Below, piece by piece: positions 1 through 64,000 of a stretch of DNA of 64,000 bases. The position numbers were made by a program, and so were the translations under genes. The notes below the pieces were generated by a model. The model had not been told where the DNA came from and did not search any database. It worked only from the letters and a program-made list of their open reading frames with translations. Where the stretch lies: IMG/VR virus record IMGVR_UViG_3300035156_000206, positions 62,001 through 126,000 of that record; one strand, given 5' to 3'. Every line of letters starts with the position of its first letter. Positions within the stretch are counted from its first letter, which is position 1.

Positions 1-186
1 TGGAACCTACCGTCGTGGAAGGCAGCAATGAACTTCCATGCTGATTACGTGAACAAACACAACATCGGCATTGTAAAGATTCACAACCGTGTGGTTGTGA
101 CTGAGATGAGCAAGAACGCAAACAGGCCTACACGCAGACAACGCATCAACCTGGCACTTGCTCGTACGAAATACCCTTTGCGATAG
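1..186 (+). CDS. 3' end of hypothetical protein, truncated by window edge
   Basis: Open frame from base 1 to TAG at 184-186 (..WKAAMNFHADYVNKHNIG..KYPLR), same strand as the next gene. Confidence 0.6.
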   Translation, partial: WNLPSWKAAMNFHADYVNKHNIGIVKIHNRVVVTEMSKNANRPTRRQRINLALARTKYPLR

Positions 187-224
187 ACGCACTGGGCCTA
201 CCAATTTGTTAAAGGAGTTTTAAC

Positions 225-1862
225 ATGAACACCATCGAAACCAAAATGAACACCATTGCAGCATCAGTCCGTCACGGATTTGAATCCATTCAAGACCAAA
301 TCCAATCACTGCGCGGTGCATTGACAAGCGACTACAACGTTGCTCTTGATACCGATAGCTACAAACCATCGCACTTCCTGCAGTACCCGCCTAACACGGA
401 ATACGTGTTCTCGTACGTCGAAGCTCGTGGATCGAGCGACAAGCCGTCGTCGAAGATCATGAAGTCCTTGGAAAACTACCTAACGCCAGAGATGCTGAAG
501 CTGTTCAAGGCAGAGAATACCACTCAGCCATTCAACTTCACACTGATGTTCGGTCTCCAGTACATCAACAAAATGTACCTGAGCAAGCGCGTCACCAAAG
601 AAATGGTCGATTACGCTGCCAAGGAATGGAAAGCTCACGGCGAGCCATTCAACTACGACGGTTGGATGTACATTGTCAATGAGCTGGAAGGCAAGTTGCC
701 AGTTCGCATTCGTGCAGCCAAAGAGGGAGCCATCATCCCTCTCAAGAACGCGCTGATCACAGTTGAGAACACCGATCCCAAATGCTTCTGGCTGACTTCG
801 TACATTGAGCCAGCAATCCTCCGCGTATGGTATGGCATCACTGTTGGTACACTCAGTTGGACCATCAAGCAGATCATTGCTGCATACCTGCGCAAGAGCT
901 CAGATACCATGGATGGCCTGCTATTCAAGCTGCACGACTTCGGCTCACGTGGCGTCAGCTCGTACGAAAGTGCGGGCATTGGTGGTGCTGCTCACTTGGT
1001 CAACTTCATGGGCAGTGACACAATGCGTGCCATCCAGGTGCTGAAAGAGATCTACAATGTGGGCGAGGATGAAATGCCTGCATACTCGATCCCAGCTGGT
1101 GAACACAGTTCGTTCACTTCATGGCGCAAGGAATTCGAGAAAGAAGCTTACCGCAACATGATCGTCCAGTTTGGTAAGCCAGGCGCCTTGTTTGCTGCAG
1201 TGTCTGACTCGTACGACATCTTCAATGCAGTCGACAATATCTGGGGCAAAGAGCTGAAAGACGAACTGATTGCATCCGGTGCCACCGCAGTCATTCGCCC
1301 TGACAGTGGCGAACCAAAGGACATCGTCCTCAAAGTTGTGCAACTGCTGGACAAGAACTTCGGTTCGACCATCAACAGCAAGGGATACAAAGTGTTGCAC
1401 CCTTCAGTGCGTGTCATCCAAGGGGATGGCATTAACCTGGATAGCGTTAGCGAAATCTACGACACGCTGCTGGCTGCTGGCTATAGTGCAGACAACGTCG
1501 CCCTGGGAATGGGTGGTGGACTGCTGCAAATGGTCAATCGTGACACATTGCAGTTCGCAATGAAGTGCTCGGCTGCAAAGGTTGCTGGCGAATGGGTTGA
1601 CGTATACAAAGACCCAATCACCGACAGTGGCAAGCGCAGCAAGCGTGGCCGTGTTGGTCTGTTCCAGAACACGGTAACCAGCGAATATGCCACCATTCGC
1701 CTGGATGAAGTCACAGAGCTGAATGGAGAATTCGAGCACAAGGGCGAGATCTACATCGATGCGATGGACACCGTATTTGAGAATGGTGAAGTGCTTGTCG
1801 ATGAAAAGCTGGATGTCATCCGGGCACGATCGAACGATCACTACTTTATCGTCAGCCGTTAA
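225..1862 (+). CDS. nadV: Nicotinamide phosphoribosyltransferase (NAMPT)
   Basis: DTDSYKPSH, HDFGSRG, SIPAGEHS, VSDSYD, IRPDSG, VIQGDG, GMGGGLLQ..RDT motifs; SD AAGGAG. Confidence 0.95.
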   Translation: MNTIETKMNTIAASVRHGFESIQDQIQSLRGALTSDYNVALDTDSYKPSHFLQYPPNTEYVFSYVEARGSSDKPSSKIMKSLENYLTPEMLKLFKAENTTQPFNFTLMFGLQYINKMYLSKRVTKEMVDYAAKEWKAHGEPFNYDGWMYIVNELEGKLPVRIRAAKEGAIIPLKNALITVENTDPKCFWLTSYIEPAILRVWYGITVGTLSWTIKQIIAAYLRKSSDTMDGLLFKLHDFGSRGVSSYESAGIGGAAHLVNFMGSDTMRAIQVLKEIYNVGEDEMPAYSIPAGEHSSFTSWRKEFEKEAYRNMIVQFGKPGALFAAVSDSYDIFNAVDNIWGKELKDELIASGATAVIRPDSGEPKDIVLKVVQLLDKNFGSTINSKGYKVLHPSVRVIQGDGINLDSVSEIYDTLLAAGYSADNVALGMGGGLLQMVNRDTLQFAMKCSAAKVAGEWVDVYKDPITDSGKRSKRGRVGLFQNTVTSEYATIRLDEVTELNGEFEHKGEIYIDAMDTVFENGEVLVDEKLDVIRARSNDHYFIVSR

Positions 1863-1867
1863 GAACC

Positions 1868-1893
1868 AGAGAGCCCGCAAGGGCTCTCTTTTT
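1868..1893 (+). terminator. Rho-independent terminator
   Basis: AGAGAGCCC-GCAA-GGGCTCTCT followed by T tract. Confidence 0.9.
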
Positions 1894-1906
1894 ATCTGGA
1901 GCTCCC

Positions 1907-2059
1907 ATGCTATCCTTTCTTGGTAATATTGCTGGACTGTTGTGTTTGATGATTTTTATGTTTACAATCTTTCCTGCGATCACTATATTACAGATGACAT
2001 ACGTTTTCCTGTTCTATGCATGGGAAGAGATCGAATACTACTGGCGCAAGTACACCTAA
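1907..2059 (+). CDS. Small membrane protein, 50 aa (not in ORF track)
   Basis: Manual translation MLSFLGNIAGLLCLMIFMFTIFPAITILQMTYVFLFYAWEEIEYYWRKYT; fills the gap; hydrophobic. Confidence 0.55.
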   Translation: MLSFLGNIAGLLCLMIFMFTIFPAITILQMTYVFLFYAWEEIEYYWRKYT

Positions 2060-2075
2060 CTAACTGGACACAAAA

Positions 2076-2543
2076 ATGAAGCCTTTTAAAATCTCCGAGA
2101 CCTCCTGGCACTACCGACTCACCCTGCAATTCTACAGGGACACTAACCGATGCTACGACTTCTGCTCATACGCGCGGCGGGTGTTCTGGTCTATCCTGAT
2201 CGCCACCGTATTCCTAGTCATTGGGTTGTACCTGTTGTTCTGCCCACTTGACCTCGGTTACTTCATCTACCTCCAAATTACCGAAGGCGGGTACAAACCA
2301 GGTGGGCCAGCATTGATTGCAATGGTCGTGCTTATTTTAGGTACGATCATATTCACTTTTAATTACCTGTACGATCGGCACAGGATCTGGAAGAATGACA
2401 GGGCTAACAAGAAGTACGCGCAGGCAATGAAAGCACGAGGTGAGCATGTAGTGCCTGTACCAAAAGAGCCAGGCTTCTTGTCTACATGGTACAGCACATA
2501 TCGTGGCAAGTTCTGCATGAACATCGAATACACATCGGAGTAA
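2076..2543 (+). CDS. Hypothetical membrane protein, two TM helices
   Basis: Two hydrophobic segments; operon context. Confidence 0.7.
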   Translation: MKPFKISETSWHYRLTLQFYRDTNRCYDFCSYARRVFWSILIATVFLVIGLYLLFCPLDLGYFIYLQITEGGYKPGGPALIAMVVLILGTIIFTFNYLYDRHRIWKNDRANKKYAQAMKARGEHVVPVPKEPGFLSTWYSTYRGKFCMNIEYTSE

Positions 2544-2547
2544 CACC

Positions 2548-3381
2548 ATGATCAAATCTTTTTACATCGTCAGGAAACTGAACGGTCCTTCCTCAGATGC
2601 TGTTGAATCGGTAGTCTCGGACATTGAGCGGTTCGCCGATAAGCATGACATCGACTTGGCAGATGACCTTTTGGATTGCACCGAGGATACGCTATTCATT
2701 GCAATCGGTGGCGACGGCACTGTCATCCACGCTGCTAAGCTGGCTTTGGATCACTCTGCCTCGGTGCTCGGGTTCAATCTGGGCAAGGTTGGCTTCTTGG
2801 CCGACTTTGAGACCAAGAACGTAGCTGCCACACTGCATGCTGCGTACGAAGGGCTGTTAGCCGAAGACGAACGCACTGTAATTGAGATCAAGGCGGGAGA
2901 GTTTTCATATCTCGCCCTCAATGACTTTGTGCTGTCTGCCAAGTTTTCAGACACCACACTGTCATATGACCTGTTTGTTGATCAGCACTTTGCTGGATCA
3001 CACACCGCAAATGGCGTGATCGTGTCCACTCCCACCGGTTCAACTGCATATGCTTTGTCAGTTGGTGGCTCGATCATCATGCCTACAGGCGCGGACGTAC
3101 TTCAAGTTGTGCCAATTGCAGCACAAACGTTGACATCCCGGCCACTGATCGTGCCAGCTGAACCCGGTGTATCGATCAAATTCCCGTACAGTTCCAACCG
3201 GCCAGTTACACTTCGAGCAGATGGCCAACAAGTTCGAGAGTATGGTGCCGATGGTAGTTGTGATCAGACGTACTATGATACCATTACCATTTCTCCATTG
3301 TTCAAGAAGGTCAAGCTGCTGCATCACGACAACTGGAACCACTTCGATGTGCTGAACAAAAAGCTCAACTGGAACAAGTGA
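2548..3381 (+). CDS. nadK: NAD kinase
   Basis: GGDGT, NLGKVGFL, LND, GVIVSTPTGSTAYALSVGG and ADG motifs. Confidence 0.95.
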   Translation: MIKSFYIVRKLNGPSSDAVESVVSDIERFADKHDIDLADDLLDCTEDTLFIAIGGDGTVIHAAKLALDHSASVLGFNLGKVGFLADFETKNVAATLHAAYEGLLAEDERTVIEIKAGEFSYLALNDFVLSAKFSDTTLSYDLFVDQHFAGSHTANGVIVSTPTGSTAYALSVGGSIIMPTGADVLQVVPIAAQTLTSRPLIVPAEPGVSIKFPYSSNRPVTLRADGQQVREYGADGSCDQTYYDTITISPLFKKVKLLHHDNWNHFDVLNKKLNWNK

Positions 3382-4352
3382 TGGATATCATTGATGAACG
3401 CATCTCCTCCCTGATCAACCTGAGCCGAGAGTTTCAGCTTGAGTTGACACAAAGTATTACTGAGCACGGTGATCGGGAACGGTTAGCACGTGCACAGAGA
3501 GCAACCACGATTGGAGTGGAGATAGAAGTGCGGTTTAGTTCGTACTTCCCTGGCTTGTTCAAGCAGTTCGGGTTGGACGAACATTCGTATGAGTCGTTAT
3601 CGGCATACGACAAGTCCAGGCTAACACTCCTCACAAATGAAGCAGAACAGCCACTGCAGAAGAACCTCAAGCGGACCGTTCTTTGTGGTGTACCTAAAGG
3701 GAAGGACCGTTACTGGGAATTTGCCAATCGTCCCACATACCATCCGTACACCTTATCAGAAGAGGTGTTTCTGCTGAAGCGTGCTAATCTGATACCGTAC
3801 AATCAAAAGCACTCGCTCCATATCACCGTGGGTGGACTTCCATTTGGCACGGATGCAGGGATCCTCCTAATGATATTGGAAATGCTTGGATACACGTCTA
3901 AAGAGCGTTTGTTGAGTGGCATCAATCCGGATAAAGCTATCAGTTGGGGACGGAAGGGTCGAGGCGGGATGCGTAGGCGTACCACTGACTTGGAATTTGG
4001 GTACACGGAAGCGGTGGAGCTACGGACTTTAGAGATGCCTAAGGACCATGCTCGGTTTGAAGAATTGTTGTACATCACCTGGTTCCTGGCTGAAACGATT
4101 CGTAGGCCTGATCTTCGTGACTCGTGGCGCGCGGTAAGAAGGGTGGCAGTAGAGCTGGCGGACGCTTACAACATTGATGCCTCATGTAATTGGGGTCCCG
4201 GCTTTGAAAATGTTGACAAATGGACTAAACTAGCAGATAGTATCACCTCTATGGATAATACCCCATTGTGGCGAGTGGTCAAAGAAGTGATCAACTACCA
4301 GGATAAACTTTCATCCAAAAACTACTACCTGCGAGACTCAATCTCCTGGTAG
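3378..4352 (+). CDS. Putative amidoligase / COOH-NH2 ligase fold protein
   Basis: TIGVEIE, WEF, HSLHIT and VELRT motifs resemble the glutamine synthetase-like amidoligase superfamily; start overlaps nadK stop. Confidence 0.5.
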   Translation: MMDIIDERISSLINLSREFQLELTQSITEHGDRERLARAQRATTIGVEIEVRFSSYFPGLFKQFGLDEHSYESLSAYDKSRLTLLTNEAEQPLQKNLKRTVLCGVPKGKDRYWEFANRPTYHPYTLSEEVFLLKRANLIPYNQKHSLHITVGGLPFGTDAGILLMILEMLGYTSKERLLSGINPDKAISWGRKGRGGMRRRTTDLEFGYTEAVELRTLEMPKDHARFEELLYITWFLAETIRRPDLRDSWRAVRRVAVELADAYNIDASCNWGPGFENVDKWTKLADSITSMDNTPLWRVVKEVINYQDKLSSKNYYLRDSISW

Positions 4353-4383
4353 TTTCAAATACACATATTCATAAGGATATACT

Positions 4384-5103
4384 ATGTCATTCAAAGATAA
4401 ACTCGCACAAGCAGCAACCCTCGCTGAGGGCCTACTCGATAGCGTCAAAAAGGCTTTCCCAGAAGCCGCGGCTGAAGTAGCCGAAAACACCACTGGCCTG
4501 CTGGAAGAAATGAAGACCGAACTGACGGAAGTGGTTCAAGTCACAAAAGAGCGTGCCGACTTCATTCTCGAATCGGTACAGAAGGCTTGGCCTTTCCCAA
4601 CCAGCACGGGCCGCCAGTTCGGGGAAGATATGACCGAGCCAGAAGCACCAGTTGCTGCTGCAGCCAAGGCACCACTCGATCACTTCCAGCTGTTCCGCCA
4701 CGTACGCGATGGTTCAGTCGTTGAAGGTCGTGGCATCACATCGCCACATGGTGGCCTGTCGTTCTACATCGACGTGAAACACAAGCCAGAGCCTGTGATC
4801 GAGTTCGCCACGTGCGTACAAGGTCTGGATCGCAACTTCCAGTACCGACTGGGCCGCAACGTATCACGAGGTCGCTTTGTTGCTGGCCAAACGATCACAG
4901 CAAAGTACGACCCGAATCTGTCACTGCTGTCGAACATCCAAGCTGCACTGGATGATGTATCGGCTCGTGCCACTACTGATCTGGGCTTCCGCAAGGCAAT
5001 GCTGGAACTCAAAGTCGATCCCGTCATGGTGCAGACTGCAAGCAATATGCTGCGCGTGTTTATGGAGTCGCTGCCACGTGAATACCCAGGCGATCCAAAG
5101 TAA
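4384..5103 (+). CDS. Hypothetical protein
   Basis: 239 aa ORF, SD AAGGA, phage-like codon usage. Confidence 0.8.
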   Translation: MSFKDKLAQAATLAEGLLDSVKKAFPEAAAEVAENTTGLLEEMKTELTEVVQVTKERADFILESVQKAWPFPTSTGRQFGEDMTEPEAPVAAAAKAPLDHFQLFRHVRDGSVVEGRGITSPHGGLSFYIDVKHKPEPVIEFATCVQGLDRNFQYRLGRNVSRGRFVAGQTITAKYDPNLSLLSNIQAALDDVSARATTDLGFRKAMLELKVDPVMVQTASNMLRVFMESLPREYPGDPK

Positions 5104-5285
5104 TGTTTGATCCTGACAAGCTGCATTTGCTGACTGACGATATGTTGGAAGATATTGGGTTGTGTTTGCGCGACGCAATGTCTAACTACCACGGCAGTCT
5201 CGATACTCCCGACTATGCGGTCCGGGTCGCAAAGCTGGTATGCAAATTGCCACAAGGAAAGAAGGATGACCTACTGGACAGCTGA
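5103..5285 (+). CDS. Hypothetical protein
   Basis: TAATG overlap with upstream gene. Confidence 0.6.
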   Translation: MFDPDKLHLLTDDMLEDIGLCLRDAMSNYHGSLDTPDYAVRVAKLVCKLPQGKKDDLLDS

Positions 5286-5409
5286 GCAGATTGAGGATTT
5301 TCGCAAATGGCACGAGAATCGTCTGAAGGAGTTGCGCTATCCTGAAGAGATTGAGCGCAAGTTGCGAAACGATCGGGAGAAGTGGTTCCCCAGAACGTCA
5401 AGGAACTAA
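5266..5409 (+). CDS. Small hypothetical protein
   Basis: MTYWTAEQIEDFRKWH..; restarted at internal ATG with upstream AAGGA. Confidence 0.55.
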   Translation: MTYWTAEQIEDFRKWHENRLKELRYPEEIERKLRNDREKWFPRTSRN

Positions 5410-5421
5410 ACAATTTAACTG

Positions 5422-5463
5422 TTGCACCTAAACGTGGATCAATGTGATAATTGATCCACGTTT
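5422..5463 (+). promoter_or_regulatory. Sigma70-type promoter inside a 14-bp inverted repeat
   Basis: TTGCAC 5422-27, GATAAT 5446-51; arms 5430-43 and 5450-63 are perfect complements, followed by T-rich tract. Confidence 0.7.
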
Positions 5464-5469
5464 TCTTTT

Positions 5470-5874
5470 ATGGAGCACAGATTGGATAGTAACACAAAAA
5501 TAATCGCTACGGCCGACGAGGTCAACCAAAATGGTCGAAGGTACCTCCACTCAACTCTCGTTGAGATAGTGAACAGCCATGGCATGCGGGAAGTAATGGG
5601 AATGATTGACTCAGGAGGCACATCCCCATCATTCTCCGTTGACATCTCTCGTGTTTCTCACATTGTAAATAACCTTCGGATGGAAGGCAACCATCTCGTT
5701 GGTGACGTGAAGGTAATTCGTTCACCAGCTGGCGACATGCTCAACTCCCTGATGACAGCAAACGTCGATGTGCAATACACTCTATCAGGGTGTGGCAACG
5801 TCGAGATGATTGATGGCATCCGAACCATCACCAATTACCAACTTCGCAGTATTGATGTATCACCACTCAAATAG
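5470..5874 (+). CDS. T4 gp21-like prohead protease paralogue lacking catalytic His and Ser
   Basis: A..VNQNGRRY, SRVSH, GDVKVIRSPAG, IDV match the gp21/U9 pattern; GELxH becomes GMIDS, SSRG becomes TLSG. Confidence 0.7.
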   Translation: MEHRLDSNTKIIATADEVNQNGRRYLHSTLVEIVNSHGMREVMGMIDSGGTSPSFSVDISRVSHIVNNLRMEGNHLVGDVKVIRSPAGDMLNSLMTANVDVQYTLSGCGNVEMIDGIRTITNYQLRSIDVSPLK

Positions 5875-5881
5875 GAACTAA

Positions 5882-6106
5882 ATGGATAACCAACACCAAA
5901 AAATCAAGGGATACCGTGAACTCTCACAGGTAGAAATCGACGCTATGAACATCATCAAGGAACATGGCGTCAAGCTGGGCGTACTAATTGACAACCTCGA
6001 GATGATTGAGGGAATCGATAAGCGCTGGCTGGCCATGGCAAAGAGTGACCTGCAAAAAGGCATCATGTTTGCTGTTCGCTCTGTTGCCCAACCAACTACA
6101 TTCTAA
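5882..6106 (+). CDS. acb2: Anti-CBASS cyclic-oligonucleotide sponge Acb2
   Basis: MDNQHQKIKGYRELSQVEIDAMN..RWLAMAKSDLQKGIMFAVRSVAQPTTF closely follows the Acb2/Vs.4 pattern. Confidence 0.92.
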   Translation: MDNQHQKIKGYRELSQVEIDAMNIIKEHGVKLGVLIDNLEMIEGIDKRWLAMAKSDLQKGIMFAVRSVAQPTTF

Positions 6107-6361
6107 ATGAAGGACCCCATGCAACTCAATCACATTTGGGGATCCACGGATGGGTTAGTTCGCTACGATGAGTCAGCGGGTGCTGGCCAGAAGTATGTAC
6201 AGATTACTGAAATTGTAGTACCTACTGAATACGACAAGCAGCAGTTGCTTCTTGCATTCCGGTACATCCATGATCTCAAAGAAGCTGACAGTGACTTGAT
6301 GGCAGTGAATACGATCATGCATCTGTATACCTGTCCTGATATGATCAAGGTGGCTGGATAA
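6107..6361 (+). CDS. Hypothetical protein
   Basis: Abuts the acb2 stop; operon-coupled. Confidence 0.7.
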   Translation: MKDPMQLNHIWGSTDGLVRYDESAGAGQKYVQITEIVVPTEYDKQQLLLAFRYIHDLKEADSDLMAVNTIMHLYTCPDMIKVAG

Positions 6362-6585
6362 TGCCATTCATCCCATTTGTAGATGCCAAAGCAAAACCAC
6401 ACGAGCTCAGAGTAGCGGCTGAGCATGTGGAGACGGCGAAAATGGTCATGAAGAATCAGCTGTTAGAGATTCTTCTTGACTACCTATTGGGGAAACCCAA
6501 CAACGAACAGACAGCATATGAAGCTGACCAGATCACCATGCAGTATTGGAAAGACCTGGTAACAAGAGGAGGTATCGAATGGTAG
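6361..6585 (+). CDS. Hypothetical protein
   Basis: TAATG overlap. Confidence 0.7.
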   Translation: MPFIPFVDAKAKPHELRVAAEHVETAKMVMKNQLLEILLDYLLGKPNNEQTAYEADQITMQYWKDLVTRGGIEW

Positions 6586-6842
6586 TACTAAAAAAGATCG
6601 AGATTCGTCAGGTATTCAACCCTGACAATGGCGACGATGAAGGGTTTGGTGGCGATTACATCAAAGTGCAAGTGTTGATCGATCACGTGGTAGTTCAGAC
6701 GTATGGGGACTATTACCATGACAAGGGTGATTCCAAGGCCGAAGCATTTGTTCATGGTTATATTTACGCAATTCTGGGTTCAGATGACCGGACGAAATAC
6801 ACTGTTGAACGCACTTACGGATTAGATCGAACTGGGACCTAA
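6579..6842 (+). CDS. Hypothetical protein
   Basis: Start reassigned to ATG 6579 after GGAGG. Confidence 0.7.
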   Translation: MVVLKKIEIRQVFNPDNGDDEGFGGDYIKVQVLIDHVVVQTYGDYYHDKGDSKAEAFVHGYIYAILGSDDRTKYTVERTYGLDRTGT

Positions 6843-6849
6843 AAAGTTG

Positions 6850-6907
6850 TTGACGTACAACTGAAACAACAGGATGATATGCTCTGTTACTAACACGGAG
6901 CATATCA
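6850..6907 (+). promoter_or_regulatory. Sigma70-type promoter with RBS-covering hairpin
   Basis: TTGACG-17-GATGAT; arms TGATATGCTCTGT (6875-87) and ACGGAGCATATCA (6895-6907) cover the GGAG SD. Confidence 0.65.
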
Positions 6908-6910
6908 ACC

Positions 6911-8137
6911 ATGAACGAGCGTCAAATCCAACTGTTTTCACACTTAAAGAACCTCGTCGCAACGACTGAAGTGTTCCTTACAAAAATCCACCAACTCGAT
7001 GACTGTTTCTTCCAGGTATTTGACTACCGCCTGGCTCGATACTCTGACTTCCTGCTGCCTGATGCGCGGGAAGCACGTGGTATCATGTTCGAAGTTGACC
7101 GTGATGGTATGCCTCTGCGGTTGGCTTGCTGGATGCCTTCCAAGTTCTTCAACCTGAACGAAAATCCAATGACGATGGACCTCGACCTGTCTGATGCTAA
7201 CATCAGCGGTGTGATGGAGAAGCTTGATGGTTCAATCATCTCGACGATGATGCACAAAGGCAAGATGATCCTGAAGTCGAAGACCTCCCTGAGCTCAGAG
7301 CACGTCGCAGTGGCACAAGCATACCTCGAAAAGAACTCGTACTTCCGTGAGATCCTAGAATACCCAACAAAGAACGGCTATTCAGTTCACATGGAGCTGA
7401 CAAGTCCCGACCTGCGCATCGTGCTGGGCTACCCAGAAGTAAAGCTGACCATACTGTCGATGCGTCGTCTGTCCGATGGTGCAATGGTGAATCGTCATAA
7501 CTTCTACGATCACTTCCCATGTGATTACCGTGATGGCTTCCAACTTGATCAATGGGTCAAAGATATGGACCCAATTCAGTTTGCTGGTAAGGGCATCCCA
7601 TTTGATAACCAAGTGACTTTGTTCAAGCTGCGAGGCGTCGATCACAATGATACCATGTACGTATCGAAGTTCATTGATGCCATCAAAGCAATGGTAGGCG
7701 TGGAGGGCTACATTGTCCGATTGGTTAATGGTGAACACATCAAGATCAAGTGCGATTGGTACTGTGCATTGCATCACACCAAGGACTCAATCTCTGCACC
7801 CCGCCGTTTGTTTGAATGCATTCTGAATGGTGCTGCTGATGACCTGAAGGCTATGTTTGCAGTTGATCCAATTACGTGTGCACGCATCGTGGAAATGGAA
7901 GACAAGGTTGTTGCAAAATATAACTCGCTTGTCAACAAAGTTGAAACGTTCTACGATAGCAATCGCTCGCTCGATCGTAAGTCATACGCGATTGCAGCTA
8001 CCGCAGAAAAAGAAGACAACCTGATGGGCTTGAAAATGGCTTTGTATTTGGGCAAGACCAACGACTACAAAGAGTTCTTCTTGAAGCACCCAGAGATGTT
8101 TGGCATCAATGCAAAGGATGAAGGTTTCCCAGAATGA
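6911..8137 (+). CDS. rnlA: T4 Rnl1-type RNA ligase
   Basis: KFFNLNE, EKLDGS adenylation motif, EGYIV, KIKCDWY..LH. Confidence 0.92.
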   Translation: MNERQIQLFSHLKNLVATTEVFLTKIHQLDDCFFQVFDYRLARYSDFLLPDAREARGIMFEVDRDGMPLRLACWMPSKFFNLNENPMTMDLDLSDANISGVMEKLDGSIISTMMHKGKMILKSKTSLSSEHVAVAQAYLEKNSYFREILEYPTKNGYSVHMELTSPDLRIVLGYPEVKLTILSMRRLSDGAMVNRHNFYDHFPCDYRDGFQLDQWVKDMDPIQFAGKGIPFDNQVTLFKLRGVDHNDTMYVSKFIDAIKAMVGVEGYIVRLVNGEHIKIKCDWYCALHHTKDSISAPRRLFECILNGAADDLKAMFAVDPITCARIVEMEDKVVAKYNSLVNKVETFYDSNRSLDRKSYAIAATAEKEDNLMGLKMALYLGKTNDYKEFFLKHPEMFGINAKDEGFPE

Positions 8138-8334
8138 AAATCCTGTTCCAAGGAAAGATACCTGCAGAGCGCGAATACGTTTGCACCTGCAGTACTTGCA
8201 GCACCAAGTTTGAGTTCCAACAAAAAGAAGGAACCTACATCTCAGACCAACGAGATGGGGACTCAATATCAATCGCTTGCCCAACATGCAAAAAGACATG
8301 CTGGGTAAGTGCAAGCATGTACAAGAGGAATTAA
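8134..8334 (+). CDS. Zn-ribbon protein
   Basis: CSTC..CPTC. Confidence 0.75.
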   Translation: MKILFQGKIPAEREYVCTCSTCSTKFEFQQKEGTYISDQRDGDSISIACPTCKKTCWVSASMYKRN

Positions 8335-8711
8335 TGCTACCAAGTGAACTCCTGATTGCGGCGAAAGCCGTGATCACTTCTCCAGAATGCTGGACAACAG
8401 ATACATTTGCGCGTAATGCACAAGGAATGCCAGTATCTCCTTGGGCACCAACAGCCACATGTTGGTGCTCAGTTGGGGCAATGCAGAAAGTAGGATACAA
8501 GCCAATGGAAGATGGCGCCCCCAACCCTGGGCTACTGTATGGGGATGATGAAGGTGATACGGAACTGATTCAGAGTACCGCTATTCACTTTTTGTTCCAT
8601 GCCTTTGGCCCGGACGGAATTGGTACAAATAACGACCGATTGTCACATTCAGGAGTAATGGCTGTCTGGGACAAAGCTATCGAAGCAGCGAAACGAAAGG
8701 AAGTGGAATGA
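8334..8711 (+). CDS. Hypothetical protein, paralogue 1 of tandem triplet
   Basis: L..AKA.I..P..W....AR...G......A.CWC..GA....ND...H..V...WDKAIE; start at TAATG overlap. Confidence 0.8.
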   Translation: MLPSELLIAAKAVITSPECWTTDTFARNAQGMPVSPWAPTATCWCSVGAMQKVGYKPMEDGAPNPGLLYGDDEGDTELIQSTAIHFLFHAFGPDGIGTNNDRLSHSGVMAVWDKAIEAAKRKEVE

Positions 8712-9058
8712 CCACACCACTTGACCTACTAGTAGAAGCTCGTGCCTTAATTGCTGAGCGTAAGAACTGGATTTCTGGTGCATACGCTCAGAACGAGCAT
8801 GGCCGTGAAGTGAACCCTCGCAGTGAGCAGGCTTGCAAGTTCTGCTCATTGGGTGCAATCCAGCGAGCCTATGCAAATCGCAACATTGTTGACCCGTCAG
8901 TTGGGCTCTTTGTTGACTACGAAGCGCGTCACGCATTGGAGAAGGTTGTGGGATCCATCGCCTTGTTCAATGACAAGCATGGTCACCCTCAAGTGTTGGC
9001 TGCTTGGGACAAAGCAATTGAATCACTACGATTGGAACAAAATGCAAACGACAGCTGA
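8708..9058 (+). CDS. Hypothetical protein, paralogue 2 of tandem triplet
   Basis: Same motif: W..GAYA..E.G...A.KFC.LGA..FND..GH..VLAAWDKAIE. Confidence 0.8.
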   Translation: MTTPLDLLVEARALIAERKNWISGAYAQNEHGREVNPRSEQACKFCSLGAIQRAYANRNIVDPSVGLFVDYEARHALEKVVGSIALFNDKHGHPQVLAAWDKAIESLRLEQNANDS

Positions 9059-9428
9059 TCTGTTAAGGGCCGCTAAGGCAGAGATCGCAGATGAGACCAA
9101 GTGGACCCAATATACATTGGCTCGTGATTCCAATGGGAACGCACTCGAGATAGCTTGTGACCCAGGAGCCGTGTGTTTTTGCACTTTTGGGGCCATTATG
9201 AAGGTGTCTGGTTACAACGTAGAGCAGGCATATTGGAACCATTCGATACCAGCTTTGGACGAAACGAAGCGTCTGCACATGCTTGTGCAAGCGGTAGAGA
9301 ACCTGCGCGAGTACGCGAAGAAGGAAATGATTGGCGACACCAACGATTCATCTACCCATCCTCAAGTGATGGAATGGTTCGACAAAGCAATTGAACGTGC
9401 AGTACAACGGGAGGCAGAATATGGTTGA
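9042..9428 (+). CDS. Hypothetical protein, paralogue 3 of tandem triplet
   Basis: Same motif: W...LARD..G...A.CFC.FGA..TND..TH..V..WFDKAIE; start reassigned to 9042. Confidence 0.8.
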   Translation: MQTTADLLRAAKAEIADETKWTQYTLARDSNGNALEIACDPGAVCFCTFGAIMKVSGYNVEQAYWNHSIPALDETKRLHMLVQAVENLREYAKKEMIGDTNDSSTHPQVMEWFDKAIERAVQREAEYG

Positions 9429-9747
9429 GTTATCACAGGTCAAGTTCGTCAAGGTGTATGCTGCCCATGGCGATGGTGGTGAACGTGCGCAAGGGCCAAT
9501 TATTGGGTACTTCTCAAGTGCATTCAAGGCATCAAACTACGCACGCAATGCTGGCTTCTATGGCAGTGATGGAGGTACTAGCATTGTGCCAGCAGTGAAC
9601 ATCGATGGCAAGATTTACGTCCTATCACAAGAAGGTGCAATTGACTTAGATGGTGAGCAGGTACAACGCGACGCCAATCTCCGTGCTCAAACCATTGCAT
9701 CGCTCTCAGTTGAGCAGTTGCGCGTTCTTGGGTTGCTACAGCCATGA
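9421..9747 (+). CDS. Hypothetical protein
   Basis: Start after GGAGG at 9421. Confidence 0.7.
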   Translation: MVELSQVKFVKVYAAHGDGGERAQGPIIGYFSSAFKASNYARNAGFYGSDGGTSIVPAVNIDGKIYVLSQEGAIDLDGEQVQRDANLRAQTIASLSVEQLRVLGLLQP

Positions 9748-9950
9748 GCATATTCGAAGTTGCAATCATTTTGTTCATCCTGTGTATCCTTGCCTGTGTT
9801 GGTGTATCAGGGTACCACGAAGTTACCACCCCTCAGCCACCACTGGTGTACGAATGCTACAAGGGATTGACGTACGAAGTCAAACCAAATGGTGTCCGTC
9901 AAATCATCTACGCTGACCGTCGTAGCACTTTTATAACTTGCAAAGGATAA
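9744..9950 (+). CDS. Small bitopic membrane protein with Cys pair
   Basis: N-terminal TM then C.KG..Y...P.G....C. Confidence 0.7.
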   Translation: MSIFEVAIILFILCILACVGVSGYHEVTTPQPPLVYECYKGLTYEVKPNGVRQIIYADRRSTFITCKG

Positions 9951-9953
9951 TAT

Positions 9954-10145
9954 ATGGATAAGTTTATTTACGCAGTGATCGCAGGGCTGATCACATTGAT
10001 GTTTGTTGGGGCATACCTTCAGCATGAAGAAAACAAAGGATCGGTTATGGTTTGCCATAAAGGGTTCCAGTACCTGCAAAACCCAGATGGTGCATTACAT
10101 CTACAGACGGATGAAAATGGCAACAAGGAACGTTGCACTGAGTAG
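9954..10145 (+). CDS. Small bitopic membrane protein with Cys pair, paralogue of 9744-9950
   Basis: TM then CHKGFQY..NPDG..C. Confidence 0.7.
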   Translation: MDKFIYAVIAGLITLMFVGAYLQHEENKGSVMVCHKGFQYLQNPDGALHLQTDENGNKERCTE

Positions 10146-10151
10146 TAACCG

Positions 10152-10197
10152 TTGACTTCAGTTGAATATTATGTTAAGGTGAACATAATATTCAACT
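10152..10197 (+). promoter_or_regulatory. Sigma70-type promoter inside a 16-bp perfect inverted repeat
   Basis: TTGACT-17-TAAGGT; AGTTGAATATTATGTT (10160-75) / AACATAATATTCAACT (10182-97). Confidence 0.7.
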
Positions 10198-10209
10198 ACA
10201 AGGGTAATC

Positions 10210-11346
10210 ATGTCAATGCATCAAGGCTACGTGTGGGATCTCGAAGTACCGCGCCGGATCGGCGATGCCAAGGTGTACATTGTTGGTGGATGGGTCCGAG
10301 ACAAGTTCATGGGTTGTCCATCACAGGACAAGGACTTCCTGGTCGTGGGTGGCACTCATGAACTGATGATCGAGCATGGTTACAAGCAAGTTGGTTTGGA
10401 CTTTCCTGTATACTTGCATCCAGAATCCGGTGATGAGTACGCACTCGCTCGCACTGAACGCAAGACTGGGCCCGGTTACGGTGGCTTCAGTACTGACAGC
10501 TCCCCTACTATTACAGTAGAAGAAGATCTGATGCGCCGTGACTTGACGATCAATGCGATGGCATTGGACCTCGAGACGGGTGAACTTATCGATCCGTGTG
10601 GTGGCCGCCACGACATGAACCGGACGTTCTTGCGCCACACAAGTGATGCATTCATGGAAGATCCAGTTCGCATCCTCCGTACGGCACGATTCGCTGCCCG
10701 CTACAACTTCAACGTTCACAAAACAACTAACGACTTCATGCGTGGCATGGTACTTGCGGGTGCCATGAACGAATTGGAGCCACATCGCGTATGGGCGGAA
10801 ATGTCACGCGGCCTGATGGAACGCAACCCACGCCAACTGTTTCAAGTCCTCGATGACTGTGAAGCACTGCGGGCAATGGAGCATCCGTGGGTTGGTGGCG
10901 TATACGCATCTGGCATCTGGATGACTGGTTACCCACTCAGCCCTCTTACCCTCCCTCAACGGTTCGCATTGATCTCCGAGCACTTCAGCCCAGAAGACTT
11001 GAAGAAGGCCCGTATTCCTACAGATTGCGCGCGGTTGAGTACAATCCTGCACGAATGGAAACACAGCGTTCCATTATATGATCAGGCAACTTCAGACACC
11101 AAGTTGAGGATGTTGGCCGGAGTAGGAGCAATTGGCAAAGATCGTGCCACTGATTTGTTCCCAAGATTCATCAGCACATTCTTGGCATGGGGTGATACAC
11201 GGTTTGATCAATTTCGTATTCCACAGATTGATCGCATGCAAACCCATGCCAATCACATTAACCTCCTTGTGCCACCAGCAGATCTCCCAGTTAAGCGGAT
11301 CCCTGAGTGGATGCTCACATCAAAGCGGGAGATTGTTCGTGGATGA
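10210..11346 (+). CDS. cca: tRNA nucleotidyltransferase (CCA-adding enzyme), no HD domain
   Basis: VGGWVRD, DKDF, DLMRRDLTINAMA, EDPVRILRTARFAAR. Confidence 0.93.
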   Translation: MSMHQGYVWDLEVPRRIGDAKVYIVGGWVRDKFMGCPSQDKDFLVVGGTHELMIEHGYKQVGLDFPVYLHPESGDEYALARTERKTGPGYGGFSTDSSPTITVEEDLMRRDLTINAMALDLETGELIDPCGGRHDMNRTFLRHTSDAFMEDPVRILRTARFAARYNFNVHKTTNDFMRGMVLAGAMNELEPHRVWAEMSRGLMERNPRQLFQVLDDCEALRAMEHPWVGGVYASGIWMTGYPLSPLTLPQRFALISEHFSPEDLKKARIPTDCARLSTILHEWKHSVPLYDQATSDTKLRMLAGVGAIGKDRATDLFPRFISTFLAWGDTRFDQFRIPQIDRMQTHANHINLLVPPADLPVKRIPEWMLTSKREIVRG

Positions 11347-11728
11347 TCCATTTGTCATTTACAAAGAGTGGCCGATTGATACAATCAAGGATGCTCTGGA
11401 AGACTTCAAGCGCCAGATGTACAGTGGTGCTACATCCTCCGAGCTCCGCGCAGGCATGCAGTGCTTTGACTTCCTGACTCGGCGCACAGATTTGCCAAGG
11501 CTGGTAATGATCATGATCGGTGCTGCAATGGATGAAGCCGAGATGCGGATCACGGTGATGGATGAAGTCGATTCCATGGCAATTGACCAGGAAGAAGCAC
11601 GGCAAGCACTCATCATGAGCATCAAGATAATGGACATGACGATGAAGCGCGTGATGGATCATGCCCGCAATATGTCTGAGGAGAACCTCAGAGCAGCCGT
11701 AAAACGCAGGGCAGAATTCTATGGATGA
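11339..11728 (+). CDS. Hypothetical protein, paralogue A
   Basis: Likely GTG start at 11339; DDP..YK.WP..T...A..DFKRQMY..A...ELRAG..CFDF.T.R.DLP shared with next gene. Confidence 0.75.
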   Translation: MDDPFVIYKEWPIDTIKDALEDFKRQMYSGATSSELRAGMQCFDFLTRRTDLPRLVMIMIGAAMDEAEMRITVMDEVDSMAIDQEEARQALIMSIKIMDMTMKRVMDHARNMSEENLRAAVKRRAEFYG

Positions 11729-12134
11729 CAATCCTCTCCAGGTATACAAGGCTTGGCCAGAATCGACTGTGCGGGAGGCGTTTGATGAATTCAAACGCCA
11801 GATGTACGACGATGCTGGTCAGGAAGAGTTGAGAGCAGGTATTATGTGCTTCGACTTCATTACCAAGCGCAGTGACCTTCCCGAGCAGTTAATCGAGTCG
11901 ATCGAATACAGCATGATGGAAGCCCGGTGGCGCATTTCATTGCTGGACGATTACGATGCCGATCAACGGCAGAAGGTATCGACGGAGGAAACAATTGACC
12001 GTGCCATTGAGGTCATGGCCCACATGAAAAGGAGCATACAAGGTTTACGCACTGTGATCACTATGCATGCTCCAGACGACCCATTGGGATATATCCGCAG
12101 AATGAACCGTGAACGCCAAAATAAAGCCTCCTAG
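11721..12134 (+). CDS. Hypothetical protein, paralogue B
   Basis: Strong N-terminal similarity to 11339-11728. Confidence 0.8.
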   Translation: MDDNPLQVYKAWPESTVREAFDEFKRQMYDDAGQEELRAGIMCFDFITKRSDLPEQLIESIEYSMMEARWRISLLDDYDADQRQKVSTEETIDRAIEVMAHMKRSIQGLRTVITMHAPDDPLGYIRRMNRERQNKAS

Positions 12135-12150
12135 TGAGGCTTTTCTTTTT
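12123..12150 (+). terminator. Rho-independent terminator
   Basis: AAAGCCTC-CTAGT-GAGGCTTT plus T tract. Confidence 0.85.
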
Positions 12151-12169
12151 CTACTTGTTGAAATAATTG

Positions 12170-12197
12170 TTGACTTCATGGGAAAAAGCCGTATAAT
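12170..12197 (+). promoter_or_regulatory. Sigma70-type early promoter
   Basis: TTGACT-16-TATAAT. Confidence 0.8.
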
Positions 12198-12228
12198 GAT
12201 CTTATTGATTAAATATTGAACGGATTTA

Positions 12229-12864
12229 ATGATGGAGTTAGCGTTAACACCTGCTCAGTTGCATGCCAAGCACAAGAATACGCTGTACTGGCAGCTTCAT
12301 GGACTCAAAATGTACCGAGCTCTGGATGCGTTCCACTTTGTTGAAACTCGGATGGCTGGTTCATTCCGAAAAGACGGTGTTACTCCATCGTTCTTCCACC
12401 AGGTAAGCCAGTGCTTACGGGCGTTTACTCTCCGCAAGGTAATCGACTTCGAAGGTCTGATCTGCACCATTTTGCTGCACGATGACCTGGAAGACTACGA
12501 TACTGACTTCGACTGGTTCAAAATGAAATTTGGCCAGGACATCTACGACTCGGTGTGGCCGATGTCAAAAACGTACATGGGATTCGTAAAAGATCCACAG
12601 CAAGTGTTCTGGGAGATTGGCAACAACCATAATTCCTCACTTGCTAAGATGTTGGACCGGGCTGACAACTTCTCCACCATGAATGGTGTATTCAGCCCGG
12701 CCAAGCAAGTCGAGTACATTGACGAAGGCGTACATCTGTTCTTGCCGATGTCGAAACGTGCTCGAAAGAAGTTCCCGCAGCAAATCTACGCGCATATTGG
12801 CGTGGAAGGGTTTTTGAAGTCGCAGATCCAACTGCTTAAAATAATCAACAATATTACCAACTGA
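12229..12864 (+). CDS. HD-domain hydrolase, RelA/SpoT hydrolase-like
   Basis: RKDG.TP..FH, ILLHDDLED, KMLDRADN pattern. Confidence 0.8.
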   Translation: MMELALTPAQLHAKHKNTLYWQLHGLKMYRALDAFHFVETRMAGSFRKDGVTPSFFHQVSQCLRAFTLRKVIDFEGLICTILLHDDLEDYDTDFDWFKMKFGQDIYDSVWPMSKTYMGFVKDPQQVFWEIGNNHNSSLAKMLDRADNFSTMNGVFSPAKQVEYIDEGVHLFLPMSKRARKKFPQQIYAHIGVEGFLKSQIQLLKIINNITN

Positions 12865-12875
12865 AGGAAAGCGCC

Positions 12876-13205
12876 ATGACTACCAATTCCGTATCCAACA
12901 TCGCCCGCGGTTCCAATGTACCTGTGCTGAAGCAGTCACCAGCGCCAGTCAAATTCGATCCGGACAACAAGGCTCACCGGATGGCTTTCGCCAAATTCCT
13001 GGCAACTGGCAAATGGGAACAAGGCGCTCTCCGCTTCGAGACCGAATGGCCGCACACCAGCGCCATCACCACGATCCACACCAGCCTGGTCAAATGGGCT
13101 CTCCGCAAAGAGACCTCGAAGATTGAAGGCGAAAAGGCTGTTGCGACGATGAAGATCGTGCCAAAGACGATGGTTAAGCAGGCACAGCCAGAAATGGTCA
13201 ACTAA
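12876..13205 (+). CDS. Hypothetical protein
   Basis: SD AAGGA; strong C-ending codon bias. Confidence 0.8.
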   Translation: MTTNSVSNIARGSNVPVLKQSPAPVKFDPDNKAHRMAFAKFLATGKWEQGALRFETEWPHTSAITTIHTSLVKWALRKETSKIEGEKAVATMKIVPKTMVKQAQPEMVN

Positions 13206-13207
13206 CC

Positions 13208-13450
13208 ATGAAGGTCACCAAAACAGTGGCCCATGAGCTGACACCGGAGGAGATTGAGTCCATCCTGTGCCAGCACCTGAAGCTTGACCCAAAAGAAATC
13301 ACCTTCAAATATGTGCTGCATGACGTCAGTGACAATGATTCTCGGTTTCCACAAATGGAAGTGAAGCATTTGACGATGACCCACACATTTGTGCGAGAAG
13401 TACCTGATGGAACTTCAATGGCGCGCATCATCGCCAAATTTGGCGAATAG
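13208..13450 (+). CDS. Hypothetical protein
   Basis: Operon context. Confidence 0.7.
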   Translation: MKVTKTVAHELTPEEIESILCQHLKLDPKEITFKYVLHDVSDNDSRFPQMEVKHLTMTHTFVREVPDGTSMARIIAKFGE

Positions 13451-13458
13451 GGCATACC

Positions 13459-13728
13459 ATGCTGATGTCAGTTGCAGAGATACAAGTAGCATCTGAGCCT
13501 TACAATGAGTGCATCGACAGCACTCAAGGTGAGCGACATGACCTCGCCATGGGTACTACTCGGGAAGAACATTTTGGTTGGTTCTGTCAAGAGTGCTACC
13601 GACGGTACCATACGGACAACGACATTATGGTTCAGTACCAAGGCAGTAACACCTTTGTGTGTTGGGACCAGAATGGTAACATCCACGCCATTCTCGATTT
13701 TGATGCATTTGTAGCAAATTTTGGATAA
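13459..13728 (+). CDS. Hypothetical protein
   Basis: Operon context; C..S and CQEC. Confidence 0.65.
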   Translation: MLMSVAEIQVASEPYNECIDSTQGERHDLAMGTTREEHFGWFCQECYRRYHTDNDIMVQYQGSNTFVCWDQNGNIHAILDFDAFVANFG

Positions 13729-13740
13729 CAGGAGCAGTAA

Positions 13741-14469
13741 GTGATTCGTTTGTTAGCACTCCCCTTGGCAGTCGCGTTGGTTGCCCCAGCTCAGGCACAG
13801 TCTTTTGACAAGTGCAAGAAGTTCTTCATCAATGGCTATGTGACGGATTTCGTCAAGCCTCCTCATGGTCAGCTCAAAGACCTGTGCTTCGATTCATTCG
13901 CAGTACTCTATTCAGGCCAAACCAAGACAGCAGTGTTCGTTGTTGAGCGCCTCAACAAGGCTCAACTCGAAGACGCTTCGGACGAAGAGCGATCCAACAA
14001 GTTCTATGAAGAAGCCCGTTTGCCATCTGCATACCGGGCTACCCTTGCTGACTACAAGGGACAAGCTGGCGAACAGATGTACGACCGTGGCCACATGGCT
14101 CCAGCGGGCGATATGCCGAATGTGCAATCCATGGCTCAGAGCTTTTCCTTGGCCAACATGGTGCCACAAGCGTCGAAAAACAATCGTGGCCCATGGCGCA
14201 GCCGTGTCGAAATGGCAACGCGCAAGTATGTGATGCGCGCCAAAGGTGATGTGATCGTCTTCACTGGTCCTGTATTCGAAACGGTACAGACTCTTGGTCC
14301 AAACAAAGTGTGGATCCCAACGCACCTGTTCAAACTGGTGTATGATGTTGAAACAGGACGCTCGTGGGCACATTGGATTGAAAATACCAACGCCGCAAAG
14401 GCTGGTCCTCCAATTACTCACGAGGAACTGATGAAACGTACAGGCATTCGGTTCATTCCACAAGAATAA
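13741..14469 (+). CDS. Secreted DNA/RNA non-specific endonuclease (NucA/EndoG family)
   Basis: Signal peptide MIRLLALPLAVALVAPAQA; DRGHMAP active site; SFSLANMVPQ..NNRG.W. Confidence 0.92.
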   Translation: MIRLLALPLAVALVAPAQAQSFDKCKKFFINGYVTDFVKPPHGQLKDLCFDSFAVLYSGQTKTAVFVVERLNKAQLEDASDEERSNKFYEEARLPSAYRATLADYKGQAGEQMYDRGHMAPAGDMPNVQSMAQSFSLANMVPQASKNNRGPWRSRVEMATRKYVMRAKGDVIVFTGPVFETVQTLGPNKVWIPTHLFKLVYDVETGRSWAHWIENTNAAKAGPPITHEELMKRTGIRFIPQE

Positions 14470-14473
14470 CTCG

Positions 14474-14501
14474 TTGACTTCTTTGTGCAAAGCAGTATAA
14501 T
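14474..14501 (+). promoter_or_regulatory. Sigma70-type early promoter
   Basis: TTGACT-16-TATAAT. Confidence 0.8.
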
Positions 14502-14549
14502 CTTTACATGCCGCACGACGGCAAAATCCTTTACAACAGAAAGAACACA

Positions 14550-15245
14550 ATGAATTCATTCAAGACCAAGAATACAGTACTGTTCGCCGCCGTGCTGGCA
14601 GCGATGGTTTCAGGCTGTAGCGATCCGAAGCCGCCAGTCCAACCGATGCAACCGCAAGTTGCCATGGTACAGCAGTGCGGCCAGAATACCCAGACCGGCC
14701 AAACGGAATGCATCATGGTTCCAGCTCAAGGGCAATATCAGCAAGGCCAGTACCCGCAACAAGCACAACAAAACAACGGCATGGGTGTTGGTACCGTACT
14801 CGGTGCAGCAGCTCTCGGTGGCGCGGCGGGTTACTACGCTGGCAAGAACAGCGGCCAATCGCAACCACAATATCAACAGCCGAATGGTATCAATTCGCCA
14901 TCGACTGGCTTGCGTTACCGCAGCGACCAACAAACGCGTAGCAACTTCGTTCCAGGTCCTGGTCCAATTGGCACCCAATATCGTCAGGTTGGTCAGCCAG
15001 CAGTTCCAGTAGCGCCGGCATTCAAGCCACAAGCTGCCGCAGTGCAAGGTACCGTGAAGCCGATGTCGATTCCACCTTCCGCAGCGCGCCCAACGTTTGC
15101 GCAACCGGCGGCCGTTCGTCCAGCCTTCACTTCGGCGCCTGCTCGCACGTCGTCGTTCTCGGCTCCACCGGCCCGTTCGACTTTCACCCCAACGCGTTCA
15201 GCTCCGCGCTCGACGTTCTCGTCATCTTCCGCACGTAAGCGTTAA
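14550..15245 (+). CDS. Lipoprotein with Gln/Pro-rich and Ser/Arg-rich low-complexity regions
   Basis: Lipobox VSGC after hydrophobic segment; glycine-zipper-like GVGTVLGAAALGGAAGY. Confidence 0.8.
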   Translation: MNSFKTKNTVLFAAVLAAMVSGCSDPKPPVQPMQPQVAMVQQCGQNTQTGQTECIMVPAQGQYQQGQYPQQAQQNNGMGVGTVLGAAALGGAAGYYAGKNSGQSQPQYQQPNGINSPSTGLRYRSDQQTRSNFVPGPGPIGTQYRQVGQPAVPVAPAFKPQAAAVQGTVKPMSIPPSAARPTFAQPAAVRPAFTSAPARTSSFSAPPARSTFTPTRSAPRSTFSSSSARKR

Positions 15246-15248
15246 GCC

Positions 15249-15890
15249 ATGAGCAAAGCATGCCACATTTGCGGACACGCCGAAGGTCAACTTGGCAGTG
15301 TGTTCTGTTCGTCTGGCATGCATTTGCCAGCCCAATCTGCCTACCCTGGTATGATCATCGTGCCTGAAGTAAAGCCAGCATTGAAGCGCGCCAAACGGCG
15401 GTCTGACTTGTGCGATGCCGACTACGCCATCTTCTTTGACATTGATGGCTGCTTCCATCCCCAAGGCGCCCCAAAATGGGCTCGTGATGGTGACCTGTTG
15501 CCAACAAGTGACCCACTCTTCATCTGGGCAGAGGCATTCGAGGAGATCATCAAGCCGTACCACAACGTTCCGTTGATCTGTCACAGCATGTGGCGGATGA
15601 TCACAACGCAGGGTGTCCTGTATCGTGCATTACCACCTGTGATGCAGTCCCGTTATTTGGATTGCACCAGCGGCAATGATCGTTACGGCTCGATCCAAAG
15701 CTTTGCCGAGGCGTTCGGGTTCAAGAAGTACATCATCATTGACGACGATGCAAGCGAGTTCCCAAAGAAGCTGGACAACTTCGTTGAATGCAATTCCCAC
15801 ACAGGGATGTCCTGTTCGACGGCACAAGCATCGCTTCGCCACAAACTGCTCACTCTGTTCGGCCCGCCCCCGCCGCCAGAAGAGGACTAA
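15249..15890 (+). CDS. HAD-superfamily phosphatase (RNA-repair HAD-like) with N-terminal Zn finger
   Basis: FFDIDGCFH, HS.WR, YIIIDDD; N-terminal CHICGH..C...H. Confidence 0.75.
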   Translation: MSKACHICGHAEGQLGSVFCSSGMHLPAQSAYPGMIIVPEVKPALKRAKRRSDLCDADYAIFFDIDGCFHPQGAPKWARDGDLLPTSDPLFIWAEAFEEIIKPYHNVPLICHSMWRMITTQGVLYRALPPVMQSRYLDCTSGNDRYGSIQSFAEAFGFKKYIIIDDDASEFPKKLDNFVECNSHTGMSCSTAQASLRHKLLTLFGPPPPPEED

Positions 15891-15903
15891 ATAGTCCACA
15901 ATT

Positions 15904-15990
15904 GCGACTTGTCCCGGTACCAGCCTTCTAAGCTGATGACGTTAAATAACTGGAAGGAGTCCAGAGGTTCAATTCCTCCAGGTCGCACCA
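15904..15990 (+). tRNA. Atypical D-armless tRNA-Arg(UCU)-like RNA
   Basis: Acceptor GCGACTT/AGGTCGC, discriminator A plus encoded CCA; anticodon arm CAGC-CTTCTAA-GCTG; T arm GAGG-TTCAATT-CCTC; only 10 nt where the D arm should be; 27-nt variable region. Confidence 0.75.
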
Positions 15991-16015
15991 CTCATTTCTC
16001 AAATCGGATATCTAA

Positions 16016-16468
16016 ATGCGCCTGTATTGCTTCTCCCTAACTCAACTCAAACAACTGCACCAAGGTGTGCAGAACACACACTCATCTGTCGAGCTGTTCG
16101 TCAAGTACACAAACCGTGAACAGCCGCAGCAAATGTATGACATGTTATACGACTGGGCCGTTAACCACAAAACCGCAATCTTCCTAGATGGTGGCTTTGC
16201 TTTCAATCTGGTTAACCTGCGCGATGCATTAGCGGACAGCCCATATCCATGGGCTCCGTTCCATGAAGACGAAGCGACGCTGTATGGCATCATGACGTCC
16301 ATCAGCATCGTCTTGCCAGAACGGATCTACAAAGCTGCTGAATTCGTTCGGGGCGGTGGAACACTGATGTTATCTACATCAGGGAAGGTATTCTTCGACG
16401 GTAGTGTTCTGACGCAATGGGACATCAAGTTCATCGAACTGCTGAACACATTCCGCATGGCCGTGTAA
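16016..16468 (+). CDS. Possible PTH2-fold protein
   Basis: QGVQNTH, W...HKT.I.L.GG, F.ED..L....T..SIVLP resemble the peptidyl-tRNA hydrolase 2 layout. Confidence 0.45.
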   Translation: MRLYCFSLTQLKQLHQGVQNTHSSVELFVKYTNREQPQQMYDMLYDWAVNHKTAIFLDGGFAFNLVNLRDALADSPYPWAPFHEDEATLYGIMTSISIVLPERIYKAAEFVRGGGTLMLSTSGKVFFDGSVLTQWDIKFIELLNTFRMAV

Positions 16469-16971
16469 TGTCTATTCGCTATGTTGCAGGGATAGGTGCA
16501 CGTGATGCACCTTTTCCCATATTGCAGAAGATGATTCGTATTGGCACAGAACTGGCTAATGATGGATGGCATTTGCGATCGGGTGGAGCCAAAGGTGCTG
16601 ATAGTGCTTTTGAGAAGGGTTGGACGCTTTCCAATTTCCCCAACAACAAGCAGATCTTTCTTCCCTGGAAAGGGTATAACGGCAATTCTAGTGCATTGAT
16701 ATACGCACCTCAGTCCGCTTATGATCTGATTGACAGCATGTGGGATGATGTTAAAGATCGTCCATCTGATACACGCGATTACTTCGCCCGCAACTGCCAA
16801 CAAATTCTTGGTCCCAATTTGGATGAGCCTTCTGATCTCGTGATCTGTTGGACCAAAGGTGGGAAAGTAGTTCGTGGTACTGGCAGGGCAATGCAAGTGG
16901 CCATGAAGTACGACATTCCCATTGTCAACCTGGCTGTAGAAGACTTCAATCCTACATTGTTCGGCTTCTAA
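16468..16971 (+). CDS. SLOG/DprA-like nucleotide-binding protein
   Basis: AGIGAR, LRSGGAKGAD.AFE.G, IFLPW, ARNCQQILG, ICWT..G...GT..A. Confidence 0.8.
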   Translation: MSIRYVAGIGARDAPFPILQKMIRIGTELANDGWHLRSGGAKGADSAFEKGWTLSNFPNNKQIFLPWKGYNGNSSALIYAPQSAYDLIDSMWDDVKDRPSDTRDYFARNCQQILGPNLDEPSDLVICWTKGGKVVRGTGRAMQVAMKYDIPIVNLAVEDFNPTLFGF

Positions 16972-17042
16972 AAAATTGTTGCTGTTCTGTTTGTGTTCCT
17001 GTACGATGTGTTCTTGTTCGAAACACACCAACAGGAATACAA

Positions 17043-17606
17043 ATGGATTTCAATAAAGACTACCTCCCACAAGCCCTCCGCACCGAAAGCGTTATCGCAC
17101 CAATCACATTCAACAAGAATGTTCTCGACGGTGTTGTTGACCTTGCCATCAACGTTGGCAACCTCGCTGACCTAATCAAAAAGAATGTGGCCTATGGCAA
17201 ACCAATCCCACAAGATGTATGGGATAGTGCTCTGGCTGACATCGTCCACATGGCGACAGTTGTTACTCGCTTCGATCACACCGAGGCAACTCCAGCTTCC
17301 CCACTCAATACCCGTATCTTCCACGGCATCTTTGGTATCTTCACAGAAGCAACCGAACTGATGGAAGCATTCCAGGCAGCATCAATTGGTGGCGAAGAAC
17401 TCGACTTTGTGAACATTCAAGAAGAGATTGGCGACATCTCGTGGTACGAAGCGATTCTGCTCGATGAGATGAAAGCCAGCTTCAATGACATCAATCAGCG
17501 TGTGCTCAACAAGCTGAAGGCTCGCTACCCAGACAAGTTCTCTTCGGAGAATGCGATCACACGTGATCTCGTCACGGAACGTGCAATCCTGGAAGGCAAG
17601 GCATAA
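17043..17606 (+). CDS. MazG-like NTP pyrophosphohydrolase
   Basis: TEATEL, EEIGDISWY, N..KL.ARYP..F. Confidence 0.85.
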   Translation: MDFNKDYLPQALRTESVIAPITFNKNVLDGVVDLAINVGNLADLIKKNVAYGKPIPQDVWDSALADIVHMATVVTRFDHTEATPASPLNTRIFHGIFGIFTEATELMEAFQAASIGGEELDFVNIQEEIGDISWYEAILLDEMKASFNDINQRVLNKLKARYPDKFSSENAITRDLVTERAILEGKA

Positions 17607-17944
17607 TGAGCGAATACACACCTGATTCCTGGGTAGTAGTAAAGCTGGCCGAGTCAGATGCACAAGACCCAGTGTATAAGGTGTTGGCTGGGTGGAGTGG
17701 CAGTTATCTGTATGGCGATAGCTGGAAACTGAACTCTGGTATCACGAAGATCGAGCGGGATGGACCCATATTCCGATTTCATGGTACCTCAGGCAGTGTT
17801 TATGTATGCCATGAGCTTGCGTATGGTCTGTCAAGAATTACCAGTTCTATGATGGCTCAATTCAGGAGTATTGCAGATGAAACTCCAGGCACTATAGTCG
17901 AAATGCTAACGCCAGCGGATGCATTCTCTCTCACCATCAATTAA
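17606..17944 (+). CDS. Conserved phage hypothetical protein
   Basis: YTPD.WVVVK..YKVLAGW.G.YL.GDSWKLNSGI pattern. Confidence 0.8.
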   Translation: MSEYTPDSWVVVKLAESDAQDPVYKVLAGWSGSYLYGDSWKLNSGITKIERDGPIFRFHGTSGSVYVCHELAYGLSRITSSMMAQFRSIADETPGTIVEMLTPADAFSLTIN

Positions 17945-17974
17945 AAGAAAGGCCAGTTCGTCTGGCCTTTTCTT
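17944..17974 (+). terminator. Rho-independent terminator
   Basis: AAGAAAGGCCAG-TTCGT-CTGGCCTTTTCTT. Confidence 0.85.
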
Positions 17975-17978
17975 CGTC

Positions 17979-18001
17979 AGGCATAAATAGTCATTATGCC
18001 T
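17979..18001 (+). promoter_or_regulatory. T4-like late promoter within an inverted repeat
   Basis: ATAAATA 17983-89 inside AGGCATAA/TTATGCCT. Confidence 0.65.
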
Positions 18002-18022
18002 ACATATCAAGGAGCAATACAC

Positions 18023-18565
18023 ATGAAATTCGCACTTATCGAAAGCCTGGACACGATCCGTACAGAGACCGATCAAACAGCCCAGTACATTATGGAATCG
18101 GTGCTAACACACCCAGATCGCGACGTGATCATCGAGTCTGCAGACAGTGTGCTTGGTATTCTTGCTGCAAAGCTGAAAGCCGGGAAACCACTGCAACCAG
18201 CTGAAGTAGATGAATACGCCCAACTATACGCAAGTCTGTCGCTGCTGGCTCAGAACAGCGTTCGCCATGGCTACAACATTGACATCGCCACCCCAGAAGG
18301 TAAAGCCAAGTTCGGCCGCATCGTATCCAAGGTTGGTGAAGATCAGGCTGCTACCGAGAACCTGAAGAAGGTAGCCAACGTGAATGGCCAGTCGCACCTG
18401 AAGCAGATTCGTACTGACCTTGGCAACTTCCCAGCAATGGATCCAGCCAAGCAACAGATCTACATCAATTCCATCAACAAACTGCGTCTCAGCTACGAGC
18501 GCGTCAAGAACCAATTGAGCGCTGCAGTTGCTGCACCTGCTGCTCCGATGGGCGTTCCCGCTTAA
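18023..18565 (+). CDS. Late hypothetical protein, possible head-internal protein
   Basis: SD AAGGAG; N terminus rich in L/I-x-E sites. Confidence 0.75.
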   Translation: MKFALIESLDTIRTETDQTAQYIMESVLTHPDRDVIIESADSVLGILAAKLKAGKPLQPAEVDEYAQLYASLSLLAQNSVRHGYNIDIATPEGKAKFGRIVSKVGEDQAATENLKKVANVNGQSHLKQIRTDLGNFPAMDPAKQQIYINSINKLRLSYERVKNQLSAAVAAPAAPMGVPA

Positions 18566-18570
18566 ACTCG

Positions 18571-18624
18571 TTGACTTTTCATCTCACTTACAGTATAATG
18601 AATTATTGTCTACTGATAAGTGAG
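18571..18624 (+). promoter_or_regulatory. Sigma70-type promoter with RBS-covering hairpin
   Basis: TTGACT-17-TATAAT; CTCACTTACAGTA (18583-95) pairs with TACTG-A-TAAGTGAG (18611-24). Confidence 0.75.
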
Positions 18625-18631
18625 GTGTCCC

Positions 18632-18817
18632 ATGAGTACCGGTTTGAATAGGAATTCGGATGGCAGTGGCACTTCCGAATATGATACACAGTACGCCAAA
18701 GAGTTTCCTGATATTTACATATGCGATCGACCGCGAATCGTTCAGGAAGCCGTAACGTACATGTCAGATCAGCACATGGACAACGAATTTGCACTTATAA
18801 AAAAGCTCCTAAGTTAG
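18632..18817 (+). CDS. Small hypothetical protein
   Basis: Own promoter, SD GAGG, own terminator. Confidence 0.7.
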   Translation: MSTGLNRNSDGSGTSEYDTQYAKEFPDIYICDRPRIVQEAVTYMSDQHMDNEFALIKKLLS

Positions 18818-18828
18818 GAGCTTTTTTT
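18799..18828 (+). terminator. Rho-independent terminator
   Basis: AAAAAAGCTCCTAA-G-TTAGGAGCTTTTTT. Confidence 0.85.
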
Positions 18829-19011
18829 ATACCTACAACCCGTCCCAAAATAATCGTTGATTTTTCTATAATATTATAGTAAAGTTATTTTACTGCGGGC
18901 ACACGTCTCGCATTTTACAACTAGAACTTGGAGGTGACGCACTTGCCCAATATAATACGTCCCATGGTTAATTCTTGTACTGCATTTATTGTACTTTTTG
19001 AGGATTAGAAC

Positions 19012-20340
19012 ATGAAACATCGTATAGCTACAATAGCTGGGTTAATATCTGTTATATGGGGAGTTACAGGCTGCGGCGGTACTGCAGATGATCCCAACAC
19101 CAGCAAACTCGCGGCGGCTCCTGCTGCGCCCACAACCAAAACCCTGGGCACCGTCGTCCAGTCATCCGCAGCCATAGTTAAAGTGTGTGCCGGTCCCAAT
19201 TCGGCTCCAACTTGCAAATCTGGCCCCCTACCAAAGGCCGCCGGCAATGTTCGCAACATGGTCCGCGGCAACTTCGTTTCCCCAGTAACAGCAAGCGCCA
19301 GCTGGCTAGCACTTACTAAAACGCACGCGAGTATTTGCTATATGGGGACTCGCTCCACAACTGTGTCGTGTCTTCCCGTTAAAGCCAATGTTCCGAAGGA
19401 CGTCGACGTCAGCTTCATTGATGCCGGCAGCGGACGAAAGGCTTTGGTCTTTACTACTAAAGCCGGCGCCACTGCAACCAAAGCAGAAATACAGCGTTCC
19501 GTGAGAACGTTCGTGAATGCTTTGGAGCCAGTATCCAAGGCGGTACAGACGCACGCGAAGAAAACATACACGGCAAGGCTACATGCGCTTGGTGGTCATC
19601 CAAGTTACGTATCGCCAATGCTAATCGACGCCGGTGGCGGGTCTTGCAGCTACAGTGGTGATTGGGGATCCTGTGATGGGGGTGGCGGCGGCTACGACGG
19701 TGGTGGCAGCTGGGATACCTGGGACGCAAGTGCAGACCAGTGGGACTATGACACCACGTCATGGGAAACATCAGCCGCAGAATCGGCCGCTGATACGTGG
19801 GGATACCCAGGCAGCGATTGGGAACCAGCTGCTGAAGATCCCTACGCATCGGAATTTCCAGACTTCTCGTCGATCTGGGAGGAACCACCGGTGGTGGCTC
19901 CTGACATACCGCCATCACCTTCCCCATTTCCTGAAGGTGAAATATCGCAGGCAGGGTGGCCAGGGTGCACAGCAAGTGGACCAATAATCATTTGCACATC
20001 TCCACGCCCAGAACCCGTCCCTATTGACCCGTACGATATAGTACCGGTGCCACCACCAACACCGTGGTTCCCTGCTATCCCAACGTGGAGCCTGTGCTCG
20101 GCATTCGGGGTATTCTGCAGTGACAATGACCGAGGCGATGGCGCGGTTCACGGCGGCCGCACTGTGGAACAGCTGAAGCAAGCTTGCTGGGGCACATACG
20201 AGACGGAAGTCGATGTGTGCAATGCCAATGGTGCAATGGGCGACTGGCGGATGCAGCAGGCATGCTTGGACAAAGCATTTTCTCGCTATTCATCGTGCCT
20301 CAGGACTGCTGACAGCGCCGGCAGTGATAGCAATCGATAA
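19012..20340 (+). CDS. Cys-rich lipoprotein with acidic Trp/Gly-rich linker, probably host-derived
   Basis: Lipobox VTGC; about 12 Cys; W/D/G-rich and Pro-rich segments; codon usage differs from core genes. Confidence 0.75.
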   Translation: MKHRIATIAGLISVIWGVTGCGGTADDPNTSKLAAAPAAPTTKTLGTVVQSSAAIVKVCAGPNSAPTCKSGPLPKAAGNVRNMVRGNFVSPVTASASWLALTKTHASICYMGTRSTTVSCLPVKANVPKDVDVSFIDAGSGRKALVFTTKAGATATKAEIQRSVRTFVNALEPVSKAVQTHAKKTYTARLHALGGHPSYVSPMLIDAGGGSCSYSGDWGSCDGGGGGYDGGGSWDTWDASADQWDYDTTSWETSAAESAADTWGYPGSDWEPAAEDPYASEFPDFSSIWEEPPVVAPDIPPSPSPFPEGEISQAGWPGCTASGPIIICTSPRPEPVPIDPYDIVPVPPPTPWFPAIPTWSLCSAFGVFCSDNDRGDGAVHGGRTVEQLKQACWGTYETEVDVCNANGAMGDWRMQQACLDKAFSRYSSCLRTADSAGSDSNR

Positions 20341-20359
20341 GTAGTCGATTGCAATTTGG

Positions 20360-20390
20360 AAAGGGATTTAACGCGCGTTAAATCCCTTTT
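20360..20390. terminator. 30-bp perfect palindrome, probable terminator
   Basis: AAAGGGATTTAACGC|GCGTTAAATCCCTTT plus T. Confidence 0.75.
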
Positions 20391-20413
20391 ACTTTGGGTT
20401 TTAGGAGGATAAA

Positions 20414-20836
20414 ATGAAATTACCGTATGTGTGTATTAATGTGAATGCAAATGGCAACTTGAACTTTAGCCACTTTACAACTAACCCAGATGATCCTTTG
20501 GAAGTAGAGCACTCCTTAAGCGATCTCAATGGGCGTGGGTTCGAAGACACATCCCAGAGTATTGGCCGCACCGTGCTTGCATTAATGGGAAATTGGTTCC
20601 CCGATGTGATGCGGCAGTATCCTAGCTTGGCCGTCCCGTACGATGATCAGGACGACTTGAACCTTCTGCAAATGTTGATTAGCAGATCAGCCCGCGAACG
20701 AACCACAGTTCACTTCCCATCGATTGACACCATTGTGGCTCAAGTCGTGAAAGGCAATCCAAATGCAATAACGCACTCGGTCATCTCAACGTGGCCAGAT
20801 ATCCGAAAGAACATCGCGGAACGTGCACACATCTAG
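20414..20836 (+). CDS. Hypothetical protein
   Basis: SD AGGAGG; AT-richer codon usage. Confidence 0.8.
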   Translation: MKLPYVCINVNANGNLNFSHFTTNPDDPLEVEHSLSDLNGRGFEDTSQSIGRTVLALMGNWFPDVMRQYPSLAVPYDDQDDLNLLQMLISRSARERTTVHFPSIDTIVAQVVKGNPNAITHSVISTWPDIRKNIAERAHI

Positions 20837-20855
20837 TCTTCCGCAGCAACAATAT

Positions 20856-20878
20856 GAGCCTCTTCGGAGGCTCTTTTT
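20856..20878 (+). terminator. Rho-independent terminator
   Basis: GAGCCTC-TTCG-GAGGCTC-TTTTT. Confidence 0.9.
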
Positions 20879-20978
20879 GTACCTGGGCACCCCTGAAAAA
20901 TAAAGGTTGACTAGTCTGTTTCGCTCCTGTATAAATACCCCTGTTGTTGTTATTATTAAACACTTAGGAGTATTTAAT

Positions 20979-21746
20979 ATGAGTCGTAAAGCAGGGCGTA
21001 CCCGGGCAAAACCCACACGTGAAGTTGATGTCAGATTTGAACAGTTTGCAGCCGCTGCTGAAGGTCCGCAGCGTAAGAAAAAGTGGACAAAGCATGACGT
21101 AAAACCTATCCATCCCCTCACAGAAAACCAAAAAAGCATGTTTGTGCATTTCTATCAAGGCGACAATCTCGCTGCGATTGGATCAGCTGGCACAGGCAAG
21201 TCCTTCCTCAGTTGCTTCTTAGCAATCAGTGATGTAGTCGATCACACCAAAGACCAAAAGCAAGTTATCCTAGTTCGCTCGGCTGTTCAGTCGCGTGACG
21301 TTGGTTTCATGCCTGGTACTCTGGAAGAAAAGAACTCGTACTACGAAACGCCTTATCGGGACATCTTTGGTGAACTGTTTGGCCGTGCTTCGACGTACGA
21401 TGACATGAAAGAAGCTGGTATGATTCAATTCATGACCACCTCATTCATTCGTGGACTAACATGGGACGATTCGATCATTGTGATCGATGAAGCACAGAAT
21501 ATGACTTGGGAAGAGATCAACACGATCATGACTCGAGTTGGTAAGAATAGCCGCATTATCGTGTGCGGTGACGTCAAGCAAAACGACCTCATCAAAAAGA
21601 AGAGCGAAGTTAGTGGCATTACCAAGATGTTCGCTGTTCTAAAGCGTATGAACGACTTCTCCACAATCACCTTCACCCGCGACGACATCGTTCGTAGCGA
21701 ATTTGTCAAGCAATGGATCATTGCTACAGAATCGGTTGAAGATTAA
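20979..21746 (+). CDS. phoH: PhoH-family ATPase
   Basis: GSAGTGKS, LVRS.V, GFMPG, RGLTWD..IIVIDEAQN, R.G.NSR..CGD..Q.D; upstream TTGACT and TATAAATA. Confidence 0.93.
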   Translation: MSRKAGRTRAKPTREVDVRFEQFAAAAEGPQRKKKWTKHDVKPIHPLTENQKSMFVHFYQGDNLAAIGSAGTGKSFLSCFLAISDVVDHTKDQKQVILVRSAVQSRDVGFMPGTLEEKNSYYETPYRDIFGELFGRASTYDDMKEAGMIQFMTTSFIRGLTWDDSIIVIDEAQNMTWEEINTIMTRVGKNSRIIVCGDVKQNDLIKKKSEVSGITKMFAVLKRMNDFSTITFTRDDIVRSEFVKQWIIATESVED

Positions 21747-21816
21747 CATCTGCTACTCATAGCGGATGAAATACAAATGGCCCTCACGGGCCATGCAGAT
21801 AACAACAACACAACGT

Positions 21817-21846
21817 AAAAAAGGGCCTAAATGGCCCTTTTTTATT
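21817..21846. terminator. Bidirectional terminator
   Basis: AAAAAAGGGCC-TAAAT-GGCCCTTTTTT between convergent genes. Confidence 0.9.
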
Positions 21847-22144
21847 TTGCTTTGATAGTCTGTCTGATCTCTAGTGCTTGGCTACGAAGCTTCAAGTCTT
21901 GGATGTCCTTATTAATCCCATCCAAACTGCCTTGCACCTTCTCCATTTGTACTTTGTACTCGATGATCTTCTGTTCCTGAACCGAAAGTCTCATTGTGTA
22001 GAACGTCCACGATGACACGATTGTGATTAGCGCCGTAACGATGACCACCACGTCTTTGATCGTGATGCTTGTTGGCATGACCACTTGCAGACTAGGGCCT
22101 GGTGGTACTACCGGTAGTACTGGTGGTGGTGCGCGAGTTGCCAT
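21842..22144 (-). CDS. Membrane protein with TM plus coiled coil
   Basis: One TM and heptad tail; TATAAATA upstream on the minus strand near 22170. Confidence 0.7.
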   Translation of the reverse strand: MATRAPPPVLPVVPPGPSLQVVMPTSITIKDVVVIVTALITIVSSWTFYTMRLSVQEQKIIEYKVQMEKVQGSLDGINKDIQDLKLRSQALEIRQTIKAK

Positions 22145-22313
22145 AATAGTGTTCCTAACCGTTGTGATCGTATTTATAGGCCCTGACTGAATAACCAAAA
22201 ATTGTTCTGGTACACACGGCAAAAGTGCTCGTACAGTGGGAATCGTCCCAAAAGTATAGGTCTATTCCCATGTTCGACTAAATACTGGCAATACTTTTTG
22301 GGATGCATATATC

Positions 22314-22583
22314 ATGGCAGAAACAATTATCGCGTACAGCGGGCATATCCGCTACTGGACATACATTCTTGTGACGGTCTTCTTATTTGGCAGCTTGTTA
22401 GGTGCGGCAGGGGTGGTTAGGCTTAAAAACCTACCAGCTCTTACTTTGATCGATAGTTCTACCAAGGCTCAAATCAATACGGCGGTGAACGAAAATGGTA
22501 ACCGCTTGATGTTACTCGAACGCCGTGTGACTGATCTGGAAGACAAGAACAAGACACGTGCTAACCCGGCGAACATCAAATAA
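22314..22583 (+). CDS. Membrane protein with TM plus coiled coil
   Basis: One TM; TAAATA upstream at 22279-84. Confidence 0.7.
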   Translation: MAETIIAYSGHIRYWTYILVTVFLFGSLLGAAGVVRLKNLPALTLIDSSTKAQINTAVNENGNRLMLLERRVTDLEDKNKTRANPANIK

Positions 22584-22599
22584 TAGGGACATACTCATA

Positions 22600-22923
22600 A
22601 TGGAATATATTTTCAACTTACTCCCGGTCATTTACGTGTACTGGGCGGGGATCCTGGCAGTTTGGAGCCTCATTAACGGTGGGATGATGTTCAAGATCAT
22701 CGCCTCCGCTTGTATTCAATCATACACAAAACAGTCATACCTGATTCTTCTCATCACGGTACTGATTGGAGGTGGCCTTTTGGTTACGTCTGTGTTCATG
22801 ATACCTCAAGTAACAGTTCTCTTCATTGAGATTGCCTGTATGCTCGCTCTTTGGTATACAGTGTTCTTAATTACAGTAAGCCACCTCAACATCGTGGCAT
22901 ATTTGCACTTCCCCGTACGCTAA
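22600..22923 (+). CDS. Multi-pass membrane protein
   Basis: Three hydrophobic segments. Confidence 0.65.
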   Translation: MEYIFNLLPVIYVYWAGILAVWSLINGGMMFKIIASACIQSYTKQSYLILLITVLIGGGLLVTSVFMIPQVTVLFIEIACMLALWYTVFLITVSHLNIVAYLHFPVR

Positions 22924-23006
22924 AAAACCGTACAACTGAAGTTGCCTGTTCTCTTCTGAGACCGATTGGTGTATGATGTATCACCATCGTAACTTAGAAG
23001 AGAACC

Positions 23007-23234
23007 ATGTCTTACTCCCCAGCAGACTCCACCGAAAACAAGATTGACAAGTCGAAGACCTACGTCTTTGAAAATGTCGAAGTGCGCCTTACGGGCCGCA
23101 TCGCAAAGAAACCCTCCACTGTGAACAACAAGATCATACTGATCCAGTATGAGGTCACTCCTGCAGACGAAGAAGGCATCACTTGGAAGAAGTGGGCCAA
23201 AGAATCTGATCTGTTCACCATCTCCGAAGAATAA
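23007..23234 (+). CDS. Hypothetical protein
   Basis: VEVRLTGR.A.K motif; operon context. Confidence 0.75.
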   Translation: MSYSPADSTENKIDKSKTYVFENVEVRLTGRIAKKPSTVNNKIILIQYEVTPADEEGITWKKWAKESDLFTISEE

Positions 23235-23242
23235 GGACTCCC

Positions 23243-24280
23243 ATGTCAAATGTAATCAACTCGCACACGTTTCACGATTTCCAATACCTCGACCTACTGA
23301 GCGATGTGTACAACAATGGCCGCAAAAAAGAAGACCGTACAGGGACAGGCACCATCTCTGTCTTTGGACGTGAGATGCGGTTTGATATCCGCAATAACAT
23401 CATCCCTGTTCTCACTACCAAGAAGATGTACCTTCCAGCTCTCTTCCATGAGATCATCTGGTATCTGTCAGGCACAGGCAACATCAAGTACCTGCGCGAC
23501 AATGGCATCCGCATCTGGAATGAATGGGCTGACGAGAATGGCGATCTGGGTCCTGTATACGGATATCAATGGCGTAACTGGCCTGGACAGCTCAAAATGC
23601 AGCCAACCCATTCAACAACAGATCAATGGGAGACATTAACTTCTGCTGACCTGACTAGTGAATTTTCATTTCACGAAGGTTTCTTGAAGCAAGAAAGCAT
23701 CGACCAGATTGCGGAAGTGATCAAGACTCTCAAAACGAATCCTGATTCCCGTCGTATCATGGTGAATGCATGGAACGTTGGTGAGCTGGATGAAATGAAA
23801 CTGCCTCCATGCCACTTCACATTCCAGTTCTACACAGAAGAGATGACTCTCGATGAGCGCATCTGGTGGTGGTCACGTGAGAGTGGCCTCAATGGCAGCA
23901 GCGTTACTACCATAGGAACCCACGAAGGTCTGGATTTCTTGGCTGTTCCACGTCGTTATCTGAGCTGCAAGATCACCCAACGTTCTGCAGATATGTTCTT
24001 GGGTGTGCCATTCAACATCGCTCAGTACAGCATGCTGACAGCAATGATTGCACAAGTAACCGGTATGGCTGCACGTGAACTGATCTGGAGTGGTGGTGAT
24101 TGTCACATCTATCTGGACCACTTTGAACAAGTCAAAGAGCAATTGCGCCGTGCACCTGTGGCATCCCCAATTCTGGTACTGAATAAGACTGTTGACAATA
24201 TTGACAATTTCGTGTATAGTGATTTCAGCTTGAAGGATTATCGCTCACACGGAGCCATTGCAGCAAAAGTGGCCGTGTAA
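23243..24280 (+). CDS. thyA: Thymidylate synthase
   Basis: RTGTGT, LGPVYG.QWR, LPPCH, QRSADMFLGVPFN, GDCHIY; two insertions. Confidence 0.97.
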   Translation: MSNVINSHTFHDFQYLDLLSDVYNNGRKKEDRTGTGTISVFGREMRFDIRNNIIPVLTTKKMYLPALFHEIIWYLSGTGNIKYLRDNGIRIWNEWADENGDLGPVYGYQWRNWPGQLKMQPTHSTTDQWETLTSADLTSEFSFHEGFLKQESIDQIAEVIKTLKTNPDSRRIMVNAWNVGELDEMKLPPCHFTFQFYTEEMTLDERIWWWSRESGLNGSSVTTIGTHEGLDFLAVPRRYLSCKITQRSADMFLGVPFNIAQYSMLTAMIAQVTGMAARELIWSGGDCHIYLDHFEQVKEQLRRAPVASPILVLNKTVDNIDNFVYSDFSLKDYRSHGAIAAKVAV

Positions 24281-24654
24281 TGAATAGCCTAGGCTTTGTA
24301 TTCAGAGCCTTGGTTCGTGTATACATGGAGGACTGCTACAATCCTCCACGTCTCTGTCACGAATCATTGGTCGAAGAGATGATTACCAAGAGTTACGATT
24401 ACGACGGCAGTGAAGAACGAGAATTCATGCTGGAGGATATCGTGTGGCCGGGGGAAGGATATTTCTCTGTGTGGATCGTTGGTGACATTGTGTGGACCAC
24501 AGACTACTTTGGTGAGTGCGATATGGATATCGAGCCAGACATCTGCGAGATCACCCCTGCACATACAAGAGATATGGAAATCGTTACAGGGTATACTTGC
24601 TACGACAAACCACAACCAGACAATAAGATCGCTGGTATGTTCAAATTTACATAG
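24280..24654 (+). CDS. Acidic hypothetical protein
   Basis: TAATG overlap. Confidence 0.7.
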   Translation: MNSLGFVFRALVRVYMEDCYNPPRLCHESLVEEMITKSYDYDGSEEREFMLEDIVWPGEGYFSVWIVGDIVWTTDYFGECDMDIEPDICEITPAHTRDMEIVTGYTCYDKPQPDNKIAGMFKFT

Positions 24655-24663
24655 GAGACTATC

Positions 24664-25077
24664 ATGTCAGAAAATACCGCTCAACTGTCCTGCAATCAAG
24701 TACGGGAATTAATGATGGCTTGTTTGGTCAAAGACCCGGCGGTGGAATCATTTCCGATCACCGAAGGGCTCGTCCGCAAGTATATGTTCCATCCTGAACG
24801 GATCCAGGAACACAAGAAGGATATCTACAACCTTTTGATGGAACTGGATCCTACGTTCCGTAAAAGTGTTGGCGGTGGGTGGTCATTCCTGCAAATGCCT
24901 GCAAATAAGGATGGGGAGCAGTGGGGCGGACAGATTAACGCTGAAGAGTTGCTTGTCCTCGGCATTGCAGCTGGCCTGATGGAGTACGGGATGCCCCGCG
25001 AAATGTGGAACATTCTGCCAGGCGGTGTACCTTATGTAGTATTCAACGACGATGTTACCTTTAAGGAACCACAATGA
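24664..25077 (+). CDS. Conserved hypothetical protein
   Basis: FHPERI..GGGWSFL...G..W...E.L..LGIA. Confidence 0.8.
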   Translation: MSENTAQLSCNQVRELMMACLVKDPAVESFPITEGLVRKYMFHPERIQEHKKDIYNLLMELDPTFRKSVGGGWSFLQMPANKDGEQWGGQINAEELLVLGIAAGLMEYGMPREMWNILPGGVPYVVFNDDVTFKEPQ

Positions 25078-27080
25078 TTGATCGAGAAGTACAACAACTG
25101 ATTGCGGAACTGCAAGAACTGGATAAGTTAATTGGTTCGGCCGTTACCAGCGATGACTTGCCAGTTACGGCATTAGACACCATCATCAATGTTGCTAGAA
25201 TCGCAGATGATGCGTACGAGAACGGTGACGATCCGCTGTTCAGCGATGCATTGTATGATGCAATTCGCGCCCATGTGCGGGCGAACGCCACTCTTGCTGC
25301 TATTGAATACAGCGATACTGTGGGCAGTGACGTGCGCGGCGGTAAGATTGCACTGCCAAATGCTATGGGATCGCTCACCCAAGCATATGATCAAGGAGAT
25401 CTGGTGGCGTGGGCACAGAAGCATCGCTTGCCTCCAGAAACAGAACTGATCATTACCGAGAAGGAAGACGGCATGAGCTCGTCTGTCCACAACGGTAGTA
25501 CGGGTGAGTTCCGAATCGCCTACAGCCGTGGCAATGGCACGGAAGGTGCTGATATGTCCCGCCATATCAAGCATATTAAAAGCATGCCGAAGAAGGTTAC
25601 AGCAGGACTGGAAGTGCGGGCAGAGATCATCATCTCCAATCCCAACTTCGAAATTCTGAAGACCAAGATCTTCCGTAGCGACGGTTCGGTATACAAGAAC
25701 CCACGCAACATGATCTCGGGCCTGATGAACAAATCCGAAATTGACCCAATCGCATATCAATACATCGATGCGATCGTCTACCACGACTGGAACGAGACAG
25801 ACGAGTCCAAAGAAGAGCAACTGAAACGCTTTACCAAGCTTGGCTACCAGGTACCATACTGGGAAAAGATCACGGTTGCTGACCTGTCAGATAAGTTCCT
25901 GACCGAGCGCCTCAATCACATCCGCGACACATCGAAATACCTCGTCGACGGTATTGTGATCGAAGTCAACGATGCCAAGTTGCGTAACCGCATCAACCCA
26001 AGCAAAGCCACTCTGAATCCAGAGTACGCTCGCAAATACAAGGTTGCTGATGCGGCAAACAACGCGATTGCAACGGTGGATTATGTCGAGAATCGTGTTT
26101 CCAAACACGGTTACATCATTCCGCGCGTCCACTTCCATCCGATCCCTTTGGCAGGCGTTACTGTCACCCACGCGACGGCTCACAACTACGCGTACGTGAT
26201 TGAAAACGGTATCTCGCCCGGTGCCAAGGTTCGCATTACTCGCAGTGGCGATGTGATTCCTTATATCATTGACGTCGTCGAGAAGGGTCCATACACGGAC
26301 GAAGACTTCGACGAGCAGTTGCAAGATGTTGGTGAATACACCTGGACGGTGAATGCTAAAGGCCAGCGCGTACATGCTGTGTTGACTGGTGACCACAAGA
26401 ACATCGGCATCAAACAGGCAGCATCGTTCTTCGAAGCCATTGGCGTTGAAGGTCTGAAGCTGGGTAACGTCACACGCCTCTGTGAATGTGGGTTCGATAC
26501 CATCGAAAAGATCGTCAAGGCATCGGCCGATGAACTGGCTTTTGCTATCGGTTCACCTTCGGTCGCTGATGAGATCTTCACCAGCATCCACAAGCAACTG
26601 AAGCTGCAGACACTTCCGCAGTTCATGGGTGCTTCTGGCAAGTTCGGCCGTGGCATGGGCAAGCGCAAGATCCAGCAGGTATACGACGTGTTCGGCGATA
26701 GTCTGCTGGATGTCACGGTGGATCAGCTGCTGCCCGTCGACAAATTCAATGTCAAGACTGCAACCAAGTTCGTCAGCGGTCTCCCCGTCTATCTTGAATT
26801 CTATGAGTCCATTGCGGACTATGTGGAGTTCGTGGAAAAGAAGGTTGTCGAGGGCGGTGCACTGAATGGCCAAGTGTTTGTGTTCACAGGGTTCCGCAAT
26901 AAGGCACTCGAAGAACGCATCACTGCAGCAGGCGGCGAAGTTGCTGCCAGTTACTCCAAAAAGGTGACGACGTTGATTGCGGCTGACCCAGACGAGCGCA
27001 GTACAAAGCTGGATAAGGCACGAAAAGATCGCTGCAAAGTGATTGGCCTGGTAGATGTGGACTTGCTTTTCGAAGAGTAA
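25074..27080 (+). CDS. ligA: NAD-dependent DNA ligase, no Cys4 zinc finger, C-terminal BRCT
   Basis: SL, KEDG, SRGNG, EVRAE, RN..SG, DGIVI, A.KY, RSGDVIP, FVFTGFR. Confidence 0.93.
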   Translation: MIDREVQQLIAELQELDKLIGSAVTSDDLPVTALDTIINVARIADDAYENGDDPLFSDALYDAIRAHVRANATLAAIEYSDTVGSDVRGGKIALPNAMGSLTQAYDQGDLVAWAQKHRLPPETELIITEKEDGMSSSVHNGSTGEFRIAYSRGNGTEGADMSRHIKHIKSMPKKVTAGLEVRAEIIISNPNFEILKTKIFRSDGSVYKNPRNMISGLMNKSEIDPIAYQYIDAIVYHDWNETDESKEEQLKRFTKLGYQVPYWEKITVADLSDKFLTERLNHIRDTSKYLVDGIVIEVNDAKLRNRINPSKATLNPEYARKYKVADAANNAIATVDYVENRVSKHGYIIPRVHFHPIPLAGVTVTHATAHNYAYVIENGISPGAKVRITRSGDVIPYIIDVVEKGPYTDEDFDEQLQDVGEYTWTVNAKGQRVHAVLTGDHKNIGIKQAASFFEAIGVEGLKLGNVTRLCECGFDTIEKIVKASADELAFAIGSPSVADEIFTSIHKQLKLQTLPQFMGASGKFGRGMGKRKIQQVYDVFGDSLLDVTVDQLLPVDKFNVKTATKFVSGLPVYLEFYESIADYVEFVEKKVVEGGALNGQVFVFTGFRNKALEERITAAGGEVAASYSKKVTTLIAADPDERSTKLDKARKDRCKVIGLVDVDLLFEE

Positions 27081-27097
27081 GCAAATTGTACCTCACA

Positions 27098-27122
27098 GAG
27101 GGGGCTTCGGCTCCCTTTTTTG
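27098..27122 (+). terminator. Rho-independent terminator
   Basis: GGGGC-TTCG-GCTCC plus T tract. Confidence 0.85.
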
Positions 27123-27190
27123 TTGTCTGGTTGTTTACTTTTTTGAAATTTTGTGTATAATGATTATACAATCACTCGAAAGGATATAAC

Positions 27191-27628
27191 ATGGATAAGG
27201 TCATCCCCATTGCAGCAGTGAACAATTATCAGTGCCCAGGTTGTATTCATGGCCCAGATGCTGAAACGTGCCCCAAGTCTAATGTCACGAACCAAGGATG
27301 TACCAATCACTATCCAGGTACTATCATGTTGGGACGTGGAACAATTGCGCTTGGTCTCCCCGTTGGGTTCAATCGCTTTGGCCCTAATCCAACAGCTGCG
27401 GTTGAAGTGCACGCATCATATGATGAGATGTTGGAAATCCACCAAAACTTGAAATCGAAGTACAGTCTTCCTATCTGGAAGCACCTTGATGCCCAGGGCA
27501 ATACAATCACACGTTGGTTCAGCCCGCGGACAAACATGGGGTGGTCGAGTGTGATTCTGGGCAATTGCCTGGACCGTATGCCAACGGCTGTGGAGTTGTT
27601 CCAATCAGATATTGATGATATGGATTAA
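27191..27628 (+). CDS. Cys-containing hypothetical protein
   Basis: YQCPGC..G...C; upstream TTTACT..TATAAT promoter. Confidence 0.8.
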   Translation: MDKVIPIAAVNNYQCPGCIHGPDAETCPKSNVTNQGCTNHYPGTIMLGRGTIALGLPVGFNRFGPNPTAAVEVHASYDEMLEIHQNLKSKYSLPIWKHLDAQGNTITRWFSPRTNMGWSSVILGNCLDRMPTAVELFQSDIDDMD

Positions 27629-27635
27629 GCCTCCG

Positions 27636-27663
27636 TTGACTATTGTCAATTTTTCTGTATAAT
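27636..27663 (+). promoter_or_regulatory. Sigma70-type early promoter
   Basis: TTGACT-16-TATAAT; the -35 is itself in the palindrome TTGAC-TATT-GTCAA. Confidence 0.8.
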
Positions 27664-27717
27664 GGATCTTAATCGGTCAATTACAGTCGATTCCATAGAA
27701 ATTAACCAAGGATAATT

Positions 27718-29739
27718 ATGTCAGAGTTTGCTCCGTTTGCGGCGCTCATCAAGAATCAATTTGATGAGATGGCCAAGGGCGAGTTGTACATTGTTGGCAA
27801 CGACAACCAGTTTGTCTGGGACATGTACCTCGCTTCTTACCCAGAAGGGACTAACGAGATCTACCGCGTCCGTTCCGAAAATGACTGCGCCTGCTGCCGC
27901 AAGTTCGTAAAGAACGTGGGCAATGTGGTGTCAATTGGTACTGACGGCTCCGTTACTACCGTCTGGGACGTAGTTGGTGCCGAAGAGCCATACGCCACCG
28001 TCGCTGCCAACATGGCGGCCGTCATCCGAGAAATGAAAATCAGCTCGGTATATCGCATGTCCGAAAAGAAGTACGGCGAAGAAATCAACTACGAGCGTCT
28101 CAGTGACGGCACTACCCAATCGTGGAACCACTTCTACGCAGTGCTGCCACAAAAGTTCCTGGCTGAATCGATTGCTGCGGCCCGTGCCGAATTCAATGTT
28201 GGCGCAAGCATGCTGCGCGACGGTCTGAAGATCATGTCGATTGATGCCCTCGATACCGTGATTGATCTGATCCAAAGCGATGCTCTGTACCGCGGCGCCG
28301 AAAAGCTGCCAGTTGTTACTGCATTCGCTGCATTGTATCGCGCGCACGCAAAACTGAAGACCGACGCAGCGCGTAACCAATTTGTGTGGCTGAACGCTAC
28401 CGCCTTTGGTGCCAAGTTCAAGAACGACGTGGCCGGCACACTGGTTGAAGCGTTGTCCAGTGGTGAAGACCTGGAAGTGGCTGTCGCCAAGTTCGAGTCC
28501 AAAGTCGACGCGACCAATTACAAGCGCACAACTGCACTGATTACGCCAGGCATGGCAAAAGCCGCATACAAGACCATCCAAGAGCTGGGCCTGGAATCGG
28601 CATTGCATCGCCGGCACGCTAAGCTGTCCGATGTAAGCGTCAACAATGTGCTGTGGGTCGATAACACGGTACAGGGCAAGATGAAGGATGGCATCGAAGG
28701 CCTGTTGATGAGCGTGGCAACGGCACCGAAGGTAACCAATCCCGAAAAGGCCGAGACTATCTCGGTTGAAGACTTCCTGACGAATGTATTGCCACAAGCA
28801 AGCTCAATGGAAGTGCTGGTTACTGGTGGGATGCAAGGTAACATGATGAGTGTCACGGCACCCATCGATCCAACATCGGCGCCATTGTTTAAATGGGACA
28901 ACAACTTTGCCTGGTCGTATAACGGCAACGTAACTGACTCGATCAAAGAACGCGTCAAGAAGGCCGGCGGCAGCATCGTTGGCGATTTGTGCTGTCGTCT
29001 GGTGTGGGACTACACCGACGATCTGGACTTCCACATGACGGAACCAGGTGGCTACAAGATCTGGTTCCGTACCATTCGGCAAAAATCGCCAAGTGGCGGC
29101 ATGCTGGACATCGATGCCAACGGCATGGACGGCATGAAAGATCACCCAGCAGAGAACATTTTCTATGCTGACCGGAACAAAATGAAGGAAGGCACGTACC
29201 GCCTGGAAGTGAATAACTTCAACCGGCGCAGTGCAAATGGTGTTGGATTCGCCGTACAGGTGGAGTTCGACGGCAAGACGATCGACATGACGTACGACCG
29301 CGTTGTGCCGGGATCCACCACGATGCATGTGGCTGATATCACGTACTCGAAGAAGGCCGGCTTTGCCATCAGCCCAATGATTCCGTCGCGTGCGAGCAGT
29401 GTGGACAAGTGGGGCATCAAGACGGAAACCTTCGTCAAGGTGAACACGCTGATGAACAGCCCGAATCACTGGGATGGGAATGCTGTGGTGCAGAAGCATT
29501 GGTTCTTCATCCTGGACGGCTGCGTGAATGACGAGCCGACTCGTGGCATCTATAACGAGTTCCTGCGCCCCGAACTGGACAAGCATCGCAAGGCGTTCGA
29601 AATGCTGGGCAACGAAACCAAGTGTCAGCCTGCTGATGAACAGCTCAGTGGTGTTGGCTTCGCAAGTGCCAAGGGCGACAGCGTTTTGGTCAACGTTACT
29701 GGCACCAAGCTGCGCAAAACGTACAAGATCACGTTTTAA
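27718..29739 (+). CDS. Large conserved phage protein with C-terminal DLDFH (YfaP/DUF2135-like) domain
   Basis: DCACCRKF near the N terminus; DLDFH..P, LDIDAN, ENI, G.Y.L.VNNF. Confidence 0.7.
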   Translation: MSEFAPFAALIKNQFDEMAKGELYIVGNDNQFVWDMYLASYPEGTNEIYRVRSENDCACCRKFVKNVGNVVSIGTDGSVTTVWDVVGAEEPYATVAANMAAVIREMKISSVYRMSEKKYGEEINYERLSDGTTQSWNHFYAVLPQKFLAESIAAARAEFNVGASMLRDGLKIMSIDALDTVIDLIQSDALYRGAEKLPVVTAFAALYRAHAKLKTDAARNQFVWLNATAFGAKFKNDVAGTLVEALSSGEDLEVAVAKFESKVDATNYKRTTALITPGMAKAAYKTIQELGLESALHRRHAKLSDVSVNNVLWVDNTVQGKMKDGIEGLLMSVATAPKVTNPEKAETISVEDFLTNVLPQASSMEVLVTGGMQGNMMSVTAPIDPTSAPLFKWDNNFAWSYNGNVTDSIKERVKKAGGSIVGDLCCRLVWDYTDDLDFHMTEPGGYKIWFRTIRQKSPSGGMLDIDANGMDGMKDHPAENIFYADRNKMKEGTYRLEVNNFNRRSANGVGFAVQVEFDGKTIDMTYDRVVPGSTTMHVADITYSKKAGFAISPMIPSRASSVDKWGIKTETFVKVNTLMNSPNHWDGNAVVQKHWFFILDGCVNDEPTRGIYNEFLRPELDKHRKAFEMLGNETKCQPADEQLSGVGFASAKGDSVLVNVTGTKLRKTYKITF

Positions 29740-29742
29740 GTG

Positions 29743-29889
29743 ATGCACAGCAAGAGTCACATCCGTTTCATCCTCGGCTTCCCGTTTGGATTGGTTGCCG
29801 AGACCTTTGCACGTCTTGCCATTTGGATCAGTGGGAACCAGCTCGACGTGGATTTCAATTATTTAAGACCACCAACCAACAAGGAATAA
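29743..29889 (+). CDS. Small hypothetical protein, 48 aa (not in ORF track)
   Basis: Manual translation MHSKSHIRFILGFPFGLVAETFARLAIWISG..; fills the gap exactly. Confidence 0.5.
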   Translation: MHSKSHIRFILGFPFGLVAETFARLAIWISGNQLDVDFNYLRPPTNKE

Positions 29890-29891
29890 TC

Positions 29892-30299
29892 ATGGACATG
29901 AACATTTTCGAATTTGCTACCAAGAACAAACTGCGTTTCCCTTCAGCCAAGGGCGATCTGACCGTCGAGCAGCTGTGGGAACTGAAACTGCAATCTGCCG
30001 GCCGCGACGACCTGGACACCATCGCCAAGGGCATCAATGCACAGCTCAAGGCAACCGCCGAAGAAAGCTTCGTTACCACGACTCCGTCGAAGGCTAACGC
30101 CACACTGACGCTGAAGCTGGAAATCCTGAAGCACATCATCGCGGTCAAGAAACAAGAAGAAGCTGACAAGCTGAACAAGGCTGCCAAGGACGTGAAGCGC
30201 CGTACACTCACCGAACTGCTGGGCCGCAAGAACGCCGAGAAGGACGAGCAGATGACGCCAGAGCAAATCATGAAGGAACTGGAAAAGCTGGACGACTAA
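29892..30299 (+). CDS. Conserved helical phage protein
   Basis: NIFE.AT.NKLRFPS.KG.LTVEQLW.L; start reassigned. Confidence 0.8.
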   Translation: MDMNIFEFATKNKLRFPSAKGDLTVEQLWELKLQSAGRDDLDTIAKGINAQLKATAEESFVTTTPSKANATLTLKLEILKHIIAVKKQEEADKLNKAAKDVKRRTLTELLGRKNAEKDEQMTPEQIMKELEKLDD

Positions 30300-30368
30300 G
30301 CTTGCCAGGACCTGGAAGGGAGCCTACGGGCTCTTTTCCTTCTATCTAACAACCTAGTAGGAGATCCC

Positions 30369-30647
30369 ATGGATTTAGACGATGTTACAAATGACCCAAT
30401 GGTCGAAGAACAGAAGCGTAATGCCTCACAAGGTGCCTCAGACTATGTCGAAACTGCCATCGAGGCCGTTGGCGAAGTCATTGGCGTTGGCATCGACGCT
30501 GCTTGTGGCGCTGGGGGAGCAGTTGTTGAATTTGGTGGCGCTCTTATCGGTGGCCTTGCTGATGGTGCAGGGGCTGTACTGGGCGGTGTTGCTGACGCAG
30601 GCGGCGCTATCCTTGAAGGGATCGGATCGATCCTCGGTAACCTGTAA
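30369..30647 (+). CDS. Gly/Ala-rich hypothetical protein
   Basis: SD AGGAG; glycine-zipper-like tail. Confidence 0.65.
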   Translation: MDLDDVTNDPMVEEQKRNASQGASDYVETAIEAVGEVIGVGIDAACGAGGAVVEFGGALIGGLADGAGAVLGGVADAGGAILEGIGSILGNL

Positions 30648-31018
30648 TGTACAAGCAAGTGATCGTGCTGCGCAAAGATTTGAACATGCGCAAGGGCAAG
30701 ATGATAGCCCAGGGGGCCCACGCATCCCATATGGCACTGGGCTTCACCTTTCCGATTGGGTGGAAGCTTTTCAAAAACCTGCGTGTTAAGTTGCGTTGGC
30801 TACGGGACGGGCATAAAAAGATTGCTGTATCTTGCCGAGATAGTGTAGAATTACTAAATATCTACGAAGCTGCCGTAAAGGCGGGGCTTCCGGTATCCTT
30901 TGTTATTGACAATGGGCACACCGAATTCAAAGGTGTAAAGACCAGTACTTGTTTGTGTATTGGTCCTGCACTTTCAACCGAAATTGACAAAATCACGGAA
31001 GATCTGCCACTATTATGA
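30647..31018 (+). CDS. pth2: Peptidyl-tRNA hydrolase 2
   Basis: KQVIVLRKDLNMRKGKMIAQGAHAS, KKIAV, D.GHTE, T.LCIGP, IDKITEDLPLL. Confidence 0.93.
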   Translation: MYKQVIVLRKDLNMRKGKMIAQGAHASHMALGFTFPIGWKLFKNLRVKLRWLRDGHKKIAVSCRDSVELLNIYEAAVKAGLPVSFVIDNGHTEFKGVKTSTCLCIGPALSTEIDKITEDLPLL

Positions 31019-31947
31019 TCAAACGCTTCTTGGGATGCTTCGCCATCCTCGCTACTCTCGCTGCTCCTGCTTCTGCTGCTACTAACGTAGTGAATGGGTG
31101 CGGGTGGAACCATCCTGGAACGAATCCTTACAAGGGTGGTTCCATCAAGGCGTTGGATGACTACACGGACATCCCAGAGTACGCGATGATCAAGCTGAAG
31201 CAGCGCATCGCCAAGGAGCAGTACGACAAGATCGTGGACATCAAGCGCGACAGCATCTCGGGCGGCTTCTTGCCAGAAATCACGGACATGCACTTCGCGG
31301 CCAATACTGTATGCCGCTACGTCAATCGCACCGTGTGGAAGCCTGATCACGTAGAAACGGCCCAAGTATACTGCGAAGGTAAGTACTGCGTATTGATCCC
31401 AAAAGTGTGTGGCAATGTCAGTCGCGTTCGTCCGTTGCCAAAGGTTACTCCGGGAACACGTCCTCCCGTGCTGGTAGTGGTGCCTTTCATCCCGGTTCCT
31501 CCTGTTGATGGAATTGTTCCTCCAGGAAATGAAGTGCCTGTATCGAAGCGACCTGTACCAAATGTGCCGGTCCCACCTCCAACCGTCCCACCATTTCCAA
31601 TGTTTGGTGACCATCCGGTGTTTCCCAGGCCAACCCCAGTGATTCCTAGGCCCGTACCAACACCAACACCAACACCAACACCAACACCAACACCAACACC
31701 AACACCAACACCAACACCAACACCAGTTCCACCGCCGCCTTATGTGCCGCCTCCGCCGCCTTATGTGCCGCCTCCACCGCCTTATGTGCCGCCTCCACCG
31801 CCTTATGTGCCGCCTCCACCGCCTTATGTGCCGCCACCACCGCCTTATGTGCCGCCACCGATACCTGACACACCAACGCCGATACCAGAACCTTCGACGA
31901 TGCTGTTGATGGGACTTGGGGTTGCTATCTTGCTGGCACGCAAATGA
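31015..31947 (+). CDS. PEP-CTERM surface protein, MHFG-like, with Pro-rich repeats
   Basis: Signal peptide; C.W..PG.NPY.G, DMHFA, PKVCGNVSR; C terminus IPEPSTMLLMGLGVAILLARK. Confidence 0.88.
   Translation: MIKRFLGCFAILATLAAPASAATNVVNGCGWNHPGTNPYKGGSIKALDDYTDIPEYAMIKLKQRIAKEQYDKIVDIKRDSISGGFLPEITDMHFAANTVCRYVNRTVWKPDHVETAQVYCEGKYCVLIPKVCGNVSRVRPLPKVTPGTRPPVLVVVPFIPVPPVDGIVPPGNEVPVSKRPVPNVPVPPPTVPPFPMFGDHPVFPRPTPVIPRPVPTPTPTPTPTPTPTPTPTPTPTPVPPPPYVPPPPPYVPPPPPYVPPPPPYVPPPPPYVPPPPPYVPPPIPDTPTPIPEPSTMLLMGLGVAILLARK
31657..31722 (+). repeat. (CCAACA)x11 coding microsatellite encoding (PT)11
   Basis: Eleven perfect hexamers. Confidence 0.95.
31729..31860 (+). repeat. 21-nt coding tandem repeat x6 encoding PPPPPYV
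   Basis: TATGTG recurs every 21 nt at 31741, 31762, 31783, 31804, 31825 and 31846. Confidence 0.95.
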
Positions 31948-32069
31948 GCCGGAACAAGCGAGAAGGCCGCTACTGCGGCTTCTACTCTGATGATGGACGG
32001 CACCATCGCACGGGTGGATGTGGTGTGTCATTAAAGGAATGGTCACGTATGTCTAAGTAACACTCGGCA

Positions 32070-32099
32070 CAAAGAGCTCACTTTGGTGGGCTCTTTTTT
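32070..32099 (+). terminator. Rho-independent terminator
   Basis: AAAGAGCTCAC..GTGGGCTCTTT plus T tract. Confidence 0.85.
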
Positions 32100-32110
32100 C
32101 GTCTGTAGTA

Positions 32111-32235
32111 GGTCCTGTTCTGCCCGGCCTGATGTTTGTTGTATGATCCTGATCTATAAGAGGATCTGTTCATTGTTCTGCTCACTAAATATGTGTTCGC
32201 AGAGAAGGAACATCCAATGAACACAGAACAGGACC
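32111..32235 (+). promoter_or_regulatory. Multi-helix leader with late promoter in its apical loop
   Basis: 12-bp (32111-22/32224-35) and 9-bp (32167-75/32215-23) perfect helices; TAAATA 32186-91 in the loop. Confidence 0.7.
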
Positions 32236-32239
32236 CGTC

Positions 32240-32755
32240 ATGACCTTACTTGAACTATCCCCTCCAGTTAATACCACAGGCACATATGCTGCCGTAACCT
32301 TCTCTCCAAAGACAATCGCTAAGCTTATACGCTTTTGCGAGGAAAACGGCGTAAAGAACGTTTTAAACGCTGACAAATTCCATACAACGCTAATTTACAG
32401 TCGTAAAGAAATGCCAGATTATAAAGCAGCTGGTGACCTAAAAACCAAACTAATCGGTGAGCCTGAAGAGCTGTTGATCTGGAAGACGCGAAGCGAAGAC
32501 AAAGATAAGAAGCCCTCCAACTGCTTGGTATTGAAGTACAAATGTCCGGCCCTGGTGGCACGTCACAATCAGCTGATGAAAGAACATGAAGGCACCTACG
32601 ACTTTGATGAGTTTACTCCACACATCACTCTGTCGTACAATATCGGTGATGATTCGATCGACCATCTCCAAGAGAAGCTGAAGGAGTTTGGGGAGATCGA
32701 GATTGACCACGAGTATACCGAGAAACTAGATCTAAACTGGGCAACGAAAAAATGA
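32240..32755 (+). CDS. acb1: Anti-CBASS nuclease Acb1 (T4 gp57B-like 2H phosphodiesterase)
   Basis: GTYAAV, FHTTLIYSR, LVL....L..RH..L...GTYDFDEFTPHITLSY: two HxT motifs. Confidence 0.9.
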   Translation: MTLLELSPPVNTTGTYAAVTFSPKTIAKLIRFCEENGVKNVLNADKFHTTLIYSRKEMPDYKAAGDLKTKLIGEPEELLIWKTRSEDKDKKPSNCLVLKYKCPALVARHNQLMKEHEGTYDFDEFTPHITLSYNIGDDSIDHLQEKLKEFGEIEIDHEYTEKLDLNWATKK

Positions 32756-33291
32756 TTAAACAACTGAAGGACGTCCACCTGCAAATGATTGTGGCGATGG
32801 ACGAAGGTGGTGGGATTGGTTATCAGGGGATGCTCCCTTGGCCAAAGAACACCAAGGACTTTAAATTTTTCCAGGAGAAAACAAAAGGCTCAATCGTAAT
32901 CATGGGCCGAAAGACATACGAAGAAATTGCACAAATTAATCAACAACGTGGCAAAAAGGACGGCCCACTTCTTCCCAATCGGGTGTCAATTGTCATCTCG
33001 AGTGAAGAAATTGTGAGCGCCTACGAAATTACTGTTGAAAAGTCTCTACTATCCGCTATACAATATCGTATAGAAGAAGATGATAAGCCGGTATTCATCA
33101 TAGGTGGCCTTCAGTTGTACACAGAAGCATTACCGTTTGTGAAGACGTTATATGTGACTGTGTTTAAGGGAACGTACCAATGTGATCGTTATCTTCCGAT
33201 TAAGTACCTTACACAGAACTTTGACATAGTAGAGGGTACGGATGAAAAAGACCTCTACTTCCTGAAACTGAACCGTGTAAAGAACTTGTAA
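32752..33291 (+). CDS. folA: Dihydrofolate reductase
   Basis: IVAMD..GGIG..G.LPW, D.K.F..KT, VIMGRKTYE, LPNR, FIIGG..LY. Confidence 0.95.
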   Translation: MIKQLKDVHLQMIVAMDEGGGIGYQGMLPWPKNTKDFKFFQEKTKGSIVIMGRKTYEEIAQINQQRGKKDGPLLPNRVSIVISSEEIVSAYEITVEKSLLSAIQYRIEEDDKPVFIIGGLQLYTEALPFVKTLYVTVFKGTYQCDRYLPIKYLTQNFDIVEGTDEKDLYFLKLNRVKNL

Positions 33292-33354
33292 TAGGAAGCT
33301 CCTGAAGAAACAAGTGGCGCTGCAACAAACCAAGAAACCTAGAGGAATACGCAA

Positions 33355-34158
33355 ATGAGCAACAGAAATGACATCCGCAGCAAGAACAACGACGATGACG
33401 ACGAAGAGGGTCCAGGCCAGAACCGAGTGCTTATGCAAGTTCAAGCCCCCTTCAAGACATACGAAGCCGTCCGTACCCAGCGTATTACCACGTTTTACCT
33501 GAGCAAGATCATCGGCGATCCTGATCAGTACACTGACATGATCCACAAGATTCGTGTTGCTGCCCCATCAGACATCGTATACATTCACCTGAACACTGGT
33601 GGTGGCCGTCTCGATACCGGCATTCAACTGATCAACGCAATGAAAGATAGTGCTGCTCGCATTATCGCAGTGCTTGATTCAAAGGCCTACTCCCTGGGCA
33701 CTCTCATCTTCCTGGCCGCGGACGAATTCATCGTTCACGACAACTGCATGTTCATGATCCACAACTACTCGTCCGTGACCGGCGGTAAAGGAAATGAGCA
33801 GAAGAGCGAGCTGCTGGCTACGGAAGCCTGGTTCAAAAAGCTCGCGAAGAAGTACTACTTCCCGTTCTTGTCGCACGACGAGATCGATAAGGTACTGAAC
33901 GGCCATGATATTTGGATGGACTCGGACGAAATCAAAAAGCGTCTGAAAAATATGGTCAAGCTGCAAGAAGAAGCAATGGCTGATGCTGATGCACCGAAAG
34001 TCCCACGTCGCCGTCGTGCTGACAAGACCCCTGCGGTGATTTCACTCGAAACCGGCGTGCTGCCAGAGCCAACTACAATTCAAACGACGGCTGGCATTGC
34101 CAGTCCTCCTGCAACACCTCCAACAGTCGTCGCCATTGTTCCTGCAAAGGCGAAGTAA
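33355..34158 (+). CDS. ClpP-like (S14) serine protease
   Basis: LNTGGG, AYSLG (Ser), FMIH (His), HDIW (Asp). Confidence 0.85.
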   Translation: MSNRNDIRSKNNDDDDEEGPGQNRVLMQVQAPFKTYEAVRTQRITTFYLSKIIGDPDQYTDMIHKIRVAAPSDIVYIHLNTGGGRLDTGIQLINAMKDSAARIIAVLDSKAYSLGTLIFLAADEFIVHDNCMFMIHNYSSVTGGKGNEQKSELLATEAWFKKLAKKYYFPFLSHDEIDKVLNGHDIWMDSDEIKKRLKNMVKLQEEAMADADAPKVPRRRRADKTPAVISLETGVLPEPTTIQTTAGIASPPATPPTVVAIVPAKAK

Positions 34159-34195
34159 CTCAACAAGTAGTATCCTCTAGGGTAAGTGGTCCGTT

Positions 34196-35218
34196 ATGTC
34201 AGATGATTTGCAGTTTATTGTTCGACAATACGTTCCACTCCCATCAAATCCATCCAGCAAGGGATGGTATCTCACCAAGTGCAGATTGTGCAACGACTAC
34301 AAAAAGCGAGCCGGGTTCAAGTTTGAGCCCGGTGCTGTCGTTTACAACTGCTTCAATTGTGCTTTCGGCGCAAAGTTTATCCCATCTGAACACAACTCCG
34401 TTCCTGACAAGATGCAGGCCGTATTTGATGCGTTTGCCATTCCAAAAGAAGAGTTTGCTGTACTCATCTTCAAAGGGTTTGTAAAGCGTACTGACGGCGC
34501 AAAGAAGGAAGATTCGGACGCTCCAGACGCAATCCCTCTCAAGTATAACAACCTAGTTCTTCCTGACTACATCCGTCCCTTGGTAACTGATGGTACTGGT
34601 GACGTATATGATGAACTAGCTTGTGCGTATTTGGAAACTGAACGTGAAATTGATCCCAAGTCCTACCCCTTCATGTTGGCCAACAAGGCTAAGGCTACTC
34701 CAAAAGAGTACGAGAAGTGGAAAGGCCGGTTGGTTATACCCTACTACCGCAACGGGAATCTGATCTTTTACCAAGGTCGTGACATCCTCAATTCAGACCG
34801 AGTTCGCTATACCGCACCACCAGATTCACGCGATACGGTACTGTTCGGATATGACGAGATATATTCCTACTCCGAAAAACCACTCTATATACAAGAAGGT
34901 TTCTTTGATGCTCACCTGTTGGGAGATAGTGTAGCCACTTTCACCAACAAGATGACTGAGCAACAAATTGAGATCCTCAACCGGTGTCGCAGGCCCAAGG
35001 TGGTAATACCTGACCGTAAAGGTAAGGGATACATCCTTGCATTGCAGGGCCTAGAAAACGGTTGGAGTGTCAGTATACCTGATGTGGGCGAGTCCTGCAA
35101 GGATATCAATGATGCGATCATTAAGTACGGACGCCTTTACGTTTTAAGGAGTTTGGTGGATAATACAGTTTCGGGTTTTGCTGCAGAGACCCTAATCAAG
35201 CTACAATGCAAGGACTAA
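34196..35218 (+). CDS. DNA primase, T4 gp61-like
   Basis: CRLC..CFNC Zn finger; RLVIPY, YQGR, EGFFDA TOPRIM, PD, KDINDA. Confidence 0.88.
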   Translation: MSDDLQFIVRQYVPLPSNPSSKGWYLTKCRLCNDYKKRAGFKFEPGAVVYNCFNCAFGAKFIPSEHNSVPDKMQAVFDAFAIPKEEFAVLIFKGFVKRTDGAKKEDSDAPDAIPLKYNNLVLPDYIRPLVTDGTGDVYDELACAYLETEREIDPKSYPFMLANKAKATPKEYEKWKGRLVIPYYRNGNLIFYQGRDILNSDRVRYTAPPDSRDTVLFGYDEIYSYSEKPLYIQEGFFDAHLLGDSVATFTNKMTEQQIEILNRCRRPKVVIPDRKGKGYILALQGLENGWSVSIPDVGESCKDINDAIIKYGRLYVLRSLVDNTVSGFAAETLIKLQCKD

Positions 35219-35219
35219 C

Positions 35220-35486
35220 ATGTCAGAATTTAATAAGGACGACCCACGTACTTGGGGGCCTGCCATATTTTTCAAAGCGGTTGAAGTTACCGGCCCGGTG
35301 ATATATTACAAGAACAAGCAATATATTGGATCAAGGCACGGCCAGATCTCAAAGATCACCTGCATCAAGGGTGGCAAGTCAACCAATACCCTAAACCCTC
35401 CAATCTTTTTCATCGCAGGTGCAACATTTGCATTCGAGGTCAAAGTATTCGATTGGATCATGGAGCCCCCACATGTTAACACCTGA
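35220..35486 (+). CDS. Hypothetical protein
   Basis: Operon context. Confidence 0.6.
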   Translation: MSEFNKDDPRTWGPAIFFKAVEVTGPVIYYKNKQYIGSRHGQISKITCIKGGKSTNTLNPPIFFIAGATFAFEVKVFDWIMEPPHVNT

Positions 35487-35874
35487 TGACTACCAAGAAG
35501 CAGTCGATATGCTCGCGCTTGAGTTTGGTTGGAAGCGAGCTCCTGGTGATACTCTTCTCTGGCTGGATGCAGATGAGGGCGTTATGGTGGCCAACTGGTT
35601 TTACGATGTGCCATCCCTTCATGCCTTGATGCTGCAACACACGTCAGGCTACTATGAGACTCGCCAAGGCTCCAGTGACCACTGCATCGTGATTGGCATC
35701 CAGGATCACAAGAAAATATGCTTTGAGCCCACCGTCGTTGTGTATCTTCGGGACCACGAAACAAAAGACAAAGCTTTTGCATACGCTATCATCGTGGCAG
35801 TACACCGTGGTTTGCGCAACATCAAGGCAGTAGATGCATTTTTAGAAAAAAGAGAGAAGCGGAATGGCAGCTAA
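35473..35874 (+). CDS. Hypothetical protein
   Basis: Start reassigned after GGAG. Confidence 0.65.
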   Translation: MLTPDDYQEAVDMLALEFGWKRAPGDTLLWLDADEGVMVANWFYDVPSLHALMLQHTSGYYETRQGSSDHCIVIGIQDHKKICFEPTVVVYLRDHETKDKAFAYAIIVAVHRGLRNIKAVDAFLEKREKRNGS

Positions 35875-37747
35875 AGAAAAAGAATACACAGGCGCGGATA
35901 TTCAGGTCCTAACCGATCGTGAGCACGTACGGTTACGGACCAATGTATATCTTGGGAACATGAACAAGGTTGCGTACCCGTATCCTAAGATTTCCCCTGG
36001 TAAGTTCAGCATCGAGAACTACGAGTTTGTCCCTTCGGTCTTTAAGGCCGTAGGTGAGATTTACGACAACTCGATCGACGAATTCACCAAGAATCGCGGA
36101 ACCAACAAAACGCTGACACTCATTGCTGATCCCGAAAAGGGCGAGCATACCATTGCAGATAATGGTCGTGGAATTCCTATCGACATGCACGCAACCGGTA
36201 AGTACACTCCCGAAGTGGCACTTGGGTCCCTACGCTCTGGCCGTAACTTCTCTGACGAGAAGGAAGCAGGCGTTATCGGCGCAAATGGTGTTGGTTCGGC
36301 TTGCACTAACTATTGCAGCGTCAAGTTCGAAGTTGTCATCCATCGCGACAACAAGAAATACGTGCAGACCTTCACGGATGGCGCTGCAACCGTTTCGGAA
36401 CCAAAGATCACACGTAAAGCTGGTGAGACCGGTACGTCTGTGTCATTTAAGCTCGATCCAGCCGTATTCAAGGATGTCTCCCTACCGTATGAGATGGTTC
36501 GAAGCCGTGCACAAGGCATCGCGTTCAACAACCCAGACATCACGGTTGACTTCAATGGCGAAGAGTTCCGATACAAGAAGGGCTTTGAAGAGCTGTTAAA
36601 GACCGTATCTGATTCGTATTTCAAGATACCGGGTGAACTGGGTGACTTCTATGTATGCTTCGACAAGTACCAGGGGCTTGACGAGCAAATGTTCACTTGG
36701 GTCAATAGCTCACTCCTGTTGGATGGTGGTATCTGCAACACACAGTTCATGAATGCTTTCTCCGCGAAGGTATGTGAACATTTGGCCTCCGCAGCCAAAA
36801 AACAGAAGTGCGAAGTCACGAAGAATGATGTAAAGAAGGATCTGCTGGTCTTTGGTATTCTCAAGGTATCCAATCCTGAGTACGATGCACAGTCGAAGAC
36901 GCGTCTGACTGGCCCGAATATGCGTAAGCCTATCGAACAAATGATTGATGCGGCATGGGCTGCATTCGCACGCAAGCACAAAGTGTGGCTGGAGTTGGTC
37001 CTGGCCAGCGCCGCAAAGCGCCACCATGGCAGTAAAGACAAAGACGCAGCTGATGCGCACATGAAGTCGCTCAAGAAGAAGGTCCCTGGCCTAATGGATG
37101 CAACTGGCAAGAACCGCTTGCGTTGCCAGCTCCTAATCTGTGAGGGATTATCTGCAGCAGCACAGATCTGTGAAGTTCGTAATCCGGAAACTACAGGATC
37201 CTTTCCGTTGACTGGTAAGATCAACAACGTGTACGGTTCTACTATCGCTCAGTTATTGAGCATGGGTAAGGTGACAGATCTGCTCGCGGCCATTGGGTTA
37301 GTTCCAGGCAAACGGGCATCACGTGTCGCTCTGAATTTTGCTCGAGTTGTCATCTCTACGGACGCAGACGTCGACGGTGGTAACATCTTTACCCAGCTCA
37401 TCAACATCTTCTACCAGTTCTGGCCTGAGATGTTCGATCCTGAGAATGAGGCAATTGTATATCGATTGCAGGCACCAAACGTTGTCGCATCAAAGGGCAA
37501 CAAGCGCATTCACTATGTGAACCGCGAAGAGTACGAAAAGAAGAAAGATACCCTGAAGGGTTACACTATCGAGTACATGAAAGGATTGGGTAGTATGTCG
37601 AAGGAAGACTGGGTAATGATCCTGGACAATCCCGAGAAGTACCAAACTCCTATCTTAGACGATGGCAGAATGAAAGAGACGTTGAAGCTGTTGTTTAGCC
37701 CAGACTCCGATGCACGAAAAGAATGGTTGAAAGCAGAGAATGACTAA
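35864..37747 (+). CDS. Type II topoisomerase ATPase/TOPRIM subunit (gp39+60 or GyrB-like)
   Basis: EHVRLR..VY, EIYDNSID, DNGRGIP, G.NGVGS, EGLSA, PLTGK, DADVDG, KGLGS. Confidence 0.93.
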   Translation: MAAKEKEYTGADIQVLTDREHVRLRTNVYLGNMNKVAYPYPKISPGKFSIENYEFVPSVFKAVGEIYDNSIDEFTKNRGTNKTLTLIADPEKGEHTIADNGRGIPIDMHATGKYTPEVALGSLRSGRNFSDEKEAGVIGANGVGSACTNYCSVKFEVVIHRDNKKYVQTFTDGAATVSEPKITRKAGETGTSVSFKLDPAVFKDVSLPYEMVRSRAQGIAFNNPDITVDFNGEEFRYKKGFEELLKTVSDSYFKIPGELGDFYVCFDKYQGLDEQMFTWVNSSLLLDGGICNTQFMNAFSAKVCEHLASAAKKQKCEVTKNDVKKDLLVFGILKVSNPEYDAQSKTRLTGPNMRKPIEQMIDAAWAAFARKHKVWLELVLASAAKRHHGSKDKDAADAHMKSLKKKVPGLMDATGKNRLRCQLLICEGLSAAAQICEVRNPETTGSFPLTGKINNVYGSTIAQLLSMGKVTDLLAAIGLVPGKRASRVALNFARVVISTDADVDGGNIFTQLINIFYQFWPEMFDPENEAIVYRLQAPNVVASKGNKRIHYVNREEYEKKKDTLKGYTIEYMKGLGSMSKEDWVMILDNPEKYQTPILDDGRMKETLKLLFSPDSDARKEWLKAEND

Positions 37748-38666
37748 TAAAAACAAACTGTACGCACTTCAGAAAGAGATGAAGGATTCCTTCACTCTTA
37801 TCAAGGAGAATGGGCCTGATATGGGCTTTGTGATGAATCATATCACTAAGATGTCTAAAGCCATCGACATGCTCATTACCGAAGCAGTAGGCCCGAACCA
37901 CATGTTCGATAACCACATGGAAATGTTGGGCACAGTCCCTGATGGGTATCCTCGTCAGCAAGTGTCAATCGTCCAACATTGGCGTGATCTTGGACGTACG
38001 ATCAAAGCTGGCAGTGAAGTAGACCTGTCGCAGATCGACCCAAAGGAGTTGATGTTCTGGAGCGACCAGCACTTTGGCCACAAGAAGATCATCGAATTCA
38101 GCAACCGTCCATTCGGTAATCTGGAACACATGCACATGGAAATGGCAAGACGGTACAAAGCACGTACCAAGCCTGGCCAAGTGGTGGTTTGGTGCGGCGA
38201 CGTATCGTTTGTTGGCTCTATTGAACTGCACGACATCATGAAGGATTATGCTCACACGTACAACGTACTTGTTGTTGGTAATCATGACATCGATCGTGAT
38301 GGCAAATTGCGCAGCAAGCTGACAGAACACTTCGATGAGATTCACACATCGTTGGTGTTTGGTGACTATGTGATTACTCACCACCCATGGGTCAACATGC
38401 TTCCACAGGGAATGGTCAACATCCATGGTCACTTGCACGATCGTCCATTTTCGATGGATCGTCACCTGTGCGCCTGTGTAGAGCTGACACAGTACGAGCC
38501 AGTGTCCTTGGCAGAGCTGATCACCAAAGGTGAACGGGACACGATCAAACGCAACGCACCAGTTGATGCACCGCCGCGCTTGCCAACAGATGACGAGAAA
38601 GAGCCTCCTATGAGCCTTGAGTACTACAAATCCTTGGCGGCACAATTCGTGGAACCTAAAAAATGA
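37740..38666 (+). CDS. Calcineurin-like metallophosphoesterase with N-terminal extension
   Basis: WSDQHFGH, CGD, GNHD, THHP, IHGHLH. Confidence 0.88.
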   Translation: MTNKNKLYALQKEMKDSFTLIKENGPDMGFVMNHITKMSKAIDMLITEAVGPNHMFDNHMEMLGTVPDGYPRQQVSIVQHWRDLGRTIKAGSEVDLSQIDPKELMFWSDQHFGHKKIIEFSNRPFGNLEHMHMEMARRYKARTKPGQVVVWCGDVSFVGSIELHDIMKDYAHTYNVLVVGNHDIDRDGKLRSKLTEHFDEIHTSLVFGDYVITHHPWVNMLPQGMVNIHGHLHDRPFSMDRHLCACVELTQYEPVSLAELITKGERDTIKRNAPVDAPPRLPTDDEKEPPMSLEYYKSLAAQFVEPKK

Positions 38667-39502
38667 GCGACAATTTCGAGAAGACTAAGGCCTGGGCAGT
38701 AGCTACACGCGATGACTTTGCCTTGCGTGCGGCCAAAGCTAGAGCCGGTATGGAAGGCAAAGAATGGCCTTCTGTCCTGGCCGGGAAGATCAGTGACAAA
38801 GATCTGATGTGGATCACCTACACCACGAGCCATTACCTGTATGAAAGTCCATGCTTTCTGCCATACATGATGATGCATTTGCCACGCGAACAACGTTGGG
38901 TTTATGTCAAGCGGTTTGAAGTTGCGCTGGCTACTCTTGTTTGCAGTGCAATTGGTGGCAAGATTCTCGCTGTCAGCGAAGGCAATGAGCCAGGGTACGA
39001 CCTGATCATCGAAACAGATGAGGGCGTGCAGAAGACAGAGATCAAGTCAACAGAGAAGCATGCCATCTTTATTGAAGGTGGGCGCTACGATATGTCCGCT
39101 TCGGGACTCAGCTTGACGGAGTCTGATATCTACCTGATCGTTTCTCGTGATCAACAAATGCATCCGGATGGAACATTCTCGTATGTAGGCAAGGTGCGAG
39201 CCGTATTTACATATCAGCTCGTCGAAGAGTACATGCGCATTGCTGGTCACAGCGAGCGAGTATTCTTGCCAGATGCAAATGGTCCAGGCAGTCGTGGTGT
39301 CAAGATGGACATGAAGAAGGAAGACATCCCTCATGTGTGGATTGGTGATATTGCATGCAAGGTTGATCAGTACGGAAATACGGTGTATGATACATCAGCA
39401 TTTGTTCGCCAGCCTGCAACTGAAAACCAGGCTCGTGCACAATTTAACAAAGGCGTCAGACTGATGGAGAAATTTGACTGCCGCCAAGAGGAGCTAGAAT
39501 GA
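38663..39502 (+). CDS. Putative PD-(D/E)xK nuclease
   Basis: GYDL...KTEIKS, FIE, SGLS.T.SD. Confidence 0.5.
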   Translation: MSDNFEKTKAWAVATRDDFALRAAKARAGMEGKEWPSVLAGKISDKDLMWITYTTSHYLYESPCFLPYMMMHLPREQRWVYVKRFEVALATLVCSAIGGKILAVSEGNEPGYDLIIETDEGVQKTEIKSTEKHAIFIEGGRYDMSASGLSLTESDIYLIVSRDQQMHPDGTFSYVGKVRAVFTYQLVEEYMRIAGHSERVFLPDANGPGSRGVKMDMKKEDIPHVWIGDIACKVDQYGNTVYDTSAFVRQPATENQARAQFNKGVRLMEKFDCRQEELE

Positions 39503-40854
39503 AAAAACCTTTTACATCGTCTGATTACCTACTACAGGAAGGAAGAAGTTATGCGCTCTACACGATCCAGTTCCGTGCTATTCCATATATCACCGATGGA
39601 GTTAAGCCAGGCATGCGCCGGGTACTCTGGTGCGCTCGAAATGGCGATAAGTATAAGTCAGCGACGCTCGCCGGCCTTGCCGTCCCGCTCCATCCCCATG
39701 CTCCTCCGGAAGATTCCATTGACACCATCACAGGTGGATATGTCAACAACATCCCACTGTTCGACGGGTACGGTGTCTTCGGAACACTCATCAACCCAAC
39801 CGCATTCGGTGCATCACGATACACATCAATCAAAGTAAGCTCATTTACCAAAGATGTTGTGTTCCGTGATATTGAGATCATTCCGATGGTCCCAAACTAC
39901 GATTCGACCGAAATGGAGCCAAAGCACTTCTTACCTTTGATCCCAGTTGCAATTCTGAATCCAACGTCAGGTATTGCAATGGGCTACGCAACAGACATCC
40001 TGCCGCGTACCCTAAAAGACATCGTTGAGTCACAGCTTGAGCACTTAGCAGGCAAGGAAGTCAAAGAGCGTGCACCACACTTCCAACCAACACACAATCC
40101 TGCGATCGCTCGATTGGTGGATAAAAAGGGTGTTGTGCGTTGGCACTTCCGTGGTGAGTACAAGACCATCAACACTACTGAGGTCCAGATCACCAAACTG
40201 CCTTACGGCGTTGGCCACCAAGAGTTCATTGACCATTTGCATGGCCTACTGGAAGCAGTGGACAAAGAAGGTAAGGATATCTCCATCCTAAACGACGTGA
40301 TTGATTCGTCCAAAGACGTCATCAACATCCTCGTGAAGTTCAAGCGCGGTGCACTAGCTGACATGTCCAAAGAGAAGCTTGACCTATTCTTGGGCATCGA
40401 TAAGGCGAAGACGGAGAACCTCACCCTTGTTGATTTTAGCGGTGATGCAGTTACACGGTTGGGTTACGTCGACATCATCAAGCAGTTCACTGATTGGCGT
40501 CTCCAATGGTACACTCCACGATATGAGCGTCTGCTAGCTATGATCGAGGTAGACATCAGGAAGTACGACGACATCATTCTGTCCATCAGAAAGAACGTTG
40601 CTGGTGCCAGTAAGAAGACTGCTGACCGTACCGAACTGAAAGAGTACATCGAGGCAATTGGTGTGTTCTACGTAGATTACATCGCTGATCTACCAATCTA
40701 CAAGTTTACGGAAGAGGAACTCCGCAAGGTTGAAGAGAAGCGTCTGGCTGCACTTGTTACAAAGCAAGAGTATCAAGACATCATCGGCAGCGATACAAAG
40801 CGTAAAAACATTTACATTTCCGAGCTGAAAGAAGTATTGAAGAAGTTTGGATAA
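39499..40854 (+). CDS. Type II topoisomerase cleavage subunit (gp52 or GyrA-like)
   Basis: RAIP..DG.KP..RR, HPH, ASRY catalytic Tyr, GI..GYAT.I.P, ITKLP. Confidence 0.93.
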   Translation: MKKPFTSSDYLLQEGRSYALYTIQFRAIPYITDGVKPGMRRVLWCARNGDKYKSATLAGLAVPLHPHAPPEDSIDTITGGYVNNIPLFDGYGVFGTLINPTAFGASRYTSIKVSSFTKDVVFRDIEIIPMVPNYDSTEMEPKHFLPLIPVAILNPTSGIAMGYATDILPRTLKDIVESQLEHLAGKEVKERAPHFQPTHNPAIARLVDKKGVVRWHFRGEYKTINTTEVQITKLPYGVGHQEFIDHLHGLLEAVDKEGKDISILNDVIDSSKDVINILVKFKRGALADMSKEKLDLFLGIDKAKTENLTLVDFSGDAVTRLGYVDIIKQFTDWRLQWYTPRYERLLAMIEVDIRKYDDIILSIRKNVAGASKKTADRTELKEYIEAIGVFYVDYIADLPIYKFTEEELRKVEEKRLAALVTKQEYQDIIGSDTKRKNIYISELKEVLKKFG

Positions 40855-40859
40855 CCCTG

Positions 40860-40887
40860 AATACACGCTAAATAATGCGTGTATTTT
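40860..40887 (+). promoter_or_regulatory. Hairpin with TAAATA in its loop (terminator and/or late promoter)
   Basis: AATACACGC-TAAATAAT-GCGTGTATT-TT. Confidence 0.65.
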
Positions 40888-40915
40888 CATTCTCACATCG
40901 TATTGAAAGACAATT

Positions 40916-41137
40916 ATGGAATCATTGAATCCTACCACTGCAACAACAGGTGTACCAGAAACATTTGAAATGAAGCTGAATATCACTGATGGTGCTGGTG
41001 TTGTTCACGAATTAGAGATCACTAAGGTTGAAGGTCAACAGCCTCTCATTCACATGTTTGGCAACAACATCAAGTTAGTCAGCCGTCTCCGCATGGCTCT
41101 GGACATCGTGGAGCGGGCCGAAGGCGCACTAATTTAA
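40916..41137 (+). CDS. Hypothetical protein
   Basis: ORF following late motif. Confidence 0.65.
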   Translation: MESLNPTTATTGVPETFEMKLNITDGAGVVHELEITKVEGQQPLIHMFGNNIKLVSRLRMALDIVERAEGALI

Positions 41138-41198
41138 CTGTTGATTTTGTCCAAGTGATGAATTACAATTGTCCAATAAACTTTTGATGAGAATTCAC

Positions 41199-41633
41199 AT
41201 GACCACATTATTACAAACATTGCAGGACGAACTGTTGGCTGCACGCAAGCTGCGCCTCGATGAAGTTCGAATCGAGCTTCTCAAGGTCGTCATCAATCGT
41301 GCAGAAGCTGAAGGCAAGAAGGAACTGCGTGCACCTACCGAAGCTGAAGTGTTGGACGCAATCAAGTACTACAGCAAGGGTGCCAAAGAGACAGTCGCAT
41401 TGATGGCTAAAGGCGGGATGCTTTCGGATCCACGCTTTGATGTAGCACGCCGCGAAGTCGACATCCTGGCAGCTTTCTTACCAACGCAAATTGGCGATCC
41501 CGAATTGCTGGCTAGTATCCGCGAAATCGGTCTGACCAACATTGGTCTGGTGATGAAGGGCTTGAAAGCCAAATACGGCGACAGCTTCGATGCAGCGCGC
41601 GCCAAGCAGTTGTTCACCAAAGAAACATCCTAA
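41199..41633 (+). CDS. GatB/YqeY domain protein
   Basis: A.K.....L.....AE.EGKK....EAEV...IK...K..KET..E..IL..FLP.Q..IG.VMK.LK.K.G..FD; promoter TTGATT-17-TACAAT. Confidence 0.85.
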   Translation: MTTLLQTLQDELLAARKLRLDEVRIELLKVVINRAEAEGKKELRAPTEAEVLDAIKYYSKGAKETVALMAKGGMLSDPRFDVARREVDILAAFLPTQIGDPELLASIREIGLTNIGLVMKGLKAKYGDSFDAARAKQLFTKETS

Positions 41634-41654
41634 ACAAGAGGTTTAAGTCTTAAA

Positions 41655-41891
41655 ATGAGTCGTCATAACGCATCAAAGTCGTATGAAATTCAATCCCTGG
41701 TAAAACAGGTGAACGAAGCAACGGAGCAAGAGCTGTACGATCTCCATGGTATTGAAGTGTCCGATGGTACTGTCTATGACATGTGCTACGATCAACACTT
41801 CGATTCTGTGGTAGAATGGGCAACCTTCAACATTGAACAAGAAGCGCTAGAGGACGACTCATCCTCAGCATATGGAGCACTCGATGATTAA
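41655..41891 (+). CDS. Acidic hypothetical protein
   Basis: SD GAGG. Confidence 0.7.
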   Translation: MSRHNASKSYEIQSLVKQVNEATEQELYDLHGIEVSDGTVYDMCYDQHFDSVVEWATFNIEQEALEDDSSSAYGALDD

Positions 41892-42138
41892 GCTGTTAAC
41901 AATTGTAGTTGCAGTATCCCTGCTCACGGGGTGTATTCGGCGTGAAGTCCCAGCCGTGGAGATGATTACCATGTTGTCTCCAGAGCAATTGTTTGCTCTG
42001 CAATCACGCTGCGAGGAGTTGGGGTTGATCTCCCGCGTGGTGACTGACAATCGCAACAGGCCGATAGTGGCCCAATGCCATGCCAAACGCACCCCAGTCA
42101 ACCAACCAGTTGTAGTCAAACCGGTACCTTTGTCATGA
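41884..42138 (+). CDS. Small lipoprotein
   Basis: Lipobox LTGC; two further Cys. Confidence 0.75.
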   Translation: MIKLLTIVVAVSLLTGCIRREVPAVEMITMLSPEQLFALQSRCEELGLISRVVTDNRNRPIVAQCHAKRTPVNQPVVVKPVPLS

Positions 42139-42341
42139 TCAAGAAGCTCCTTATCGTCGCAACATGCTTTGCATTGACTGCCTGTTACAACAGCGTAGGC
42201 ATGTCTATCGAAACTGCTGGCAAAGTGCAAACGGCTTGTGCCGAGCTCAAGTTGGTATCCACGGTGGAACGTGGCAATGGCAACACAATTCGAGCTGTCC
42301 GGTGTTCCACAGCTGATCAGGCCAGTAGCGTGTCGCAATAA
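42135..42341 (+). CDS. Small lipoprotein
   Basis: Lipobox LTAC; two further Cys; similar layout to the previous gene. Confidence 0.75.
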   Translation: MIKKLLIVATCFALTACYNSVGMSIETAGKVQTACAELKLVSTVERGNGNTIRAVRCSTADQASSVSQ

Positions 42342-42342
42342 A

Positions 42343-42368
42343 CAAAAGCCACCCTAGGGTGGCTTTTG
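42343..42368. terminator. Bidirectional terminator
   Basis: AAAAGCCACC-CTAG-GGTGGCTTTT at the strand switch. Confidence 0.9.
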
Positions 42369-43064
42369 TTATGGGAATGACGAAATGTACTTCTTACGTC
42401 TGATGAAAAACACATTTCGGACGTAACCTCGGTTGATTTCAAAGGCTGATTGTCCGTATCCATGCTGTTTGATACGTGTCTTGAAGCTGTACTTCTCTAC
42501 ATTGTCAAACCACTTATCTGGATCACATCCCGGCATGGCTGTACAAAGCGTGCGATCTTGGATAACACCACGCAATCCTCCGTTGTACCCGGACATCATA
42601 AACGCATAGTGCTCAATGTCAGTTGTTGGCCACTTTATGCTGTTGTATAGACCTTTGTCCATCAGCACAACGGTCTTCAACTGATACGAAGGATCATAGC
42701 GGTTTTCCCACTTCCAAGCGCGAAGTTCAGGGAACCTTGCCTTCATTTCTTCAAAGTTGTTGAACCGAACAGTACCATCCTTGCGGTAAGCAATAGTCAA
42801 CTGTCCTAGTCCAAAGCCATACTCCACAGGCGTCTTCAGTTCTGTGGTTGGATTCCAACATTTCTTGCTCTTCAGGGAAGCACAACTCTCCTGCTCGATC
42901 TGAGCAGCAATCAGTGACTGACTTTGCATAGATGGCCAAATATCAACCATCACACGCTTCAGATCAGGCAAATACTGTACCGCACGTTCAGGCAGAGTTT
43001 GCGGTACGGAGTTCGTGCAGAAACCTAAGGCTACAACAACTACGAGTGCCTTTAGGATGTTCAT
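42369..43064 (-). CDS. Lytic transglycosylase, probable signal-bearing endolysin
   Basis: QIEQES catalytic Glu, GLGQ, GYNGG, RGYV; hydrophobic N terminus. Confidence 0.85.
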   Translation of the reverse strand: MNILKALVVVVALGFCTNSVPQTLPERAVQYLPDLKRVMVDIWPSMQSQSLIAAQIEQESCASLKSKKCWNPTTELKTPVEYGFGLGQLTIAYRKDGTVRFNNFEEMKARFPELRAWKWENRYDPSYQLKTVVLMDKGLYNSIKWPTTDIEHYAFMMSGYNGGLRGVIQDRTLCTAMPGCDPDKWFDNVEKYSFKTRIKQHGYGQSAFEINRGYVRNVFFIRRKKYISSFP

Positions 43065-43066
43065 GG

Positions 43067-43369
43067 TTAGCTCAGTAGTACTACACCGGCAACAACGAAG
43101 ACCGATAGGATGATGCTGAAGCTGAGAAACACTACAGCGGCTGACATTGGTGTTTCCAAAGCACGTTCTGCATAGTGACGCAGATTAATGTAAGGAAACA
43201 TGATTTTACGCAGGATATGCGACGCGGCCGCGAGAGCGATTGTGATACCCAACGAGTAGATCACGACGAGGCTGCCATGGTCTGGAATGAGAATCATCCC
43301 AGCTATAAGCAACATTGGGATAATACGTTTGGATTCTTTTTTGAGGTAGTTAAAGATACTGTTGAGCAT
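43067..43369 (-). CDS. Putative holin
   Basis: 100 aa, three TM segments, directly upstream of endolysin; late promoter upstream. Confidence 0.6.
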   Translation of the reverse strand: MLNSIFNYLKKESKRIIPMLLIAGMILIPDHGSLVVIYSLGITIALAAASHILRKIMFPYINLRHYAERALETPMSAAVVFLSFSIILSVFVVAGVVLLS

Positions 43370-43438
43370 AAGGGTCCTTGCTAAGGTTGTGTGGCTATTT
43401 ATGACCCTTAGTTTGGACGAATACTATACCCTAATAAA

Positions 43439-43466
43439 GAAAAAGCCCAGATGGTCTGGGCTTTTG
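43439..43466 (-). terminator. Terminator
   Basis: AAAAGCCCAGA-TGG-TCTGGGCTTTT. Confidence 0.85.
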
Positions 43467-43468
43467 TA

Positions 43469-44065
43469 TTAGGTGGCAGCAAACATCGGTGGCCATCCTG
43501 ATGTAAAGTCCATCTTTGCAGGTGCCTTGGATTCAAGTAATGCCTCATGGTAACCTTCCGCTACCGCAAAAACTTGTGCTTGCAGCTGTTTGGCAGCAGC
43601 AACAATGTCATTACCCAATTGGATTGTCATAGGGACCATTGTGCCATCCATGGTCTTCCACAATACTGGATATCCTGCAACTGTAATAACGTCCGTCAGT
43701 GCACCACCAGCATCTAGCATATCGCGTCCACTATCTTTCAAGCTCAGGTACAATACCTTGCTGTCCAGGTCCGTATGGAACCAATGTTCACCTACCTGAA
43801 CGCCACCAGCATAGTGTGCGTCCCGAATCTGCTGAATACGACTCCAGATTGCATCTAAGTCCACAGGTGGTGCAGCACTTTTCCATTTACCTTTAACCAA
43901 TGATACAACCTGCAAGCGAGATGCTGCTTCACGCACAAATTCTTCATCGATCTTGCTGATTTCTACCAAGTCAGTTGGCCAAGTGCCTGCTCGTTCATAT
44001 AGGTCTCGGTGCTCATCCAGGTAAAAACCTCCCTTTGAGGGCGAGTAGTATTTTTTAGTGTTCAT
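43469..44065 (-). CDS. Tail fibre assembly protein (DUF4376-like C terminus)
   Basis: YYSPS..GFY..WP.DLVEI; RD....GGV.V...WFHTD..S; WKT.D. Confidence 0.8.
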   Translation of the reverse strand: MNTKKYYSPSKGGFYLDEHRDLYERAGTWPTDLVEISKIDEEFVREAASRLQVVSLVKGKWKSAAPPVDLDAIWSRIQQIRDAHYAGGVQVGEHWFHTDLDSKVLYLSLKDSGRDMLDAGGALTDVITVAGYPVLWKTMDGTMVPMTIQLGNDIVAAAKQLQAQVFAVAEGYHEALLESKAPAKMDFTSGWPPMFAAT

Positions 44066-44075
44066 GTAATGATCC

Positions 44076-45263
44076 TTAGTATCCAATTACGAGTACATGT
44101 GGGCGCGATTGCGAGTTGTATTGACCACTGTAACGCTGACGTTGTGTATATATGGACGATGTTGATGGGTACACCGTTTGGTACCACCAGTCACTCCAGT
44201 CCCCAGTTGATGAAACCTCCATCGACACGTACGCTGCAAGGAAGGCATTTGGGAACGTAATAGGGTAGGCAAGATATTGATATGGTTCATTGCCGTTAGC
44301 GGCTTCCCAATTTCCGCGAATCCATTGGACGATGAGACCACTTGGTAAACGTGTCCATCCTGATGTACCATATGAGCCTGTAAAGGCTGATTGGATGCTG
44401 GACGCAATATCAGAATCCATGACGATGTTACCCATGTCCGTATTGTCGACCGTGATCTTTGTTCTCGATCCTGACCATCCCATCTTTACTGTATTGGTGG
44501 ATTGACCAATTCCTGTACCTTGTTGTACTGGAGTAAAGCCGAATGATGCTGTATTGCCAGGAACGCCTTGTGGGCCCTGAGGACCTGGAACATTTGATGC
44601 TGGACCAGTTGCTCCGGTAATCCCTTGAGGTCCTTGCGGCCCTTGAGGACCCTGTGGCCCTGTTGCTCCTGTTCCACCAGTTGCGCCTTGTGGACCTTGT
44701 GGGCCCTGAGGACCTGGAACACTACTATTCAATCCAGCTGGGCCTTGAGGACCTGTTGGACCAGGAGTCATGGCCCTGTTGTCGACATATTGCTTCGTTG
44801 CCGCGTGCAGTGGGGATGTTGGATTGGCATTGAGTGTCAGGAAGCCAGTCATTGTGTCGCCTGACCGAGCAACTTTGGCTGCAATGGCTGCCGTAACAGC
44901 ACCACCAGTACCGTTGTCACCCACGAAGTTCCACGATCCTGTGGTACCATCATGTGAATACACTTTCAGTAGACGCACCGAATAGTCGAACCAAAGCTGG
45001 CCAACAGTTGGAGCTACGGGTGCAACACCAGCACTAGCAAAGTTCTCAAGGATGTGAACGATTGCTTCGCCGATGCGTTCACCATACTGGGTGATCCCCA
45101 TTCCTGGAATGGTAATAGACGTGTTATACGACGTTGCAGTTGAGTCAGGTGCAGCTGTGATTGGCGTTAGAGGGCCATTCGTTGTATTCGGGTCAATCGT
45201 AAAAGGCGCTTTGCCTGGGACCGATTCGTCCGTGAAATTGATGTTATATGGAATTCCGAGCAT
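44076..45263 (-). CDS. Tail fibre with collagen-like repeats
   Basis: ENFA...P..P..GQLWFD; GDTMTG.L; (GPQ)n; FTPVQQG; [12 protein letters not shown]. Confidence 0.85.
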
Positions 45264-45291
45264 GTTCTACCTCATTTTAGATATTGTGTAT

Positions 45292-45546
45292 TTATGGAGC
45301 GCAGTCCAATACCATTTCACCCTTGATGATTCTAAGGATTACTCGTGGGTCCACAACCTTGCAATGGGCTTGCACTTCTGCAATCCGTCGCTTGGGAATA
45401 TCGTAGTGAGGATATGAACTACCTCTATGGAACCAGCACCGATTGATATTTAGTTCAATTGCCATCCGGTGCAGATTCTCAATAGAATACGGCACACAAA
45501 CGAGGTGCCGCATTTCATCACAGTAGTACATTAGATCAGGACTCAT
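45292..45546 (-). CDS. DUF4031-like protein
   Basis: HL...LH..A..L...R.WF......HYD. Confidence 0.65.
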   Translation of the reverse strand: MSPDLMYYCDEMRHLVCVPYSIENLHRMAIELNINRCWFHRGSSYPHYDIPKRRIAEVQAHCKVVDPRVILRIIKGEMVLDCAP

Positions 45547-45995
45547 AGTCTACCTATGGTTAGGTGAAACCAACGCTTCGTAGTTGGATGACCATAAAAA
45601 CCACGAACACTAGTCAGATCATCACACAGTGCATTCAACCACCAATGGTTTCCATTGGTGTAGACATCATGTGTATATTGTACAAGTACTTCTTTCCCAT
45701 CATCATGCCCCCACTCCGGGCCATTGATGAGTGAGGGCTCACCACGGATGGCTGATACATGGGCACCCCATTGTGTTTTGTGTTGAAGTTTGATTCCAAA
45801 TCTGACGTATACCATTTGAGCATAGTACCGAGCGATCTCGTCGTCAACGCGGACTAATAACCAATCGTCGATGTACTGAAGAGTGCCAACTACACTATGA
45901 ATGTAGTTGTCACCCTCCCGGTCACGGTATGTGGTGTTGAGACGCCCAAAGGAACTGCCCAGTACATGGGTCCCTTGTGACGTATCGATATGCAT
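45543..45995 (-). CDS. 2H phosphoesterase-like protein
   Basis: AHVSAIRGE and FHLTIG: two Hx(S/T) motifs. Confidence 0.65.
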   Translation of the reverse strand: MHIDTSQGTHVLGSSFGRLNTTYRDREGDNYIHSVVGTLQYIDDWLLVRVDDEIARYYAQMVYVRFGIKLQHKTQWGAHVSAIRGEPSLINGPEWGHDDGKEVLVQYTHDVYTNGNHWWLNALCDDLTSVRGFYGHPTTKRWFHLTIGRL

Positions 45996-46996
45996 CAGAA
46001 GTCTTCATCAAACGAAACTGATCCAGCTGTGTCAACAGAATACTCTGTTACCTTACGCTCGAAGAAGTTCGTCAGTGGTTGCATACTTTGCAGGATCATG
46101 AAGTCGAATGGGTTGGCTACATTGTATTGTGCTTGGTAACCTAAACGGACAGCACGCTGGTCTGCACTGAATTTGAGGAAGTTTTCCATGTCGTTGATTG
46201 TGAAGCCAAGTACGCCCAAGCTAAGTGCATCCTTAGAGAACATCAACTCACAGCCAATTGCTTCAGCCATCATCGCGTGTACTTGAGCTTCCAAGTCAGC
46301 ATCAAACAGATCGGGCTCTTCACGACGAATCGTGTCAATGACCATGAATGCAAAGCGCATGTGGAATGATTCGTCACGGAACACCCAGTCAGTACCTTCA
46401 GCTAAGCCAGGCAGGAGGCCTTTGCTGCGGAGGTAGTAAACGTAGGCAAATGCACCCATGAAGAACAGACCTTCAATCGCACAAGCAAATGCAATGATAC
46501 CCATTAGGACGTCTTGCTTGTCCTTGCGCGTTACAATGCGGTCAATCGTCACGAGACGGTCAATCCATTTTTGTGCGAAGTCTGCCTTAGCTTTAATTGA
46601 TGGAATGTTGTCTACGGCCGCAAATGCTTCCGCTCGTTCTTTTTCGTCCGGGATGTACGATTCGAGCAACTGCAGATAGAAGTCGACGTGTACGGATTCT
46701 TCGAAAAGCTGACGCGAGTAGTACAGGCGTGCTTCTGGAGAATTGACGTGTTTGTACAGATTCAACACGAGGTTGTTCGATACGATGCTGTCGCCCGTAG
46801 CAAAGAAGGCTACCAGCCGTTTAATGAGGTGAGCTTGGCCTGGTGCGACCTTGTGGCGGAGATGCTCCAGATCTTGGGAGAAGTTGACTTCTTCCGGTGT
46901 CCAGCGGTTCTTGATGGCTTGTTTATAAGCCTCATAGAACTCTGGGTATTTCATTGGTCGTAATGTAAGATCAAATCCTGGATCTAGGAGTGACAT
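45995..46996 (-). CDS. nrdB: Ribonucleotide reductase class I beta subunit
   Basis: W.PEE, FFATGD, ESVH..FY, EGLFF, RDESFH, NFFE. Confidence 0.95.
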   Translation of the reverse strand: MSLLDPGFDLTLRPMKYPEFYEAYKQAIKNRWTPEEVNFSQDLEHLRHKVAPGQAHLIKRLVAFFATGDSIVSNNLVLNLYKHVNSPEARLYYSRQLFEESVHVDFYLQLLESYIPDEKERAEAFAAVDNIPSIKAKADFAQKWIDRLVTIDRIVTRKDKQDVLMGIIAFACAIEGLFFMGAFAYVYYLRSKGLLPGLAEGTDWVFRDESFHMRFAFMVIDTIRREEPDLFDADLEAQVHAMMAEAIGCELMFSKDALSLGVLGFTINDMENFLKFSADQRAVRLGYQAQYNVANPFDFMILQSMQPLTNFFERKVTEYSVDTAGSVSFDEDF

Positions 46997-47077
46997 GGGT
47001 TATCCTTGTTGATGCGTAATATAGTCCTGACAGTATACAGCAGTTCCTGTTCTAGTTGCAACCGCTTGCAGGATAAA

Positions 47078-47104
47078 AATAAGGGGCTCGTGAGCCCCTT
47101 ATTT
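47078..47104 (-). terminator. Hairpin or terminator between nrdA and nrdB
   Basis: AATAAGGGGCTC-GT-GAGCCCCTTATT. Confidence 0.75.
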
Positions 47105-47107
47105 ACC

Positions 47108-49504
47108 TTATTGACAAGACTCGCAAGACTCTGGGTTCTCCAGACTACATACGATGATCTCATCATCCGTGTACTCCTTTTTAGGAGTTGGAACAGCGTC
47201 AACTGCTCCGGAGACCAACTTCTCTACACGCGTTCCAGCACGGCTACGCAGGTAGTAAGTCGTCTTCAGGCCAAGCTTCCACGCCTTCATGTACATTGAC
47301 GATGCTTTGCCAATGGTGCAATTTTCCATGAACAGATTCAGGCTCTGTGATTGATCGATATAACGGCCACGAACAGCAGCGAGCGTCATGATCGGCATCA
47401 TCGAATATTCCCATACCGTACGGTGCTTACGCGCCAGACGATCAGGAATGCCACGGATGTTCTGTACTGATCCATCAGCAGCAATGATCTGTGCGCGTAC
47501 TTCTGCTGTCCACATGCCGATTGCTTTCAGGTCACGTACCAGTTCAGCACTCACCTGTGTGAATTCGCCTGACAATGTCTGACGAGAGAACAGATTCGAG
47601 ATGGTTGGTTCTGTGCATTCGCCCACACCAACGATCGAAGCAATCGTAGCTGTTGGAGCAATTGCGATACAGAGACTGTTGCGAGTACCGTGTGTACGGA
47701 TGTCTTCGCGCAGTTGTTCCCAATTCATGTCACCAATCACAGGCGGTGCAAACTCACCCTTGCCCAGCAGTTCGTCTTGCAGATCAAATTGCAGCTTACC
47801 TTCAGCCAGACGTGAGATCTTGAAGTTCGGGAACGGGCCAAACTCTTTTGCCATTTCAACCGATGCCTTCATTGCGTGGTAGTAGATGAAGCCGTGCACA
47901 TCGTTGACCAGCTGCAGAGTCTCAGGATCATCAAATACCAAATCCATCTTGTGCAACATCTCTTGGGTACCCATTACGCCGAGACCAACAGGACGCCACG
48001 CGTGGTTGGAGTTCTTTGCTTCGTGACGTGGGTAGAAGTTCTTGTCGATGACACGGTCTAGACCACGCATTGCTTGACGCACAACAACAGCCAAATCAGC
48101 CCAATTTACTGTACGGTCAGCATTGATGTAGGCACTCAGTACAATCGAGCCAAGGTTACATACTGCAATGTTGTCCTTGTCAGTAACTTCCAGGATCTCG
48201 GTGCACAGATTTGAGCTGTGTACGGTGTGACCATTGGTTTCTGTGACTTGATTGCAGAGAGCGTTGGAACGGTCTTTGAAGTTCATCCAACCATTGCCTG
48301 TCTCGCATAGAGTCTTCATCATGCGGAACCAAATAGTCTGCGCAGGAATACGCTTATACCATTTTGGCTTCTTCTCCATAGCTTCGTACTTCGCTTCCAG
48401 AGCCTCATATGCAACATCAAAGCGATCGCCCCATAAGTCGTTCAGAGCCATCACTTCTGGGTCAACGGTGGAGAACAATGACCAGTCACCTTTTGCTTCG
48501 ACGCGGCGCATGAACAGATCAGGTACCCAGTTAGCCAGATTCAGATCGTGAGCACGACGCTTTGGATCGCCAGTGTTGTCACGCAGTTCTAGGAATTGGA
48601 TCAAGTCGCCGTGCCAGGTTTCGAGGTATACAGCTGCGGCACCCTTACGTTTCCCGCCCTGATTTACAGCATTCACCAAAGCGTCTTGCGCATGGATGAA
48701 TGGAATAATTCCGTTGGATAAGCCGTTTGTGCCCTTGATCAGTGAGTCAGTCGAGCGTACGCGCGAGAATGGCAGACCGATACCACCAGCCCACTTTGAC
48801 AGCAAACCAACAGCTTTGTAGCCATCGTAGATTGCATCCAGATCATCATCTGGCGAAGGCAACAGATAGCAGGAGCTCATCTGTGTGTGCATCGTACCAG
48901 AGTTGAACAGTGTTGGCGTCGATGTGAAGTACTTGTGCTGTGCCAGGATGGTGTAGAATGCGATTGTTTCTTGCACATCACCTGTGTAGATGCCGGCTGC
49001 TACGCGCATCAGGAAGTACTGTGGCGATTCCAATACTTTGCGGGTCTCAGGATGCTTCAGCAAGTAACGATCGTACACCGTCTTGAGACCAAAATACTCA
49101 TACTTGTCATCCAGGGAAGAATCGATCGAAGCGTTCAGCTTACGAGCGTTCTTTTTGACAAATGCTGCAACTTCGGCACTGACTAGGTCAACACTGTGTG
49201 ATGCTGCGATACACTGGGAGAAAGATTGAATCTCTTGGTTTTGTACTTCTTTGTTGATGACATTCATCAAGATGCGTGCACAGAACTTGCTGTGATCAGG
49301 CTCTTCGTTTGTCAGCCACAGGGCTTTATCAATCGACAGTTCATCGATCTGTTGAGTTGTAGCACCATCATATAGCCCACCAATGACTTTAGTGGCGATG
49401 GTGAACGGATCAACGTTCAGGCCTACGGCAACCTTGGTCATCGACTTGACAATCTTGTTCAGATTGGCTTCTTCCTTGGTACCGTTTCTTTTTACTACAT
49501 GCAT
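47108..49504 (-). CDS. nrdA: Ribonucleotide reductase class I alpha subunit with ATP cone
   Basis: VVKRNG, TPTLFNSG, SSCY, SNLCTEI, CNLGS, APTAT, C-terminal CESCQ; no intein. Confidence 0.96.
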   Translation of the reverse strand: MHVVKRNGTKEEANLNKIVKSMTKVAVGLNVDPFTIATKVIGGLYDGATTQQIDELSIDKALWLTNEEPDHSKFCARILMNVINKEVQNQEIQSFSQCIAASHSVDLVSAEVAAFVKKNARKLNASIDSSLDDKYEYFGLKTVYDRYLLKHPETRKVLESPQYFLMRVAAGIYTGDVQETIAFYTILAQHKYFTSTPTLFNSGTMHTQMSSCYLLPSPDDDLDAIYDGYKAVGLLSKWAGGIGLPFSRVRSTDSLIKGTNGLSNGIIPFIHAQDALVNAVNQGGKRKGAAAVYLETWHGDLIQFLELRDNTGDPKRRAHDLNLANWVPDLFMRRVEAKGDWSLFSTVDPEVMALNDLWGDRFDVAYEALEAKYEAMEKKPKWYKRIPAQTIWFRMMKTLCETGNGWMNFKDRSNALCNQVTETNGHTVHSSNLCTEILEVTDKDNIAVCNLGSIVLSAYINADRTVNWADLAVVVRQAMRGLDRVIDKNFYPRHEAKNSNHAWRPVGLGVMGTQEMLHKMDLVFDDPETLQLVNDVHGFIYYHAMKASVEMAKEFGPFPNFKISRLAEGKLQFDLQDELLGKGEFAPPVIGDMNWEQLREDIRTHGTRNSLCIAIAPTATIASIVGVGECTEPTISNLFSRQTLSGEFTQVSAELVRDLKAIGMWTAEVRAQIIAADGSVQNIRGIPDRLARKHRTVWEYSMMPIMTLAAVRGRYIDQSQSLNLFMENCTIGKASSMYMKAWKLGLKTTYYLRSRAGTRVEKLVSGAVDAVPTPKKEYTDDEIIVCSLENPESCESCQ

Positions 49505-49519
49505 CTATTTCTCCTAATT

Positions 49520-49975
49520 TCAGCTGGGGGTGTCTAATTTCGTGACCGGAATGTAATGGCGATTGAGGTAATCAATGCCTTCAGGTGTACGGTCATATTC
49601 TCGTTTGTAAAACACACGTGCGATGCCAGCGGCTGCTATCAGCTTGGCGCAGTCGAGACACGGTGAGTATGATACATATAGGTCAGCACCTTCAACTGCG
49701 ATACCATGTCTGGCAGCGAACCCAATCGCATTTGCTTCACCGTGAAGTTCATTCTCGATGCTAAATTGGCGATGGGCCACATCCATAGTGGCTGAGTCGT
49801 AATCGGGGAAGTGCTCACAACAATGTTTGGCTCCTGCAAGTACACCATTCCATCCTGACACAATGCTTCGTCCGTTCTTGACGATGGTGCAGGCAACTTG
49901 GATACGTGCGCAGGTGGAGCGACGTTCATACACACTGAGGATATCTCGGTATGTGTCTTGGTCTTTTTGGCTCAT
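49520..49975 (-). CDS. dCMP deaminase
   Basis: S.C.R..V, GWNG, HGEANA, SPCLDC. Confidence 0.93.
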   Translation of the reverse strand: MSQKDQDTYRDILSVYERRSTCARIQVACTIVKNGRSIVSGWNGVLAGAKHCCEHFPDYDSATMDVAHRQFSIENELHGEANAIGFAARHGIAVEGADLYVSYSPCLDCAKLIAAAGIARVFYKREYDRTPEGIDYLNRHYIPVTKLDTPS

Positions 49976-50133
49976 TACAGGTCCGGGTTAGTTACAATCA
50001 CGTCCATTCTAACCGATGAAACATGTTCGAGTCAAGAAATTTGTTCAACTATTTATTCCGCTCTCAAGTGGCGCATAAATAACCTTGTAAGGAAACACAT
50101 CTTGCGCCTTTTCAACAACTTGGGAACCTATTT

Positions 50134-50367
50134 ATGGACAACTCAATCGATCAGTCGATCAAACAACTCTCCTCTGCATTCTACAAGGCCACTCGTGGGT
50201 CAGGTGAAAAAGCAGTCCGTGGCACCAACCTGTTTCGTCTGCAAAACGAATTCTCGTACCTGGTTGATGGTATCAAGCGTGGGCCAGCGTATATCGCCCC
50301 TAAGCTGATCTCAGCAGCCAACGAGTTCATCAATGTTGAAGTGCCACGTGTACTGTCAGCAAAGTAA
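50134..50367 (+). CDS. Hypothetical protein
   Basis: Follows ATAAATA near 50077; divergent from the minus block. Confidence 0.7.
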   Translation: MDNSIDQSIKQLSSAFYKATRGSGEKAVRGTNLFRLQNEFSYLVDGIKRGPAYIAPKLISAANEFINVEVPRVLSAK

Positions 50368-50370
50368 GAC

Positions 50371-50907
50371 ATGCATCTCTCTGAGATCTTGGATGTGCGG
50401 CGAAAGCCGCATTTGGAGCAGCTGTTCCTACTAAGGAATAGTTGTTCTGAATACTTGCATGAATCTAAGGGCTTGCCCATTTTCAAGCAAATCCCTGCGG
50501 GGATAACTGACTCGATCGCTAGAATCAAGGTGAGACACAAGTCGAACCCTATTAATAAGTACTTTGGTGAATCTGTTCTTCAATCCAGTAATGGTGGCAA
50601 AACAATCATCGAGTCAAGGTCATCCCCCTACCCCGCCGGTCAAAACTTTTGGATGTTTCCCATAAATGGATATAGGTACCTCTATAGCCCAGAAGTCCAA
50701 GATTACAGATCGAGCATCAAACATATATTAGAACAAACGTCTGATCAGGACATAATTCGTGAGATGGTGCAGGAGATGCACATCAGTACAAACCTGGTTG
50801 AAGGCATCGCATCTGCGACAGAAATTCTGTGGTATGGAATTTCGTCCTATTATGCGGTTGACTGTTCTAGTTTCATGGACTACAATGAGCTGTTGACACT
50901 ATTGTAG
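50371..50907 (+). CDS. Hypothetical protein
   Basis: N terminus MHLSEIL. Confidence 0.75.
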   Translation: MHLSEILDVRRKPHLEQLFLLRNSCSEYLHESKGLPIFKQIPAGITDSIARIKVRHKSNPINKYFGESVLQSSNGGKTIIESRSSPYPAGQNFWMFPINGYRYLYSPEVQDYRSSIKHILEQTSDQDIIREMVQEMHISTNLVEGIASATEILWYGISSYYAVDCSSFMDYNELLTLL

Positions 50908-50918
50908 CAGTCCAAGAC

Positions 50919-51155
50919 ATGAAAATTATGCAAGCCGTGAAATGGTTGGGAACAGCCATTATTGTTGTGGGTGCTGCCACTTTGGCAATTAGTCCAGAGT
51001 TCGCACACACATCAATTGTACCATTCCTGATGATGTTGATTGGTCAAACGATCTACATCTTCTGCTCCTTGCAGATCAGAGACTGGCCTACTATTGCGAT
51101 GAGTGTAGGGTTCATGTGTATCGACCTATATGGTGTTTTTGTTCGACTAACTTAA
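50919..51155 (+). CDS. Small multi-TM protein
   Basis: Three hydrophobic segments. Confidence 0.7.
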   Translation: MKIMQAVKWLGTAIIVVGAATLAISPEFAHTSIVPFLMMLIGQTIYIFCSLQIRDWPTIAMSVGFMCIDLYGVFVRLT

Positions 51156-51171
51156 ATAATGGAGTAACACA

Positions 51172-51456
51172 ATGAATGTAGTAGCATATCGTATGGTAAA
51201 CGGCGACGAGATCCTTGGTCGCGAAGAAGGCCAGGACACTAACCGGGGTACTGTTACCCTGACCAAGGTTCGCCATCTGATCGTACAGCGTACGCAAGAA
51301 GGCCTTGGTGTGACGTTGATGCCTTGGGTATTCAGCGACATTGACACTGCCGTGACGGTATACACCGCCCACATTATGGCCACATTTGAGCCATCTGCAG
51401 AGACGCTCGCGTCATATCTGCAACAAACTACCGGAATCGCTCTCGCCAGCGCATAA
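51172..51456 (+). CDS. Sm-like fold conserved phage protein
   Basis: RMVNGDEILG..L.PW; SD GGAG. Confidence 0.6.
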   Translation: MNVVAYRMVNGDEILGREEGQDTNRGTVTLTKVRHLIVQRTQEGLGVTLMPWVFSDIDTAVTVYTAHIMATFEPSAETLASYLQQTTGIALASA

Positions 51457-51462
51457 GAACCA

Positions 51463-52401
51463 ATGAAGAATGATACTTTCACCTGCGATACATGTAAAAA
51501 GGCTATTGACCTAATCAACAAGCCTTCGGGAATCACTGCGTACCCACGTTGTGTGATTACCAAGAATTGCCGAGGCCTAATGAGCCAAGTCAATAAGCTG
51601 TTTGTATCCGATGAACAGTATCACAATTCCGGAACCTCATCGGCTGCTTGGTCAAAGCGGCCTTTGATCTACGATCACAAGCAGCTTGCTGCGCGTAAAG
51701 TGTGGAACTTCGATCACAATCTTGGCACCCAGCCAATTTTGAATGTGTATGCCGAAGATCTGGAAGGAAACCTCCAGCAACTCGACAGCAGTCAATACAC
51801 AGTGACGTTGCTGTCAGACTCAAAGGCTATCATTGCCTTTGGGACTGCACTAACTGGTACTGTACAGTGTCTCGTACGTCAGTCAGCCAACAAGGTTGTC
51901 TACTCGACAACTGAAGCTACTGCCGCACCTGTAAAGACACGTCTTCTGTACAACCAAACAATTGTGCTAGCTTCTAAAGTAGCAAACATCTCGACCCTCA
52001 CCCTCGTTGTAAACTCATCCCCTCAAAAGGTGGTGACATTGAGTACTGATCCCTCAGCCTTGGCCAAAACACCATGGGTCGACATCCAGTATGTTACAAT
52101 CAATAATGAGCGGTACAAGCTATTCAGCATTGATGCTTCTAGCCTGTCCGCCGGCGAATCAACAACCGCGTCCTTCTGGTTTTCCCTTGTTTCAGGAGCT
52201 GTTCCTGTACGTGGTGAGACGTATGTGCTGCTCGCAAAAGAGCCATATGCGCACAGTGTGGATAAGTTATTATCAAGCGTGGTCGATATTTCGGTGGTTA
52301 ATCCCACATTCCAGAGCTTCACATCTTTGGTCGCCAATACCCTGTATTGTGATCCAAAGTTGGTAGCTTCCGTCTATCCTCCTATGGAACTATCTGAATG
52401 A
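51463..52401 (+). CDS. Putative virion structural protein
   Basis: W...HNLG..P...V motif; N-terminal CxxC. Confidence 0.55.
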   Translation: MKNDTFTCDTCKKAIDLINKPSGITAYPRCVITKNCRGLMSQVNKLFVSDEQYHNSGTSSAAWSKRPLIYDHKQLAARKVWNFDHNLGTQPILNVYAEDLEGNLQQLDSSQYTVTLLSDSKAIIAFGTALTGTVQCLVRQSANKVVYSTTEATAAPVKTRLLYNQTIVLASKVANISTLTLVVNSSPQKVVTLSTDPSALAKTPWVDIQYVTINNERYKLFSIDASSLSAGESTTASFWFSLVSGAVPVRGETYVLLAKEPYAHSVDKLLSSVVDISVVNPTFQSFTSLVANTLYCDPKLVASVYPPMELSE

Positions 52402-53705
52402 ATAACAAGAAGCAAAAACTGTTATTAGAATACCTCGCATCATCCCCAGACCTATTCGCACTTTGCTCTGGGATCGTTAAACCAAAGTACTTCGATCCAG
52501 AATATCGCTCTGCGATGACCTTCATCCAGAAGTATTATCTAGAACACAACGCCATCCCAGACACAGATCAAATCGAAGCTGAGACTGACGTTGTGATCAC
52601 CACGAAGCCAATTACCAAAGACCAATTCAAGTACTGTTCGAAAGAGATCGAAGCATTCTGCAAGCAGAGTGCTATGATCGAGGCTGTACGCTCGGCTCCA
52701 GCATTGATTGACACCGAAGACTACGGTGCTTTGGAAACAAACATCAAGAACGCAGTGACCGTGTCTCTGAATAAGAACATGGGTGTCGACTTCTTTGCAG
52801 AAGCACGTGCAACACTGGAACGCTTGCTGTCATCAGGGCAAACAATCAGTACTGGTTGGGCTGACGTTGATGAAGTGCTGTTTGGTGGCCTACAACGTAA
52901 GCAACTGATTCTCTTCTCGGCTGGTTCGGGTGGTGGTAAATCAATCACCATGCAAAACTTAGGGCTAAACCTAGTTGCACAAGGGCTAAACGTCCTGTAT
53001 TTCAGTCTTGAGCTGTCAGAGGAACTACTGTCAGAACGTATGGCATATCTGCTGTCTGGTGTTGGTAAGCTGCAGATGCGTGAGAAGTTTGAAGACATGA
53101 TGTATGGCATTAGCCAGTTTGCAGCAGCTCAGACCACCGGTAAGATGATGTTCAAGCAGATGCCAGCCGGTATCAATGCAAATGACATGAAGGCCTACTT
53201 GAAAGAGTACGAGCTGATGTATGGTCACGTACCAGACGCAATCATTTGCGATTACCTGGATCTGATGTCTCCTTGCGACAAAGTATCAGCGGACAATGTG
53301 TTTGAAAAAGACAAACGTGTAGCAGAAGAACTGCGTAATATTGGTATTGAATACAACCTGATGATGATCACAGCATCCCAGCTGAATCGTTCGTCTGTTG
53401 GTGCCGATGTGATTAACCACAGCATGATTGCAGGTGGTATCTCCAAGATTAACACAGCTGACGTGTACATCACAATTATCCTGAGCGAAGCACTGAAAGC
53501 TGCTGGCGAGATTGCATTCAACTACCAGAAGACTCGTAACAGTGATGGTGTGGGTAAGACAACCTATCTTGGGTGGGGTAAGTCAAACCTACGAATATCC
53601 AACAAGGACAAGAACGAATCAAGCATCCTCAAGCCTGTAATTGCAGCGGTTGATAAGCGGGGCAAGAGTCGTCTGGTTGGTATGTTTGATGATATGGATG
53701 ACTGA
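52398..53705 (+). CDS. Replicative DnaB/gp41-like helicase
   Basis: AGSGGGKS Walker A, FSLELSE, DYLDL, TASQLNR, KTR. Confidence 0.93.
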   Translation: MNNKKQKLLLEYLASSPDLFALCSGIVKPKYFDPEYRSAMTFIQKYYLEHNAIPDTDQIEAETDVVITTKPITKDQFKYCSKEIEAFCKQSAMIEAVRSAPALIDTEDYGALETNIKNAVTVSLNKNMGVDFFAEARATLERLLSSGQTISTGWADVDEVLFGGLQRKQLILFSAGSGGGKSITMQNLGLNLVAQGLNVLYFSLELSEELLSERMAYLLSGVGKLQMREKFEDMMYGISQFAAAQTTGKMMFKQMPAGINANDMKAYLKEYELMYGHVPDAIICDYLDLMSPCDKVSADNVFEKDKRVAEELRNIGIEYNLMMITASQLNRSSVGADVINHSMIAGGISKINTADVYITIILSEALKAAGEIAFNYQKTRNSDGVGKTTYLGWGKSNLRISNKDKNESSILKPVIAAVDKRGKSRLVGMFDDMDD

Positions 53706-53782
53706 TCTTAGGCATAAATACATCTTAAATGGCACTTCTCGAAGCGCCTTCAATAAATAAGCCATACATTAAGAGGACGATT

Positions 53783-54985
53783 ATGACCCATCAACACAAA
53801 AGTAACACTTGCCCTGGATGCAAAGCAGTCGAAAATTACCGCTGCATGTCCAAGGACAAAGTAATGACCACTGAAACTTGCATCAAGTGCAAGGCCAAGG
53901 CTATCACCGAAGAAGCAGCAGCTGGCTCGTCAAGTGCTACTGCTGTTGCTGGCTTTCAAGGACGCATGTTCATGGGTGCAAAGAAGCTAGCCCGCCGTAA
54001 GGTGCCAGGCGAAGCTGCTCCAATCCCTATCATCCAATACTCAAACAAGAAGCTGTCTGAAGCAACTCGTCATTCGTTTAGCGCGTTCCTCGGTGAAGGC
54101 GATGACAACTTTGACTCGGTGGATGTGATCTCAAAACTGTCACAGAACTCCAAAGTTGCTGATGAGCTAGATGGTGATGAATTGGCAGTATTTGGTATGG
54201 AAGCAGATGACGGATCGATTACCAAGGTATACATCCCACACGAGCAAGCCAAAGAATTCGAGCGTGCTCTGGGCGATCGTCTGAAGGATACCAAAGATGC
54301 AACTGGCGAGGAAGAGATCGCAGGCATTCTATTTGACCTCAAGGATCGCTTCAAGATTGTTGACGTTAAGTGGCCAACAGTGCAAGAAGATGAAGAACAA
54401 GCTCCTGCTGCTGGTGCCGCTCCTGGCGCTGACCCAATGGCTCCTGGTGCACCTGGTGCTGATCCGATGGCTGCTCCTGGCACAGATCCAATGGCTGCTC
54501 CTGGTGCTGTAGGCCCTGATGGTGCTCCTGTTGACCCAATGGCAGATCCAAATGCTGACCCAATGGCTCCTGGTGCCGCTGCTCCTGCAGACACTGGCGA
54601 CATGATTACCCAGATCTTGGATATGTTGCGTCAAGATGCTGAAGCTCGCAAGGCTGATGCCGAAGCCAAGACTGCTGATGCAAAAGCCCGTGAAGCCGAT
54701 GCTGCTGCTCGTACCGCTGCTACCAAACTGCAAGGTGAGGAAGAAGTGATGGATGCAGAAGCCCACTTCAAGGAGAAGAAGGAAGAAAAGAAAGAGGGCG
54801 AACGTCTCAAGATGATCGCACGCTTCCGTCAAGAGACCAAGATGGATCAGGACTCACGTGCACCAATGCCAGCTCCTAAAGAGCAGGAACAAGGGCCAAA
54901 TGACGAAGAACCTAAGGCTGAGGAAGAAGAGTCTGTAACCATGACCCGTCAGACCCTCCTGAATATTTTACGTGGGGGTCGCTAA
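53783..54985 (+). CDS. Acidic late protein with GADPMA repeats
   Basis: Two ATAAATA motifs upstream; SD AGAGGA; about seven DPM(A) units; charged coiled-coil tail. Confidence 0.75.
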   Translation: MTHQHKSNTCPGCKAVENYRCMSKDKVMTTETCIKCKAKAITEEAAAGSSSATAVAGFQGRMFMGAKKLARRKVPGEAAPIPIIQYSNKKLSEATRHSFSAFLGEGDDNFDSVDVISKLSQNSKVADELDGDELAVFGMEADDGSITKVYIPHEQAKEFERALGDRLKDTKDATGEEEIAGILFDLKDRFKIVDVKWPTVQEDEEQAPAAGAAPGADPMAPGAPGADPMAAPGTDPMAAPGAVGPDGAPVDPMADPNADPMAPGAAAPADTGDMITQILDMLRQDAEARKADAEAKTADAKAREADAAARTAATKLQGEEEVMDAEAHFKEKKEEKKEGERLKMIARFRQETKMDQDSRAPMPAPKEQEQGPNDEEPKAEEEESVTMTRQTLLNILRGGR

Positions 54986-54986
54986 T

Positions 54987-55274
54987 ATGTTGCTTAACGA
55001 ACTCACAGATATGCAGGTAGCTGGTGCATTTATCGACAAGGACATGACACAACGTCGTGTTGACAATGCTAAGACGCCTCAGCAGTTGGCCAAAGAACGC
55101 GGTGCTCAAATCACCGCCGATAAGGTCAGCAAGGACCCTCTGAAGATTCGGATTGCCCAGTTGCGTCAGCAACTGGCAGCTCTGATGATTCAAGACCAGA
55201 AGAAAACACAGGATGCGGCAAAACTTGGTGGAGCTCAATTGGGAGCTGCGCCTGGTGGTGTAGCACAACCGTAA
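54987..55274 (+). CDS. Hypothetical late protein
   Basis: N terminus MLLNEL. Confidence 0.7.
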   Translation: MLLNELTDMQVAGAFIDKDMTQRRVDNAKTPQQLAKERGAQITADKVSKDPLKIRIAQLRQQLAALMIQDQKKTQDAAKLGGAQLGAAPGGVAQP

Positions 55275-55951
55275 TGAAGAAGCGGTTCAACCATACCCCG
55301 ATCACAGATACCGATCTCGATGCTTACATGAAGCATGGACTTCGGTTCTATGTGACACCCGAAGGCGATTATCCGTCCATTACAACCATCTTAGGCGGAA
55401 CAGCTGACAAGGGATGGTTGGATAGCTGGAGAACGTCACTTGGTGCATCAAAGGCTGATGCTGAGACACAACGCTGTGCTGATCGTGGCACAGCGGTCCA
55501 CCTATTGGCCGAAAAGTATCTCCAGAACGACGAGAACTATGACGCTAAGCAGCGGTACGAGAACGTCAAGCTGTTCAACCAGATCAAGATTCACGTCAAC
55601 AAGATCAACAACATTCTGGGCCAAGAGATTGCTTTGTATAGCACTCTACTAAGGCTTGCTGGGCGTTGCGATGTGATTGCTGAATACGATGGAGTGCTGT
55701 CGATCATCGACTTCAAGACATCGAATGGCAACAAAGACACGCACATGATCGAAGACTACTTCCTGCAATGTACGGCATATTCGCTGATGTTCGAAGAGAT
55801 GTTTGGTATTACGATTGACCAGATTGTGGTCATCATCTCTGTCGAAAAAGGACTCAGTGGTCAGGTTTTCAAACGTGACCGTGCTCCTTACATCACACCA
55901 CTAATTAAAAGGGCTAAGAAATTCCATGAATCAAGAAAAACCAAAGGCTGA
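55274..55951 (+). CDS. PD-(D/E)xK exonuclease (Cas4/lambda-exo-like)
   Basis: YPSITT.L, RGT.VH, AGRCD, IIDFKTS, Q.TAY. Confidence 0.9.
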   Translation: MKKRFNHTPITDTDLDAYMKHGLRFYVTPEGDYPSITTILGGTADKGWLDSWRTSLGASKADAETQRCADRGTAVHLLAEKYLQNDENYDAKQRYENVKLFNQIKIHVNKINNILGQEIALYSTLLRLAGRCDVIAEYDGVLSIIDFKTSNGNKDTHMIEDYFLQCTAYSLMFEEMFGITIDQIVVIISVEKGLSGQVFKRDRAPYITPLIKRAKKFHESRKTKG

Positions 55952-56654
55952 GCGTTACTACCCAGCAGAAGAAGCAGAGAAGGAAGACCCAAAGGATAGC
56001 CATGTTGGTGTTAATCTAGACATCACTCTGACTGGCTTCAATGGTGACCAACCGATCCGTGCAAAGATTGACACTGGTGCTCAGGCATCCAGTCTCCACG
56101 GAGAGAACATCAAAGTGGTATCAAGCGATGTAGAAGGATCCAGCTACGTATCGTTCTCGTACGGCGAGTTCCAGTACAAGATGCGCGTGGATAGCTTCCA
56201 AGCGATCACCAGTGCTGATGGCGGAACCGTCAACCGGCCTGTTGTGTGTATTTCAGCACGCATCCACGGTAAGTACATCGAAGGTGCTAGATTCAACCTG
56301 AACGATCGTGGAAACATGGACTACCCCGTTCTGATCGGTCTAGACTTGATTAAGACGGCTGGACTGACTATCGATCCAAGTATGTCAGAGATGGAAGTAT
56401 CCTTTGGGCCAAACGGCTTTGAAAAGGTAGAAGGATCTGATGAATCTGACGCCGTCCCAGATGCTGGGAGTGATTCCGTTGACATTTCATCTGATGTAAA
56501 GGATAATGATGTTTACAGTGATATTTCGCTCGCAAAGATCATGACTGAATGGTTGGCGGCAAATAAACACAAGACAGTGCAAGAAGTGTTTGCACATTTG
56601 TTTTTAATCGACGGCCCTAAACCAGCCACAGACTTTAATGACCCAACAAAGTAA
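55926..56654 (+). CDS. Retropepsin-like protease (RimK-associated putative protease family)
   Basis: AKIDTGA..SSLH, RP.V, L.DR..M.YPVLIG. Confidence 0.85.
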   Translation: MNQEKPKAERYYPAEEAEKEDPKDSHVGVNLDITLTGFNGDQPIRAKIDTGAQASSLHGENIKVVSSDVEGSSYVSFSYGEFQYKMRVDSFQAITSADGGTVNRPVVCISARIHGKYIEGARFNLNDRGNMDYPVLIGLDLIKTAGLTIDPSMSEMEVSFGPNGFEKVEGSDESDAVPDAGSDSVDISSDVKDNDVYSDISLAKIMTEWLAANKHKTVQEVFAHLFLIDGPKPATDFNDPTK

Positions 56655-57264
56655 ATCGCCCTTCTATGTGATCCCCGAATTCATTTCGCCCTTGATGTGC
56701 GAAGAAATTGTGGATCAGCTAGATTTCATTGTGCCAGACGTTAGCCCGTCTGGCGCACTTTTGCCGTCTGTCAAGACAGAGGCTGATTATGAAGCTTACC
56801 TGTTTGGTCAGTTTCTGAAGTATAAGGATTCGATTGCTGCCTACTTCGACAGCGATCACAGAGCAACATCAGAATTCACCTTCACGTGGTACCCAACTGG
56901 TGCCCATGAGCCAATGCACGCCGAAAACAGCATCTACCAAAATGGAAAATGGTTTCGTGTGAAAGATCGTGACCTCACGTGTGTATTGTTCCTCTCGGAC
57001 TACCAGGACAAACCACCATTTGATGATGAGTACGAGGTCTATGGTGGGAAGCTTGAATTCCCACAGCATGGCTTCGGTTTCAATCCACAGCGGGGTACTC
57101 TCGTTGTGTTTCCAAGCGTCCCACAGTTTGTCAATGGGATCGCACCCATCTTAGCAGGTAGCTTATATCTGGCTAAGTTTCACTTCGCTACAAAGACTCC
57201 GCTCATGTACGATCCTCGGAAGTTTCCTGGAAACTACACGACTTGGCTGAGAGAATTCGAGTAG
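56638..57264 (+). CDS. 2OG-Fe(II) oxygenase
   Basis: HAEN, RDLT..LFL.D, GG.L.F, G.LV.FPS; distal His apparently absent (FVNG). Confidence 0.75.
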   Translation: MTQQSKSPFYVIPEFISPLMCEEIVDQLDFIVPDVSPSGALLPSVKTEADYEAYLFGQFLKYKDSIAAYFDSDHRATSEFTFTWYPTGAHEPMHAENSIYQNGKWFRVKDRDLTCVLFLSDYQDKPPFDDEYEVYGGKLEFPQHGFGFNPQRGTLVVFPSVPQFVNGIAPILAGSLYLAKFHFATKTPLMYDPRKFPGNYTTWLREFE

Positions 57265-57284
57265 CATAACAATTAGGAGGTAGT

Positions 57285-57959
57285 ATGTCAACTCTTATTA
57301 CTAAGAGGTCGCAATTCCTTTGCGCCAAATTTTTGATAGGTGTTACGTTAGTTACATCATTAACCACATTTCCAGGTATGGTCCACTCGGAAACAACCCA
57401 AATTAACGACCTGTTTGAAACATTCGTAGCAAAGTTCCGGCTTACGAATGTGCAAGTGACCAATCTCAAGTTGGTTAAGGAACGAGCCAAAAACCCAGAG
57501 GCGCTTCAAGGTATCATGTTGCAGGAGAGCGGTGCTGGACTCAACACTCGATCGTCTGGTGGTTGTCACGGACCATTCCAGATCAAGACGAGTACCGCGG
57601 TGGGTTTCCTGAAAGGGAACGACGAAGTACGCACTTTGTACTTTGGGAATAGTAATCCTACGCCTAAGCTAGTTGCATCGAAACTGAAAAATGATGTACT
57701 ATTCAGTATCGACGTTGCTGACGGGTTATACGCAGGATCACTAGAAAGAAGCAAGGACCATAATCGTGCACTCATGGCTTACAACCAAGGAGAACGCAGA
57801 ATGATGATCGAGCGGAATCCTACAAGATTCAAGTATGTACGCGAAGTATCAGCGAAGATTCAGAACATTATTAAGCCTTTCAATGCTGCACTGGCTCAAC
57901 CTGCTCCTCCCGCTGATATGGTGACAACCTTAGAAACCATCAAGGAGGTGCTCTTCTAA
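57285..57959 (+). CDS. SLT-family lytic transglycosylase with N-terminal TM or signal
   Basis: QES, GPFQI, AYNQG. Confidence 0.8.
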   Translation: MSTLITKRSQFLCAKFLIGVTLVTSLTTFPGMVHSETTQINDLFETFVAKFRLTNVQVTNLKLVKERAKNPEALQGIMLQESGAGLNTRSSGGCHGPFQIKTSTAVGFLKGNDEVRTLYFGNSNPTPKLVASKLKNDVLFSIDVADGLYAGSLERSKDHNRALMAYNQGERRMMIERNPTRFKYVREVSAKIQNIIKPFNAALAQPAPPADMVTTLETIKEVLF

Positions 57960-57967
57960 GGAACAGT

Positions 57968-59155
57968 ATGTCACGTCTCACCCAAGTCAAACATGGCTTA
58001 AAGCAAATCTCCCAAGGCACCCAGCGTGTCTTGGGTCTCACGAAGATCATGTCTCTTCTGAGCCCTTATTTCAAATCCCTATCGAAAAATACCTCTGTTG
58101 GTTACGCCCAGATTGCTGAAGGCGTCAAGCACATCTTTGGTCAAACTAAGGACCAGCTCCGTGACAAGTGGCTCCACCGTCTGATGGTCGACATGGATGA
58201 AAAGAAGCGTAAAGATTGGTTCTCCGTCTATCAAAACTGGTATCGTTATTACCACGATGAAGCAGCCGGTCGTCTCCTCCATGAGCGATCCAGTCGTTGT
58301 CCGTTTACAGCCAAAGAGTTTGTTGCTTTGGCGCATGGCATCATGCAAGGTCTTGGCACCTCCAAGCTAATTGGAGTACAACCTTTCATTGCATCCCATG
58401 GGCTTGTGTATCGGATGGGATTTGTTATGCCTGAGGTGGAACCGGTTGAACAGGTAGAAAATCCATCAGCTCTTGATCATGTTCCAGCGAATCCTCATTC
58501 ATTTGAGTTCCAGGGCAGGTTCGAAATCACCTCCAATACAATCGAGACTCGCTATAGGAAACTGGCGGCCCGGGTACACTACGATGCTTCACAAGTAACA
58601 GAATCAGATCAGAAGCAGTTGATCCTAGCATTTTTGGCATCGGACATCGCTATGGATATCGATCAAGAACACCTGTCCAACATCGAAGATTTGGCTATTC
58701 CAACCGAAGATTTGCCAGACCACTACCTAGCAGTAGGCATTTGCAAGGCTTCTAACCAAATCGCACAACGTGCCCGTCGTGGTGCTGGCAACTGGGCGAT
58801 CGTTAGTGCTAAAGCAAAAGCCGTGTTGCAGGAAAGCCGAGCAGTAAAATGGTTTGATCAGCCTACCGAAAGTGGCATTTTGACTCACATTGGTACTCTC
58901 AATGATACTATTGCCTTGTACGAGCGTAATGATCTGAACCCTGGCGAGCCGTATGGCAGTGATGTGTTGGTTGGGTACAAAGGATCGTCTGATGTCGATG
59001 CTGGTTACATATTTGCTCCACAGATTCCCGCTGCGATGTCTGGGGTGCTGATTGACCCCAACACATTCCAGCCAGTGTGGTCAATGATGACACGCTATGG
59101 TACCTACAAGTCTAAAGATGCCGAGAACTACTTCACAAAGTTCAATCTGATCTAA
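57968..59155 (+). CDS. Truncated T4 gp23-like capsid protein paralogue with novel N terminus
   Basis: IGVQP..G.V..M, RKL.A, I..DIDQE, N.IAQ..RRGAGNW..VS, VGYKG...DAG...P..P, DP.TFQP...TRYG. Confidence 0.8.
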   Translation: MSRLTQVKHGLKQISQGTQRVLGLTKIMSLLSPYFKSLSKNTSVGYAQIAEGVKHIFGQTKDQLRDKWLHRLMVDMDEKKRKDWFSVYQNWYRYYHDEAAGRLLHERSSRCPFTAKEFVALAHGIMQGLGTSKLIGVQPFIASHGLVYRMGFVMPEVEPVEQVENPSALDHVPANPHSFEFQGRFEITSNTIETRYRKLAARVHYDASQVTESDQKQLILAFLASDIAMDIDQEHLSNIEDLAIPTEDLPDHYLAVGICKASNQIAQRARRGAGNWAIVSAKAKAVLQESRAVKWFDQPTESGILTHIGTLNDTIALYERNDLNPGEPYGSDVLVGYKGSSDVDAGYIFAPQIPAAMSGVLIDPNTFQPVWSMMTRYGTYKSKDAENYFTKFNLI

Positions 59156-59158
59156 TTG

Positions 59159-59221
59159 TTGCATTTGTTCGTGTTCTGTTCTATACTGTGTGTTCTCAAT
59201 AAACAACACCTGTATAGGACA
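59159..59221 (+). promoter_or_regulatory. Sigma70-type promoter with RBS-covering hairpin
   Basis: TTGCAT-17-TATACT; 59177-86 pairs with 59212-21, which contains AGGA. Confidence 0.75.
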
Positions 59222-59224
59222 AAC

Positions 59225-59578
59225 ATGAGCATCGAAGAAAACCCAGCAATCACCAGTATCTCCAACCCAGCGGATCGTAAGAAACTCCGCGGTATGCTGG
59301 AAGAGATCATCGTCGTGTTCTACCGCCAAGAGGCAGACAAGACTGCCATCAAGGTAATCAAGGATGAAATCAAGAAGCAGTTCAACCTCTCCCCTAAGCA
59401 TGCCGGCGCCCTAGCCCGTACCATGTACAAGGACAACTTCGAAGAAGTTCAAGCGTCACAGAGCGACTTCGAAACACTGTACGAGAACATCGTTCGTGGT
59501 TTCACCCCAGCGAAAGCTGAATTTAAGAGCACCGATCAAGCAGACGATTCGGACGACGGCGACGATTCTGACGAATAA
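59225..59578 (+). CDS. T4 DsbA-like dsDNA-binding protein
   Basis: IK.IK..IK..F.LSPK....LAR..YK.NF.E pattern. Confidence 0.7.
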   Translation: MSIEENPAITSISNPADRKKLRGMLEEIIVVFYRQEADKTAIKVIKDEIKKQFNLSPKHAGALARTMYKDNFEEVQASQSDFETLYENIVRGFTPAKAEFKSTDQADDSDDGDDSDE

Positions 59579-59622
59579 ATACAAGAGGACGCTCCGGCGT
59601 CCTTTTTAACTGAGATAACCAA

Positions 59623-59838
59623 ATGTTTACACCAAGATTCGATGAAAAAGCATTTTTAGAAAACTTGCTGCTAGATGAAAGCCGTGATGCATATCAAAGC
59701 ATGAGTCCCGCTCAGCGAGCTGTCGTCCATAAGGCTTATCTGTGTGGTCACGCTAAGTGTCTCCACTTTGTGAAGACGCAAAGTGGTGGCAAGATAGGTA
59801 GTATGACCTGGGTTGAAGCAGCACCCAAACCTGTTTAA
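59623..59838 (+). CDS. Hypothetical protein
   Basis: SD GAG; between terminator and polymerase. Confidence 0.6.
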   Translation: MFTPRFDEKAFLENLLLDESRDAYQSMSPAQRAVVHKAYLCGHAKCLHFVKTQSGGKIGSMTWVEAAPKPV

Positions 59839-59859
59839 CTGCAACACAAAGGCTAATTG

Positions 59860-62553
59860 ATGAGTTATATTTCCACATGGCGCAATCGGGATACGATTGT
59901 CGTTTGGGAACGTACCGAAGAAGGCCGCATCACAAAGAACTACCCTTCCCCGTACTACTTCTACATTGAGAACCCTGACGGCAAGTTTAAGTCGATCTTC
60001 GGCAAGAACCTTAGCCGCCTAAAGTTCAAGACGCAGGATGAATTCAAGGAAGCTGTTCAAGAATGCTTGGATGATGACATCCCTGTATACGAGTCTGACA
60101 TTGGTCCAGACTTGAAAGTGCTTGCGACGCACTACTTCGAAGTTGAGCCACCGAAGCTGAATACCACACTGTTAGACATTGAGGTCGATTACGACCCATT
60201 GATTGGTTTCAGCTCGATCACCAACCCTTACGCTCCTATCAACGCGATTGCGTTACACCACTACTGGTCTAAAGAATCAGTCGTGTATGCTGTACCCCCA
60301 CCACACTGGGATCCAAGTACCTTCGATGAGTCGCTGCGACTCCTGTCGAAGATCGTTATATGCAAGAACGAACGTGAGCTGTTGCAGCACATGCTGCGTG
60401 AATTCAAAGACTCTGACTGCCTATCTGGCTGGAACAGCGACTTCTTTGACTTGCCGTACATTTGTAAGCGCATTGAGCTCGTGCTCGGTAAGACAGAGCT
60501 TGACAAGATGTCCTTTCCAAACTGTGGCAAGAACACAGTTCGTTGGCGCGAAGTTGAGAAGTTTGGTAAGATCTCACACACGGTAGAACTGCGTGGCCGG
60601 ATCAAGCTCGACTATATGGAACTGTTCAAGAAGTACGAGATGGACAAGCGAGCCAATTACAAGTTGGAAACCATTGCTGAAGAGATCTTACCAGAGCTGA
60701 AGAAGCTGACGTACGATGGATCACTGGCTCAACTGTACCGCAACGACTTCAACCATTTCATTCGATACAACATTCGAGATACGGAGATTCTGAAGGGCTT
60801 TGAAGACAAGCTCGGTTACATCGACTTGGCTAACGTAATGTATCACTCCGCATGTGGTCAAGCCTCACAAGTGTTCGGTACTGTGCGTCTAGCTGACTTA
60901 TCGATTATCAACTACTGTCACAACACCATGAACGTAAAAGTTCCTGACTGGGTGGCAAAGGAAGACGGTTCAATTGAAGGAGCTATTGTGCTGTTGCCTC
61001 AAGTAGGCATGCACGATTGGACGGGATCTGTCGACATTGGATCCCTGTATCCATCAGCTATCCGAAGCATTAACATCTCACCTGAGACATTGGTCGCACA
61101 GTTTTCTGCTAAGGCAGATGCGTGGTTAGCCATTGCCAAAGGTCTGGATACTGAACTTCTGTTGGAGTACAATGATGGTAGCACTGAGCTGCACACTGCA
61201 GATGAATGGCGCACAATCATTCATGATAACAAGTGGGCTGTGTCAGGGTACGGAACGATCTTTAGGCAGGACAAACAAGGCGTAGTTCCAGCACTGCTAA
61301 CCGATTGGTTCTCAACTCGTAAGAAGTACCAGAAGTTGAAAGTCGAATGGGGCGACAAATATCGTGAGTTGGAGAAGCTGGGCTTGAAGGATACGCCCGA
61401 GTACGAAGAGGCTAAGATGAAGACAGCCTACTTCGATCGCTTGCAGTATGTCTACAAGATCAAACTGAACTCGACTTATGGTGCGTTGACCAACTATCGA
61501 TTCCGGTTCTTTGACCTGCGTACGGGTGAATCAACGACTGCAACTGGTCGACAGATTCTGTTCCACCAGGTCCGCAAGATTGCTGAGACATTGGATGGTA
61601 ATTATGATGTGGATTTCCCACAGTACAATACTACCAAAGACTGCGACGAGAAAGGCATGCCACACCACTTAGCTCTTCACGGTCCTAAGTTCAATGGCGA
61701 GTTCCAAACAGAATCAGTCATCTATGGCGACACTGACTCTTGTTACTTCCTTACACACGCGGATAACGAGGCAGATGCGATTAAAATGGCGGACTACGTT
61801 GCAGATGTTGTCAACAAGTCTTTCCAGGAATTCATGCAGAGGTCGTTCTTGTGTCACCCAGGCTTTGATAACCTGATTAAGGCAGGCCGTGAAGTGGTGT
61901 CTGATCGTGGGATCTTTGTCGATAAGAAGCGGTATGTACTTCACCTAGTGAACCTGGACGGCAAGCCTGTTGATAAACTGAAGGTGATGGGTCTTGAAAT
62001 GCGTAAGACCACTACTCCAAAGGTCATCCAGAACTTCTTGAAAGAGATCGTATCACGCATCCTTCGCGGCGAAGACTGGGACGAAATCAATGATCAGATC
62101 ATTGAATATCGTGACCATGTTGTCACCAAGATGGATTTGCTGGATATTGGACTTCCTAAGGGTTGCAACAAGATGGAGGAGTATGCTCTCAAGAAGGCAG
62201 CTGGCAGGGACTCAACAGGGAAGAAGTACACTATTCCTGGACACGTTGCTGCTGCACTGCACTACAACGAGGCGCTGAAGATATATGGCGACTTGGAGAG
62301 CCCAGAGATTGTTTCAGAGATGAAGGTGAAGGTGTTCTACTTGGACAAGCCCGTAAATGGTTTCAAGAGCATTGCACTGCCAACAGATCTGGATCGAGCT
62401 CCTGATTGGTTTACAGAGAACTTCAATATCAACCGTGGCGATCACGCACAACGATTGATTGACAATAATCTAGGCCACATCTTTAAAGCGATCGGCAAAG
62501 AAGTACCAACAAGACAAACACTGCTGTTTAACAGCCTCTACAGCTTCGAATAG
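59860..62553 (+). CDS. Family B DNA polymerase (gp43-like)
   Basis: LDIEV exo I, GWNS..FD exo II, YNIRD exo III, DIGSLYPS, KIKLNS.YG, YGDTDS, KKRY. Confidence 0.97.
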   Translation: MSYISTWRNRDTIVVWERTEEGRITKNYPSPYYFYIENPDGKFKSIFGKNLSRLKFKTQDEFKEAVQECLDDDIPVYESDIGPDLKVLATHYFEVEPPKLNTTLLDIEVDYDPLIGFSSITNPYAPINAIALHHYWSKESVVYAVPPPHWDPSTFDESLRLLSKIVICKNERELLQHMLREFKDSDCLSGWNSDFFDLPYICKRIELVLGKTELDKMSFPNCGKNTVRWREVEKFGKISHTVELRGRIKLDYMELFKKYEMDKRANYKLETIAEEILPELKKLTYDGSLAQLYRNDFNHFIRYNIRDTEILKGFEDKLGYIDLANVMYHSACGQASQVFGTVRLADLSIINYCHNTMNVKVPDWVAKEDGSIEGAIVLLPQVGMHDWTGSVDIGSLYPSAIRSINISPETLVAQFSAKADAWLAIAKGLDTELLLEYNDGSTELHTADEWRTIIHDNKWAVSGYGTIFRQDKQGVVPALLTDWFSTRKKYQKLKVEWGDKYRELEKLGLKDTPEYEEAKMKTAYFDRLQYVYKIKLNSTYGALTNYRFRFFDLRTGESTTATGRQILFHQVRKIAETLDGNYDVDFPQYNTTKDCDEKGMPHHLALHGPKFNGEFQTESVIYGDTDSCYFLTHADNEADAIKMADYVADVVNKSFQEFMQRSFLCHPGFDNLIKAGREVVSDRGIFVDKKRYVLHLVNLDGKPVDKLKVMGLEMRKTTTPKVIQNFLKEIVSRILRGEDWDEINDQIIEYRDHVVTKMDLLDIGLPKGCNKMEEYALKKAAGRDSTGKKYTIPGHVAAALHYNEALKIYGDLESPEIVSEMKVKVFYLDKPVNGFKSIALPTDLDRAPDWFTENFNINRGDHAQRLIDNNLGHIFKAIGKEVPTRQTLLFNSLYSFE

Positions 62554-62560
62554 GCAACAA

Positions 62561-63298
62561 ATGAAACAAACAATTAAACTAAGCCCTGACCTGGTTGCAT
62601 ATATCAAGAAGGTCCTAAAGACCGCACAAGTCCTAAAGTTTGAGGATATTGTGATTGGTCGTGATATGGTACGTGGGTGCAATCCGGTTCGTACTGCTGT
62701 GATTGTCGATCTGGATGTTCCAGAGCTGCCATTCGAAGGCATTGGCATTGGTGGTGTAGGACGACTGTTGACCCGTATGGGTCTGATGGAGAACTACACT
62801 GCCGAAGTCGAGCTGGTGAACAACTTCGTGATGAATTTGGAACTGAAGGTCAAGGGAATGTCAGTGAAATATCGCTGTGCGAACCCGAATGCAATCAAGT
62901 CTCCAAAGTCTCTCAAGGACGTTGATGGTTGGACAATGGAGCTCAGTCCAGAAGTGATTGCTCAGCTCACCAAGGGCGCGGCTGCAATGGGTTGTGAGAT
63001 CATCACATTCAAAGTGGTCGAAGATGAGTGCTCACTGACTATGGTCGACTCAAACCGCGACTCATACACCCAGGAATTTCAGGGATATATAGAATCACTG
63101 TTCGGTCACGAAGACACTAGTTCGTTCACGTTCCATTATGACTTGCCTACGCTGCTGAACGTGCTGAAGTTCTGTGACAAGCCAAAGAAGGTTGAGGGAC
63201 CAGAAGGCTCCCTCAAAGTAGTAATCGGTCAAGGTGGATCAATGGTTTGCACCTTGAATTCAATCAAAGTCAGTGTCGCTCCGAGGTCAGTATTATGA
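62561..63298 (+). CDS. Sliding clamp, gp45-like
   Basis: 245 aa, adjacent to polymerase; FEGIGI..V.RLL, Y.CA.P..I. Confidence 0.65.
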   Translation: MKQTIKLSPDLVAYIKKVLKTAQVLKFEDIVIGRDMVRGCNPVRTAVIVDLDVPELPFEGIGIGGVGRLLTRMGLMENYTAEVELVNNFVMNLELKVKGMSVKYRCANPNAIKSPKSLKDVDGWTMELSPEVIAQLTKGAAAMGCEIITFKVVEDECSLTMVDSNRDSYTQEFQGYIESLFGHEDTSSFTFHYDLPTLLNVLKFCDKPKKVEGPEGSLKVVIGQGGSMVCTLNSIKVSVAPRSVL

Positions 63299-63492
63299 AC
63301 ATCGCAATGGTATTTCTGGTTTTCTGGGTCAATGGTGCAACTATGCCTACGGCCAAATTCATTCGCAGCTTTCCTGATATGGACTCCTGCACTAAAGCAA
63401 AAGAGATTGGGAAGCGAGACCCTGACCTCAAAGATGGCTTAGCTTGCATACAAATCCTGGGTACCTTGCCTGATGCTGGCGAACCATTCTAA
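63295..63492 (+). CDS. Small hypothetical protein
   Basis: Hydrophobic N terminus; Cys pair. Confidence 0.55.
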   Translation: MNIAMVFLVFWVNGATMPTAKFIRSFPDMDSCTKAKEIGKRDPDLKDGLACIQILGTLPDAGEPF

Positions 63493-63512
63493 TTACACAG
63501 TAAGGACATACA

Positions 63513-63776
63513 ATGTTTAAATATATGAAATCCATCCCTGAGCGCTTCGTCCGTTGGTTCGAGCGCCGCAAATACAAACACTCAAGCGAGCCTTGGATCT
63601 CGATCATTGGCGACGTTGAAGATGCCAAGAAAGGCCTAAAGCTGGATATGGATTGGAATGATGCGTTCATCCAATACCTACGCCAGAATGGCATCATCGG
63701 CATCTCTGATGAAGAAGTGGTAGCTCGTTGGATCACCACCCTCCACTCACAACTGTTAGATGAGAGTGATGAATAA
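63513..63776 (+). CDS. Conserved phage hypothetical protein
   Basis: LDMDWND.FI..L..NG..G..DEEVV.RW. Confidence 0.75.
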   Translation: MFKYMKSIPERFVRWFERRKYKHSSEPWISIIGDVEDAKKGLKLDMDWNDAFIQYLRQNGIIGISDEEVVARWITTLHSQLLDESDE

Positions 63777-64000
63777 TGGCCAAGAGAGAACATCACTTAG
63801 TTCTTGATGCGTCACACTTGCTGTACCGTGCGTACTACGCCAACCCAAATGAACAGTCTGAAATCATTATGGGTCTGGCGATGCACTCAGCATTTCTGGT
63901 AATGAACAAGTACTACAAGAAGTTCAAGCCGGATCGCATTGTCATGTGCTTCGACCGTAACAACTGGCGCAAGGACTACACCTTGTCAGATGAGTGCTAC
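63776..64000 (+). CDS. T4 RNase H-like 5'-3' exonuclease, truncated by window edge
   Basis: LVLDASHLLYR.YY..FD.NNWRKD. Confidence 0.8.
   Translation, partial: MAKREHHLVLDASHLLYRAYYANPNEQSEIIMGLAMHSAFLVMNKYYKKFKPDRIVMCFDRNNWRKDYTLSDECY

What the first reader, a model, noticed from the sequence alone, without database searches (positions are those of the whole stretch)
15885..15990. D-armless tRNA-Arg(UCU)-like RNA with a displaced D-loop motif and its own late promoter
Seen: 7-bp acceptor, discriminator A and encoded CCA; canonical CU-UCU-AA anticodon loop; T arm with TTCAATT. Only 10 nt (15911-20) separate acceptor and anticodon stems, while a 27-nt variable region carries TAACTGGAAGGAG, which resembles a bacterial D loop (AACTGGATAG). 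CCGGT (15914-18) can pair with ACTGG (15949-53). A TAAATA motif in a small palindrome sits 10 nt upstream. Inference: a topologically rearranged tRNA that may still form the elbow, evade anticodon or elbow-recognising nucleases, act as a decoy, or be packaged in virions.
Basis: partly seen in the sequence, partly recalled or inferred. Interest (0 to 1): 0.72.

Follow-up and report, generated by a model that had tools for sequence, protein, structure and literature searches.

The report
Rewired phage arginine tRNA, overlooked
This 87-base gene in a soil-crust jumbo phage belongs to a widespread but unannotated class of phage arginine tRNAs in which the usual D hairpin is replaced by a long-range helix and a pseudoknot, so standard tRNA finders miss it in hundreds of sequenced phages.

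Summary
Window 15904-15990 (+) has a paired acceptor stem, discriminator A, encoded CCA, a CU-UCU-AA anticodon loop and a TTCAATT T loop. Only 9 nt separate the acceptor and anticodon stems.

ARAGORN finds nothing. Rfam tRNA scores 19.2 bits (cut-off 29) and tRNA-Sec 31.8 bits (cut-off 47).

It is not a one-off. I collected 46 distinct homologues from viral contigs. BLAST with two family members matches 341 and 57 cultured-phage records: T5-like Vibrio, T4-like Acinetobacter, ME3, Aeromonas, Escherichia Av-05 and others. In every row shown the match is unannotated or labelled "hypothetical protein".

Covariation supports five helices:
- an 8-bp acceptor stem with a 4-bp T stem (8/4);
- the anticodon stem;
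- a short crossing helix V, which makes a pseudoknot.

An invariant GGA follows helix P. All class members carry Arg anticodons (UCU, rarely CCU). In cultured phages the gene sits inside tRNA clusters, and those genomes show no canonical tRNA-Arg(UCU).

Best reading: a working, host-charged tRNA-Arg with a rewired core. The "own late promoter" is unsupported. Nuclease evasion, decoy and packaging ideas are untested, as are expression and charging.

The parts
15884..15897 (+). Small hairpin GGACT-AAAT-AGTCC. It is not shown to belong to the tRNA.
   Evidence: Sequence. TAAATA is not enriched genome-wide. No promoter-like site.
15904..15911 (+). Acceptor stem, 5' strand, 8 nt (GCGACTTG).
   Evidence: Pairs with 15979-86. 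All 8 pairs show double changes and 99% of cells are paired on A3. The 8th pair forms in 33 of 34 rows.
15912..15913 (+). 2-nt connector (TC).
   Evidence: Alignment A3 columns 11-12.
15914..15918 (+). Helix P, 5' strand (CCGGT). It leads through A15919 directly into the anticodon stem. Inferred to take the place of the canonical D-stem 3' strand (22-25).
   Evidence: Pairs with 15949-53. 5 of 5 pairs have compensatory changes; 84-86% of cells paired. Own-partner helices are always at least 5 bp; cross-sequence mean is 3.7 bp.
15919..15919 (+). Conserved A between helix P and the anticodon stem (position-26-like).
   Evidence: A in 41 of 46 distinct homologues.
15920..15936 (+). Anticodon arm: 5-bp stem (C15920-A15936 mismatched here) and loop CTTCTAA. 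Anticodon UCU at 15927-29.
   Evidence: Loop invariant except position 34, which is U or C. Stem 99% paired with double changes at all 5 pairs.
15937..15940 (+). Helix V, 5' strand (T + GAC).
   Evidence: GAC pairs with GTC 15959-61. Across the family the strands covary (TACG/CGTG, TAGC/GCTG, GGCAT/ATGCC, TGAC/GTCA, CGACC/GGTCG and others); 74% of cells paired, 3 of 4 pairs with double changes. Only 3 bp in the window.
15941..15948 (+). A-rich linker (GTTAAATA) between V 5' and P 3'.
   Evidence: A-rich in all homologues.
15949..15953 (+). Helix P, 3' strand (ACTGG). Inferred equivalent of the canonical D-stem 5' strand (10-13).
15954..15958 (+). Displaced D-loop-like motif AAGGA. GG is the candidate G18-G19 elbow contact and the following A the candidate A20 ArgRS identity base.
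   Evidence: A-W-G-G-A is present in every class-B homologue by inspection of A3. The functional assignment is inference.
15959..15963 (+). Helix V, 3' strand (GTC) plus a 2-nt connector (CA).
15964..15978 (+). T arm: 4-bp stem GAGG/CCTC and loop TTCAATT.
   Evidence: T loop TTCRATT is invariant. Stem 97% paired.
15979..15990 (+). Acceptor stem 3' strand (CAGGTCGC), discriminator A15987 and encoded CCA.
   Evidence: About 38 of 46 homologues encode an intact CCA, and the discriminator varies (A 18, U 15, G 12, C 1).

Best explanation
The element is a phage-encoded tRNA-Arg(UCU) gene of a non-canonical structural class, which I call class B.

Structure:
- The acceptor/T branch keeps its 12 bp, split 8/4.
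- There is no D hairpin.
- A 5-nt strand just 5' of the anticodon stem pairs with a 5-nt strand about 30 nt downstream (helix P). Helix P would stack on the anticodon stem as a D stem does.
- The downstream strand is followed by A-W-G-G-A. This can supply the GG elbow contact to the T loop and the A20-type ArgRS identity base.
- That whole segment is the loop of a short variable-arm-like helix V, so P and V cross and form a pseudoknot.
- In effect, the D-stem 5' strand and D loop have been moved from before the anticodon arm to after it.

Shown: the family, its helices, the conserved loops, and its position in tRNA clusters.

Inferred:
- The RNA is cut out of a polycistronic transcript by RNase P and 3' processing.
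- It is charged by the host ArgRS; the phage encodes none.
- It decodes AGA and perhaps AGG.
- The rewired core still gives an L shape.

Why phages keep this design is not known. Resistance to host tRNA-directed nucleases or modification enzymes is a reasonable but untested idea.
For: 1. Family and score. Model R1 scores the element 84.8 bits, within a family range of 48-96 bits; 67 hits, 46 distinct.

2. Covariation. On MAFFT alignment A1, 85.1% of cells are paired against 63.1% shuffled, with covariation score 0.624 against 0.206 (0 of 500 shuffles). Slid controls give 37-48%. On alignment A3, 92.5% are paired, the acceptor stem is 99% paired over 8 bp, and P and V both show double changes.

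3. Anticodon. In an anticodon-agnostic scan, every rearranged hit carried UCU or CCU. Loop positions 32, 33 and 35-38 are invariant.

4. Ends and motifs. About 38 of 46 homologues encode an intact CCA. The GGA motif and the T loop TTCRATT are invariant.

5. Gene context in cultured phages. The gene lies inside tRNA clusters on the same strand. It is 15 nt after tRNA-Thr in Acinetobacter phage KARL-1, between tRNA-Cys and tRNA-Thr in Escherichia phage Av-05, just before tRNA-Met in ME3, and in tandem CCU+UCU copies in the 115,739-bp contig that one search identifies as Aeromonas phage AhSzw-1.

6. No canonical copy. No canonical-type tRNA-Arg(UCU) pattern occurs in KARL-1, PG07, Av-05, ME3 or that same 115,739-bp contig, nor in this genome. 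This genome has about 30 other tRNAs, including Arg(ACG).

7. Neighbourhood in the window. Nearby genes are T4-type RNA ligase 1, a CCA-adding enzyme and an RNA-repair-type HAD protein.

8. Breadth. BLAST with two family members matches 341 and 57 cultured-phage records. Only about 7 of 185,579 species genomes hold a class-B copy.
Against: - No transcription, processing or aminoacylation data exist for this or any family member. No RNA run was listed for this metagenomic phage.
- The window copy has a C-A mismatch at the top of the anticodon stem and only 3 bp in helix V.
- The single-sequence MFE fold does not recover helix P, and its z-score is only -1.37.
- In this genome the gene is solitary. 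It lies about 70 kb and 180 kb from the two tRNA clusters and on the opposite strand.
- AGA and AGG are rare in this genome, at 4.6% and 7.2% of Arg codons, so demand is modest.
- The genome is estimated 84% complete, so a canonical Arg(UCU) gene could lie in the missing part.
- The 3D equivalence to a D arm is inference only.
Confidence: 0.75

Rival explanations
1. It is a tRNA-like decoy or regulator that is not used for decoding. It would keep the anticodon arm, acceptor end and T arm so as to bind or titrate a host factor, such as an Arg-specific anticodon nuclease, a tRNA-sensing defence protein or a modification enzyme.
For: The core is non-canonical. The window copy is solitary and sits among RNA-repair-type genes: Rnl1, a CCA-adding enzyme, a nuclease and HAD_SAK_2. 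AGA and AGG are rare in this genome. A second tRNA-like RNA without an anticodon loop exists in the same genome.
Against: The full anticodon loop, the 12-bp acceptor/T branch that EF-Tu needs, the encoded CCA and the GGA motif are all conserved. The gene replaces, rather than accompanies, a canonical tRNA-Arg(UCU) in five complete phage genomes. It sits in ordinary tRNA clusters.
Confidence: 0.12
2. It is an allo-tRNA-like 8/4 species charged with a non-cognate amino acid, for example serine through its variable-arm-like helix. It would then recode AGA/AGG.
For: It has the 8/4 branch. The best Rfam hit is tRNA-Sec. Published allo-tRNAs include species with AGA/AGG anticodons (PMC5389517).
Against: Allo-tRNAs and tRNA-Sec keep a long D stem with a tetraloop, which is absent here. 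Helix V is only 3-5 bp and its loop is tied up in helix P. The discriminator is highly variable, whereas, from my own knowledge, bacterial tRNA-Ser usually has G73. The conserved A after GG and C35 fit the ArgRS identity rules, again from established knowledge.
Confidence: 0.05
3. It is a decaying tRNA pseudogene, an attachment-site remnant, or part of a small protein-coding ORF, as many records annotate it.
For: tRNA finders reject it. Several GenBank records place a "hypothetical protein" over it. A 43-codon ORF overlaps it.
Against: Compensatory changes in five helices across 46 distinct sequences from unrelated phage families cannot come from decay or from protein coding. Carriers include T4-like (Straboviridae) and T5-like (Demerecviridae) phages, groups I know as strictly lytic. 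Integrases were not searched for.
Confidence: 0.03

Closest known systems
Canonical bacterial and phage tRNA-Arg(UCU) (Rfam RF00005 tRNA)
   Same: Acceptor stem, discriminator, CCA, a 5-bp/7-nt anticodon arm with the CU-UCU-AA loop, a T loop TTCRATT, a GG-A motif and a position inside phage tRNA clusters.
   Different: No D hairpin; only 9 nt lie between the acceptor and anticodon stems. The D-stem-like helix is formed with a strand located after the anticodon arm. The branch is 8/4 instead of 7/5, and there is a pseudoknot. RF00005 scores it 19.2 bits against a cut-off of 29, and ARAGORN finds nothing.
Allo-tRNAs (8/4, 9/3) and bacterial tRNA-Sec (Mukai et al. 2017, PMC5389517; RF01852)
   Same: A 12-bp acceptor/T branch split 8/4. 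Extra sequence in the variable region. Found partly in phages. tRNA-Sec is the best, though sub-threshold, Rfam hit at 31.8 bits.
   Different: Those tRNAs keep a D stem-loop (a long stem with a tetraloop) and a free long variable arm. Here the D hairpin is absent and the variable-arm loop is used to build the D-like helix. The anticodon is Arg, not UCA or Ser-type.
D-arm-lacking mitochondrial tRNAs, e.g. metazoan mt-tRNA-Ser(AGY/UCU) (review PMC7609411)
   Same: No D hairpin between the acceptor and anticodon stems. Some of them also carry a UCU anticodon.
   Different: Those are truncated, flexible RNAs with a short replacement loop. This one is full length (87 nt) and keeps a covarying D-like helix, a GG motif and a normal T loop through rewiring. 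It is a phage gene that would use bacterial translation factors.
Circularly permuted and split tRNA genes (Cyanidioschyzon, Archaea; PMC3978253, PMC3218864)
   Same: The order of tRNA segments along the gene differs from the canonical order.
   Different: There the permutation is in the gene only, and processing restores a normal cloverleaf. Here no BHB motif or processing signal was seen by eye (not searched for systematically). The covariation fits a mature RNA that itself has the rearranged connectivity.
Pseudoknotted viral tRNA-like structures (TYMV-type TLS)
   Same: A tRNA mimic that uses a pseudoknot to achieve a tRNA-like shape.
   Different: TLS elements are 3' ends of plant RNA virus genomes with the pseudoknot in the acceptor arm. 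This is a free-standing DNA-phage gene with a normal acceptor stem and the pseudoknot in the D/variable core.

Membership tests
tRNA (canonical cloverleaf, RF00005) | Acceptor stem with discriminator and 3' CCA | tested here: met
   8-bp stem 15904-11 with 15979-86, A15987 and CCA 15988-90. 99% of cells paired across the family.
tRNA (canonical cloverleaf, RF00005) | Anticodon arm: 5-bp stem, 7-nt loop with U33 and a purine at 37 | tested here: met
   Loop CTTCTAA. Invariant in 46 homologues except position 34.
tRNA (canonical cloverleaf, RF00005) | T arm with a TTCRANY loop | tested here: met
   TTCAATT with a 4-bp stem.
tRNA (canonical cloverleaf, RF00005) | D stem-loop hairpin between position 9 and position 26 | tested here: not met
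   Only 9 nt (15911-19) lie between the stems, which leaves no room for a hairpin. The Rfam alignment deletes the D arm.
tRNA (canonical cloverleaf, RF00005) | Score above the family threshold, or detection by tRNA finders | tested here: not met
   RF00005 scores 19.2 bits against 29. ARAGORN finds 0 genes in the window. Rfam at gathering thresholds gives 0 hits.
tRNA-Sec (RF01852) | UCA anticodon, long 6-bp D stem with a 4-nt loop, score of at least 47 bits | tested here: not met
   Anticodon is UCU, there is no D hairpin, and the score is 31.8 bits.
Allo-tRNA (8/4) | 8-bp acceptor plus 4-bp T stem | tested here: met
   G15911-C15979 is the 8th pair and forms in 33 of 34 rows. The 49-65 pair is mismatched in most rows.
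Allo-tRNA (8/4) | Sec-like D stem-loop and a free long variable arm | tested here: not met
   No D hairpin. The loop of the variable-arm-like helix V is base-paired to 15914-18 (definition from PMC5389517).
Class-B rearranged phage tRNA-Arg (defined here by model R1) | 8/4 branch, helix P enclosing the anticodon arm, the A-W-G-G-A motif and an Arg anticodon | tested here: met
   84.8 bits, E about 1e-20. All helices and motifs are present.
Functional tRNA-Arg | Transcribed, end-processed, arginylated and used on the ribosome | not testable with these tools
   No RNA run was listed. The ArgRS-RNA complex job was not folded.

The most novel reading that the evidence does not exclude
Phages of many lineages have replaced their AGA/AGG tRNA with a topologically rewired, pseudoknotted tRNA-Arg. 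It remains a substrate for host ArgRS, EF-Tu and the ribosome. It is no longer recognised by host factors that read the D arm or the tRNA core, such as tRNA-directed defence nucleases or modification enzymes. On this reading it is a structural anti-defence adaptation, and it shows that the canonical cloverleaf connectivity is not required for translation in bacteria.
Probability: 0.3. Interest if true: 0.9.

Novelty: new variant of a known kind. Interest (0 to 1): 0.8.

Why it matters
If these RNAs are charged and used, bacterial translation accepts a tRNA whose D-arm strands are wired in a different order and held by a pseudoknot. That would be a new entry in the short list of natural non-canonical tRNA architectures.

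Three practical consequences follow:
- tRNA-Arg(UCU/CCU) is systematically missing from phage annotations, including hundreds of cultured T5-like, T4-like and jumbo phages. Codon-usage and tRNA-complement analyses of these phages are therefore biased.
- The covariance model built here, or one like it, could be added to tRNA finders and Rfam.
- The design may be useful as a naturally orthogonal or nuclease-resistant scaffold. It is also directly testable in tractable systems such as E. coli phage Av-05 and Acinetobacter phage KARL-1.

Tried and rejected
- ARAGORN on the window found 0 genes. A permissive ARAGORN run over the whole genome listed no tRNA at genome 77,904-77,990, the element's position.
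- Rfam at gathering thresholds gave 0 hits.
- My first over-constrained pattern scan returned nothing because I set the gap wrongly.
- Two searches for sequencing runs found only the DNA metagenome of origin (biocrust). No RNA run was listed.
- The complex-prediction job with E. coli ArgRS and the window RNA was not folded by the tool. It is no evidence either way.
- The single-sequence MFE fold does not recover helix P. It proposes a local CUGG/CCAG hairpin that, checked by eye against ME3 only, has no counterpart there.
- The late-promoter idea is rejected. TAAATA is not enriched, it overlaps a stop codon, and there is no sigma-70-like site.
- No synteny was found between the tRNA and the HAD gene in other loci. 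Only occasional CCA-enzyme or Rnl1 neighbours appear.
- No ArgRS gene is present in the phage.
- Seven literature searches and two reviews of non-canonical tRNAs turned up no description of this architecture. The library is incomplete, so prior publication cannot be excluded.
- Most genome-contig hits in Campylobacteraceae and Helicobacter looked like tmRNA 3' ends, not this family.

Full report
**What is at the coordinates**

The window is bases 62,001-126,000 of a single 291,967-bp contig with 48% GC. It is a virus record estimated 84% complete and assembled from a biocrust metagenome. The genome carries about 30 canonical tRNA genes and a tmRNA. They lie in two clusters, at 2-9 kb and 258-272 kb, all on the minus strand.

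The element lies at window 15904-15990 on the plus strand. It sits in a 125-nt gap between two plus-strand ORFs, 15249-15890 and 16016-16468. These are the acceptor pairing, discriminator A, encoded CCA, the CTTCTAA anticodon loop with TCT, the TTCAATT T loop, the short linker, the long region before the T arm, the CCGGT/ACTGG complementarity, and the TAAATA inside a small palindrome.

**Standard detectors reject it**

- ARAGORN finds no tRNA in the window.
- Rfam at gathering thresholds finds nothing.
- At permissive thresholds the best hit is tRNA-Sec at 31.8 bits (cut-off 47), with the D arm deleted in the alignment.
- The general tRNA model RF00005 gives 19.2 bits, E = 0.03 (cut-off 29).

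**It belongs to a large family**

A sensitive BLAST against cultured phage genomes found one unannotated homologue, in Acinetobacter jumbo phage ME3, just upstream of tRNA-Met. Pattern scans of IMG/VR then returned well over a hundred loci. Parsing them shows many tRNA-Arg(UCU)-like genes with three shared traits: a perfect acceptor stem, only 7-11 nt before the anticodon stem, and 18-35 nt between the anticodon and T stems.

They fall into at least three designs. The window belongs to the one I call class B.

I built a covariance model (R1) from 34 class-B sequences, the window's element among them. It scores the window element 84.8 bits (E about 1e-20) and finds 67 copies, 46 of them distinct, in the fetched loci at 48-96 bits. 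In the window's own genome this is the only strong hit.

**Structure supported by covariation**

On a structure-blind MAFFT alignment of 45 distinct sequences (A1), the proposed pairs are formed in 85.1% of cells. Shuffles give 63.1% (0 of 500 reach the observed value) and slid partners give 37-48%. The covariation score is 0.624 against 0.206. On the model-guided alignment A3 the figures are 92.5% against 66.6%.

| Helix | Window coordinates | Support |
|---|---|---|
| Acceptor, 8 bp | 15904-11 with 15979-86 | 99% paired; all 8 pairs show double changes |
| P | 15914-18 with 15949-53 | 84-86% paired; 5 of 5 pairs with double changes |
| Anticodon stem | 15920-24 with 15932-36 | 99% paired |
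| V | 15938-40 with 15959-61 | 74% paired; 3 of 4 pairs with double changes |
| T stem, 4 bp | 15964-67 with 15975-78 | 97% paired |

- **Acceptor.** The 8th pair is G15911-C15979. It forms in 33 of 34 rows as G-C, A-T or T-A, while the canonical 49-65 pair is mostly mismatched. The branch is therefore 8/4.
Each sequence's own partner always gives at least 5 bp, against a cross-sequence mean of 3.7 bp.
- **Helix V.** Many distinct complementary strand pairs occur across subgroups. Own-partner helices average 3.7 bp against 3.0 bp for cross pairs. In the window V has only 3 bp.
- **Pseudoknot.** P and V cross, so the core is a pseudoknot.

Conserved single-stranded features:
- an A between P and the anticodon stem (41 of 46);
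- an A-rich linker before P 3';
- an A-W-G-G-A motif right after P 3', present in all members by inspection;
- the T loop TTCRATT, invariant;
- an encoded, intact CCA in about 38 of 46, with a variable discriminator.

**Interpretation of the topology (inference)**

The 5' strand of P runs straight into the position-26-like A and the anticodon stem. That is the polarity and position of the canonical D-stem 3' strand (22-25). The 3' strand of P is followed by A-W-G-G-A, as the canonical D-stem 5' strand (10-13) is followed by A14...G18-G19-A20.

The RNA therefore looks like a tRNA in which the D-stem 5' strand plus D loop has been moved from before the anticodon arm to after it. There it sits as the loop of a short variable-arm-like helix. 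In canonical tRNA the new chain connections (8/9 to 21/22, 44/45 to 10, and 20/21 to 46-48) join residues that are spatial neighbours. An L shape with a GG-T-loop elbow is therefore plausible, but I could not model it.

The A after GG and C35 match the known ArgRS identity set (A20, C35). That rule comes from established knowledge and was not tested here.

**Evidence that it acts as a tRNA-Arg**

- In a scan that did not fix the anticodon, all rearranged class-B hits carried UCU or CCU.
- BLAST with two family members matches 341 and 57 cultured-phage records. They include T5-like Vibrio phages such as PG07, T4-like Acinetobacter phages such as KARL-1 and Kimel, ME3, Aeromonas AhSzw-1, Escherichia Av-05, Salmonella Arash and Salicola SCTP-2. 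In every listed row the match is unannotated or lies under a "hypothetical protein".
- In KARL-1 the gene starts 15 nt after tRNA-Thr, inside the tRNA cluster. In Av-05 it lies between tRNA-Cys and tRNA-Thr. In the 115,739-bp contig that one search identifies as AhSzw-1, a CCU and a UCU copy are in tandem.
- Five complete carrier genomes contain no canonical-type Arg(UCU) pattern. Neither does this genome, which has Arg(ACG).
- The phage has no ArgRS gene, so the host enzyme would have to charge the RNA.
- Cellular genomes almost never carry it. About 7 of 185,579 species representatives do, mostly MAG contigs. One Flavobacteriales MAG contig holds the closest relative of the window copy.

**The window's context**

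The gene is solitary and lies among RNA-repair and tRNA-maintenance genes:

| Coordinates | Gene |
|---|---|
| 6911-8137 | T4-type RNA ligase 1 |
| 10210-11346 | CCA-adding enzyme |
| 13741-14469 | non-specific endonuclease |
| 15249-15890 | HAD domain of the "Swiss Army Knife" RNA-repair type, immediately upstream |
| 16016 onward | a hydrolase, a DprA-like protein, MazG, PhoH and ThyA |

This is suggestive of a tRNA-damage theme. The arrangement is not conserved in other carriers.

AGA and AGG make up 4.6% and 7.2% of Arg codons in long ORFs.

**The promoter claim**

- TAAATA (15888-93) overlaps the upstream ORF's TAA stop codon and sits in the loop of a 5-bp hairpin.
- The hexamer is not enriched in the genome: 72 and 47 occurrences on the two strands, against about 88 expected per strand.
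- No sigma-70-like site is found nearby.
- The gene lies 13 nt after one same-strand ORF and 25 nt before the next.

Co-transcription followed by nucleolytic processing is the simpler reading.

**Weaknesses**

- There are no expression or charging data. No RNA runs were listed, and the ArgRS-RNA complex job was not folded.
- The window copy has a C-A mismatch at 27-43 and a weak helix V.
- Thermodynamic folding alone does not recover P.
- The genome is incomplete.

**Comparison with known kinds, and novelty**

| Known kind | Shared | Different |
|---|---|---|
| Allo-tRNAs and tRNA-Sec | 8/4 branch | those keep a D hairpin |
| Mitochondrial D-armless tRNAs | no D hairpin | those lack the rewired D-like helix |
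| Permuted tRNA genes | segment order differs along the gene | processing restores a normal cloverleaf |
| TYMV-type TLS | pseudoknotted tRNA mimic | the pseudoknot is in the acceptor arm |

Seven literature searches found no description of this architecture, and Rfam 15 has no model for it. I therefore rate it a new variant of a known kind. There is a residual chance, roughly one in six by my judgement, that it has been described in a source I could not search.

**Verdict**

| Claim | Confidence |
|---|---|
| Member of a conserved, structured, phage-borne tRNA-Arg-like family with helix P | 0.97 |
| It works as a chargeable, decoding tRNA-Arg | 0.75 |
| The rewiring is an anti-defence adaptation | 0.3 |
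| It has its own late promoter | not supported |

Noticed in passing
window 6911-8137, 10210-11346, 13741-14469, 15249-15890: A run of same-strand genes for T4-type RNA ligase 1, a CCA-adding tRNA nucleotidyltransferase, a non-specific endonuclease and an RNA-repair-type HAD protein (HAD_SAK_2) lies just upstream of the tRNA. It looks like a tRNA repair and maintenance module. No polynucleotide kinase was recognised; ORF 14508-15245 has no Pfam match at E ≤ 0.01 and only a weak PHROG of unknown function.
   Followed up: partly
own genome G000:C1:267889-267966 (-), outside the window; L169:1498-1581 (-): A second odd tRNA-like RNA lies inside the tRNA cluster. It has a 7-bp acceptor stem, ACCA, a normal T arm and a long-range CCCGC/GCGGG helix. 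In place of a 7-nt anticodon loop it has a short hairpin with a 4-nt loop. ARAGORN and RF00005 (E ≤ 10) miss it; model R1 gives 24.9 bits.
   Followed up: partly
L004-L117, e.g. L054, L107, L013, L074 (class A); L035, L058, L049 (class C): Two other rearranged designs of phage tRNA-Arg(UCU) exist. Class A has an 8-nt linker: a 6-nt continuous 5' strand pairs with two 3-nt segments that flank a TAAYNGGA D-loop-like bulge, and both segments covary in 25 sequences. Class C has a 7-nt linker and was not analysed in detail. Both use a 7/5 branch, and many class-A copies lack an encoded CCA.
   Followed up: partly
L133, L078:6847-6936(-), L107:6559-6651, L115:11279-11370(-), L083:7163-7246, L060:440-530, L102:20-116: Class A/C-like rearranged tRNA candidates carry other anticodons: ACG and UCG (Arg), UAU and GAU (Ile), UCA (which reads UGA) and possibly GUA (Tyr). 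The rewiring may therefore not be limited to AGR-decoding tRNA-Arg.
   Followed up: no
L148:1449-1536 and 1543-1627 (115,739-bp IMG/VR contig; AhSzw-1 has the same length): Two class-B genes sit in tandem, 6 nt apart, one with anticodon CCU and one with UCU.
   Followed up: no
L181, L189, L192 (one Nitrospirota MAG, three loci): Three identical UCU-anticodon tRNA-like sequences have a 32-nt variable region and an unusual 5' half. They are not class B and may be allo-tRNA-like.
   Followed up: no
own genome G000:C1:268847-268922, 269241-269315, 269144-269217 (-): Several marginal or odd tRNA-like sequences lie in the main cluster. One is called by ARAGORN with a 2-nt "anticodon". The others are found only in ARAGORN's permissive mode or by model R1.
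   Followed up: no
window 16016-16468 and 16417-16971: The ORFs downstream of the tRNA (a PHROG hydrolase and a DprA-like protein) overlap by 52 nt in different frames. The start of the second may be mis-set.
   Followed up: no

What the first reader, a model, noticed from the sequence alone, without database searches (positions are those of the whole stretch)
31015..31947. Phage PEP-CTERM protein with extensin-like repeats: hijack of host exosortase
Seen: signal peptide, MHFG-like domain (DMHFA), (PT)11, (PPPPPYV)6 and a canonical PEP-TM-basic tail; no exosortase in the window. Established: PEP-CTERM proteins are sorted by exosortase in EPS-producing Proteobacteria and needed for floc formation; MHFG-type members are typical of Burkholderiales. 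Inference: the phage displays a protein on the infected cell to alter EPS, floc or adhesion or to mask receptors. The perfect microsatellite may vary stalk length, and the Pro/Tyr repeat resembles plant extensins.
Basis: partly seen in the sequence, partly recalled or inferred. Interest (0 to 1): 0.6.

Follow-up and report, generated by a model that had tools for sequence, protein, structure and literature searches.

The report
Jumbo-phage copy of a bacterial PEP-CTERM protein
A giant soil-crust phage carries its own diverged copy of a bacterial cell-surface protein whose sorting tail needs a host enzyme (exosortase) that the phage lacks. It probably redecorates the envelope of the infected cell, but what the protein does is unknown.

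Summary
- a Sec-type signal peptide (residues 1-21);
- a ~120-aa MHFG domain (NCBIfam NF038119, 167.8 bits, cut-off 100);
- a 142-aa linker that is 49% proline, with a perfect (PT)11 and six PPPPYV units;
- a PEP-CTERM tail that passes the Pfam and TIGRFAM cut-offs.

The window lies in a 292-kb T4-like jumbo-phage record, probably from a biocrust metagenome. The record has no exosortase and no other PEP-CTERM protein.

The gene is not an artefact or a fresh passenger. A sibling phage contig has a 58%-identical copy at the same position, as conserved as its neighbours. All 25 family-invariant residues (five Cys, M-H-F) are kept. An unrelated, complete, temperate 59.9-kb phage also carries an MHFG PEP-CTERM gene without an exosortase. 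All four MHFG-bearing bacterial genomes checked have 2-3 exosortases.

Use of the host exosortase is therefore plausible but unproven:
- the sibling copy has lost the PEP signal while keeping the membrane anchor;
- the MHFG fold matches nothing solved;
- the host is unidentified;
- repeat-length variation could not be tested, because the only data are contigs that break at the repeats.

The extensin likeness is compositional only. The proposed role on the infected cell's surface is inference.

The parts
31015..31947 (+). Gene for the 310-aa phage MHFG-family PEP-CTERM protein (P0001). Its ATG overlaps the stop of the upstream PTH2 gene (ATGA).
31015..31077 (+). Signal peptide, residues 1-21 (basic n-region, hydrophobic core, ASA|A)
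   Evidence: Sequence inspection; hydrophobicity peak at residues 5-19; aligned with the signal peptides of the family
31096..31452 (+). MHFG domain, residues 28-146. It keeps five invariant Cys (29, 100, 120, 125, 132) and M92-H93-F94. The predicted fold is confident but has no solved relative.
31453..31878 (+). Proline-rich linker or stalk, residues 147-288, 49% Pro. Bacterial relatives have a median of 16% and a maximum of 31%.
31656..31725 (+). Perfect hexanucleotide microsatellite, 11.7 copies, encoding (PT)11 (residues 215-236)
31735..31856 (+). 21-nt tandem array, 5.8 copies, 98% matching, encoding the PPPPYV units (residues 239-280)
31879..31944 (+). PEP-CTERM sorting tail, residues 289-310: PEP at 291-293, a hydrophobic helix at 294-308, then RK
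30647..31018 (+). Upstream co-oriented gene, peptidyl-tRNA hydrolase PTH2 (PF01981, 105 bits). The overlap suggests translational coupling with the MHFG gene. It is absent from the sibling contig.
30369..30647 (+). First ORF of the apparent unit, a 92-aa Gly/Ala-rich protein with no family match. It is conserved (31% identity) just upstream of the MHFG gene in the sibling contig.
30314..30339 (+). Terminator-like hairpin upstream of the unit. The count of such sites in the region is within chance expectation; only the position is suggestive.
32071..32096 (+). Terminator-like hairpin plus T-run, 124 nt after the stop codon of the MHFG gene

Best explanation
The gene is a bacterial MHFG-family PEP-CTERM surface-protein gene captured by an ancestor of this T4-like jumbo phage. 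It has been kept as an accessory gene in the replication and anti-defence region.

Proposed mechanism:
1. During infection the protein is made with the neighbouring genes (PTH2 just upstream; Acb1 and DHFR downstream).
2. It is exported by the host Sec system and its signal peptide is removed.
3. Its C-terminal helix first holds it in the inner membrane, with the MHFG domain in the periplasm at the end of a stiff proline-rich stalk.
4. The host's exosortase then recognises the PEP-CTERM tail, cuts it, and passes the protein to the outer envelope or EPS layer.
5. There the phage version of the MHFG domain adds to or replaces the host's own. This changes how EPS is held on the infected cell, for example a denser bound layer that blocks further phage adsorption or keeps the cell in its aggregate.

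Shown: the domain architecture, family membership, phage carriage, conservation in a sibling phage, recurrence in an unrelated temperate phage, the lack of a phage exosortase, and the presence of exosortases in bacteria that carry the family.

Inferred: timing of expression, Sec export, cleavage by exosortase, surface location, and the benefit to the phage.
For: Family membership and sorting signal:
- NF038119 at 167.8 bits (cut-off 100); PF07589 and TIGR02595 both above cut-off.
- A tail HMM built from 64 distinct tails of bacterial (metagenomic) MHFG proteins scores the window's tail at 22.7 bits. The bacterial controls, which were part of the training set, score 34-48.
- All 25 residues invariant across 70 domains are kept, including 5 Cys and M-H-F.

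Phage context:
- Window genes match phage families. The record is a 292-kb virus record.
- Both halves of the gene are contiguous with the phage flanks in independent Logan contigs of equal depth, 10.6 and 11.6.

Retention in the phage lineage:
- The sibling contig L005 (46% GC) has the same gene order. Its MHFG copy is 58% identical, against 57-66% for phrog_1735, Acb1 and DHFR.
- The two copies are sisters in the tree, support 98.

Lineage-specific accessory gene:
- 55 more distant IMG/VR phages were fetched through phrog_1735; 50 of them also match phrog_2018. None has an MHFG domain or a PEP-type tail within 7 kb.

Recurrence:
- L019/G403 is a complete 59,932-bp phage with terminal repeats, an integrase, PolA, DUF2800 and a primase.
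- It carries an MHFG PEP-CTERM gene (216 bits; PF07589 24.7 bits) and no exosortase.

Host machinery:
- 4 of 4 MHFG-bearing bacterial genomes have 2-3 EpsH exosortases above cut-off.

Literature:
- Exosortase deletion changes which PEP-CTERM proteins reach the exoproteome, and abolishes biofilm formation (PMC12188702).
- Overexpressing a PEP-CTERM protein in the Burkholderiales bacterium Aquincola shifts EPS from soluble to cell-bound and rescues flocs (PMC9850573).
Against: - The sibling phage's copy has no detectable PEP-CTERM signal: no TIGR02595 or Pfam hit, and -5.2 bits with the family tail HMM. At the aligned position PEP reads PIP. It still keeps a C-terminal hydrophobic helix and basic end. 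In this phage lineage, therefore, the conserved features are the anchor and the domain, not the exosortase signal.
- The window's tail scores well below bacterial tails. It lacks the family-typical T-W-A after PEP and ends in only two basic residues.
- The host is unknown, so the presence of an exosortase in it is assumed.
- The G of MHFG is replaced by A, and 9 of 49 highly conserved positions differ (bacterial maximum 6). The biochemical activity may have shifted.
- The function of the MHFG domain is unknown in any organism. There is no PDB or viral fold match and no paper on it.
- There are no expression data: no RNA run holds the sequence.
Confidence: 0.5

Rival explanations
1. The protein is an exosortase-independent membrane-anchored periplasmic protein. 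The C-terminal helix is simply a permanent inner-membrane anchor. The polyproline stalk could reach up to about 40 nm if fully extended (my estimate from about 3 Å per residue). It would hold the MHFG domain across the periplasm against the peptidoglycan or outer membrane, where it acts on an envelope component. The PEP motif would be a leftover of its bacterial origin.
For: - The sibling copy keeps the signal peptide, the domain, a Pro-rich linker and a C-terminal helix with a basic end, but has lost the PEP signal.
- The window's tail scores weakly against the family tail model (22.7 bits, against 34-48 for the bacterial controls).
- The proline content of the stalk lies outside the range of all 68 relatives with a measurable linker (0.49 against a maximum of 0.31). 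This suggests a new mechanical role.
Against: - The window's tail still passes two curated PEP-CTERM models.
- So does the tail of the unrelated phage L019.
- A pure anchor would be under no selection to keep P-E-P directly before the helix.
Confidence: 0.25
2. The protein is a decoy or dominant-negative. It competes with host PEP-CTERM proteins for exosortase, or with the host's own MHFG protein for its partner. This loosens the tethering of EPS so that infected cells or progeny escape the matrix.
For: - The domain keeps all invariant residues but is the most diverged member of the family.
- The tail is atypical in the window's copy and degenerate in the sibling.
- PEP-CTERM proteins control the balance of bound and soluble EPS (PMC9850573).
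Against: There is no direct evidence. The temperate phage L019 carries a near-typical copy (71% identical to a bacterial one, 2 of 49 conserved positions changed). That fits gain of function better than interference.
Confidence: 0.1
3. The gene is a neutral passenger from a horizontal transfer, with no role for the phage.
For: - It is a lineage-specific accessory gene in a variable spot.
- Its GC is higher than the genome's: 55.7% for the gene and 53.8% for the domain, against 48.4%.
Against: - It is retained in two phages that have diverged to about 57-66% identity in neighbouring genes, and it is just as conserved as they are.
- All 25 invariant residues are intact and the frame is intact.
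Confidence: 0.07
4. The gene is an assembly chimera or bacterial contamination, or it encodes a lysis or virion protein such as a unimolecular spanin.
For: - The repeats break short-read contigs.
- The topology (N-terminal signal plus C-terminal helix) resembles that of a u-spanin.
Against: - Each half of the gene is joined to phage flanks in 13-kb contigs of equal depth.
- The same arrangement is seen in an independent sample.
- There is no lipobox: the Cys at residue 8 lies inside the hydrophobic core and the cleavage site is ASA|A.
- The gene sits among replication genes, not in a lysis or structural module.
Confidence: 0.03

Closest known systems
MHFG family PEP-CTERM proteins of Burkholderiales (NCBIfam NF038119), e.g. 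the Roseateles MAG protein at L006:1498-2334(-)
   Same: - Signal peptide and the ~120-aa domain with every invariant residue (C-x-W-N/D-x-P-G ... D-M-H-F ... C-x-N-V-S-R).
- A low-complexity linker.
- A PEP-CTERM tail.
- The HMM score is above the curated cut-off.
   Different: - It is encoded by a virus with no exosortase.
- It is only 32-35% identical to the bacterial members over the full length and 40-50% over the domain.
- It sits with its sibling on a long separate branch.
- MHFG reads MHFA.
- The linker is 49% Pro with perfect tandem repeats, instead of Ala/Gly-rich.
- The tail lacks the T-W-A that follows PEP in the family.
- The bacterial genes are chromosomal, next to uvrA.
Flocculation PEP-CTERM protein PepA and the exosortase system (Zoogloea, Aquincola; PMC9850573) and cyanoexosortase B substrates (PMC12188702)
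   Same: The same class of C-terminal sorting signal. The expected route is Sec export, exosortase processing, then association with EPS.
   Different: There is no sequence relation outside the tail: floc_PepA NF033554 scores 9.7 bits against a cut-off of 80. No processing or phenotype data exist for any MHFG protein.
Phage-encoded envelope proteins that use host sorting machinery (lipoproteins such as T5 Llp or lambdoid Cor/Bor; from my own knowledge)
   Same: The concept is the same: a phage gene whose product is matured by a host envelope pathway and changes the infected or lysogenised cell's surface, often for superinfection exclusion.
   Different: Those use the Lgt/Lsp lipoprotein pathway. 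Here the pathway would be exosortase, for which I found no functionally studied phage substrate. Only passing metagenomic mentions turned up: a PEP-CTERM domain in a Dehalococcoides virus-like element (bioRxiv 10.64898/2026.09.15.751708) and TIGR03118-family proteins in hot-spring viruses (PMC11003980).
Plant extensins, and bacterial Pro-Thr linkers or the TonB Pro-rich spacer (from my own knowledge)
   Same: Runs of proline with Tyr and Val, giving an extended polyproline-II-like rod.
   Different: There is no Ser-Pro4 unit and no extensin family match, so the likeness is compositional convergence. (PT)n is a classic bacterial interdomain linker.

Membership tests
MHFG family PEP-CTERM protein (NF038119) | Score above the curated whole-protein cut-off of the equivalog HMM (100 bits) | tested here: met
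   167.8 bits, E 5.6e-49. The same result was obtained on the genome (168.5 bits).
MHFG family PEP-CTERM protein (NF038119) | Conserved residues of the domain, including the MHFG motif | tested here: inconclusive
   All 25 columns invariant across 70 domains are kept (5 Cys, W31, M92-H93-F94 and others). However, the motif's G is A, and 9 of 49 columns that are at least 90% conserved differ, more than in any bacterial member.
MHFG family PEP-CTERM protein (NF038119) | Match along the full 260-position model (domain, linker and tail) | tested here: not met
   The best stretch covers only model positions 3-123, and the call reports two matched stretches in all. The linker is unrelated in composition. 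Bacterial members match positions 2-260.
MHFG family PEP-CTERM protein (NF038119) | N-terminal signal peptide | tested here: met
   Tested by inspection and hydrophobicity only. It aligns with the family's signal peptides. No dedicated predictor was available.
PEP-CTERM / exosortase substrates | C-terminal PEP motif, transmembrane helix and basic cluster recognised by the curated models | tested here: met
   PF07589 at 28.6 bits (cut-off 20.7); TIGR02595 at 20.8 bits (cut-off 16). The family-specific tail HMM gives 22.7 bits.
PEP-CTERM / exosortase substrates | An exosortase (EpsH/Xrt) encoded in the same genome | tested here: not met
   No TIGR02602 or PF09721 match in the 292-kb record, which is 84% complete. 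The enzyme would have to come from the host, which is unidentified. The four MHFG-bearing bacterial genomes each have 2-3.
PEP-CTERM / exosortase substrates | Cleavage at PEP and export that depend on exosortase | not testable with these tools
   This needs expression in a host with and without exosortase.
Plant extensins / hydroxyproline-rich glycoproteins | Ser-(Hyp)4 repeats and sequence-family membership | tested here: not met
   The units are PPPPPYV and PT, with no Ser-Pro4. The Pfam scan at E up to 10 returns only PEP-CTERM.
Unimolecular spanin (T1 gp11 type) | N-terminal lipoprotein signal with a lipobox Cys, a C-terminal transmembrane helix, and a position in the lysis cassette | tested here: not met
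   There is no lipobox and the cleavage site is ASA|A. The neighbours are replication and anti-defence genes.

The most novel reading that the evidence does not exclude
Phages of EPS- and floc-forming Burkholderiales-like bacteria repeatedly carry substrates of the host exosortase pathway. Examples are a lytic-type jumbo phage with a polyproline-stalked version and a temperate 60-kb phage with a near-bacterial version. They would use them to rewrite the protein and EPS coat of the infected or lysogenised cell. This would be the first virus-encoded exosortase substrates with a function. It would also give a handle on what the uncharacterised MHFG domain does.
Probability: 0.35. Interest if true: 0.65.

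Novelty: new variant of a known kind. Interest (0 to 1): 0.45.

Why it matters
PEP-CTERM/exosortase sorting governs how many environmental bacteria hold their EPS, form flocs and build biofilms, which matters for activated sludge, soil crusts and symbioses. Almost no substrate has a known activity, and no viral player is known. A phage-borne substrate would show that viruses intervene in this pathway:
- it is conserved in a sibling phage;
- it recurs in an unrelated temperate phage;
- it always lacks its own exosortase.

It also offers a compact test system of one gene plus one host enzyme. The high-confidence model of the MHFG domain has no match among solved structures, which marks it as a target for structural work. 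If the gene is merely an anchored periplasmic protein, the finding is a modest accessory-gene annotation.

Tried and rejected
Searches that found no relative:
- tblastn of the domain against 50,697 deposited phages: no match.
- PHROGs: no family.
- Single-protein pattern scan of IMG/VR: none. Only the alignment-based scan found L019.
- Acb1-based scan for further sibling phages: none.
- Word search of 5.8 billion protein clusters: only the sibling copy.
- L019-like phage genes among the 80 metagenome loci: none.

Tools deliberately not used:
- The family scan had already settled identity, and the metagenome scan gave 154 relatives.

Host identification:
- The best deposited-phage relatives of a core gene are only ~44% identical and come from Caulobacter and enterobacterial phages.
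- All bacterial MHFG loci have 58-74% GC and are at most ~50% identical. No donor or host can be named.

One or two captures:
- The free tree puts L019 among bacterial sequences and the jumbo pair outside them.
- The AU test does not reject all three phage copies forming one clade (p 0.69). Independent capture is therefore not demonstrated. What is shown is only that the two phage backbones are unrelated.

Fold searches:
- PDB Foldseek: best E 0.34.
- VIA-align wide: best Z 4.3, generic SH3/Tudor-like barrels.
- BFVD: none.
- ESM Atlas: only the family itself (TM 0.94).

Repeat-length variation:
- The one holding run is kept as contigs that stop at the arrays.
- One 88-nt, low-depth unitig sits either one repeat unit out of register or one base different. 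I could not tell which, and I do not count it as evidence.

Bacterial gene neighbourhood (uvrA, an orphan response-regulator receiver and a SWIB-like protein by inspection): no functional clue.
Full report
**1. What is in the sequence**

The + strand ORF 31015..31947 encodes 310 aa. Its ATG overlaps the TGA of the upstream PTH2 gene (ATGA).

- Residues 1-21 have the form of a Sec signal peptide (MIKR, a hydrophobic core, ASA|A). This stretch and residues 294-308 are the only hydrophobic peaks.
- NCBIfam places the protein in NF038119, 'MHFG family PEP-CTERM protein': 167.8 bits against a curated cut-off of 100, residues 28-146.
- The tail passes TIGR02595 (20.8 bits, cut-off 16) and Pfam PF07589 (28.6 bits, cut-off 20.7).
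- Between domain and tail lie 142 residues that are 49% proline. They include (PT)11 at residues 215-236 and six PPPPYV cores at residues 239-280.
- At the DNA level these are a 100% perfect 6-nt array of 11.7 copies (31656-31725) and a 98% matching 21-nt array of 5.8 copies (31735-31856).
- Both unit sizes are multiples of three. Slippage would therefore alter length, never the frame.

The 394-aa ORF on the opposite strand (30862..32046) has no support and I take it as a by-product of the repeats.

**2. The carrier is a phage without an exosortase**

The window is bases 62001-126000 of a 291,967-bp IMG/VR virus record. The record is linear and 84% complete by CheckV.

- Window genes match phage families for NAD-dependent ligase, PolB, topoisomerase II, ribonucleotide reductase, DnaB helicase, primase, RNA ligase, NAMPT, CCA-adding enzyme, DHFR and a ClpP-like protease.
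- The whole record has no EpsH/exosortase match (TIGR02602, PF09721).
- It has no integrase.
- This is its single PEP-CTERM match.
- The only public run holding the region is a biocrust metagenome, probably the source sample.
- Its Logan contigs join 30000-31647 and 31806-33500 to about 13 kb of phage sequence each, at equal depth (10.6 and 11.6). They break exactly at the two arrays.

The gene is therefore not a chimera. Its repeat copy numbers, however, rest on the original assembly.

**3. It is a retained gene, not a stray**

A word search of 5.8 billion protein clusters found one relative, P0002 (215 aa, 58% identical). P0002 lies on a 3.4-kb contig of 46% GC from another sample (L005).

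- The gene order there is the same: the end of phrog_1735, a 45-aa ORF, phrog_2018, a Gly/Ala-rich ORF, MHFG, Acb1, DHFR.
- The MHFG copy (58%) is as conserved as phrog_1735 (57%), Acb1 (59%) and DHFR (66%).
- 55 more distant IMG/VR phages were fetched through phrog_1735; 50 of them also match phrog_2018. None has an MHFG domain or a PEP-type tail within 7 kb. The gene is thus an accessory insertion specific to this small lineage.
- Across 70 aligned domains, 25 columns are invariant: C29, W31, P34, G35, M92-H93-F94, C100, C120, C125, C132, N134, S136, R137 and others. Both jumbo-phage copies keep all of them.
- The two copies are nevertheless the most diverged members. 9 and 10 of 49 highly conserved columns are changed, against a bacterial median of 0 and a maximum of 6. 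Shared changes such as S-to-G, D-to-N and Y-to-F mark a common ancestor.
- In the tree they are sisters (support 98) on a long stem outside all bacterial sequences.

**4. Relatives elsewhere**

- A scan of 241 million metagenome records gave 154 relatives. The best 80 are 29-50% identical (best segment) and all have 58-74% GC, which marks them as bacterial.
- 34 of the 80 loci match uvrA, which lies next to the MHFG gene in the reference locus L003.
- The family is sparse. It is above cut-off in 4 of 401 genomes sampled from the order of a Roseateles MAG.
- All four of those genomes carry 2-3 exosortases above cut-off.
- The alignment-based IMG/VR scan found a third phage copy in L019/G403. 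This is a complete 59,932-bp phage with direct terminal repeats and 64.6% GC. It has a tyrosine integrase, PolA, DUF2800 and a PriCT/DUF5906 primase, and no exosortase.
- Its protein scores 216 bits on NF038119, passes the PEP-CTERM models, is 71% identical to a bacterial member, and differs at only 2 of 49 conserved columns.

Two unrelated phage backbones therefore carry the family. Whether it was captured once or twice is unresolved: the free tree separates them, but the AU test does not reject a single clade (p 0.69).

**5. How firm is the exosortase link?**

For:
- The window's tail and L019's tail pass the curated models.
- The bacteria that carry the family have exosortases.
- The phages have none, so any processing must use the host enzyme.

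Against:
- The sibling's tail fails TIGR02595 and Pfam.
- With an HMM built from 64 bacterial MHFG tails, the training-set controls score 34-48 bits, L019 24.4, the window 22.7 and the sibling -5.2.
- At the aligned position the sibling reads P-I-P, yet it keeps a hydrophobic helix and a basic end.

What this phage lineage conserves is therefore signal peptide, domain, Pro-rich linker and C-terminal anchor. The PEP signal is intact in the window's copy but is evidently dispensable in its sibling.

**6. The domain and the stalk**

- AlphaFold2 on the 70-sequence alignment gives a confident model: pLDDT 92.5, pTM 0.85, two helices and a sheet or barrel of seven strands.
- It matches nothing solved (Foldseek best E 0.34; VIA-align best Z 4.3, generic SH3/Tudor-like barrels).
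- It matches nothing in predicted viral structures.
- In the ESM Atlas it matches only its own family (TM 0.94 to a 197-member cluster, 89% with PEP-CTERM, mostly Pseudomonadota).
- No paper mentions the family.
- Five invariant Cys plus an invariant His in an exported domain suggest disulfides plus a free thiol or a metal site. That is inference; I could not inspect the coordinates.
- The linker of bacterial members has a median length of 116 aa with 16% Pro (maximum 31%) and 33% Ala+Gly. The window's linker is 49% Pro, outside the range of all 68 relatives with a measurable linker. The sibling's linker is only about 45 aa, without repeats.
- Stalk length and stiffness therefore vary between lineages. 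Variation within the population could not be tested.
- The extensin likeness is compositional: no Ser-Pro4 unit and no family hit.

**7. Mechanism proposed**

The protein is exported by Sec and tethered by the C-terminal helix. In a host with exosortase it is cleaved at PEP and passed to the outer envelope or EPS layer. There, an extra MHFG domain on a rigid stalk alters how EPS is held.

- Published work shows that exosortase loss changes which PEP-CTERM proteins reach the exoproteome and abolishes biofilm formation (PMC12188702).
- Overproducing one PEP-CTERM protein in a Burkholderiales bacterium shifts EPS from soluble to cell-bound and restores flocs (PMC9850573).
- A phage-driven shift of this kind could hinder adsorption of competing phages or keep the infected cell inside a dense host aggregate.
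- The gene's place in a co-oriented block, just upstream of an Acb1 anti-CBASS homologue, fits expression with the non-structural genes. The block is bracketed by terminator-like hairpins at 30314-30339 and 32071-32096. The hairpin count is within chance expectation.
- All steps after translation are inferred.

The main rival is a permanent inner-membrane anchor with a periplasm-spanning stalk, independent of exosortase. The sibling's degenerate tail favours that rival.

**8. Verdict**

Identity (a phage-borne MHFG PEP-CTERM protein with no phage exosortase) is well supported. Hijack of the host exosortase is plausible but unproven, and it is not conserved in the nearest relative. The functional story is hypothesis. 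The Oxalobacteraceae host and the extensin analogy are unsupported.

I found only passing metagenomic mentions of PEP-CTERM domains in viral or virus-like elements (bioRxiv 10.64898/2026.09.15.751708; PMC11003980). None has been functionally studied.

Noticed in passing
window:32240-32755 (+): A 171-aa 2H-phosphoesterase matches Pfam Acb1 (anti-CBASS, PF23474) at 116.8 bits and phrog_755. It is conserved at 59% identity in the sibling contig. It is probably a cyclic-nucleotide-degrading counter-defence gene, about 290 nt downstream of the MHFG gene.
   Followed up: partly
window:30647-31018 (+): A phage-encoded peptidyl-tRNA hydrolase PTH2 (PF01981, 105 bits). Its stop overlaps the MHFG start (ATGA). 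It is absent from the sibling contig, so this spot gains and loses genes.
   Followed up: partly
window:30369-30647 (+): A 92-aa Gly/Ala-rich ORF with no family match. It is conserved at 31% identity directly upstream of the MHFG gene in the sibling phage. It may be a membrane-active partner or unrelated.
   Followed up: no
window:27718-29739 (+): A 673-aa protein of unknown function (phrog_1735, 794 bits). It is found in 552 deposited phage records of very different hosts (Caulobacter, Klebsiella, Salmonella, Bacillus) at about 44% identity or less. Some depositors annotate it as an RNA polymerase or a DUF2135 protein.
   Followed up: partly
G000:C1:291869-291967 (outside the window): The virus record ends inside a perfect (TGGCGT)16.5 microsatellite. 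The contig end is therefore probably an assembly break at a repeat, consistent with 84% completeness.
   Followed up: no
G000:C1:229200-230630 and 166251-166318 (outside the window): Several 27/36-nt repeats of GGT-CCx-xxx type (collagen-like Gly-X-Y), as seen in some phage fibre proteins.
   Followed up: no
window:225-1862, 6911-8137, 10210-11346 (+): NAMPT, a T4 Rnl-like RNA ligase and a tRNA nucleotidyltransferase. This is an NAD-salvage and tRNA-repair set, as in other large phages.
   Followed up: no
L019:7809-8675 (IMGVR_UViG_3300032322_001991): A complete temperate 59.9-kb phage carries a near-bacterial MHFG PEP-CTERM gene. It lies between a DUF2800/PolA block and a YdcK beta-solenoid protein. 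It is a candidate lysogenic-conversion gene.
   Followed up: partly
L003:6910-7824 (Roseateles MAG): In the Roseateles MAG locus L003 the MHFG gene is flanked by uvrA (convergent) and, upstream, by an orphan response-regulator receiver and a small AKKA-repeat/SWIB-like protein. Only uvrA was checked in other loci (34 of the 80 match it); the two upstream genes were identified by inspection only.
   Followed up: partly
window:31753-31806: An 88-nt Logan unitig at depth 4.8 (the flanks are at about 11) links the end of the PT microsatellite to the 21-nt array. It is either one unit out of register or carries one base change. This is a possible minor variant, but it is unresolvable from contigs.
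   Followed up: partly
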